This document shows, piece by piece, positions 1-39,673 of a DNA stretch of 39,673 bases. This DNA is from a virus. Its lineage: Duplodnaviria > Heunggongvirae > Uroviricota > Caudoviricetes. The stretch lies in IMG/VR virus record IMGVR_UViG_3300045988_165115. The stretch is one strand, 5' to 3'. Each line of letters starts with the position of its first letter. The stretch's first letter is position 1. Made by a program: the position numbers and the translations under genes. The notes beneath the pieces were generated by a model. The model ran no database searches, was not told the origin of the DNA, and was given only the letters and a program-made list of their open reading frames with translations.

Positions 1-26
1 GGTAGCTCCCTCTGACAAAAGCAGGA

Positions 27-416
27 ATGATGCCATTTTCTCGTTATTTCTGCATTTTCATAAACGTTGGTTTGGGAGAATTATCTCTGGCTGGCACTGC
101 ATCGGGTGTCATTGGTCTGAATGGGTATGTAACGATTCCGTTAATTATTTCAGGTTCCCGGAGAACACTGATTATTCAGTGGGGGCAGGCGAGATTTGGT
201 GGGTCTGGTGGTGAAGATGCCGGATATCTTAATGATTTTCCTTTTGCCTTTCCGTCAGCATGTTATGGAATGATAGTTAGTCATGTGGGGCATACACCTT
301 CAGGCGCAGGAATCCTGTCGGCTTCTGCAATTACATCAAATCAGTTCCGCGGTTTTTCAAGCATAGCGACTGCTGCAAATGCTGTATTAGGTCGTTATAT
401 CGCTATAGGGGGTTAA
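27..416 (+). CDS. silent alternative tail-fibre C-terminal cassette (inverted orientation); the functional part begins at the crossover site near 60-80, and the ATG at 27 is probably not a real start
   Basis: Gly/Ser-rich fibre-tip-like translation; encodes NVGLGE at the crossover site, matching NLGLRE in the expressed fibre gene on the minus strand. Confidence 0.55.
   Translation: MMPFSRYFCIFINVGLGELSLAGTASGVIGLNGYVTIPLIISGSRRTLIIQWGQARFGGSGGEDAGYLNDFPFAFPSACYGMIVSHVGHTPSGAGILSASAITSNQFRGFSSIATAANAVLGRYIAIGG
58..83. repeat. hix/gix-like inversion crossover site, left copy of an inverted pair
   Basis: Its reverse complement AATTCTCCCAAACCAACGTTTATGA closely matches TTCTCTCAAACCAAGGTTTTGAAG at 1585-1608; the shared core AAACCAAGGTTT resembles Hin/Gin/Pin recombination sites. 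Confidence 0.6.
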
Positions 417-417
417 T

Positions 418-855
418 ATGTTTTATAGTCCATCATTAAACATTTTTGTGAATCCTGCGCTTAAGGATGATTACATTAATGCAAATTCATGGCCAGATGA
501 TGCTCTGGCTGTCAGTGATGATGTTTATAATGAATTTGCAATCAATACGCCCCCATATGACAAAATTCGTGTTGCAGGAAAAAATGGATTACCCACATGG
601 GCACTAATACCTCCACCATCGCATGAAGAACTTATTCAACAGGCAGAATCAGAAAGGCAATTATTGCTTAATCAGGCCAACGAATACATGAACAGTAAAC
701 AATGGCCCGGTAAAGCCGCTATTGGTCGTCTGAAAGACGAGGAACTGGCACTATATAATTTGTGGCTGGATTACCTGGACGCACTGGAACTGGTGGATAC
801 CTCCAGTGCTCCAGATATTGAATGGCCTACACCTCCGGTAACTCAGGCCAGCTAA
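418..855 (+). CDS. tail fibre assembly protein (Tfa-like), alternative copy inside the invertible segment
   Basis: C-terminal motif [22 protein letters not shown] parallels [22 protein letters not shown] in the minus-strand Tfa; tail-to-tail with that gene. Confidence 0.75.
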   Translation: MFYSPSLNIFVNPALKDDYINANSWPDDALAVSDDVYNEFAINTPPYDKIRVAGKNGLPTWALIPPPSHEELIQQAESERQLLLNQANEYMNSKQWPGKAAIGRLKDEELALYNLWLDYLDALELVDTSSAPDIEWPTPPVTQAS

Positions 856-1252
856 TCTCAGGAGCCGTCGAAGTGTCGACGGCTTTTACTTCTTTTTTGT
901 AGTCCATCCAGGCGGATAGTTTTTCTTTATCTGTACTGCTGATATCACCAAGCATTAATTCCACTCGCCAGTCAGCTGTGACATTATCGGCATGAGCAAG
1001 TAACTGCATTCGCTGATTTTCAGCACGTGCGACATAATCAATCGCCGGAGATTTCAGTACCGGTAAACCATTTTCATCTGACGTGATTAATTTACCCCCT
1101 TCCTGCTGTCCGGCAATTAATTCATTGTATAAGTCTGTACTTATCTCAACAATGTCAGCAGGCATGTCGCTGTTTATACCATCAAAGAAAAAACCATTAG
1201 TCGATTTTGAGAAATAAATCATAGATATACCTATACACCGATTGCTACCCAA
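827..1252 (-). CDS. tail fibre assembly protein (Tfa-like), currently expressed orientation
   Basis: 141 aa; conserved Tfa C-terminal motif; start overlaps the end of the upstream fibre gene. Confidence 0.75.
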
Positions 1253-1887
1253 AAACAGGACCTTTCATATTTGACAATTTCTCCCTGAGATATACCGCCA
1301 ACAATTATATAGAACTGTGATTTGGTGATATCAGAACAGTTCGCAATGCCCATTGCAGATATACCCGCCACCGACGTTGTATGTGGTACAGCCAACAGCG
1401 CAAGTGAACGACTTGGGAATGTTACCGGGTAAGTCACCGTATAGTTTGATGCTCCACTGACTATACCCCACTGAATAATCAGACCTGAAGGGAGTTTTTG
1501 AAAACCCGTTGATGAAAGTGAACTGGCAAACGCCGCCATATCCGGAATTTGGTTTTGCTCGTTACCCACATTTCGTTTTGCCGCTTCTCTCAAACCAAGG
1601 TTTTGAAGAGCCGTTTTCACCGTGCCGTCCGATTTGATATCGCCAAACGGATTTTTGCGACTTAACAGCAGCGCACGAAGCGCGGTAAGCAGCTGGTCAT
1701 GCCGCCCCTTCTCCAGGCTGGCACCGGATGCCTCCACCACGCTGCAGAGCTCTTCCTGCAACATGTCAAAGTAGTCATCATCCAGATCGGTGGCAGGCGT
1801 GCCGGTCTGGGGGTTACCACGGGTAAAACCGTTCTTACCCGCGCCGAACTTATCCTTCTGCGCGGTTTTCGTGTCTATACGATGCAT
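1231..1887 (-). CDS. short side tail fibre protein; the crossover site lies inside it at the constant/variable junction
   Basis: 218 aa directly after the baseplate genes; contains the crossover site at codons about 93-100 (ALQNLGLRE). Confidence 0.7.
1585..1610. repeat. hix/gix-like inversion crossover site, right copy
   Basis: TTCTCTCAAACCAAGGTTTTGAAGAG, an imperfect palindrome around AAACCAAGGTTT, inverted relative to the copy at 58-83. Confidence 0.6.
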
Positions 1888-1890
1888 GGA

Positions 1891-2475
1891 TTACTCCGGA
1901 TATTTAAAAATTACGTAGGTATGCGACGGGCAGAGTTTGTTAAGCACACATTCGACAACTGTGTCGCCCCAGATACGCAGTGCGGAATCACAGGGATCGC
2001 CACATGTCATCCAGGTGGTGTTGGTGGCGGCTGGGATGTTGACCTGCCCGTAATACCGCCATTCAGGCGCGTTCACAGCGTCAGTACAGGCCGATGAGCA
2101 GGTGAACGTGCTTTTGTCGTATCGCGTGATAGTGGCATCTGGTCTGCCCAGGGCAGCAAGCTGTGCAAGATAAAAATCCTCGTTGATGCCGCCCGCCAGG
2201 TTAACCTTCGCATCCAGCCGTTGCTGACGCTGGCGAAGGGTCTGTGTCCCTGCGGGAATACATTCATCCGGCAGACCGCACAGACGCTCCCAGCGGTTTA
2301 TCAGTTCAGTGGTGGTGCGCGGATCCAGCTCCCGCATCAGGGCATCCGCACGCTGATGAACGCGGGATAATGACGGTGCCGCACCGGCAATCGCCGGATC
2401 GCTGGCTGACCACGCCGGACCGGGGGGCAACAGTGCCGACAACAGACGGATGTAATCATCGTTTGTCACGTCCAT
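1891..2475 (-). CDS. tail/baseplate protein, Mu gp48-like (DUF2313)
   Basis: 194 aa immediately downstream of the baseplate J-like gene; the e14 tail cluster has the same order. Confidence 0.6.
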
Positions 2476-3524
2476 GAAATCGTCCCCAGTACCGCCAGTT
2501 CATTTTTTGCAATGGAGATATTGTCTGCCGGTGCAAGCAACTGATGGCTGTATTCCCCGTTCGCACCGGAAATCGCCTCACTGATACGCGATACCTTCAG
2601 TTCTCCCTGCGGATAACCATCACGCAGCAGGAACGAACGCAACTCCGCGGTGATGGCAGCCCGTATTTCCGGTGTGTCCGGCGTCACACGGATATGAAAA
2701 TCCACCGTATGTGCCACCGGCCTGAACACATACAAATCAGAGCCTGCCACCGGGGCCAGTGGCCCGATATGTTGTCTTGCTGCCGTTTCCGTTGATTCTT
2801 CCGGAATGGGATTAATCAGGTCACTGCTGGCAATCATCACACCGACAGTCCCCGTTCCCATCCAGTGACGGTATGTCCATGCGCGGGTAATGCCGGGCAC
2901 TTCTTTAGCCCAGACGACATAGTCCCTGTCAGCCCCGCCCTGCGGCGTCCAGTAATACCGCTCAATGACGCGGGCTCGCCACGTTTCCAGCTCTTCAGTA
3001 TCAAATCCACCTGTCAGGGTATCTGCCACGCCGGAAGACGGCAGACCATTAACCGGCGTGACCAGGATTAATGACGTACCGTCGTCAGCGTTACCGACCG
3101 CGCCTGCACTTGAGCAGGCGATCGGCACGCGCAGGACACCACCGGAGCTGGTTGCATCGGCAGTTGCCGTGTACTGAACCAGGTCATCGCGCTGAATAAC
3201 ACTCCCGGCGGTCACCTTCAGGCCATCGCTGACACCTTCCCAGCGCATATACCCGCTGGCAGCAGTGGCCCCCTTGCGCGGACACCGTTTCATCGCAGCA
3301 TGTCGCGCCAGCCAGGACTCATCGCACAGGTCAGGCAGCATGTTCATCGCCAGATAATCGATGTACCCGTAAACCGTATGCAGCGCCGCCGCATACACCT
3401 TTGCCCGCACGTCTTCATCCATGCGCCGGAGCGTGTCGCTGACGTCCAGCCTGGCGAATAAATCGTTACGGAGCATACTGATATTTTCTGCCAGCGTCGG
3501 GCGCTGAAATTCACTGTCCGCCAT
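2466..3524 (-). CDS. baseplate J-like protein (Mu gp47 family)
   Basis: 352 aa in a translationally coupled baseplate cluster; size and position fit. Confidence 0.7.
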
Positions 3525-3939
3525 GCGTTATCGCACTCCACAGATCATCAAAAGAAATCATTACCGGTCCGTCACGACGCCAGAGAGTGATACTGTTACC
3601 CAGTTCATTAATCCCAGTGCGGCGGATATCCAGATCAATACGGGACACCACGCCGTCATCAATCATCCATTGCAGGCATTCGCGGATATACCCCCTTACC
3701 GTCTGCACCAGCTGATTGGTCAGTTTGCTGCGCTGAAGCAGCCACAGTCGGGAGCCGTAACGGTCATTCTGTACCGCAGGCCAGGTATCCCCCCACCATC
3801 CCATCGGGACGTCGGCGTTGTCATCAGGCTCCGCCCGCCGCCAGGTAAACAGGGAAATCACCACGGCGCGGGTCAGCGGATCCAGCGGTGCGCTGGCGCA
3901 GGTGCGTTTACCGTTCACCGTCAGCCACAGTTCCATCAT
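3511..3939 (-). CDS. baseplate protein, Mu gp46 / GPW-like
   Basis: 142 aa between the spike and J-like genes; overlapping start/stop coupling. Confidence 0.6.
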   Translation of the reverse strand: MMELWLTVNGKRTCASAPLDPLTRAVVISLFTWRRAEPDDNADVPMGWWGDTWPAVQNDRYGSRLWLLQRSKLTNQLVQTVRGYIRECLQWMIDDGVVSRIDLDIRRTGINELGNSITLWRRDGPVMISFDDLWSAITHGGQ

Positions 3940-4484
3940 GCCTCCATCGCTTTATCAGGTTTGTCGGTGTTACTGCCCTGACCGTTCTCTCTGTGACGAT
4001 GCCCGTTATAGGCAAGCCGCATCGCTGACATGGTAGTGCCGCTGGAGTCGCACAGGTCTTTCACCTGTCCTGTCACTTCCAGGTCCATTTCAAAACGTGC
4101 TTTAGGTGAATTGCGAAACGTGATCGTTTTACCTGCACCGTCCACCACGATCCCCTCCCGGGTCAGCGTCACGGACTGCCCCTGATCGTCATAGACAGCC
4201 ACCTCACCCGTCTGCAGCCCTTTCAGGCGGTAGCGCCGGTCCGACACCGTAACAACCACCGCATGAGAACGGTCGCCATCCGGAAACAACACCACCGCTT
4301 CCGCACCGCTGTTTGCCCTTGCGGTAAAACCGTAGGGTTCAAGATGCTCAACCCCGGCTTTGGGTTCACCGGCAATCAGGGACACATCCACGGTCTGACA
4401 TTTCGTGGCGGCACTGATGCTTTTCACCACGGCCCGCCCAATCAGGCCGAGGAGTTGTCGCTGCATGGCTTCAATCGTCCTCAT
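3936..4484 (-). CDS. baseplate spike / assembly protein V-like (Mu gp45)
   Basis: 182 aa; position after the hub protein; beta-rich translation typical of gpV. Confidence 0.6.
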   Translation of the reverse strand: MRTIEAMQRQLLGLIGRAVVKSISAATKCQTVDVSLIAGEPKAGVEHLEPYGFTARANSGAEAVVLFPDGDRSHAVVVTVSDRRYRLKGLQTGEVAVYDDQGQSVTLTREGIVVDGAGKTITFRNSPKARFEMDLEVTGQVKDLCDSSGTTMSAMRLAYNGHRHRENGQGSNTDKPDKAMEA

Positions 4485-5563
4485 CAGAACGGGTCCTCCT
4501 GTACTCTGGCTTTTTTCTTTTTCCGCGCGCCGGGGGCTTCGGGTTCAGGCAGATAAGCATCAGACGGGCCGACACGGATTTCCGTCAGGGTGCCGTTCTG
4601 GTCCTGAGTAAACGTGACTTCCGAAACAAGCAGTTCGGTATTATCGAAACCACAGACCGGATCGAAGACAATCACCCGCTGGTTAGGCTGCCACAGCGTA
4701 CCGTTACCCTGTCGCCAGCCCTGCACCACATAGGTGGTTTCATCCGTCCGCGCCGCCCGTTGTCGGGCTTCAAAGTCAGCACGGGCAATACAGCCTGCCC
4801 CCGTAGCCTGCCCTGTCTGCCTGATATACATCGGACGGTAACGGGCAATAAATGCGTCCTCTGTGCGGGCCCGCAGCGCGGTGGTGGTAGCCTCACCGAA
4901 ATCATCGTCGTTTCCGGCACGCTGCCCCGCCACCTGGTAAACTGAAAACCGCTCCCGGATACTCTTCTCCGTATCGCAGGAAAGGATGTTTTCCCCGAGT
5001 ACCAGCGCGGTATGTGCCCGCGTTGAGCCAATACCGCCAATCACCAGCCTGCCGTGCGGGTCGTCGTAAGCCAGTGCCTGCTGCTGACCGAGTATTTTGT
5101 TGATCACCTCAATCACCGTTTCGCCGTGATCAGGCTGGACATCAGGAATAACACCCGACGGCGCACCGCTGTTCACCACCTCAATGCCGAAAGGCGCAGC
5201 AAGCGCCTGCGCAATCTGAACCAGCGATCGTCCGTTAAACGGTGTCGGTTCGGCTGCACAGTCAATCAGGTCAGCGGTCAGACTACGCCCGGCAATACCG
5301 GTGCTGACCGAACGGGCATCGTAACGAACGGGGGTCGCTTCCACCCAGCCAGTGATCACCAGCTCATCACCAATCAGCACTTCCACTTTTGAACCGTTTT
5401 TAATACGCGGCTGAAGCGTGGTGATACCCTCATCTCCCGGCCACTGGCGGGTGATCTCCACACTGAAATCCCGCGCCAGCCGTTCAATACCGGCACCGAT
5501 GCGCACCGATGTCCAGCCATTCCACTCCCGGCCATTTACCCGTAGCGTGACGTTATCGTTCAT
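4484..5563 (-). CDS. baseplate hub protein (Mu gpP / gp44-like)
   Basis: 359 aa directly downstream of the DNA circulation protein, as in Mu-like tails. Confidence 0.65.
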   Translation of the reverse strand: MNDNVTLRVNGREWNGWTSVRIGAGIERLARDFSVEITRQWPGDEGITTLQPRIKNGSKVEVLIGDELVITGWVEATPVRYDARSVSTGIAGRSLTADLIDCAAEPTPFNGRSLVQIAQALAAPFGIEVVNSGAPSGVIPDVQPDHGETVIEVINKILGQQQALAYDDPHGRLVIGGIGSTRAHTALVLGENILSCDTEKSIRERFSVYQVAGQRAGNDDDFGEATTTALRARTEDAFIARYRPMYIRQTGQATGAGCIARADFEARQRAARTDETTYVVQGWRQGNGTLWQPNQRVIVFDPVCGFDNTELLVSEVTFTQDQNGTLTEIRVGPSDAYLPEPEAPGARKKKKARVQEDPF

Positions 5564-6930
5564 TGCACTGGCACCTTCAGAGGGATCACCGGCACAAAGC
5601 CGGGATGCGTAATGGCATTACGCCGGATAATGTCCGCGTCACGCGCCGCGTTATCAAACCAGGTCGCCGCCAGCACCAGCGCGGGTAAAACCTCATCCGG
5701 CGTGCGCTGAATGATCCGTGCAGACTGTTCAAGGCGCGTGTTGATATCCGCATTCAGATCTGCTTTCACCCGGCGCAGCGCCAGAAACAGCGCATCACTG
5801 GTTGTACGGGACAACTCCTTATCAATTGCCGTATTCAGTGTGTCGCGAATGTCAGTCAGTTCTTCCCACGTCGGCAGGTCAACCGTGCTTTTCACCGCCG
5901 GTGCATTGTTCAGTGCCGGATGCGTGACGGAAGGCCAGCCAGTGCTCTGCGCGGGTGTTGTTGCCTGCCCCACTGCGGCATTCTGCATCACCGCGGAAGT
6001 TGTTGGCGCAGGCAATCGGGTAACGGCATACGCCGCTTCGCTGATTGCAGTCGTACGAAGGGTGCTGGCAACCACGTTACGCTGCTGCGTCGCCGTGGCG
6101 GTGGTTTTACTGTCCGTTTTCCAGACGCCGCGCGGTTGCAGATCGCTGCCAAGGCTGACACCAGAAAGCGTTTTGATCATGGTGACCAGGTCGCTGGCGT
6201 TACCGTAAAGGCGTTTCCCGGTACGCCACATTTTCTGCACCTGCTCAACGAAATTTTTGCCTGACGATGGTGGCGGCAGAAGTACCGAGATATCCCCCTG
6301 CAACAGCCTGGCCGCATCCGATACGGCAGAATCCACCACTTTCATCGCATCAGAAACATACCCAAGCATTGTGCTGACATTACCAACGACGTCGTTCTGC
6401 ACAAAATCCGCCACGCCATCGATACTGAAACCGCTGAAGCTGTCACTGATGCAGTCATCCAGTGCAGAACAGGATGACATCAGCGTCTGCGCCGTCGCCG
6501 CACCTGATATGGGGTAAGAGAGCTCTCCTGCTTCGACAAACTTTAGGTCAAAGCGGACAATACGCCCTTCACTTTTCGATGTGCTGACCCGAACTTCCCC
6601 GTCAACACAGACTTTCAGCTCACCGTATGTCGGATGGACAAGCGTGCCGGGACCGGGTTTATTCAGCGCGTCAATCAGGCGATCGCGCTGGTCAAAGCAG
6701 TCATCTCCCACCACATAAGCCGTGATGGACGGGCGGAAAGTGATTTTCCCCAGGTCTTCGGTATAGGGTTTGTCGCGGTTCGGGTATTCGTGCGTTTCCA
6801 CACGACGACCGGTTCCCGCACTTTCTTCTTCAACCTTAAACGGCACACCGCGAAATGACGCGTCCTGAAGTCTGTCTTTCCACGTCATATAAACTCCGTA
6901 CATAAAAAATCCCACCGGAGTGGGACTCAT
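5560..6930 (-). CDS. DNA circulation protein (Mu gpN family); real start possibly the internal MTWKDRL
   Basis: N-terminal motif WKDRLQDASFRGVPF...GRRVETHEYPNRDKPYTEDLGK is characteristic of the DNA_circ_N domain; follows the tape measure gene. Confidence 0.75.
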   Translation of the reverse strand: MSPTPVGFFMYGVYMTWKDRLQDASFRGVPFKVEEESAGTGRRVETHEYPNRDKPYTEDLGKITFRPSITAYVVGDDCFDQRDRLIDALNKPGPGTLVHPTYGELKVCVDGEVRVSTSKSEGRIVRFDLKFVEAGELSYPISGAATAQTLMSSCSALDDCISDSFSGFSIDGVADFVQNDVVGNVSTMLGYVSDAMKVVDSAVSDAARLLQGDISVLLPPPSSGKNFVEQVQKMWRTGKRLYGNASDLVTMIKTLSGVSLGSDLQPRGVWKTDSKTTATATQQRNVVASTLRTTAISEAAYAVTRLPAPTTSAVMQNAAVGQATTPAQSTGWPSVTHPALNNAPAVKSTVDLPTWEELTDIRDTLNTAIDKELSRTTSDALFLALRRVKADLNADINTRLEQSARIIQRTPDEVLPALVLAATWFDNAARDADIIRRNAITHPGFVPVIPLKVPVQ

Positions 6931-6948
6931 TAACAGATTAATTTTTCA

Positions 6949-8784
6949 TTACCTGCCAAAGCGCGTATAGCCAACATCATGGCTGACATCAAAACCGCTG
7001 GATCGCGTTTCCATAACCCGCATACCCGGAGGCGAATTCACAAAAGAGACCTTGATCTCACCATCAACTTTTGGCGCAGAAGCTTTGTTAATCATGAAGG
7101 GATTCGGGCCTGTGGCATCGGAGGCGTTGTTTGACTGAGCCAGATCTACCGCCGGATAAGGTGTGTATCCCCGCGCCGGTATTCCCGTCCCATAAGCATC
7201 ATAAGCACCCGCGCCCCACTGCGCAGAGTTAATGGCATCGACCGTGTCACCGGAACTGTCGGTAAACCACTCAATAATTGGCTTCAGCTTGTCCCACATA
7301 TCCTGAAACCACTTAACAACCGGCCCCCAGTTATTGATCACCATACCCAGCGGCGACCAGGCAAAAACTTTCTTAAGGAGTTCCCAGCCAGCCTCAAAAT
7401 AAGGACCAATGGTTTCCCAGAGTTTCTTAAAATAAGGTCCGACAACATCCCAGTTAGTGATAATTAATCCCGCAGCCAGGGCTATCGCCGTCGCAATCAT
7501 GCCAATCGGCGTCATCGACATAATCCTGCTGACAATACTGATGGCACCGCCAACGCCCATCAATCCCAGTTTCAGAATCGCAAGACCGGCAGCAAGCCCG
7601 ACGACGCCGCGAATAACCCGGGGATTTTCATCCGCAAACTTCGTGAATTTTTCCCCCAACTCCCCCAGCCACTGCGTGATGTTTTTAGCGTCATCAGAAA
7701 ATGCGCCACCAATAGCCGCAAGGCCGTTAGTTGCGGTCCCCGTCATTGCCTCCCACAGGTTGGACAGCGTACCAAGCTGTGCCTGAACACGTTTATTCAG
7801 GCTGGCCTGTTTATTCATCTTTTGCTGGATCTGATCGTAACCATCCTTTCCTTTATCGATCAGCGCATTGACCACCTGAAGGGTTTCGGCATCATCACCA
7901 AATATTGCCTTAAGTACACCTGTTCGCTTAACGTCGGTCAGTTTTCGCAGCTTTGTCAGTTGCTTAAACATGTTATCAAGACCGCCAAAACTTCCTTTGC
8001 TGTCAGTAAAATCGAGCTGTACCCCGAGTTTCTGGCGGGCCATGACTTTATTGACGTCCCTGATTTTCTTAACGCTTAATCCAGACTGAATAACTTTTCG
8101 CAGGGCATTACCTGCCGACTCCCCGTTCATCCCCATCTGATCCATCATGACGCTGATGGGGGCAAGGCTCTGGGCAGCCTGAAGACCGTCCTTATTCACC
8201 ATCTTCAGAATAGAACTGGTTTTAGTGAAAAAGGACAACATGTTGGTATCGTCAACGCCCAGATAAAACGCCTTCTGAATTGTGTCGAACAGCCCCATCA
8301 TGTCTTCTGATGCCGTTCCGGTAGCATCCTGCATCTTTGCGGCAAACTCAGCAGCCGCTTCCGGTGTTTTTTTCAGTTGTATCGCAAGATAAGCCGTCGC
8401 TTTACCCACACCGCCAAGAATGTTTTCTGCCGGGATCCCCTGACGCACCAGCATCTGCATCATATTCTGAAAATCAGCCGTTGTGCCGGGTAGCTGGTTA
8501 CCCAGGCCAATAGCCAGTTTATTGATGTCCTGAAAGCTCTTTCCGACCTCACCGTTCGCATCCATCATGGCAACTTTCAGCCCGGTGGCGGCGTTTTCCT
8601 GATCGGCATAAGATTTCAGGGAAAGCGTCAGACCCGCTGCCAGCCCGCCACCAAGCGCCAGCCCACCCTGTGACGCTTCTTCCGCCTGACGTTTAAATCC
8701 CCGGATTTTCTTTTGCATTTTCGACAGTGCGGGAGAAAGCCTGTCGACACCGGTGATCAACGCCTTAAGCTCAAATTCAGCCAT
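6949..8784 (-). CDS. tail tape measure protein
   Basis: 611 aa, Ala/Gly-rich with internal hydrophobic segments, located between the chaperone and baseplate genes. Confidence 0.8.
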   Translation of the reverse strand: MAEFELKALITGVDRLSPALSKMQKKIRGFKRQAEEASQGGLALGGGLAAGLTLSLKSYADQENAATGLKVAMMDANGEVGKSFQDINKLAIGLGNQLPGTTADFQNMMQMLVRQGIPAENILGGVGKATAYLAIQLKKTPEAAAEFAAKMQDATGTASEDMMGLFDTIQKAFYLGVDDTNMLSFFTKTSSILKMVNKDGLQAAQSLAPISVMMDQMGMNGESAGNALRKVIQSGLSVKKIRDVNKVMARQKLGVQLDFTDSKGSFGGLDNMFKQLTKLRKLTDVKRTGVLKAIFGDDAETLQVVNALIDKGKDGYDQIQQKMNKQASLNKRVQAQLGTLSNLWEAMTGTATNGLAAIGGAFSDDAKNITQWLGELGEKFTKFADENPRVIRGVVGLAAGLAILKLGLMGVGGAISIVSRIMSMTPIGMIATAIALAAGLIITNWDVVGPYFKKLWETIGPYFEAGWELLKKVFAWSPLGMVINNWGPVVKWFQDMWDKLKPIIEWFTDSSGDTVDAINSAQWGAGAYDAYGTGIPARGYTPYPAVDLAQSNNASDATGPNPFMINKASAPKVDGEIKVSFVNSPPGMRVMETRSSGFDVSHDVGYTRFGR

Positions 8785-8959
8785 GTGTGCGTTTCTCCTG
8801 CTCTATCCTGTTTGCCTGACTGACCAGTAAGGGAATTTCACTGATCGGCATATTCAGCAATTCGAAGGGATTAATGCGCCAGTAGCTGGCGCAGTCAAAG
8901 AAGCGATCAGTGAGGTATTCAGCCGTCAGGCCTGGAGGAAAAAACCGGCCACAAGCCAC
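8777..8959 (-). CDS. tail assembly chaperone -1 frameshift extension (lambda GT-like)
   Basis: Frame -1 relative to the 89-aa ORF; the slippery heptamer lies on the minus strand at plus coordinates 8938-8944; the extension ends where tape measure begins. Confidence 0.5.
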   Translation of the reverse strand: MACGRFFPPGLTAEYLTDRFFDCASYWRINPFELLNMPISEIPLLVSQANRIEQEKRTHG

Positions 8960-9195
8960 GCCGCCGCATTCAGATCTGCGGGAGACATCTGGTCGACAGA
9001 GCTTTGCGGCACTTTCGCCAGCCGCACAATGTATTTCGACACCACATGCGCCAGAAGTCTGACGGACTCATCCTGATTCATCTGGTAGGGATACCCCAGC
9101 TCGCGGACATCCTTCCCGGTGGGCTCATCAAACTCCAGTACGGAGAGTGTCTCGCCATGAGCAGTAATCGATTTCTTTAACTCAAGCTCTTTCAT
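8926..9195 (-). CDS. tail assembly chaperone, upstream frame (lambda G-like)
   Basis: 89 aa between tail tube and tape measure; ends just after a slippery T_TTT_TTC heptamer. Confidence 0.6.
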   Translation of the reverse strand: MKELELKKSITAHGETLSVLEFDEPTGKDVRELGYPYQMNQDESVRLLAHVVSKYIVRLAKVPQSSVDQMSPADLNAAAWLVAGFFLQA

Positions 9196-9551
9196 TACTG
9201 GTAATCCCCTTCTTCACCGTGGAACTCAATATCGACCGTGCCTTCTTCGGCATTATGGTTCGCTTCGCCGTGCAGCCAGGCAGACGACAGTACATAGACC
9301 TGACCGTTCGCCAGCTCGGCAGTGATGGTCATCTCATCAGACGAGGTGATTTTGCTCACCGGAAAATTCTTCGGCACCTTGAAGGTCCCTTTAACATAAG
9401 GCGCACGGTGAGTTTCCTTGCGGTCCACTGAACCATCCAGGCCGATGATGTCATCATTGACCGTCCTGTTCATGGGCACCTCAATGCCGCCGGTCAGCGA
9501 TAGCTGCTGACCGTCAATTTTGAAATAACAGGTTCCCCCGATACGGGCCAT
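9195..9551 (-). CDS. tail tube protein (Mu gpM-like)
   Basis: 118 aa immediately downstream of the sheath gene with a 1-nt overlap. Confidence 0.7.
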   Translation of the reverse strand: MARIGGTCYFKIDGQQLSLTGGIEVPMNRTVNDDIIGLDGSVDRKETHRAPYVKGTFKVPKNFPVSKITSSDEMTITAELANGQVYVLSSAWLHGEANHNAEEGTVDIEFHGEEGDYQ

Positions 9552-11047
9552 TATGCAGACTCCTCTGAATACTGAAGACGGAACTGATTAACCACGGCAA
9601 AGACACGCAACTGGTTAACATAGTCAGGCGGGAACAGCGTATTCAGGCGGTTCGGATCGCTGGCATCACGCTCCACAACCAGGTACTGCTTAAAAAGTTC
9701 GTAGTTTTCCACGATCCCCGCACGCTCAAGCTGACGGTAGGTTGCCAGCAGTTCCCCTTTGATCACCGCCGGGGTGACAATCGCCTGACCGGGACCAAAG
9801 CGGGTACCGTCGCTGGCAAGCTTGTGACGCCCGTACTTACTGGTAATGACGGATTTCAGTTTGCGCAGTACATACGCACTGGTATGCAGCGTCTCGCTGT
9901 CGAGGTAGCTGTTATCCGCAACCCCGTAAGCGTTTTTCCTGTACGTGGTGACATCACGCTGAATGCGCAGCACCCCGCTTTCGACATACGCCGTTGCCAC
10001 GCCATGAGACAGCAGGGTCTGCTGCTCGGTCATCGTGAACCGTTTCCCCTTCGGCGCAGGCAGCATACCCACCAGCTCACCGGTCTGCGTGGGACGTGCA
10101 GGATCGTTGCGAATAAACACCGCTGCGCGGGCGGTACGGCTTGCCGCCAGCTCGTCGGCAGGCGTCTGGGTGTCTTTTTCGTACCCCGCCAGGGTAATGT
10201 GCTGCTGGTTAAACTGGTCACCTGCGGTCACCAGTTCTGACAGCGTGCCGATCTTTGCCGTATACACATGACCATACAGCTGACGCGCATAGCTCCAGCG
10301 ACCGCTGGTATCGTTCATCTCGGTCACCAGCGTGTTAACGGAGCCCGTGTCGTTGAACGGCAGGCCGATATAATCAAACGGCTCATCCGCCATTGCAGCC
10401 ACCGCGCCGGTGAGAACCGGAGCGCCCGTTCCGGCGGTCCCCGTCGCCACGGCAATCTGTACGCCCGCTGGCAGCACTTCGCCCCCACCAAAGCCGTAGT
10501 AATTGAGGCTGACAGGAATTTCATTCCCGCAAAGCCCCTTATGACGCGCGGTCAGTGTGACCACGCCAGCCGAAGATGAGGCCGTAAACGGCAGGGCCGG
10601 AACGGCATTGATGGCATCCTGGATACTGCTGGCAATCGTCGCGACGTTATCGCCGTTGGTCACCGATGCCTGCACGCGGGTACGTCCCACATAAACATTC
10701 ACCGTGCCGGTTTCGGTTGCCGCCCCGGTCACCGTCAGCGTAACCGTTGCCGCCGCGCCTGTGGCTTCCGGAACGGCAATCACATACAGCTCGCCAAACG
10801 GGTCAGTCTGGCGATAAGCCTCGACCATACGCGCCAGCTGACTTCCCGCACCACAAATCTGGCGTGCATAGTCTGCCGACGGCATCAGCACCAGACTGTT
10901 GGCAACAATCTCTGTACCGTTATTGGCGTGACCAATCAGCAACGATGCCCCGCTGTCCTGTGCAGTATTCGCCGCCTGGTTATCCATTTCCGCATAAAAC
11001 AGCGGAACCAGCGTATTCGACGGAATGGTGTTAAAGCTTATCGTCAT
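9551..11047 (-). CDS. contractile tail sheath protein (Mu gpL-like)
   Basis: 498 aa; size, Thr/Ala/Gly-rich composition and position upstream of the tube gene. Confidence 0.8.
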   Translation of the reverse strand: MTISFNTIPSNTLVPLFYAEMDNQAANTAQDSGASLLIGHANNGTEIVANSLVLMPSADYARQICGAGSQLARMVEAYRQTDPFGELYVIAVPEATGAAATVTLTVTGAATETGTVNVYVGRTRVQASVTNGDNVATIASSIQDAINAVPALPFTASSSAGVVTLTARHKGLCGNEIPVSLNYYGFGGGEVLPAGVQIAVATGTAGTGAPVLTGAVAAMADEPFDYIGLPFNDTGSVNTLVTEMNDTSGRWSYARQLYGHVYTAKIGTLSELVTAGDQFNQQHITLAGYEKDTQTPADELAASRTARAAVFIRNDPARPTQTGELVGMLPAPKGKRFTMTEQQTLLSHGVATAYVESGVLRIQRDVTTYRKNAYGVADNSYLDSETLHTSAYVLRKLKSVITSKYGRHKLASDGTRFGPGQAIVTPAVIKGELLATYRQLERAGIVENYELFKQYLVVERDASDPNRLNTLFPPDYVNQLRVFAVVNQFRLQYSEESA

Positions 11048-11209
11048 CGGTGTTCACCTTTTTATTCACGCGCCGGATATCACCCGCGGCTTCACGGCGC
11101 AGCCAGTAGTTGTTCTCATCAACATTTCGCCCCTCGGCGGGCAAAAGGTCGCCGCGGGCAGGGTCAGGAACTGACCGCCCTTTAACAGGTTTCACAAACA
11201 TGAAGATTC

Positions 11210-11770
11210 TCAGGAAGGAAGGGTTATTTCGGTGTGATATTCGATATCGCCGTCAGGCCCGTTACCGGGATCGAGATAATCAACATCAATCGCCAGCGTT
11301 CGCAGTTCATCCAGACTGTTCAGATCATCCTGCTGGCGGGTATCGTCTTCGGTCAGCTCGCTGATGACCGAAAAATCGAACTGATAAATCAGCTCATGAC
11401 GATTCAGATCCAGCAGCGTGCCGCCGTCATAGGTAATCGGGTTACCGCACGCCTCCGGGTTCCAGCCCAGCAGGGCCTTAAAGAGCATCTGCCGGACATC
11501 GTCCACCACATCATACGAGGCAAACTGACCGCGCTCATCACGCCCGTTACTCAGTATGACAACCACGGAGAAACCCTCTTTCAGCTCCTGCCAGTAGTCG
11601 GTCTGGCTTTTGTTTTCTCCCGGAGAATCATCACCCGGTACAACATATGCCGCCGGGAGTTTCAGCTTTCCGACCTCCGGCAGATTTTTGAACTGGGCCG
11701 CGCCTGCAACCCGGTTTTCAAAATACGGACAGCGGGCACGCAGTGCAGCAATAACAGGCGTCAGTTTCAT
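11210..11770 (-). CDS. Mu gp37-like virion protein (DUF1834-like)
   Basis: 186 aa upstream of the sheath gene; assignment from position and recalled family features. Confidence 0.45.
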   Translation of the reverse strand: MKLTPVIAALRARCPYFENRVAGAAQFKNLPEVGKLKLPAAYVVPGDDSPGENKSQTDYWQELKEGFSVVVILSNGRDERGQFASYDVVDDVRQMLFKALLGWNPEACGNPITYDGGTLLDLNRHELIYQFDFSVISELTEDDTRQQDDLNSLDELRTLAIDVDYLDPGNGPDGDIEYHTEITLPS

Positions 11771-12273
11771 CTGTGTCGTCGCTCCGGCTTCAGTGATTTA
11801 CGCAATTCCCGCGCCAGAAAATAGCGTGTCCAGCTGCGGTTCTTTTCAAGCGTTTCCACCATGAAGTTATTACGTGGAGCCAGTCGCCAGCCGCTGCCAC
11901 CGGATGCACCACGATGATGGCTGCGACGACGCTTTGCCCCTCGCCTCACACCATAGAACAAAAAAGCCGGATAAAAATCACCGCTGATACGGCGGTTTCC
12001 CTCTCCATTACGCTGGTTAGGGGCTATACGTGCCATAAAACCAGGGCGATGTTTACTGGCTCTGGGTACCATGTAACCAATCGAACGAGCCAGGCGTCCG
12101 GTCTGATAACCGGGGTTTTCACCCGGTGCCGACCGCGCACGGCGCATCACCAGCCGACGGGCATCACGCATATGACGCTGACCAATCGTGACAAACGCCC
12201 GCCGGACACGGGCGCGGTTAAAGCGCATCTCCGCGGGCTGCTGAAAATCAACGTGCAAAAAGGAAGTCGTCAT
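11767..12273 (-). CDS. HK97 gp10-like tail-completion / morphogenesis protein
   Basis: 168 aa, Arg-rich; follows the head-tail adaptor genes as in the HK97 gene order. Confidence 0.5.
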   Translation of the reverse strand: MTTSFLHVDFQQPAEMRFNRARVRRAFVTIGQRHMRDARRLVMRRARSAPGENPGYQTGRLARSIGYMVPRASKHRPGFMARIAPNQRNGEGNRRISGDFYPAFLFYGVRRGAKRRRSHHRGASGGSGWRLAPRNNFMVETLEKNRSWTRYFLARELRKSLKPERRHR

Positions 12274-12658
12274 TGTTGCCTCCGTGACTCTGCCTACATT
12301 CGCCCAGCTCCGTACACTCCAGCAGCAGAAAGCGCCGCGCCCCGTTCAGATCGCGCTGACGTTTCACCCGGTACACACTGTCACCGCAGACCACCTCATA
12401 ATCAGCGGTGATCCCCCGGCGATAACGAATGGTGATGTAATGGGTGATGGCGTCCCCTGTCTGCGCGGTTTCCTGCCAGGTGGTGGCACTGGTCTGGATA
12501 ACCTTCGCCCATGTCCGGAACGTAACCGGGTATTGAGGCTCCACGCCAAAGTTATCCGCGGGCATATCCACCCGCAGGCGGATCAGGACGCGTTTATTCA
12601 GTTCACCGGGGTCCGGCAGAATGTAGGTTGCGCTGGTCTGCGCCTGACGAATTTTCAT
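12248..12658 (-). CDS. head closure / head-tail adaptor protein
   Basis: 136 aa; position between the gp6-like and gp10-like genes. Confidence 0.55.
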   Translation of the reverse strand: MKIRQAQTSATYILPDPGELNKRVLIRLRVDMPADNFGVEPQYPVTFRTWAKVIQTSATTWQETAQTGDAITHYITIRYRRGITADYEVVCGDSVYRVKRQRDLNGARRFLLLECTELGECRQSHGGNNDDFLFAR

Positions 12659-12978
12659 TGCGGAAAGTACCTGTACGGGCCGACAAGCCAGCCAAAACTC
12701 TGCGGCATGTCGAGTTTCTCCACTTCCGTAACCGACGAGCGGTTTTCGTAAAAATGGCTGATAAGCATCAGCATCCCCAGACGAATATCATCCGGCAGGT
12801 GCAGCCCGTCCGGATCGCTGTCCGGAATGGTTTCATCCGGTGCATAGAGCTTCCGGTTCAGATACGTTTCCGTCCGCTTTTGTGCCGCACAGGCCAGCAG
12901 TTGCAGATGGCGGTCATCAGCATCGAAATCCTCATCCAGCCGGAGTTGGGCTTTAATCTCTTCCATTGTCAGAAGCAT
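12655..12978 (-). CDS. gp6-like head-tail connector protein
   Basis: 107 aa, acidic, first gene after the capsid block. Confidence 0.55.
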   Translation of the reverse strand: MLLTMEEIKAQLRLDEDFDADDRHLQLLACAAQKRTETYLNRKLYAPDETIPDSDPDGLHLPDDIRLGMLMLISHFYENRSSVTEVEKLDMPQSFGWLVGPYRYFPQ

Positions 12979-12980
12979 AC

Positions 12981-13181
12981 TCAGCCCTCTTTACTGGTCG
13001 TGGCTTTTTTCTCTTTTGCCGCTTTACTGCTTTTTGCACTGGTTCCGCGCTCTGCTAACCCGGCCTGAAGTGCAATCTCCTGCACCCGGGCAGGAAGCGC
13101 CCCGTCGTCATACTCACCGGCCCGAATGACCTCAACACGCATACCGTCCGGTGACCATTTCAGATCTTGTTTCAGGATCAT
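12981..13181 (-). CDS. small hypothetical protein with a Lys-rich tail
   Basis: 66 aa ORF filling the gap between capsid and connector genes, same strand; no family recognised. Confidence 0.35.
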   Translation of the reverse strand: MILKQDLKWSPDGMRVEVIRAGEYDDGALPARVQEIALQAGLAERGTSAKSSKAAKEKKATTSKEG

Positions 13182-13230
13182 GATTCTTCACCCGCCAGAA
13201 CAGGGGGCGCGGTTCCGCGCCCCTGAGTGA

Positions 13231-14436
13231 TTACGCCGCTGCAATCTTCAGCAGTTTGATGGCCTGCGAATCGACCAGCATCCCGCCGGTGCGCTTGGTG
13301 GTATAAAAACCGACAAACGGTTTATTGGTGTACGGGTCACGCAGAATGCGGGTGCCGATACGGTCAACGATGGTGTAACCCCGTTTGAAGTTACCAAATG
13401 CAATGGCTTTCGCATCAGCGGCGATATCCGGCATCTGTTCGTTTTCAGCGATACCGTAACCCGCCAGAGAGGACGGCTGCCCCAGTTCCAGCCCCGGACG
13501 CCACAGATAGTTACCCTCGGTGTCTTTCAGCAGACGGATGGCAAACAGGCTGTTGTTGTTCATCATGAACTTCGCGCCGGTGCGGTGTGCCTTACGCAGC
13601 GTGTAAATCAGTTTGATAATGGCGTCTGCGGTCACCGCAGTCGCGTCGCCGGATACAATATGCTGAAGTTTGCCGAACGCCCGGACCTTATCGGTTTCAT
13701 CCGTGGATTCATACGCCAGGAACCCTTTCGGCTTCTTGGTACCATCGCCGGTGGTAAAGGCAATTTCTTCCTGTTCGGCAAATTCGGTTGCCAGCTCGCT
13801 GTTGATCCATGCTTCCACGTTGAAAAAGGCATCATCCAGCATTTTCTGGGTGGCCTGCGGGTTACCGTAGATTTCCCCCATGAAAGGTTCAATCAGGCCC
13901 AGTTTTGAGGTGGCAGTCTGGGAGCGCGCGTCAGTCTCGCCAACCCATCCGGAAGCCGTGCCGCCCAGATTCACCAGTTTTTTGTAGTCGGAACCACCAA
14001 CGGTGATCACCGTGGCTTCCTGGCGCATCACCACTTCATCTTTCAGCAGGGTCAGAATGTTGCGATCCAGCGCTTCCGGCACGGCATAGCCGCCGTCTTC
14101 ATCGGTGCCCACCTGTAATGCCTTGCGCTCCAGATCGCGCAGACCATCTTCACGGCCTTTACGCAGGAAGCCCACAAACGCTTCTTTATGCTCGGTGGTC
14201 AGTTTATTTTGCGCACCACCTGCCGGACGTTTCAGCTCAAGCAGCTCTTTTTCAAGATCGCTTTTGAGGTTTTCCAGCTCGCTGAGTTTTCCGTTCAGGG
14301 TTTCCACCTGCCCGGCAAGCTTGCCTTTTTCCTGCTCAATCGCATCCACGCGCTTGTCGTTCTTTGCTTTGAAGTCGTCAAACTTCTGCTGCAGCTCCTG
14401 CGCGACCTGTTCGACATCTTTAATATCAACCGCCAT
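13231..14436 (-). CDS. major capsid protein, HK97 family
   Basis: 401 aa with an N-terminal coiled-coil delta-domain-like region (ELQQKFDDFKAK...LELKRP) and follows the prohead protease gene. Confidence 0.85.
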   Translation of the reverse strand: MAVDIKDVEQVAQELQQKFDDFKAKNDKRVDAIEQEKGKLAGQVETLNGKLSELENLKSDLEKELLELKRPAGGAQNKLTTEHKEAFVGFLRKGREDGLRDLERKALQVGTDEDGGYAVPEALDRNILTLLKDEVVMRQEATVITVGGSDYKKLVNLGGTASGWVGETDARSQTATSKLGLIEPFMGEIYGNPQATQKMLDDAFFNVEAWINSELATEFAEQEEIAFTTGDGTKKPKGFLAYESTDETDKVRAFGKLQHIVSGDATAVTADAIIKLIYTLRKAHRTGAKFMMNNNSLFAIRLLKDTEGNYLWRPGLELGQPSSLAGYGIAENEQMPDIAADAKAIAFGNFKRGYTIVDRIGTRILRDPYTNKPFVGFYTTKRTGGMLVDSQAIKLLKIAAA

Positions 14437-14450
14437 CGTATTTCTCCTGA

Positions 14451-15137
14451 TTAGAAGTTCAGATTTTTCAGTGCATTCAGTGCAGAGCCCACATCCTCAG
14501 CGTCGCGCAGGGACAGTGCGCCATAGCCCCCGGCCATGAATGCTTTGGCCTGGGTACGGGAGAGTCCGACATCACGCAGGACTCTTTCGATTTTTTTCTG
14601 TTCGGGGATTTCCCCGCGGGCCAGTGCGTTCTTGACGTCGCTGATCCGCGCCTCGTCGTTAGACGGGAACGTCACCAGGCTGACTTCCCAGAGGTCGATT
14701 TCTTTCAGCAGAAAGGCTTCTTTGCTCCGGTCGTATTCCCAGTCTTTCAGGACGTACCCAATAGAAAGGCCGGTTAACGAACCGGCCTTCATGTGTGCAT
14801 GTGCGCGTTTTGCGAGGGGATCATCATCAATAAGCAACCGTCCCCTGACGTAAAGCCCGACATCGTCTTCCTTCATTTCGGTGTAAACACCGATGGGTTC
14901 ATCCATGCGGTGCTGCCAGAGCAGCGCAGGTAACGCTTTTCTGTCACTCCACGCCCGCAGGGAAGCAGCAAATGCCCCGGACATCACCACATCATCGTGG
15001 CTGTCCTTTACACCAAAGACGGAGCCATACCCTTCAAACTCACCGGAGTCACTGACAGATTTCAGACTCAGCGGTACATCAAGACGTTGTTTCGTCTGCA
15101 TTGGCGTTATCCTTCTGCTTACCGGCTTTACTGCCAT
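14451..15137 (-). CDS. prohead serine protease, HK97 family
   Basis: 228 aa between portal and capsid genes; overlaps the portal 3' end. Confidence 0.8.
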   Translation of the reverse strand: MAVKPVSRRITPMQTKQRLDVPLSLKSVSDSGEFEGYGSVFGVKDSHDDVVMSGAFAASLRAWSDRKALPALLWQHRMDEPIGVYTEMKEDDVGLYVRGRLLIDDDPLAKRAHAHMKAGSLTGLSIGYVLKDWEYDRSKEAFLLKEIDLWEVSLVTFPSNDEARISDVKNALARGEIPEQKKIERVLRDVGLSRTQAKAFMAGGYGALSLRDAEDVGSALNALKNLNF

Positions 15138-16320
15138 CGGAGGGTTTCGTGGTCATGTTCATCGGTGTGAGATAGACATCCCCACCGGGACGCGGATTCA
15201 TATCTTCCAGGTCGCGGCAGTCATTGGGAGAGTAAATTCCCCAGTTAATCCCGGTGGCGTAGGCTTCAAAACGGGACTTCATATCCCCGCGCAGTAACGC
15301 CCCGGCGTTAAATTTGGCGTAATAAACGCCCTGCTTACTTTTTCGTACCAGTCCGGTGTTGATCCGCTGTTCGATGCGGGTCAGATACGGCACCAGTGAA
15401 TAGTTGATAAATCCCAGCCCCAGCTCTTCGATATTGTTGAAGGTGGCGCGATCGGTGTTCTGCACCATGTGCAACGGCACCCGGAACAGACGACAGATTT
15501 CTTCAAGCTGAAACTTGCGGGTTTCCAGGAACTGGCTGTCCTCGGCGTTCAGCGCCATCGACTTCCAGTCCAGCCCCATCTCAAGGATCATCGGGCGGTG
15601 AGCATTGCCAAGCCCGGTGTGACGCTCCTCAAAATCTTTCTTCAGGCGCTCATAAGCCTGATCTGACAGCGTCTGCTCTGTACGCAACACACCCGACGTC
15701 ACCGCGCCATTGCTGAACAGTCTGGCCCCGTGCTCTTCGGTCGCTGCCGCCAGCGATATTGCCTCGCGGGCATAGGCGATGGGATTCAGCCCCACCAGTC
15801 CGTCCAGCGTCAGCGTGCGCACATGCCAGATATCCTCCTGGCTCAGTACATCCGTGGAGCCATCCGGGAATGTGACCTGATAGACCGGCTCCCAGCTACT
15901 GTTAAGCTTCGGTACCACACAGCCGGGATCGACGGGCAGCAGTTCAGCCACTTCGCCAAATGCTTTCACTTTGTAGGCGTAAAAGTTTCCCCGCAGGCAC
16001 AGACAGGTGACCACCAGCTCCCAGAACTCCTGCGGCGTCATATAGCCATTGGGATGCGTGGAGATCAGCTTATGCAGACGTTCGCCAGTGGCTCTCTGCT
16101 TCAGGCTGCCGTTCAGGTGATACAGGTTGCAGGGCAACATCCCGACCGACTCCGCCAGCACCCTGACACAGGAAAAAACCGCCGTCAGTCGCATGGCCCG
16201 CTGGCTGCTGATCTGCTTTCCGGTATAGGTGTCGTAGGACAACCCGATAGCATCCGCCAGCTCTGCTGGCGTGGTCACCGGTGCGTCACTTTTTTGTTGA
16301 AATAATCCCGAAAAGAACAC
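15079..16320 (-). CDS. portal protein, HK97 family
   Basis: 413 aa downstream of the large terminase. Confidence 0.85.
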   Translation of the reverse strand: MFFSGLFQQKSDAPVTTPAELADAIGLSYDTYTGKQISSQRAMRLTAVFSCVRVLAESVGMLPCNLYHLNGSLKQRATGERLHKLISTHPNGYMTPQEFWELVVTCLCLRGNFYAYKVKAFGEVAELLPVDPGCVVPKLNSSWEPVYQVTFPDGSTDVLSQEDIWHVRTLTLDGLVGLNPIAYAREAISLAAATEEHGARLFSNGAVTSGVLRTEQTLSDQAYERLKKDFEERHTGLGNAHRPMILEMGLDWKSMALNAEDSQFLETRKFQLEEICRLFRVPLHMVQNTDRATFNNIEELGLGFINYSLVPYLTRIEQRINTGLVRKSKQGVYYAKFNAGALLRGDMKSRFEAYATGINWGIYSPNDCRDLEDMNPRPGGDVYLTPMNMTTKPSDGSKAGKQKDNANADETTS

Positions 16321-16502
16321 TATTTACCTCCGCCGACAGACGACTGTGTACGGTCGAGATATCGCGCCACCAGCCACGACCAGAACAGGCACAACGCCCC
16401 GGCAACAACAAACCCCGCCGGGGGATAAATCAGCCAGGCACCATACGCCAGCAAAAGCGCCCCCAGCACGCCCACCAGAGGCGCGAGAATCAGCATGATC
16501 AT
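16320..16502 (-). CDS. small membrane protein with two predicted transmembrane helices
   Basis: 60 aa, two hydrophobic helices; lies between terminase and portal with a 1-nt overlap onto the portal start. Confidence 0.4.
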
Positions 16503-16513
16503 AATTACCTCAG

Positions 16514-18247
16514 TTAAAGCGAGCGGATCCCATAGGACTCAATGTGGTCAGACAGCGTGTCTTCTTTCTCGTACAGCATGGCTCTGCCAACCGCCATAAT
16601 CAGCGCAACTGCACCATCGATTTTGTTTTCCGCCTGCTCTTTGACGGGCTTCACCACATCATCGTTACCCGGAATGGTTTTGCCGACCACGTTGCCGATA
16701 CACCAGGTCATGATGGGATTGCCATCATGATGAAAGCGCCCCGATTCAATTGCCGCTTCCAGCTCTTTCATCGGGTCGGACATGTTGGTGTAGTTCTGAA
16801 TGATAGTGATGGGGTTCAGGTCTTCATCAGCAAGGTCATGTGACAACCCGGTCGCCCCGAAGGGGTCGATGGGTGACTCACTGACCGGGCTGATTTTGTT
16901 CGCCGCTTTGGCCTCCTCGAGGATGTAGCGATAATCCACCTCCGCACCATCGGTAACGGTCAGAACGCCCATTTCCACCCATTTCTGAAAGCGTTCGGCT
17001 GTCCGTCGATCTTCATTTTTCTCGACGCTGTACACCGTGTCATACGGTACCCAGAAACGCGGGGCCACACTGTAGTAATGCGTTTTACCGTCAATCTCGC
17101 GGGTATAAAGTCGCGCCATGCTGTTCATATCCAGCTTACGCGCCAGGTCAAAGGCCAGAATGCACGGCTGCCCCTCGAACTGCTCAAGGGTCAGTGATTT
17201 ATCCTCGCAGCTCTGCCAGCTCACCAGGTTGAAATACGCCGAACGCGCCGACACCCAGATATTGAGGTGTTTTGTTTTAAAGACGTTTGCCAGACGGGCG
17301 TTATTTTTCGCACGCTGCTGCTGACTTAACAAAAATTCGCGATAAACCGACACGCCAATATTCGGGTTAGCTTTTTCCAGCACCTGCGGGTCAGTCCAGT
17401 CATCGCCTTCGTCAACGGTATAGATGATCCCGAACAGTTCATCGTTGGGTACCGACCCGTTGAGCATCTCGATAACTTCCCGTCGCTTGTCGTAGCACGG
17501 CCCCTCAATGTTGTACCCGGCAGTAGTAATGGCCCACATCAGTGGCTGACGTCGCGCCCCCATCCCGGTAAGCATCGTGGTGTAAAGCGCATCGGTGGCG
17601 TGCTCGTGATATTCATCCACCACCGCACAGTGGGGTGATGAACCATCACCGGGGTTACCGATCAGCGGTTCAAACCGCGCGCCATCCTCCGGACGATTCA
17701 TGTTTGAGGCGTTAACCTCAATCCCGAACGCTTCCGTCAGCATGGGTGTGCGTTTACACATCAGTCTTGCCGGACGAAAGACTTCCCATGCCTGTTTCTC
17801 CGTCGTGGCACCGGAATACACTTCCGCGCCGAACTCGTTATCACAGGCAAAACAATACAGGGCGACACCGGCAGAGATTGCTGATTTGCCGTTCTTACGG
17901 GGGATTTCGGTATACACCTCCCGGAAGCGGCGCAGCCGGGAGCCTTTATTGACCCAGCCAAACGCGCAGCAGATCACAAAGAGCTGCCACGGCTCCAGCG
18001 TGATGGGCATCCTCTTGAATGCCCACTCACCCTTGGTGTGCGGCAACAGCTGAATAAATTTGGCGGCCCGTTCAGCCAGGTCCTTGTCGAAGCGGTAACG
18101 AAACGACTTACTTTTTTCCGCCATCAGGTCATCAAGATGGCGCTGGCAGGCCTGAATCACAAACTGGCAGGCCACAATCTTTCCGCGCACGACATCCCGG
18201 GCATACTGATTGGCAGCATTTACGTTGGGGTAAGATTTCCGGCTCAT
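16514..18247 (-). CDS. terminase large subunit
   Basis: 577 aa with an ATPase-like N-terminal half and nuclease-like C-terminal half; immediately after the small subunit. Confidence 0.85.
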
Positions 18248-18747
18248 GATTCGATGATTTTCAGAAACGGGTTAGTGGCTTTCTTCTGCCCCGCCAGGCC
18301 AATCAGACGCTGGCGGCTGCTGGGGTCGAGTCCGAGCATTGCCCCCGTGCTGCTCATCTCGGACTCCTGTTCTTTTTTGGCTGTCAGCTCCGGATTTTTG
18401 ACCCTGCCGCCCATTGCGCCGGTGATGGTGTTGCCCTGTATGGCAATATTTTTCACAGCACGTCGCCAGAACTCATAGGCCACGCACCACCGCTCAAGCA
18501 CCGCGAGGTCAGTCACGCACAGCAGGCCCTGACCGCAGAGTTCTTTGGTTGTCAGTTGCCACATGATCGTGGCGAGAGGGAGATCTTCTTCAGCGAACCA
18601 CTCCGGTGGCTCAACACCTTTGATGGGCGTAAAAACAGGTTCATCTTTGTTCAGGGCTCGCTTGCCGGGATTTCCGGCCAGCGCCTTGCGCGCCGTTGGC
18701 TTGGGGCGACGCCCGGAACGCCCCGCCGTTCCAGCCATATGCGGCAC
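18244..18747 (-). CDS. terminase small subunit (P27-type)
   Basis: 167 aa, basic N-terminus; 4-nt overlap with the large subunit start. Confidence 0.7.
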
Positions 18748-18863
18748 TCCTGGTTAAATTTCATTTTTCGCGGGTATAAAAAAACGATGGGGCGGGCAGT
18801 CCGGAAGACGTCAGGCCGCAGGGATTTGACCCGCCCCTCCCCTCAGGCAGTTGAGAATCATTA

Positions 18864-19214
18864 TCACTTCAACCGTTCACGGGCCGTCTTCGCCTTATGA
18901 CACGGCCAGCACAGACTCTGCAGATTACAGTCGGCATCAGTGCCGCCATGCGATTTAGGGATGATGTGGTCAACGGTCTTCGCCTCACGCACCACACCAG
19001 CACGCAGACATAACTGACACAGGCCTTTGTCACGCTTCAGGACACGCGCGCGGATACTGTCCCACTTCGAACCGTAGCCGCGCTGATGACGGGATTGTCC
19101 AGGTTTGTATTGCTTCCAGCCTTCGCTTTTGTGGCTTTCGCAGTAGCCTGAAGGGTCCGTGGTTGTAGAGCGGCAGCCGCGAACACGGCAGGCTTTTGGG
19201 GTTCGTGGGGGCAT
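18864..19214 (-). CDS. HNH endonuclease (terminase-associated)
   Basis: 116 aa with CxxC...HIIPKSHGG...CWPCH zinc-finger/HNH motifs, upstream of the terminase genes as in HK97-like cos phages. Confidence 0.8.
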   Translation of the reverse strand: MPPRTPKACRVRGCRSTTTDPSGYCESHKSEGWKQYKPGQSRHQRGYGSKWDSIRARVLKRDKGLCQLCLRAGVVREAKTVDHIIPKSHGGTDADCNLQSLCWPCHKAKTARERLK

Positions 19215-19738
19215 ATGTACTCCAATGAAGAAACCAGCGAAATAGCTGCCTTCATTCGTAGTAAACCTTTTTCATCAACGCAGTAATGGATTCTTTGAAG
19301 AGTCGCAATCAATACAACTCACTAATGGAGAGACTTGTCTCACGCATGAGACAAATTTCCCGTTTGAATTAATGGACACTATAGAGGGACAGAATGCCTT
19401 CCTCACTCGAATCACATCAATTAAGGAAGTTCAACATGTTTCATTCCACAAGTCATCAGGCTGTAATTATGGCAGCATCAGTTTGTGCCACAGACCTTTT
19501 CCGCTTCACTTTGAGCCTGATTCATTTCTACCTGACCGGCTCGCTTCTATCTTTTTAATCCCCGCTTTATCCAAATTGCATTGCCAGAATGCCGACAACA
19601 GACTGACATTCAAATCCTGACTACCTCCAATAGTCTGACCGTACACCTATATAGTTTTAATTTTCATCAATCCATTTAACTATCGTTTAATTGTTGTCAC
19701 ATAGGATTCTGCCGTTTTTAACAATGCAGGATAATAAG

Positions 19739-20032
19739 ATGAAAAAAATGTTGTTTTCTGCCGCTCTGGCAATGCTTATTACAGGATGTGCTCAACAGAC
19801 GTTTACTGTTGGAAACAAACCTACAGCAGTAACACCAAAGGAAACCATCACCCATCATTTCTTCGTTTCGGGAATTGGACAGCAGAAAACTGTTGATGCA
19901 GCCAAAATTTGTGGCGGCGCAGAAAATGTTGTTAAAACAGAAACCCAGCAAACATTCGTAAATGGATTGCTCGGTTTTATTACTTTAGGCATTTATACTC
20001 CGCTGGAAGCGCGTGTGTATTGCTCACAATAA
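19739..20032 (+). CDS. bor: Bor lipoprotein (serum-resistance factor)
   Basis: Translation MKKMLFSAALAMLITGCAQQTFTV... is nearly identical to lambda Bor as recalled; lipobox LITGC; AGGA Shine-Dalgarno 7 nt upstream; opposite to the lysis genes as in lambda. Confidence 0.9.
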   Translation: MKKMLFSAALAMLITGCAQQTFTVGNKPTAVTPKETITHHFFVSGIGQQKTVDAAKICGGAENVVKTETQQTFVNGLLGFITLGIYTPLEARVYCSQ

Positions 20033-20063
20033 TTGCATGAGTTGCCCATCGATATGGGCAGCT

Positions 20064-20525
20064 CTATCTGCACTGCTCATTAATATACTTCTGGGTTCCT
20101 TCCAGTTGTTTTTGCATAGTGATCAGCCTCTCTCTGAGGGTGAAATAATCCCGTTCAGCGGTGTCTGCCAGTCGGGGGGAGGCTGCATTATCCACGCCGG
20201 AGGCGGTGGTGGCTTCACGCACTGACTGACAGACTGCTTTGATGTGCAACCGACGACGACCAGCGGCAACATCATCACGCAGAGCATCATTTTCAGCTTT
20301 CGCATCAGCTAACTCCTTCGTGTATTTTGCATCGAGCGCAGCAACATCACGCTGACGCATCTGTATGTCAGTAATTGCCGCGTTCGCCAGCGTCAGTTCT
20401 CTGGCATTTTTGTCGCGCTGGGCTTTGTAGGTAATGGCGTTATCACGGTAATGATTAACCGCCCATGACAGACAGACGATGATGCAGATAACCAGAGCGG
20501 AGATAATCGCGGTTAATCTGTTCAT
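20064..20525 (-). CDS. Rz: Rz i-spanin
   Basis: 153 aa with N-terminal transmembrane helix and coiled coil; overlaps the endolysin stop; Rz1 is embedded in it. Confidence 0.9.
20123..20305 (-). CDS. Rz1: Rz1 o-spanin lipoprotein, embedded in Rz in the +1 frame
   Basis: 60 aa with lipobox VVVGC and a proline-rich stretch (PPPPPAW...PPPDW), as in lambda Rz1. Confidence 0.85.
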
Positions 20526-20998
20526 ACCTCAATCTCTCTGACCATTCCGCCCGCTTCTTTGAATTTTGCAATCAGGCTGTCAGCCTTATGCTCGAACTGA
20601 CCATAACCAGCGCCCGGCAGTGAAGCCCAGATATTGCTGCAACGGTCGATAGCCTGACGAATATCACCGCGATCAATCATCGGTAAAGCGCCACGCTCTT
20701 TAATCTGTTGCAGTGCCACAGCGTCCTGGCTTTTCGGAGAGAAGTCTTTCAGGCCAAGCTGCTTGCGGTAAGCATCCCACCAGCGTGAAAGAAGTTGATA
20801 ACGGCCTGCAGCTGTTGATTTGAGTTTCGGGTTTAGCGTGACAAGTTTGCGAGGGTGATCGGAGTAATCAGTGAAGAGTTCTCCACCGACAATAACGTCA
20901 TAACCGTGGTTACGTGTCGGTTGTCGCCCGTTATCCGTTCCCTCTGACCATGCCACCATATCCAGGAAAGCTTTACGCTGGGAATTTAGTACCTGCAT
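20522..20998 (-). CDS. R: endolysin, lambda R-type lytic transglycosylase
   Basis: 158 aa; ...[35 protein letters not shown]... matches lambda R as recalled. Confidence 0.9.
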
Positions 20999-21001
20999 AA
21001 A

Positions 21002-21328
21002 TTACTCCTTAGAGCCACCAAACTTGTTACCGATTACTCTCATTGCAGCCCCACGAATAGCATCAACACCGATCAGCCCCACCCCACCACCAATGGCAAC
21101 AGATAGTGATTTAGGCCATCCGACATACTCAAGAGCGGATGCAAAAGTCAGCGTCAGAGCGCCACAGAGTAGAATTTCGAGTGTTTTTCGCTTCCAGCCG
21201 CCACCACCGCCAAAATAGGCAATACGTAAACCAGCCATAACAATCGACATAATCACTGCGCCCAGCGGTGTGTCTCCACGCCACCAGCTCTGGACCAACT
21301 CCAGCCATGTATTTGGGTTATGAGGCAT
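21002..21328 (-). CDS. S: holin, lambda S family (class I)
   Basis: 108 aa with hydrophobic helices and a charged C-terminus (GNKFGGSKE); sits directly upstream of the endolysin. Confidence 0.75.
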   Translation of the reverse strand: MPHNPNTWLELVQSWWRGDTPLGAVIMSIVMAGLRIAYFGGGGGWKRKTLEILLCGALTLTFASALEYVGWPKSLSVAIGGGVGLIGVDAIRGAAMRVIGNKFGGSKE

Positions 21329-21467
21329 TTGTAGTTATCTCTCACCTCGCTGATACAGCAGGTGCAAATTGAGGAAACATCATGTACCGCAAATCAGAAG
21401 CGGAAACGTCAAAGAAGCCGAGTCAATGGATAACTGCGGGATAGGCTAGGACCAAGGAATCCCCAGA

Positions 21468-21502
21468 CCCAGAAACGACAAAACCCGCTCGATGGCGGGT
21501 TT
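21468..21502 (-). terminator. rho-independent terminator-like hairpin, candidate tR' of the late operon
   Basis: Perfect 8-bp stem AAACCCGC/GCGGGTTT with a 6-nt loop; on the minus strand it is followed by TTTTGTCGTTTCT. Confidence 0.5.
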
Positions 21503-21619
21503 AAGCTGTGTGGCGAAGTGAGCACACTTAACAGATTACGATATTTTTTGCGTACGCGTTAGTGTTTTGATAGAATTTTCAGCCACATAAAAATTCATTC
21601 TTATAATTCGGGATATATA

Positions 21620-22795
21620 ATGGATATAACTTGTTTAGAATGTGGCAATGTTCTTGACGACCCAACTGTAGCTTGCGATAAATGCGGTGCCACGCCTCAT
21701 GTTGTAGTGCTGGGCAAACAATCGTACTTTCCTATTGGTGCTGTAACAGCAAATCTTGAAAAAAATGATTCAAGAGCATTTGATTATCGATTAGGTGAAG
21801 TTTGGGATCTAAAAAATGAAGTCACATCTGAATTCATAACCAGAATTGAGAAAAAATTTAGCCGAAAAAACAAATTTCATAACTTCCTAGACTCAGATCA
21901 CAACCCTTCATCCATTCCTACGATCCTAAAAAAATACATTAATAAAAATAATGAATTCATTGATTTATCTAGAGCTATAATAGAGAAGCTTAAACATAAT
22001 GCTAATAACGAATCGAGAGTTGCCCAACTTCAGGGGGGGAGCGTTGTTTTCATCCACTATAAGTCTACCGAACCAGAGGATTTGGGGAAACTTCTAATCG
22101 TAATGGTTGATAAACAAAGCGCCTATGACTTTGATTCGGATAAGTTGACCCCAACAAGATTAAATCCAATTAATACCGATGCCTTACGGCAGGCTGCGAT
22201 GTTCGATTTAACTTTATTCGAAGCCAGTTATCCAGAAAACAAGGGTGACTCATATGTACATTTCTTGCAAGGTAAATCTAAAAGCGATTTTTTCAAAGAC
22301 TCATTAGGTTGCCGACATGATTCGGACAATAAAAGAAGCATTCAGCAATTATTCAGTGCTATAGATATTTTTGCTAGTAAAAACTCACTCGGTCGTGTAC
22401 TGCGTGATACTATTGACAATGAAGTTAAATCCTTACTGGAAAAAAAATCAAAAGATAAACACGGAAATAAGTCCGTTAAGATAGAGGATATTTCAAAAAT
22501 AATTGACTCATGCCTGACTGATTCACACAAATGTAAGGGAACGTTTGTCGATTTTGTTAATCTTAATGGTTTCCAGATTGACCCTCAATTTGAACCAACT
22601 CCTAAAGCAGCTGAAAGCGCGCTTACAATTGAAGTGGCAGATAACGACAATAATTTTAAGTTGAAAATAATGCGTGGAGCTATTGGAGACGAAAAGTCAA
22701 ATAAGCCTGTAATTCTCACTGACAACAAATGCGAAATTGTGATAAAATTGAGTCAGGCAAATTATGATGAACTCAAAAGATATAGAGACAGCTAA
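21620..22795 (+). CDS. zinc-ribbon plus NdpA/YejK-like (NA37) nucleoid-associated-protein-like domain protein; first gene of the cargo operon
   Basis: N-terminal CxxC-x12-CxxC; central region (GGSVVFIHY...LNPINTD...DLTLFE...YVHFLQGKS...DFFKDSLGC) follows the YejK/NdpA motif pattern as recalled; AT-rich; opposite strand to the late genes. Confidence 0.55.
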   Translation: MDITCLECGNVLDDPTVACDKCGATPHVVVLGKQSYFPIGAVTANLEKNDSRAFDYRLGEVWDLKNEVTSEFITRIEKKFSRKNKFHNFLDSDHNPSSIPTILKKYINKNNEFIDLSRAIIEKLKHNANNESRVAQLQGGSVVFIHYKSTEPEDLGKLLIVMVDKQSAYDFDSDKLTPTRLNPINTDALRQAAMFDLTLFEASYPENKGDSYVHFLQGKSKSDFFKDSLGCRHDSDNKRSIQQLFSAIDIFASKNSLGRVLRDTIDNEVKSLLEKKSKDKHGNKSVKIEDISKIIDSCLTDSHKCKGTFVDFVNLNGFQIDPQFEPTPKAAESALTIEVADNDNNFKLKIMRGAIGDEKSNKPVILTDNKCEIVIKLSQANYDELKRYRDS

Positions 22796-22797
22796 TA

Positions 22798-24012
22798 ATG
22801 ACAATTGCTGATGACTTATCAAGATTAGCGCAGATTATTAACGGAGCCTCAAGCAGAGTTGAGGGCTACTACACTGTCATAAGTCTTGAAGAAAGCATTG
22901 TTATTGTAAATAGTTCTGAAATAATTAGACTGTTACAATCTATAGGTTATAAAAAGGCAACAACCTGCATCGAAAATAATGAAATTTGGCTAGATCGCCA
23001 AGCTTCATCTTGGGATGATGCTATAATTTATGAGAATGTTGAGTCTTTTTGGTCTAGAGTAAACACCCAAAACGCTCTTCCGAAAAATTATATCATCGGA
23101 ACGCCGTTAATACTCCCTACTTCTAAGAATGAAAGCATCGAAAAAATCCATATTTTCTTTATGTGGAAAGATATCCTTTCATTAATTTCTGATCATCATA
23201 ACAGTGACTGCTCTGTCTTATTTTTCACCAATGAAGACAAAAGTTATACAGTCGAACTCACGCATTTTTTACAATATAGCGAGATTAATCGCTTATCGAA
23301 CTCGTCTCTTAAATATGAAATTATAAAGGAGCTTCTCGACACAATAAAAATCAATGATTTACACAAAAGCGAGCGCAAGCTCGTTATACGCTCAGCCATA
23401 AACGAAGTATTTAAAGCAAATGGTACGTTCAATTTCTTTGACTTGCTTAACTCTACTGAACTCGTCAGGAAAAAATATGATGAACTATATGAGATTTACA
23501 CAAAGAGGTTTTCTGTAAATAAAATTCTTAACGAACTCGATGAGAAAAATCTTGAGTTCACGAGTAAAATTAACGAATTCATATCATCTAATCAGACAAA
23601 AGCATTGACTATTCCCGGTGCATTAATAGCAGCTGGTGGCTTAGTGAAGGCTAATGAAACAACCGAAGCAATATTGATTATCGCAGGACTTTGGATGATA
23701 AAAAAAGTCAATTACATTTCTATTGAGATATTCAATGAAACATTCGACAACTTACGTTCTCGAGTGGAGTCCGCTTTCGATAAGTATTTAAAGTTTGAAG
23801 AAAATAAAGAAATCAAAGATAATGCAGATAGTATTAAGAGTAGCATTACAGGTTTGATTGATAAAGCTAAAAAAAGGATGAGAACTGTTAAATATCTCGC
23901 ATCAGCCATGTTTTATGGAGGCCTTATTTACGTTGGATATAAACAGTTCCCAGTCTTTTTTGAAAAATCGGCAGTAAATCTATTTTATTTTTTATGCCAT
24001 ACTATAAGCTAA
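22798..24012 (+). CDS. hypothetical membrane-associated protein, second gene of the cargo operon
   Basis: 404 aa; ATG 2 nt after the upstream stop; hydrophobic segments LTIPGALIAAGGLV, AILIIAGLWMI and YLASAMFYGGLIYVGY; 3' end overlaps the Q 3' end by 21 nt. Confidence 0.55.
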   Translation: MTIADDLSRLAQIINGASSRVEGYYTVISLEESIVIVNSSEIIRLLQSIGYKKATTCIENNEIWLDRQASSWDDAIIYENVESFWSRVNTQNALPKNYIIGTPLILPTSKNESIEKIHIFFMWKDILSLISDHHNSDCSVLFFTNEDKSYTVELTHFLQYSEINRLSNSSLKYEIIKELLDTIKINDLHKSERKLVIRSAINEVFKANGTFNFFDLLNSTELVRKKYDELYEIYTKRFSVNKILNELDEKNLEFTSKINEFISSNQTKALTIPGALIAAGGLVKANETTEAILIIAGLWMIKKVNYISIEIFNETFDNLRSRVESAFDKYLKFEENKEIKDNADSIKSSITGLIDKAKKRMRTVKYLASAMFYGGLIYVGYKQFPVFFEKSAVNLFYFLCHTIS

Positions 24013-24363
24013 CATTGCTAAACAGCCATCAACAAACCCCATTGCAGTTTGCAGTTCCTTCCTAATTGTGCCATCAGAGCATTTTCTCTTCTTCGCAATA
24101 GTGCGTAATGAGATACCGATAACAAAGTGGGCGATGATGAGCTCATATTCCTCTGGTTTATACCTTCTCAACCGAGCCACACAACTGTCTATCATGATGC
24201 CTTCGTCATCATCACACTGAATCCGTGACTTTTTGCCATGAGGTAAAAGTCCCTTGAAACCAGCCGCTATCGGCTGCCAGTCCACTCCGCTATTGTCTGA
24301 AGCAGCCCAAGCTCCCCAACGATCCATTACTTCATACATATCACGCATCAACTTTCTCCACAA
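23992..24363 (-). CDS. late-gene antiterminator Q
   Basis: 123 aa; ...MDRWGAWAASDN...WQPIAAGFKGLLP...CDDDEGIMID...CSDGTIRKELQTA... matches the Q (QuuD-like) family pattern as recalled. Confidence 0.75.
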   Translation of the reverse strand: MWRKLMRDMYEVMDRWGAWAASDNSGVDWQPIAAGFKGLLPHGKKSRIQCDDDEGIMIDSCVARLRRYKPEEYELIIAHFVIGISLRTIAKKRKCSDGTIRKELQTAMGFVDGCLAMLAYSMA

Positions 24364-24365
24364 AA

Positions 24366-25361
24366 TCAGGCCAACACACCAATTGCCAGCGCACGATCGA
24401 TAAAACGAAATATCAACTCCAGCTGGGAGCCATACTTCTCTTCAAATGCCACGGTATCCGCATGCAGCTCGTCGTGATGCTTTCTGCACAAAGGCAGCAC
24501 AAAGAGATCATGCTCTTTTGTACCCATTCCCCCCTGACCGTGGCCTATCAGATGGTGGGGATCATCAGCAGGCTTTCCACAACATGCACACGGCTGCGTC
24601 TTAACCCAGCGCGTGTACTTTTCATTAACCCAGCGGCGACGTTTTGGGCGTAACATAAAAGACTCCGGCGACTCCGGATCCACTTTCAGCGCCAGCACCT
24701 TTTTAGCTTTATCCTGGATGATGCTGGTGGCAGGAACCGAAGGCACAAGGTCACTTTCCCGGGTGACAGATGGCACAACAGGCTTCGGTAATCTCAGTGC
24801 CTTACGGGCTGCACTTTCCGGTAAGGCATCCGCCAGATCATTACGAACCAGCCACCAGCACAGTTCCGGCATTGTCACAACGTGACTGTCATCAAAACCG
24901 AGATCCCGACGCACGACAGACAACACCCAGCGGGCACAGTTATCCGTTGCCATTGATTCCAGCCGTTCCGTGAACTGGTCACGCAGCTGGTTATCGCAGT
25001 GCCAGCACAGACGAATTGCTCCCGGAGCGTGCCGCATTGTGGTCATGTTCTCGCTGTGCCAGTCAGAATGAGGCCACTGACAGCCCTTTTCACGAAGTAA
25101 CCAGCTTTCAAGACATTCCACGCCACCAGCACGACGGATCACTGCCTCATTGCGGAACACGGTCCGAACGGCAGGATCATCCGCCAGCGGTTGTGATGCC
25201 GCCGGAACGGCACCACTGGCGAAAGATGAATAACGTTCCGGCTCTGGCTCCAGCAGGACACGCCCCTGCATAAACAGGGGCATCAGCTCTGAACCTGGCC
25301 TGAACAATACGATCCCCATACGCGGGGCAATTTCAGGCGTCAGTAGTGCTCTCACGGTCAC
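24366..25361 (-). CDS. DUF968/YdfU-like protein with a C-terminal HNH-like zinc-finger motif
   Basis: 331 aa; C-terminal CACCGKPADDPHHLIGHG...LCRKHHDELH; immediately upstream of Q. Confidence 0.55.
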   Translation of the reverse strand: MTVRALLTPEIAPRMGIVLFRPGSELMPLFMQGRVLLEPEPERYSSFASGAVPAASQPLADDPAVRTVFRNEAVIRRAGGVECLESWLLREKGCQWPHSDWHSENMTTMRHAPGAIRLCWHCDNQLRDQFTERLESMATDNCARWVLSVVRRDLGFDDSHVVTMPELCWWLVRNDLADALPESAARKALRLPKPVVPSVTRESDLVPSVPATSIIQDKAKKVLALKVDPESPESFMLRPKRRRWVNEKYTRWVKTQPCACCGKPADDPHHLIGHGQGGMGTKEHDLFVLPLCRKHHDELHADTVAFEEKYGSQLELIFRFIDRALAIGVLA

Positions 25362-25362
25362 C

Positions 25363-26160
25363 TCAATGAACGGTATCGAGTAGCTTTAACAGCTCAGGGA
25401 ATCGGGATTCGAAGAAATGCGGCTGCGTCTCGCGCGGATTTGCGGGACTGGTGATGTTCTTGCCGAACATGCAGCCTTTCGCCGTCAGCGACCAGAATTT
25501 TTTGATGTTGTTAATCGCGGTACGGCTGTATCGTTCGCGCTGCTCGACGATCCCCAGCTTCACCATCTGGTGATATGCCTGATTAGCTGTCAGGCGGATA
25601 CCATACTGCTTCAGCAGTGCACTCAGTGACAGCGTGGGGCGGCTTGAGCCATCAGGCGCGTCAGCAGGAGCATCAATGGCATAGCGCGGTGCCAGATTCG
25701 GTAAGCCAACAGCCTCCTGGAGTTTCTGACAGGCTCCAAGCACTGAAGAGTTAGACAGATTTAACTCCCGGCGCATAAAGTCCAGCAGAATCACGCCAGC
25801 CTGCATCTTGTCAGCAGCCTGTCCGGATAATTTTTCAGGTGCGCTGGTTACCATGTCGAAAGTACGGATCACCTTCAGATGGAATGACGGGCTGATCCAC
25901 ATTGCATAGGCATACACCAGTTCTTTGCAGACATACGTCCCCTGGTTATTTCCGCCACGAATAACGTTAACTGGCTCTATATTGACCGAGTTGCAAATCT
26001 GCAACTCGCTTATTAAACGTTCAGTTTGCTCATTGCGGAGCCAGAATGCAGGCTTATGCTTATCCAGAGAATCGGCAGCCCTGTGCAGATCGTTCAGGCT
26101 GTAACGACCATAAGCATCACGACGAACTTCAATACCATCAATGACCATCAGATTATTCAT
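25363..26160 (-). CDS. KilA-N domain protein
   Basis: N-terminal MVIDGIEVRRDAYGRYSLNDLHRA... fits the KilA-N pattern; nin-region position. Confidence 0.5.
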   Translation of the reverse strand: MNNLMVIDGIEVRRDAYGRYSLNDLHRAADSLDKHKPAFWLRNEQTERLISELQICNSVNIEPVNVIRGGNNQGTYVCKELVYAYAMWISPSFHLKVIRTFDMVTSAPEKLSGQAADKMQAGVILLDFMRRELNLSNSSVLGACQKLQEAVGLPNLAPRYAIDAPADAPDGSSRPTLSLSALLKQYGIRLTANQAYHQMVKLGIVEQRERYSRTAINNIKKFWSLTAKGCMFGKNITSPANPRETQPHFFESRFPELLKLLDTVH

Positions 26161-26179
26161 ACTTCGTTTCTCCTCTTAA

Positions 26180-26569
26180 TCAGGCGGCTGCACCCGCCGG
26201 TTTCTCGTACTTACTGATAGTGATCTCAACCTTCCCTTCCGGGATAACCGGTCCCCACTCCACCAGCATTCTTTTCACCTGACTGTCGTCTTCCCACACA
26301 CCCGCGTGGGTCAGGGCGTCAAACAGCGCCTTGTTATAGTTGTCCAGATCGCGGATCCGGTTATCCGGAGGAAACAACACGATCTCCACTGAAGCAGGTG
26401 CCGACGTTGGTTTCGGCAGACGACGTAACTGCTCAACTATTGCTGCGCACGCCGCGCTCTGAAATTTTCGCCCCGCCTCGCTTATCAGGCTCTTACCAGC
26501 AAATGCCCCTTTGTTGGGGTGTCGCCAGTACGTGTTCACACTGGGCGGGAAAGGAAGGATCAACTTCAT
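26180..26569 (-). CDS. rusA: RusA-family Holliday junction resolvase
   Basis: 129 aa; motifs PPSVNTYWRH and RDLDNYNKALFDALTHAGVWEDDSQV match the RusA family. Confidence 0.85.
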   Translation of the reverse strand: MKLILPFPPSVNTYWRHPNKGAFAGKSLISEAGRKFQSAACAAIVEQLRRLPKPTSAPASVEIVLFPPDNRIRDLDNYNKALFDALTHAGVWEDDSQVKRMLVEWGPVIPEGKVEITISKYEKPAGAAA

Positions 26570-26892
26570 ACTTTCAGGCCCCTCTCATGTAACCAGTGGG
26601 CTGCACGCAACCTAGCGTTCTCCTCAGCGGCAAGCAGTGCGCGGATGATACCGACCGCTTCGCTGTCGTCGTCCTTCACTGCGGTATGAAGCGTGATCCC
26701 CCGGGCCACGCCACGCTTTATCGTGATGACGCCTTTTTTCTCCAGTGCGCGAAGATGCTCCACCGCTGCATTCACTGAACGGTATCCCAGCATGGTTGCC
26801 ACCTCCTGATTGGTTGGCGGGAAGCCACGTTCTTTCTGGTAAGAAATCAGCATATCCAGCACCTGCTGCTGGCATTGAGTTAACGTCGTCAT
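26566..26892 (-). CDS. LexA N-terminal DNA-binding-domain-like protein lacking the S24 peptidase domain
   Basis: LTQCQQQVLDMLISYQKERGFPPTNQEVATMLGYRSVNAAVEHLRALEKKGVI closely parallels the LexA winged-helix domain; only 108 aa, no Ser/Lys peptidase region. Confidence 0.65.
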   Translation of the reverse strand: MTTLTQCQQQVLDMLISYQKERGFPPTNQEVATMLGYRSVNAAVEHLRALEKKGVITIKRGVARGITLHTAVKDDDSEAVGIIRALLAAEENARLRAAHWLHERGLKV

Positions 26893-27542
26893 GCCGCCAT
26901 CTCCCTGACCAGTTTTTCCGCCTGCTGGCGAACCTGTGCCAGAAAGGCCTCACCACATGCCTCAAGTTCATCGCGCCCGATGTAGCTGATTGCCGGTCCC
27001 TTCCAGGTCTTGTCGAAAACAGCAATAGCACCAGCGAAGAAAGCGCCTGTCGGCACCTGCTTCTCATCTTTCGGGATAAACCAGGCAGGCAGTTCAAAAC
27101 CAATACGCCCGCGAATAAAAGCAATATGGTCTGCATCTTCCGGCCACCACACTTCGCTGGTGGCAGCTTTGATCAGGAAAACATAGCGCCCGCCTTTATC
27201 ACGCATGGCACCGGCATGTTTCATGATGTAACGCATGCCGGTGATGTATTGCCCCTCATGCTGACTGGCGCGACTGTATGGGGGATTACCAAAGGCAGCA
27301 CCTTTAAGCTCCGCAAGACGTTCTGACCAGTCATGCGCCAGCGCGTTGTCTTCCGCCGTGTAATACGCGGTACATTTGGCGTTATCACCGTCAGTAAACA
27401 GATCCAGGACAAACGGGCCAAACAGGGTGTTAATTCCCCAGAAAATGTTATCCGGCGTGCGCCACTGATCGCCCACTTCCTTCAGTTCATGGGCTGGTTT
27501 GTTCCGCAGTTCCACCAGCGCCCGGCAATATTTATTACTCAT
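26889..27542 (-). CDS. phage DNA N6-adenine methyltransferase (Dam-like); start set to the internal MSNKYCR
   Basis: NPPY catalytic motif (GNPPYS); TAATG stop/start overlap with the upstream gene at 27542. Confidence 0.75.
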   Translation of the reverse strand: MSNKYCRALVELRNKPAHELKEVGDQWRTPDNIFWGINTLFGPFVLDLFTDGDNAKCTAYYTAEDNALAHDWSERLAELKGAAFGNPPYSRASQHEGQYITGMRYIMKHAGAMRDKGGRYVFLIKAATSEVWWPEDADHIAFIRGRIGFELPAWFIPKDEKQVPTGAFFAGAIAVFDKTWKGPAISYIGRDELEACGEAFLAQVRQQAEKLVREMAA

Positions 27543-28036
27543 TAAGCCCCCACGTAATTCCCTGACAGATACCACTCTTCACCCGATGCAGCGCGCTTGC
27601 TGCTTTTCCGTAAGCACCGCTCACGACGTGCCAGAAAATTGTTTCGTTCTGGCTGGGAGTGGCTTTCACGGAATGCCGCCATCCACACGGTTGCAGCACG
27701 ACGGTATAAGCCCCTTGACTCCAGTTCTTCAGCCTGGCGGGTCAGGCATAAAATCACCCGGGGATCGTTAGTGCCGACATAGAAATTGCGCACAGGTCTG
27801 GTTTCACGAACTGGTTGTGGTTCCGGCTCCTGCGCTCTCTCAGTCAGGCGCGGGAAATGTCTGCGTGTATCTCCTTCACAACGGTGAGCCACACGCCCAC
27901 TCTGACGTAACTTGCTTGCTGACTGCAGAACGCGCTGCCGTGAGTAACCTGCAAAAGCATCCGCAATGTCTCCGGAAGTACAGCCCGGATGGGCTTCAAT
28001 GAATTTCTGAACGTCATTCAAAAGACTCATGCTCAC
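27542..28036 (-). CDS. hypothetical regulator, winged-helix-like N-terminus and PerC-like C-terminal segment (tentative)
   Basis: 164 aa; C-terminal LESRGLYRRAATVWMAAF resembles the PerC family signature as recalled; overlaps the replication gene stop. Confidence 0.35.
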   Translation of the reverse strand: MSMSLLNDVQKFIEAHPGCTSGDIADAFAGYSRQRVLQSASKLRQSGRVAHRCEGDTRRHFPRLTERAQEPEPQPVRETRPVRNFYVGTNDPRVILCLTRQAEELESRGLYRRAATVWMAAFRESHSQPERNNFLARRERCLRKSSKRAASGEEWYLSGNYVGA

Positions 28037-28974
28037 CCCCTGAATCCTGCCGGGATCTGGCTGTAGTCCACATTGTCGTAACTGGCTTTGAAGTACGGGT
28101 CTTCGCGTTTTTCTGTGTACGTGCTGACGGACGGCGATAAGCGCAGGGAAAGCTCATCCCATTTTTCCCGCAGCTTCGACGGGCTGAGCACGTTACGGCA
28201 CCAGAACGGATCGCGGCTGACGCGGCTGTACATCTCGCAGATTTGTTTGTGAGTACGACCATCCTGCACACACATCAGGCGAATTTCGTTTGCCCAGGCT
28301 GTCCAGTTCGGTTCTTTGGGACGAACCACCTCGCCGTCACATTCGGCAGCCTGCTCGTACAGGGCGATGATTTTTTTCCAGAGCCACTGTGCGCAGGTCA
28401 AATCATCCTGCGTCCCCCACTGGCGCTTTTTAGGGCTGAATACAACCGCATCAGGATGGCGAGTTAAAAAATCCTGTTCAGCCGTCTGCGTGTCCGGTTG
28501 CGAAGCGTCCGGACGAGAAGTTTTTTTATCTGACGGATCATGTTTTGATTTTACTGACGGATCCCCGCCAGATTCTGACGGGTGAAAACCCGCTTTTTTG
28601 CCAGATTTCGACGCATCAAATTTTGACGGGTCAGATTTTGATGCGTCAGATTTTGACGGGTCAGAATCTGACAGTTGAGAAAATGCCGCTGCCTGAAGCT
28701 TCGCAACGTTAAGCTGATAAACATTCGACGCATTGCGGTTACCCTGGCGACGCGCCTTACGCGTTAACCAGCCTTCTGCTTCCAGCCGTGCGATAGCCGT
28801 TCTGACGGTACTCATCCCCGCGCCAATCTGACGGGCAATGGTTTTAATTGATGGCCAGCACACACCTTCGTCATTACTGAAATCAGCCAGGCGGGCCATA
28901 ATTGCCACGCTGGATAACTTCATGCCTGATGCAGCGCAACCATCCCATACATAGCCGGTTAATTTAGTGCTCAT
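28033..28974 (-). CDS. replication initiator / replisome organiser (lambda O-like) with internal iterons
   Basis: 313 aa; winged-helix N-terminus, a central SDPSKSDASKSDPSKFDASKS repeat encoded by the DNA iterons, and a conserved C-terminal domain. Confidence 0.7.
   Translation of the reverse strand: MSTKLTGYVWDGCAASGMKLSSVAIMARLADFSNDEGVCWPSIKTIARQIGAGMSTVRTAIARLEAEGWLTRKARRQGNRNASNVYQLNVAKLQAAAFSQLSDSDPSKSDASKSDPSKFDASKSGKKAGFHPSESGGDPSVKSKHDPSDKKTSRPDASQPDTQTAEQDFLTRHPDAVVFSPKKRQWGTQDDLTCAQWLWKKIIALYEQAAECDGEVVRPKEPNWTAWANEIRLMCVQDGRTHKQICEMYSRVSRDPFWCRNVLSPSKLREKWDELSLRLSPSVSTYTEKREDPYFKASYDNVDYSQIPAGFRG
28528..28678. repeat. iteron array, putative replication origin inside the initiator gene
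   Basis: At least six direct repeats of about 15 bp, consensus CAGATTTTGACGGG, at 28569, 28601, 28616, 28631, 28646 and 28661, the last four with a 15-bp period. Confidence 0.7.
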
Positions 28975-28983
28975 GACCGACCT

Positions 28984-29322
28984 CTATTTCCCTGAATTTA
29001 CGACGAAACTGTTCGAGCGGACTGAAGCATTCATGCTCATAACCTTCGCGGAGGTAGATAACCCGTTGTGTTTCCGGCTCCCAACGAATGACTCTGACGG
29101 GCACTCCGTAGTGATCTTTGAACCAGCGGTTAACTTGTCGCAAAGGACTGTCTCCTTCTGCCGGTTGAAATCACCCACAGCCCACTCTGCAAAGCTGTGG
29201 GTTACAATTTCCCTGTCACCTGGTACATTCACTGCATAGCAATATTCCACCTTCGCTTTTCCACCCGGTACCGGAAGCGCAATCAGTTGCGAGCGACGGT
29301 AGTGTGTTGTTAAACTGTTCAT
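28984..29322 (-). CDS. hypothetical early-operon protein, positional equivalent of e14 ymfM
   Basis: 112 aa between the YmfL-like gene and the replication initiator. Confidence 0.4.
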
Positions 29323-29876
29323 GCGTTAGTTTCTCCACAACCAGAAGCAATCGACGCCACGACGCCCGGAGCTGCACACTCGCGGGCGTCATTACTTTCT
29401 GAAATGCAAAAAATTTTGTAGACAAGTGCTGCATGCTCCTGCAGCTTCGAAATTGAGAGATACAGCTCGTCGTTAATTGCTGTCTTCTCATGCGGTTCCA
29501 CTACACCGTCTTCGATTGCTGAACGAATCTGTTTTGAATAACTGCCGATCTGTTCAATGACTTCCAGCAGACGCTGGTTAATATCGGCGTTGTCCACATC
29601 CTCGACGTCAGGAAGAGACACAAAGACGCCATTTGCAGACTGCGCCACAGCATCAGCAATGAAGTGAGTGCCACCAGCACGCTGTAAAACCATTGCCCAT
29701 CCCAGCGGGAAAATCTGATCGCCATCTGCACGAAGGCGGTTGAATAAAGCGTTTTCTGTTACATCGAGCCAGTCAGCCGCTTCAGCGTAACCACCCGGCA
29801 ACGCCGCGATAGTTTTTCTGACAGCTTTCACGTACCACTCAGGCTGTTTTTCTATTTTCCAGTGATGCTTACCCAC
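29319..29876 (-). CDS. hypothetical early-operon protein, positional equivalent of e14 ymfL / lambda cII
   Basis: 185 aa directly downstream of cro with overlapping stop/start. Confidence 0.45.
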
Positions 29877-30129
29877 GGTTCACCTCCTGTTCCTGTGGTT
29901 TAAACCCATTCTGATTTTGGCTAGATTGAAAACGTGCCGGATAAAGAATCTGCATTTCGCTGACTTCACCCTTAAAAAAATTGGCTAAACGTTCTGCAAG
30001 CTCGATAGATGGAATCTGCTCCAGCCTCTCAATACGACTCAACGTCGCTGGATTGACTTGAACACCCGCAGCAACATGCTGCAAAGTGAAACCATGCGCC
30101 TTACGCACATTTCGTAATGGTGATTGCAT
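29869..30129 (-). CDS. Cro-like HTH (XRE-family) regulator
   Basis: 86 aa; helix-turn-helix LQHVAAGVQVNPATLSRIE; divergent from the cI-like repressor across a 97-bp operator region. Confidence 0.8.
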   Translation of the reverse strand: MQSPLRNVRKAHGFTLQHVAAGVQVNPATLSRIERLEQIPSIELAERLANFFKGEVSEMQILYPARFQSSQNQNGFKPQEQEVNRG

Positions 30130-30140
30130 ATACCCTCCAA

Positions 30141-30226
30141 ATATTGCGCGTTATGCATGTTATTTCACGCAATTATTTTGCGCAAGTTGATTTGCTTATC
30201 ACGCAATAAAGAAATGTAATAAACGC
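30141..30226. promoter_or_regulatory. cI/cro divergent operator-promoter region with repeated TTGCG/CGCAA half-sites
   Basis: Half-sites at 30144 (TTGCGCG), 30166 (CACGCAA), 30178 (TTGCGCAA) and 30200 (CACGCAA); 15-bp palindrome CGCAATTATTTTGCG at 30168-30182. Confidence 0.6.
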
Positions 30227-30919
30227 ATGAACATAGGAAACCGAGTCAGACAACTTCGCCAAGCGAAGAACATGAAAATCGCCGATCTCGCTGAAGCAAT
30301 AGGAGTAGATGCGGCGAACATCTCGCGCTTAGAAACGGGTAAGCAAAAACAATTTACCGAACAAACACTGAGTAATATTGCCAAGAGCTTAGGTGTTGAT
30401 ATTGCTGATCTCTTTACCTCTGCCCTCAAAAGTAATACTGTATATAAAAACAGTAATAATGAGGATGTTGCGCAGGTGAAGGATGTGTTCCGTATTGAAA
30501 TGCTGGATATCAGTGCCAGTGCGGGAAATGGCCTTATCCAGGGCGGTGATGTCATTGATGTGATTCATGCCATCGAATACAGAACTGATAATGCTGTATC
30601 AATGTTCGGCGGACGACCAGCCAATCACATCAAAGTTATCAACGTTCGTGGGGACAGTATGTGTCCAACCATTGAGCCAGGAGATCTCATCTTCGTTGAT
30701 GTCAGCATCAATCAGTTTGATGGTGATGGTATATATGTCTTTGGTTTTGATGACAAAATATACGTTAAAAGACTTCAAATGATTCCTGACAAACTGCTGG
30801 TGATTTCTGATAACCAGATTTACCGTGAATGGGGAATTACTAGCGAAAACGAACACCGATTCATGGTCTTTGGAAAGGTCTTAATCAGTCAGTCGCAAAC
30901 CCTTAAGAGACATAATTAA
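30227..30919 (+). CDS. CI-like prophage repressor (HTH_XRE plus S24 LexA-like autopeptidase)
   Basis: N-terminal HTH (NMKIADLAEAIGVDAANISRLETGK) and C-terminal S24 motifs (GDSMCPTIEPGDLIFVD ... KRL). Confidence 0.9.
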   Translation: MNIGNRVRQLRQAKNMKIADLAEAIGVDAANISRLETGKQKQFTEQTLSNIAKSLGVDIADLFTSALKSNTVYKNSNNEDVAQVKDVFRIEMLDISASAGNGLIQGGDVIDVIHAIEYRTDNAVSMFGGRPANHIKVINVRGDSMCPTIEPGDLIFVDVSINQFDGDGIYVFGFDDKIYVKRLQMIPDKLLVISDNQIYREWGITSENEHRFMVFGKVLISQSQTLKRHN

Positions 30920-30938
30920 CCTCAATATCCCATCCATC

Positions 30939-30963
30939 GGCCACCGAAAGGTGGCTTTTTATT
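30939..30963 (+). terminator. rho-independent terminator downstream of the repressor gene
   Basis: GCCACC-GAAA-GGTGGC hairpin followed by TTTTTATT. Confidence 0.75.
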
Positions 30964-31196
30964 ACCCATCATTTTGCATATATCGCAATATTACTTGCAT
31001 ATCTCGCAATTTAATTTTATCTTTTGTTCCAGACCAACTACAGGATTACAACAAAATCTGGTTGCAAAACGGTGCATGTGTCGTAAGCGGTCAGTAAATG
31101 TCAAAAACGAACAGGCAGGACGCCCACGAAGTAGCAGCCTGGGGCATATGAAGTCCAGGATGATTCGTTAGCGGATGATTTCAGTGGAGAGAATAG

Positions 31197-31505
31197 ATGA
31201 ATGAGCAGGATTTGAAGCATGTGATCGCATTGTTGCTGGAAGACGCTAAACGTTTGCAGCAGATAGAGCCAAATGCAGGCACTGAGGCCCGTATTTTGTT
31301 AGCAAAACAGGCATTAAAGACTTGCGAGGCGCAAGACCCTGATCGAACCAAGTTCATGAATTTCATGGCTAACACGATCACCCCACTGCCATGCAATGGA
31401 GAGAGGGTGAGCCGTGTTTATCACGACACAATGGTTAAGGCATTAAGAATCGAGCTTGATGGGCTTAGGCGTAAGATCGTGATGAACAAAATCGTTGCCA
31501 ACTAA
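31197..31505 (+). CDS. hypothetical protein, positional equivalent of e14 ymfJ
   Basis: 102 aa; GGAGA Shine-Dalgarno 6 nt upstream of the ATG. Confidence 0.5.
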   Translation: MNEQDLKHVIALLLEDAKRLQQIEPNAGTEARILLAKQALKTCEAQDPDRTKFMNFMANTITPLPCNGERVSRVYHDTMVKALRIELDGLRRKIVMNKIVAN

Positions 31506-31784
31506 GGAAGCAGACGGAAGTAAGCATGCGCTTTGTTCAAATTTGCAGACAAATATATTTGCGTCAACACCAGCACTGTTAGCAATGGAAAAAGTTTGAT
31601 CAAGGATTTGTTGGCAGTTCATTGTGCTTTTGAGGATATATCCCTCTGGAATCAGTCTGCAGCAGCTATCGTCAGACTCTTTGATTGTTTTCTGGTACAG
31701 AAAGTTAAGCATTAATTCTTCAAATTTTTTGGTCTGTTCGGCTGTTGCTTCAAACAGACGAACGTGAACATAAAACTGGTTCAT
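31443..31784 (-). CDS. hypothetical protein, positional equivalent of e14 ymfI; start set to the internal MNQFYV
   Basis: AAGGAAA Shine-Dalgarno upstream of the internal ATG; convergent 3' overlap with the 31197 gene. Confidence 0.45.
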   Translation of the reverse strand: MNQFYVHVRLFEATAEQTKKFEELMLNFLYQKTIKESDDSCCRLIPEGYILKSTMNCQQILDQTFSIANSAGVDANIFVCKFEQSACLLPSASLVGNDFVHHDLTPKPIKLDS

Positions 31785-32063
31785 TAGGTTTCCTTGCTGG
31801 CTGTGTGAGAACTCCAGCATACCACCGAGCCTGAAGTGGTGAAAAGACAGGCAATAGTTTCATTGCTGTGTGTAGTCCTGGCGGTACCAGTTTGTACCCT
31901 TGCTTCCGGCTGGTACCGCTCTTTTTACAAAACAGAGAAGAGCATCACCGGACGACGGGCTCATAACCCAATCCATCCGGGCGGCTGCCACCGCAGGTGT
32001 TCTTCTCTGTTTTGTGGAGAAACCAACCGACCTTGCAGGGTCGATATGATGAGGAGCAGCAAA

Positions 32064-32426
32064 ATGGCTAGCGAACGCGGTACTGATGTGCAGGCATTTA
32101 TCGGGGAGCTGGACGGCGGCGTATTTGAAACCAAAATCGGCGCAGTTCTCAGTGAAGTCGCTTCCGGTGTGATGAACACGAAAACCAAAGGTAAGGTCTC
32201 ACTCAACCTGGAAATCGAACCATTTGATGAGAACCGTGTGAAAATCAAACACAAACTCTCATATGTTCGCCCGACTAACCGCGGGAAAATTTCCGAAGAA
32301 GACACCACCGAAACGCCGATGTATGTCAATCGCGGTGGGCGCCTGACTATTCTGCAGGAAGACCAGGGACAATTACTGACTCTTGCCGGTGAGCCTGACG
32401 GAAAACTCCGCGCAGCAGGTCATTAA
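32064..32426 (+). CDS. YfdP-like prophage protein; start set to the internal MASERG
   Basis: GAGGAG Shine-Dalgarno 7 nt upstream of the ATG at 32064; the longer ORF from 31836 has a poor N-terminus. Confidence 0.5.
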   Translation: MASERGTDVQAFIGELDGGVFETKIGAVLSEVASGVMNTKTKGKVSLNLEIEPFDENRVKIKHKLSYVRPTNRGKISEEDTTETPMYVNRGGRLTILQEDQGQLLTLAGEPDGKLRAAGH

Positions 32427-32491
32427 TATCGTTCTTAATTAACTGATTATTTACCTCATCACTGAATATCTTTATATAGTGAGGACTTATT

Positions 32492-33316
32492 ATGTCTCAG
32501 AACTTAGACGCAACCGCAATTAATCAAATCCATGCCCTTATTTCTGCTCAGGGTGTTAATGAAATTATCAGTAAGATTGGTGCCGACGCAGTGGCATTAC
32601 CTGAAAATTTCCGCATTCATGATCTGGAAAAATTTAATTTAAATCGCTTCCGTTTCCGTGGCGCGCTTTCCACTGCCTGCATCGATGACTTTACCCGTTA
32701 TTCTAAAGATCTTGCAGATGAAGGCACCCGCTGCTTTATCGATGCCGATAATATGCGTGCCGTCAGTGTTCTTAACCTGGGTACTATTGATGAACCAGGT
32801 CACGCAGATAATACCGCCACTCTCAAACTGAAAAAGACAGCACCGTTCTCTGCACTGTTGTCTGTTAACGGCGAGCGTAACTCCCAGAAGTCACTGGCAG
32901 AATGGATTGAAGACTGGGCCGACTACCTTGTGGGCTTTGATGCTAATGGTGACGCCATTCAGGCAACCAAAGCGGCTGCGGCGATCCGTAAAATCACAAT
33001 TGAAGCGAACCAGACTGCTGATTTTGAAGACAATGACTTCAGCGGCAAACGCTCCCTGATGGAGTCTGTCGAAGCGAAGACCAAAGACATTATGCCAGTG
33101 GCATTTGAATTTAAATGCGTTCCGTTTGAAGGCCTGAAAGAACGTCCGTTTAAATTACGCCTCAGCATTATCACTGGCGATCGTCCTGTACTGGTACTAC
33201 GCATTATTCAGCTGGAAGCAGTGCAGGAGGAAATGGCTAACGAATTTCGTGATCTGCTTGTTGATAAATTCAAAGACAGCAAAGTAGAAACCTTTATTGG
33301 TACTTTCACCGCCTGA
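32492..33316 (+). CDS. YfdQ-like (DUF2303-like) prophage protein
   Basis: 274 aa; same size and neighbourhood as CPS-53 yfdQ as recalled. Confidence 0.5.
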
Positions 33317-33444
33317 TTTCATTACTGCAAATGCCCCTGCGGGGGCATTTATGGAAACGTAATTGACTCAATAATCGCCTGATGGCGAGGGTTTTCTTTA
33401 ACCAAAATTCAGCGCGGTGCAGCGCATATAACGTGGAGAACAAA

Positions 33445-33981
33445 ATGTCATTTATTAAAACTTTTTCTGGGAAGCATTTTTATTATGACAAGATAAATAA
33501 AGACGACATCGTTATTAACGATATCGCGGTTTCCCTTTCAAATATCTGCCGCTTTGCAGGACACCTTTCACACTTCTATAGCGTCGCCCAACATGCGGTG
33601 CTTTGCAGCATGCTGGTACCGCAGGAATTTGCTTTTGAAGCATTAATGCATGATGCAACAGAAGCGTATTGCCAGGACATCCCCGCAGCACTGAAACGCC
33701 TTCTTCCTGACTATAAACGGATGGAAGAAAAAATAGACGCCGTAATCCGTGAGAAATACGGGTTACCTCAGGCTATGAGCACGCCCGTGAAATATGCCGA
33801 TCTCATCATGCTGGCAACCGAACGCCGCGATCTCGGGCTTGATGATGGCTCTTTCTGGCCAGTATTGGAAGGTATCCCGGCAACAGAGATGTTCGAAGTT
33901 GTTCCTCTGGCTCCTGGCCATGCCTACGAGATATTTATGGAACGTTTTAAAGAGCTGCATAAGATACATAAGCAATCCTGA
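33445..33981 (+). CDS. HD-domain hydrolase, YfdR-like 5'-deoxynucleotidase
   Basis: HD motifs (SVAQHA ... LMHDATEAYCQD); GGAGAA Shine-Dalgarno upstream of the ATG at 33445. Confidence 0.6.
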   Translation: MSFIKTFSGKHFYYDKINKDDIVINDIAVSLSNICRFAGHLSHFYSVAQHAVLCSMLVPQEFAFEALMHDATEAYCQDIPAALKRLLPDYKRMEEKIDAVIREKYGLPQAMSTPVKYADLIMLATERRDLGLDDGSFWPVLEGIPATEMFEVVPLAPGHAYEIFMERFKELHKIHKQS

Positions 33982-34021
33982 CAGCGAAATTAACTAGTGA
34001 AATAGTTTTGTAGCAAAAGAA

Positions 34022-34282
34022 ATGAGGTTATCAAAAATGCTTCAAATGCTGACACTTGAGGAATGGGCTGCGGAAAAATTTAGGAGTAATCCTCCAAGTG
34101 TGTCCACATTGCGTCGTTATGCTAAGCAGAATTTATTTTGTCCACCAGCAATGAAACAAGGTCGACTCTGGCGAGTACGTGAGGACGCAGAGTTAGTTGG
34201 GGAATTAGTTACTCCAGTAATCAAGAAAAGTGATTCTATTATTCTGCAAAGGATTTTAAGCAATGGCAGCCAGACCACGTAA
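34022..34282 (+). CDS. xis: excisionase (lambda Xis-like); start uncertain, alternative ATGs at 34037 and 34046
   Basis: LTLEEWAAEKFRSNPPSVSTLRRYAKQNLFCPPAMKQGRLW parallels lambda Xis; overlaps the int start. Confidence 0.7.
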   Translation: MRLSKMLQMLTLEEWAAEKFRSNPPSVSTLRRYAKQNLFCPPAMKQGRLWRVREDAELVGELVTPVIKKSDSIILQRILSNGSQTT

Positions 34283-35390
34283 AAATAATGTTTCAGTACC
34301 TAACTTGTATCCGCTTTATAGTAGAAAAGTAAATAAAGTCTATTGGCGATATAAGCATCCAGTGACCGGGAAATTTCATTCGTTGGGCACAAATGAAGCT
34401 GAAGCTATTGCTATTGCCACTGAAGCTAACACTCGTCTGGCTGAGCAAAGAACCCGGCAGATTCTAGCTATCAGTGATAGGATCGCAACCAGCAAAGGAA
34501 AAGCGATCACAACGTCAACCTGGTTAGATCGCTATCAAGCGATCCAGGATGACAGGCTCAAAAGTGGTGATATAAGACTCAACACCTATAAGCAAAAAGC
34601 TAAACCAGTATCCTTGCTCAGAGAACGAGCAGGAATGAAGTTGATCTCATCCGTTGATGTTAGAGATATAGCACAATTGCTTGATGAGTATATTGCAGCT
34701 GGACAGCCTAGAATGGCCCAAGTCGTTAGGTCTGTATTGATCGATGTGTTTAAGGAAGCACAGCATTATGGCGAAGTTCCGCCAGGGTATAACCCTGCTC
34801 TTGCGACGAAGCAACCCAAAAGAAAAATTACCCGTCAACGCCTCAGCCTGGAAGAATGGCAAAAAATATTCGATATAGCAGACGCCAGTCATCGTTACAT
34901 GGGAAATGCCATGCTCCTAGCTTTGGTCACTGGGCAGCGTTTGGGAGATATATCCAAAATGAAATTTAGTGATATTTGGGAAGATCATCTTCACGTCATT
35001 CAGGAAAAGACTGGAAGCAAAATCGCTATCCCTCTTTCTCTTCGCCTCAATGCGATTAACTGGAGTTTACGCGATGTAATAGCCCGCTGCCGTGACTATG
35101 CAGTCAGCCCATACCTAGTGCATTTTTTCCGTTCAACTTCACAAGCAGAACGTGGGGCACAGGTTAAATCCAATACATTGACGATGAACTTTAGTAAAGC
35201 GAGAGATTTAGCAGGAATTGACTGGGGTGATGGCTCACCCGCAACATTCCATGAACAAAGATCGTTATCTGAACGCCTGTACAAGGAGCAAGGGATAGAT
35301 ACCAGAAAGCTACTTGGGCATAAAACACAACAACAAACCGATCGTTACCATGATGACCGAGGGAAAGGTTGGAGCAAAGTAGCTTTGTGA
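34263..35390 (+). CDS. int: tyrosine site-specific integrase, lambda Int family
   Basis: 375 aa; catalytic-region motifs (LALVTGQRLGDISKMKFSD; HEQRSLSERLY; LLGHKTQQQTDRYHDDRG) align with lambda Int. Confidence 0.9.
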   Translation: MAARPRKNNVSVPNLYPLYSRKVNKVYWRYKHPVTGKFHSLGTNEAEAIAIATEANTRLAEQRTRQILAISDRIATSKGKAITTSTWLDRYQAIQDDRLKSGDIRLNTYKQKAKPVSLLRERAGMKLISSVDVRDIAQLLDEYIAAGQPRMAQVVRSVLIDVFKEAQHYGEVPPGYNPALATKQPKRKITRQRLSLEEWQKIFDIADASHRYMGNAMLLALVTGQRLGDISKMKFSDIWEDHLHVIQEKTGSKIAIPLSLRLNAINWSLRDVIARCRDYAVSPYLVHFFRSTSQAERGAQVKSNTLTMNFSKARDLAGIDWGDGSPATFHEQRSLSERLYKEQGIDTRKLLGHKTQQQTDRYHDDRGKGWSKVAL

Positions 35391-35600
35391 GCGTTTAAGT
35401 TTCTCAATCCCACATTAATTATCTCATCACACATGTAACAGGCCAAACAGACTGCTCTGAGCGACGAACCGTTGTTGACCAGTAACGCCATAGAGTATAT
35501 TCAGTAAGTGTTCCAATGTATATAAGAAATGCGCTGTGTATATTTTTAATTCAAAATAGTTTGAAGCACAATCATGAAACAGATTCTTATGAATACAAAA

Positions 35601-36716
35601 TTAAATTAAATCAAATAGCCCATGTTCATCTATAGCCTTTGAACTAATTAAGTTCGCGGCTTCTATGTCATTGTCACTTGCCTCAGAAATAAGGAAAAAT
35701 GAATCAACATGATTTTGCAAAATAATTTCCTTATACTTCTTGAGCCATTGTAATTTACCTGTAGTGAACAATACTTTACGCGGTAGCAAAATACGGCTAA
35801 AAACTGATGGAAGATACTCACTTCTATTAAATGGAATAAAAGGGTCGCCTAAAGAAAGAATAGTTAGACGATTAAATTCACCGTGCGAATTCAATTTTTC
35901 AGCTGATTTGGCTATACCACTTGGTAAAAAAACACCTGTCTTGATACCGTTGCGTAAAGCAACAACAGCCATCATTTTATCAAAGGCAGTACCTCCAAAT
36001 AATAAGGAATATCCTTTTTTAACAGAAAGATCAATAGTATCAAGAACAACTTGTTTTTCTATATCACTTGGTGACGTGCTCGAAATTATCGAAAGATCAA
36101 AATCAGTAAATAACTGCCCAGTATAATAAAGATTTTTGCCGGTGAAAGTTGACAACTTTAAAGGAAACATTTTATCATCATGCTTAATTTCAGATACATT
36201 AAGATCTGTTAAGGATGGATAGTTAAAGTTTGGTGAGGCTTTTCCGTGTTTATTATTTTTTGATGCCTGCGGACTAAAAACTAGAATTTCATTTTTATTA
36301 TTACACAGGTAATCCTGTATCATTTTTTTTACAATATCCCAATCAAGACCACCGTGACCACAACCTAAAGCTGGCAGGGTGATTGTTTTTCCATGTTTAT
36401 TATCCAAATATTTCGAGAGCCAATGCAGTCCTTTTTCGATATATTCGTACTTAGACTTATTTCTCCAATGATCCTTGGTGGGAAAGTTTATGATTTCTAT
36501 TTCCTTACCATACGTATCATTACCTTTCCAAACAGCTGGTCTTCCTGGAGATATTTCTCCTTTTTTACACAGCAATACGTATTCATTATACATTTCAGGA
36601 AACTTATTCTTAAAAGCAAAAGCAACCCCTGCCCCCATTACACCAACACAATTAACTGTATTAATTCTAATGTCAGCAGCATAATCGAAAAAATCACCAT
36701 CAACATATCTAATCAT
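35601..36716 (-). CDS. macrodomain protein (TARG1/DarG-type) with a C-terminal Rossmann/SLOG-like domain; candidate DarG-like partner
   Basis: Start set at MIRYVDG, preceded by AAGGAGG; macro motifs GDFFDYAADIRINTVNCVGVMGAGVAFAFKNKF and LPALGCGHGGLDW resemble TARG1/DarG; C-terminal LLFGGTAFDKMMAVVA glycine-rich loop; AT-rich. Confidence 0.6.
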   Translation of the reverse strand: MIRYVDGDFFDYAADIRINTVNCVGVMGAGVAFAFKNKFPEMYNEYVLLCKKGEISPGRPAVWKGNDTYGKEIEIINFPTKDHWRNKSKYEYIEKGLHWLSKYLDNKHGKTITLPALGCGHGGLDWDIVKKMIQDYLCNNKNEILVFSPQASKNNKHGKASPNFNYPSLTDLNVSEIKHDDKMFPLKLSTFTGKNLYYTGQLFTDFDLSIISSTSPSDIEKQVVLDTIDLSVKKGYSLLFGGTAFDKMMAVVALRNGIKTGVFLPSGIAKSAEKLNSHGEFNRLTILSLGDPFIPFNRSEYLPSVFSRILLPRKVLFTTGKLQWLKKYKEIILQNHVDSFFLISEASDNDIEAANLISSKAIDEHGLFDLI

Positions 36717-37186
36717 AAAACCTCCTTTGGTCAGAGTATACATCCTTATTTCTGGCTCTTCAATTCTATTGTCAAAAACTTTTACAAAGTCTGCATCAGT
36801 AAAACTGATGGCGCATTTTAAAATTAAAATCAATATGTCCATATCAAACGTTATATTTGTTATTTTTTGTATTTATTATTCATATCCATCATGTGCTATT
36901 AAATCGCCCAAAAGAACATAATAAATTATGTGCACCACTTTCTTCTTATTGAATTTTGGATTACATTACGATCTAAATTAGATCTTTTGCCAATATCATA
37001 AACATATGCAGCAAACGTTGCAACAAGCTGTTCTCATTCTAACAGTTAGTAGAATATAAACTCTGTAATTAGCACACTGAATTCCCTTCATCTATGAGTT
37101 ACAACATCCTTTAAGTGAATAGTATTGTTAGTTTAAATCTATTAATATCATTCATAAAACTATTTTATATAGTTAAAGTCATTATA

Positions 37187-37214
37187 AATCCATCTGAATA
37201 TATACAGATGGATT
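37187..37214. repeat. perfect 10-bp inverted repeat in the intergenic gap between the DarT-like and macro genes
   Basis: AATCCATCTG - 8-nt loop - CAGATGGATT. Confidence 0.5.
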
Positions 37215-37423
37215 CTGCCAATAGTCTTTGCAGGTGAAGTGCATGTTATATATTTTTTAGGGAATATATTTTCTAATTATTTCTCAGATAAAAATTTGCA
37301 GAACGAAATTACTTTACATAATACCGAATGTTACAGATTATTTTATTGCATATAAGCATTGAACTAACCACTATCACAGTGACTATGTTAATCATAAAAT
37401 CTGCATCAAATTCAAAAAGCTCC

Positions 37424-38770
37424 TCATAAACTGTTCCCCTGCAATCTTTGGAGAACTTCATCCCGGAGATCATCGATCCCGTCAGAAACCTGAGCTAACC
37501 AAACTTGACTTAATGAGCCAATATCAGCCTTACTTAGGGCTACTAACATATTGATATCTTCAGAAGATGTAACTATATCGAACAACTGATTTTTATTCCT
37601 CCCTTTAGCTACTATTTCCCCCAATAAATCATCATACGTAACTAACATCATTATTTTTCTAACTAGATCGGTTTGTATGACTGGCAGATCTTCTGTCAAA
37701 ATTCGTTGTAGCATCGCAAGTGACTTCCTAGGATGCTCTCCATCTGCCTCATGCATGTAATTATTATTCCAACGTGTTTTAGGCCCTTTGCCTATATCAT
37801 GCAAATAAGCGGCCAACTCCAAAACTTCCTGATGAATAGAGTCTAATTGATAAAACTCTGGTGAATTAACTACAAGACTAGCCACTCGTCGACTATGAGA
37901 GCCAACATCTTCATTATGAGGCCCGTAGCTCGTCCCCAATCCATCGATATCTTCAAGCTCTTGGATGGAGGAGAAATTACCACGAATTGCACTTAGAGCA
38001 TCACTAATACTTTGAAATTTTGGCCTCGTTTCTCGTTGAAATGAAGTTACATATTCAATAGCTTCATCAAAAAGCATTTTTAACACTACCGGTCCCGTGA
38101 CTAAGGATGAGGACCAGTTTCCAGGTTGATAATAATAATGTTGAAAATCACCCTCAACAATATTTGGTGGAACAATACCTTTGTTCTGGAAAATACTCCT
38201 CACAATATCAGACATAGAACGATTCCATGTAATTATCTGATTTATTTCGCTTAAAGAGACATGATCTGGCAGCAAAAGTTCTGCCATCTTTTTATGCCTC
38301 TGAGTCTCGTCAGCATAACCCCATGCATTATTATCTATGGTAGCCCAATCTAATACATCAAGCTGGTCAGCTTGAGTATTACCAGAATAAAAGTTCGGTG
38401 GATTAACTGTATTTGCGGAAGCATCTGTAAAATATGACCCATTCCTTGTTTCGAGTGATAATATAGAAACTGAAAGATAGATAATAAATTGCTGATCTAC
38501 ATTTTTTTTATGAAGAACAGACAATTGCATGGGCGTTTTTTTTGCAAAATAAAAAGGAACATAATCATGAACACAACGACCATTCGTATTAGGCACCTGC
38601 ATCACTGCCCTACGCCCCTGTATTCCTTCATCAGCAACATTCACATGTGATATACGACGTGCAATTTTCTGATTAGTCGAAAACAGCCCAGTTTCAATTA
38701 TTGATTCAAGATTATCTACTGACGTAAAGTGATATGCATTTCGGTGTCTATGGTGAACAGGAACTGTCAT
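37424..38770 (-). CDS. DarT-like (DUF4433) DNA ADP-ribosyltransferase domain fused to a C-terminal HD phosphohydrolase domain
   Basis: N-terminal YHFTSVDNLESIIETGL, HDYVPFYFAKKTPM, YFTDASANT and AELLL match DarT motifs including the catalytic glutamate position; C-terminal H...LHDIGKG HD signature; GGGGGA Shine-Dalgarno upstream. Confidence 0.6.
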   Translation of the reverse strand: MTVPVHHRHRNAYHFTSVDNLESIIETGLFSTNQKIARRISHVNVADEGIQGRRAVMQVPNTNGRCVHDYVPFYFAKKTPMQLSVLHKKNVDQQFIIYLSVSILSLETRNGSYFTDASANTVNPPNFYSGNTQADQLDVLDWATIDNNAWGYADETQRHKKMAELLLPDHVSLSEINQIITWNRSMSDIVRSIFQNKGIVPPNIVEGDFQHYYYQPGNWSSSLVTGPVVLKMLFDEAIEYVTSFQRETRPKFQSISDALSAIRGNFSSIQELEDIDGLGTSYGPHNEDVGSHSRRVASLVVNSPEFYQLDSIHQEVLELAAYLHDIGKGPKTRWNNNYMHEADGEHPRKSLAMLQRILTEDLPVIQTDLVRKIMMLVTYDDLLGEIVAKGRNKNQLFDIVTSSEDINMLVALSKADIGSLSQVWLAQVSDGIDDLRDEVLQRLQGNSL

Positions 38771-39112
38771 GTATCCCCCATGAAAAACTATAAAAATTTA
38801 GGTAGTGTGCTTTATATTATTACAGTAATTGTAAATTACCGATATAGGATATCAACCTTCCTGTGATCTAGGTCACTCAGGATGAGCAACTTCCTATTGA
38901 TTAGGATTCAAAATGTTTGAAATGTGCGCTTACAGAACCACAGGCCACTTTGAGCGAAGAACAGACCTAAATATAAACGAGGGTTAATCAGCAATAATTA
39001 TAATAAACTGAGGTATGCCTAATTGGAACTTGACAATATAACTACCATCTCTCCCTAAACAACTAGGAGTTTTGATAACTTATTTTGATAAAATTTTGAT
39101 AACCGTTAGCAG

Positions 39113-39148
39113 ACTAACAAAAAACAACGGGAGCGTTACACTCCCGTT
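39113..39148 (-). terminator. rho-independent terminator downstream of the icd 3' end
   Basis: AACGGGAG-loop-CTCCCGTT hairpin followed on the minus strand by TTGTTTTTTGTT. Confidence 0.7.
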
Positions 39149-39171
39149 AATAGATTTAACAAATCACGATA

Positions 39172-39334
39172 TTACATATTCTTGATGATCGCATCACCAA
39201 ATTCTGAACATTTCAGCAGTTTAGCACCTTCCATCAGACGTTCGAAGTCATAGGTTACGGTCTTCGCGTTGATTGCGCCTTCCATACCTTTAACAATCAG
39301 GTCTGCGGCTTCAGTCCAACCCATATGGCGCAGC
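39172..39334 (-). pseudogene. icd: 3' terminal fragment of isocitrate dehydrogenase gene icd (about 54 codons), attachment-site copy for the e14-like phage
   Basis: Minus-strand translation [54 protein letters not shown] matches the Icd C-terminus; similarity stops abruptly at about 39334. Confidence 0.8.
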
Positions 39335-39673
39335 AGTATATAAAAATTATGTATTCAACTCGCTGATATTTAATCATAAATATTATTTTCTTGTCTTTGT
39401 ATTAGCCAAAATCAACTTTATTCAACCGTTTGATTTCATTGACGTTCGTTTTTATTTTGGGGAAAGATTTTCTCTACCATTTATATCAAAATTACAAGTC
39501 TACATTTTATTAACATCTCAATACATGTGTGGCCTTGCAAGCCATTGCGAGGCCTTATGTGTCTCAGTTTTGTCCCGCCTTGTATTACGACTTGCATAGC
39601 CAATGAAGATAAACGTGACGACAAACAAAGCAGCTGTCTTCTTTTCTTTCACACTTTCCCCACTCAGCAGCAT

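Follow-up and report, generated by a model that had tools for sequence, protein, structure and literature searches.

Phages 21 and e14 have long been known to share an attB at icd. Laboratory K-12(21) lysogens in which phage 21 adjoins e14 at icd were reportedly described by Wang et al. in 1997 (J Bacteriol 179:5705), a paper whose title indicates a common core with different arm specificity.

The icd gene is a classic prophage hotspot with duplication of its 3' end, in which the integrating element brings a replacement 3' end for the gene (PMC3603311, PMC6379469, PMC13626634). The presence of e14 at icd and the resulting icdC go back to Hill, Gray & Brody 1989, as far as this work is summarised in PMC6379469 and PMC13626634. 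Phage-21-like prophages carrying sit and iss have also been described at icd, as PAI-icd of ExPEC (PMC7545054) and as NC-SV of NC101 (PMC12803456), and PAI-LF82-icd is recorded as carrying Iss and Sit (PMC7545054). Tandem islands or satellites at one att site, e.g. the PICI tandems at fis (PMC10111431), resemble the array proposed here in having three related att copies that bound two elements and a shared internal att, and differ from it in the target gene and the element types.

We analysed a stretch of viral DNA of 39,673 nucleotides (IMG/VR record IMGVR_UViG_3300045988_165115), hereafter called the window, which carries an orphan 3' fragment of icd close to its right end. Very probably, two prophages sit in tandem at the icd attachment site of E. 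coli, and this fragment is the att site between them.

Results

The icd fragment together with its terminator occupies the following positions of the window.

39115 to 39149, minus strand: icd intrinsic terminator with an 11-bp stem (6 G-C pairs), a 3-nt loop and a T-run (terminator scan)
39172 to 39335, minus strand: icd 3' fragment; stop codon at 39172-39174 and coding homology at 39175-39335, i.e. 53 codons + 2 nt
39326 to 39335, no strand assigned: inferred strand-exchange (core) zone TGGCGCAGCA at the homology boundary

The stem of the terminator lies at 39125-39149 and the T-run at 39115-39124; the phage 21 annotation lists a terminator at the corresponding place. A 50-codon open reading frame at 39172-39324 on the minus strand encodes the C-terminus of isocitrate dehydrogenase, as seen from the open reading frame listing and its translation. 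The initial annotation had described the last 54 codons of icd plus the terminator, with an abrupt end at about 39334 and AT-rich DNA other than the icd body behind it. The icd end and the terminator were indeed found, whereas the measured extent is the 53 codons + 2 nt given above, up to 39335, a deviation of no more than one codon and one or two bases. The abrupt stop was borne out by the comparison with S87, in which the 3' end of the intact icd is identical to window positions 39093-39335 at 243 of 243 positions (blastn E ~4e-125) and homology is lost completely between 39335 and 39336; here GCAGCA is followed by TCATCTC in the intact gene and by GTATATA in the window. The DNA past the break (39336-39673) has a G+C content of ~34% and lacks similarity to the icd body, in agreement with the earlier description. 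The break point itself is the same in K-12 e14, S87, LF82, VTB96929v and the attP of phage 21.

The whole window was searched for icd 3' fragments and holds a single copy. Lacking an icd body upstream, this copy is a non-functional remnant, and RefSeq annotates the equivalent stretch in MS1657, VTB96929v and LF82 as an incomplete isocitrate dehydrogenase pseudogene. The identity between the window fragment and other icd 3' copies amounts to 88-92%, with only 88-89% for the copies of chromosomal type beside ymgL. Seven complete E. coli genomes, S87 among them, match the window with 100% identity from position 34200 to position 39330-39335, and in all seven the segment abuts an intact icd followed by rluE, nudJ and mnmA. 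Judged by its sequence, the fragment is the icd 3' copy carried in the attP of an e14-type prophage and not a displaced chromosomal original, because S87-type genomes run the same segment straight into intact icd.

The window beyond the break contains three features that match phage 21.

39336 to 39673, no strand assigned: putative end of a second, phage-21-like, sitABCD-bearing prophage (P-arm side of attP), identical to phage 21 OL657228.1 at 338 of 338 positions
39455 to 39466, minus strand: 21-type arm dodecamer CTTTCCCCAAAA, a perfect match to the consensus annotated in phage 21
39518 to 39673, minus strand: 51-aa open reading frame for a putative membrane protein, with DNA identical to phage 21 gene CPT_21_32

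The annotation of phage 21 runs from xis and the tyrosine integrase over three YYTTCCCCAAAA arm sites, a terminator and an ICDH-like pseudogene (last 53 aa) to the 51-aa putative membrane protein, a hypothetical gene, sitA and sitB. The likeness to the phage 21 attP covers the entire flank, including the small open reading frame and the arm dodecamer, and phage 21 carries sit as well. The same 338 bp are also 100% identical in LF82, MS1657 and VTB96929v, where they likewise follow an orphan icd fragment. In LF82 the matching stretch closes a lambdoid prophage with sitABCD and iss that sits at icd; this prophage is found in many ExPEC strains. The flank past the break is thus neither chromosome nor icd body but phage-21-like prophage DNA. 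The start codon of the 51-aa open reading frame coincides with the exact end of the window, and its counterpart in phage 21 contains annotated CII-binding motifs.

The difference lies on the other side of the break. Phage 21 and single lysogens (LF82, for example) have the arm joined to a 21-type or chromosomal icd 3' copy, whereas in the window it is joined to an e14-type copy and P' arm. The identity between the window and phage 21 is 93.9% over the icd 3' segment and only 45% over the arm-site zone.

These comparisons bear on an ordinary explanation of an orphan icd fragment, namely that it is the displaced chromosomal 3' end of icd at the end of a single prophage, like icdC in K-12, and that the AT-rich flank is chromosomal backbone. 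In K-12 the far end of e14 does carry a pseudogene of exactly this kind (PMC13626634), and most complete E. coli genomes with a second icd copy have only two. The fragment of the window, however, is located at the integrase and cargo end of its prophage and not at the far end, and its flank consists of phage 21 DNA, behind which come sitABCD and tail genes, not ymgL and ycgX. We consider a single-prophage end extremely improbable. A related candidate, the fragment as the original chromosomal 3' end, was ruled out, as the fragment matches the phage-borne copy at every position but shares only 88% identity with the one beside ymgL.

On the left side of the break the window holds the integration genes of its own prophage and the cargo between these genes and the att site.

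34037 to 34282, plus strand: excisionase xisE, transferred from the S87 RefSeq annotation over a 100% identical stretch
34263 to 35390, plus strand: e14-type tyrosine integrase IntE (here IntB) with the Pfam domains Arm-DNA-bind_1 and Phage_integrase, reading toward the icd fragment
35601 to 36842, minus strand: DarG-like macro-domain protein, cargo (Pfam Macro 4e-17; PADLOC DarG 7e-58)
37424 to 38770, minus strand: DarT with a C-terminal HD domain, cargo between the att site and int (Pfam DarT 5e-40, HD 3e-06; PADLOC DarT 1e-42)

At the amino-acid level, IntB shares 96% identity with K-12 IntE but only 59-65% with IntA, the integrase of the neighbouring 21-like prophage. These values fit two related integrases that use the same core with different arm specificity. 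The window is an e14-type prophage, seemingly of full length (>39 kb, with Mu-like tail genes). It has in common with e14 of K-12 the integrase type, xis, ymfI and ymfL, the icd 3' duplication of ~163-165 bp with its break point and terminator, the TTTTGATAA repeats described below and the cargo slot between icd and int. In contrast, the K-12 element is a 15-kb remnant beside an intact icd, and its slot is filled by lit, ymfD and ymfE in place of DarT/DarG. Moreover, its int-proximal icd copy abuts the icd body, whereas that of the window abuts another prophage.

The DarT/DarG cargo (35601-38770) is atypical. DarT comprises 448 aa with the HD domain at residues 290-361, and the DarG-like protein comprises 413 aa and covers only positions 1-160 of the PADLOC DarG profile, which has 329. 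Between the two genes lies a spacer of 580 bp (36843-37423) with 25-29% G+C, which is unusual for a toxin-antitoxin pair; elsewhere this spacer carries IS insertions (in the locus L017, and IS50R in MDR_56). The slot between the icd copy and intE (35391-39114 in the window) is a variable cargo position. It contains DarT/DarG in the window, a P-loop ATPase of the Sll1717 family in MS1657, VTB96929v and A42, lit/ymfE/ymfD in K-12, and genes for dual-OB, DUF4326 and DUF488 proteins in LR778149. In OU349843.1 (locus L010, 8349-21347) the intact icd and the same DarT are followed by non-phage genes instead of DarG and int; these encode an Alpha-amylase_C-domain protein and then members of the CsiD, DAO, Aldedh, Aminotran_3 and amino-acid-permease families. 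This suggests that a deletion or rearrangement took away the rest of the prophage.

Further observations concern the body and the far end of the prophage. Two plus-strand genes at 21620-24012 lie beside a long run of minus-strand prophage genes and may be a moron; one encodes a 391-aa protein of the NA37 nucleoid-associated family (Pfam 1e-23) and the other a 404-aa protein without a Pfam or PADLOC match. At 27-1887 the window carries genes for a gp53-like tail-fibre tip and for tail-fibre assembly, arranged as two pairs in opposed orientation, as is typical of an invertible segment. Just outside the window on this side, VTB96929v (L005, 16242-18356) retains the recombinase only as a pseudogene remnant, and a GmrSD (DUF262) gene sits between this remnant and the far icd fragment.

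The available icd 3' copies were aligned, an approach by which the initial annotation had expected to locate the crossover core. They show no differences within 39326-39335, and from 39336 on every flank diverges. The last difference of the window fragment is at 39325 when compared with the LF82 fragment beside sit, and at 39319 when compared with the 21-type copy. Strand exchange would thus have occurred within ~10-16 bp of the boundary, because the last SNPs lie at 39325 and 39319 and divergence starts at 39336. We place it provisionally in the zone 39326-39335 that is common to all copies.

One further feature was located next to the terminator.

39070 to 39102, plus strand: three direct TTTTGATAA repeats, candidate e14-type P' arm-type integrase sites (motif count and position)

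The TTTTGATAA motif has four matches in the window compared with 0.5 expected by chance, and three of the four are clustered at this position. The repeats sit where phage 21 has its three annotated arm sites and are conserved in e14 of K-12; moreover, the e14-type P arm of VTB96929v has the motif ~120 bp from the core. Therefore, these repeats are probable arm sites of the e14 type. On these grounds the internal att site reads as a hybrid in which a 21-type P arm (39336-39673) and the shared core are joined to an e14-type icd 3' copy, terminator and P' arm (39070-39335). An Rfam scan of 33900-39673 yielded sub-threshold matches only. One of these, at 39066-39152 on the plus strand, resembles the 3' part of the Hfq-binding sRNA STnc150 (25.4 bits, E 0.022; gathering threshold 60); this match overlaps the TTTTGATAA repeats as well as the icd terminator and lies on the opposite strand from the latter.

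The position of the exchange also speaks to the question of which recombination pathway was involved. Three direct repeats of ~240 bp are substrates for RecA, so that a tandem could arise by general homologous recombination between icd 3' copies, and the recurrence of one junction in several strains might be due to inheritance of the entire region or to its import through recombination in flanking core genes. Nevertheless, the entire fragment is of the type of the window's prophage to within 10 bp of the boundary, and the break coincides with that in e14, in the phage 21 attP and in all other copies. Such a break is expected for a tyrosine integrase core and not for general recombination, because there is no homology past the boundary that would support a RecA event. 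Import of a ready-made tandem would leave the nature of the structure unchanged. Taken together, we regard an origin by general recombination or import as very unlikely, and integrase-mediated insertion is the reading that we follow below.

To look at the DNA on both sides of the window, loci were found by looking up contigs that encode the DarT of the window, and 26 long contigs were read. About half of them show sit next to the icd fragment, and in the other half the prophage lies beside an intact icd. At least five assemblies with separate listings contain the junction of sit, fragment and DarT; they include multi-megabase records, of which CP163969.1 and CP164641.1 have chromosome-type accessions. 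CP163969.1 (L012) is 100% identical to window positions 27500-39673 (12,174 bp) and, over the 9.1 kb past the window that were read, continues with a gene for a hypothetical protein of 256 aa, sitABCD, two small open reading frames, a tail fibre gene and gpJ. In JANHPO010000001.1 this junction (L011) occurs together with a second icd fragment, which adjoins ycgX (L019). The second fragment is situated ~3 kb to the left of window position 1 in assemblies that are 99.9% identical to the left end of the window.

A complete array was found in VTB96929v. It starts with bluR, ycgX, ymgL and icd fragment 1, continues with the DUF262/GmrSD gene, the recombinase remnant, a window-type prophage, xis, int, an Sll1717-type ATPase (a cargo unlike that of the window) and icd fragment 2, and ends with a hypothetical gene, sitABCD, a lambdoid prophage with iss and ompC, xis, an integrase split by IS2, the intact icd and rluE. 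The internal junction and the flanking genes of MS1657 are as in VTB96929v. In the window's own genotype, two of the three att copies and 9.1 kb of the second element were seen; the second integrase and the intact icd were seen only in the relatives VTB96929v and LF82. The IS2 insertion in the integrase of the 21-like sit/iss prophage (VTB96929v, L007, 483-2961) has probably fixed this prophage in place, and the 21-like element may be immobile in some strains.

These data support the initial annotation, which had proposed a second integrative element in tandem at the same att site and had expected another integrase and a full icd further to the right. Over its entire length the flank matches the attP arm of phage 21 without a difference, CP163969.1 continues into sitABCD, and in VTB96929v, which has the same architecture, both the integrase and the full icd are reached. 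The fragment had also been taken as the shared att repeat. This holds, with the modification that the site is heterologous, combining a 21-type arm with an e14-type arm, and that the icd copy was apparently brought by the window's own prophage.

It should be considered that repeats of ~240 bp with 88-92% identity can mislead short-read assemblers and that contigs might have been joined falsely across the repeated icd 3' sequence. A scan for the junction pattern in a genome contig collection (apparently one genome per species) gave no match, and the particular junction of DarT and sit is absent from the complete RefSeq E. coli genomes in the collection and present in GenBank assemblies. An artefact is very unlikely here, as the identical junction recurs in the separately listed assemblies, an equivalent junction with other cargo is present in two complete RefSeq genomes, and the join lies exactly at the known integration boundary and not within the repeat.

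Discussion

The fragment analyzed in our study most probably lies between two prophages that occupy the icd attachment site in tandem, a 21-like prophage A and the e14-type prophage B of the window. Along the direction of icd transcription, i.e. on the minus strand of the window, the predicted arrangement would start with the intact icd body, the 3' end of which would come from prophage A. It would continue with prophage A (21-like, lambdoid, with iss and sitABCD) and the fragment of the window, a 3' end derived from prophage B. Prophage B with DarT/DarG, intE, xis and the e14-like genome would follow, and then the GmrSD gene, the original chromosomal icd 3' fragment, ymgL and ycgX.

The attP sites of both phage types hold the last ~165 bp of icd together with the terminator, and the tyrosine integrase exchanges strands at the upstream edge of this icd copy. 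Integration thereby leaves icd intact, and the 3' end that the gene had before comes to lie at the opposite end of the prophage (PMC6379469, PMC3603311, PMC13626634). A second phage can then enter at either icd copy, because 21-type and e14-type integrases use the same core. The comparisons directly show the sequence identities, the order of genes in relatives and where the break lies; from these we infer that the tandem originated by integrase action and that the arm sites have the roles assigned to them, and we expect each element to be still able to excise alone. Whether prophage A or prophage B arrived first has left no trace in the sequence, as the junction is the same in either case. For the same reason an inference of the order from SNPs was dropped.

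A comparable arrangement would be that of the K-12(21) lysogens, which reportedly also have, side by side at icd, two heterologous elements that share an attB core but differ in arm specificity. These lysogens are said to be laboratory-made and to contain the defective e14, whereas the window represents a natural and seemingly complete e14-type prophage with defence cargo.

To estimate how often icd is occupied more than once, the 216-bp fragment with the terminator was searched in complete E. coli genomes. It was found at 7351 places in 5425 genomes, with a median of one and a maximum of four per genome, and two of 60 evenly sampled records had three or four places. Therefore, multiple occupancy of icd is a minority but recurrent state. 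The icd site, the duplication of the 3' end, the sharing of the site by 21 and e14, sit/iss prophages at icd and tandem att arrays are all already in the literature, and the junction in the window is a known kind of structure, real but ordinary. It opens no new question, since integration of 21 and e14 at one icd site and tandem occupancy of att sites are already established.

A further reading is that e14-type phages, instead of the live icd, preferentially use attR, the icd copy that a resident 21-like virulence prophage has displaced, and that the hybrid site alters the excision of one or both elements. We consider this unlikely; the share of tandems, about half of the long DarT contigs, could equally reflect clonal inheritance. 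If it were true, the sit/iss prophage could, for example, become trapped at the hybrid site, or both prophages could excise together.

For annotation, the tandem accounts for the orphan isocitrate dehydrogenase pseudogene and fixes the border at which one prophage gives way to the next; prophage callers might fuse the two into a single element of ~90 kb. Moreover, it marks the slot between att and int as a variable cargo position of these prophages, which is occupied by DarT/DarG here and by Lit or an Sll1717-type ATPase in relatives.
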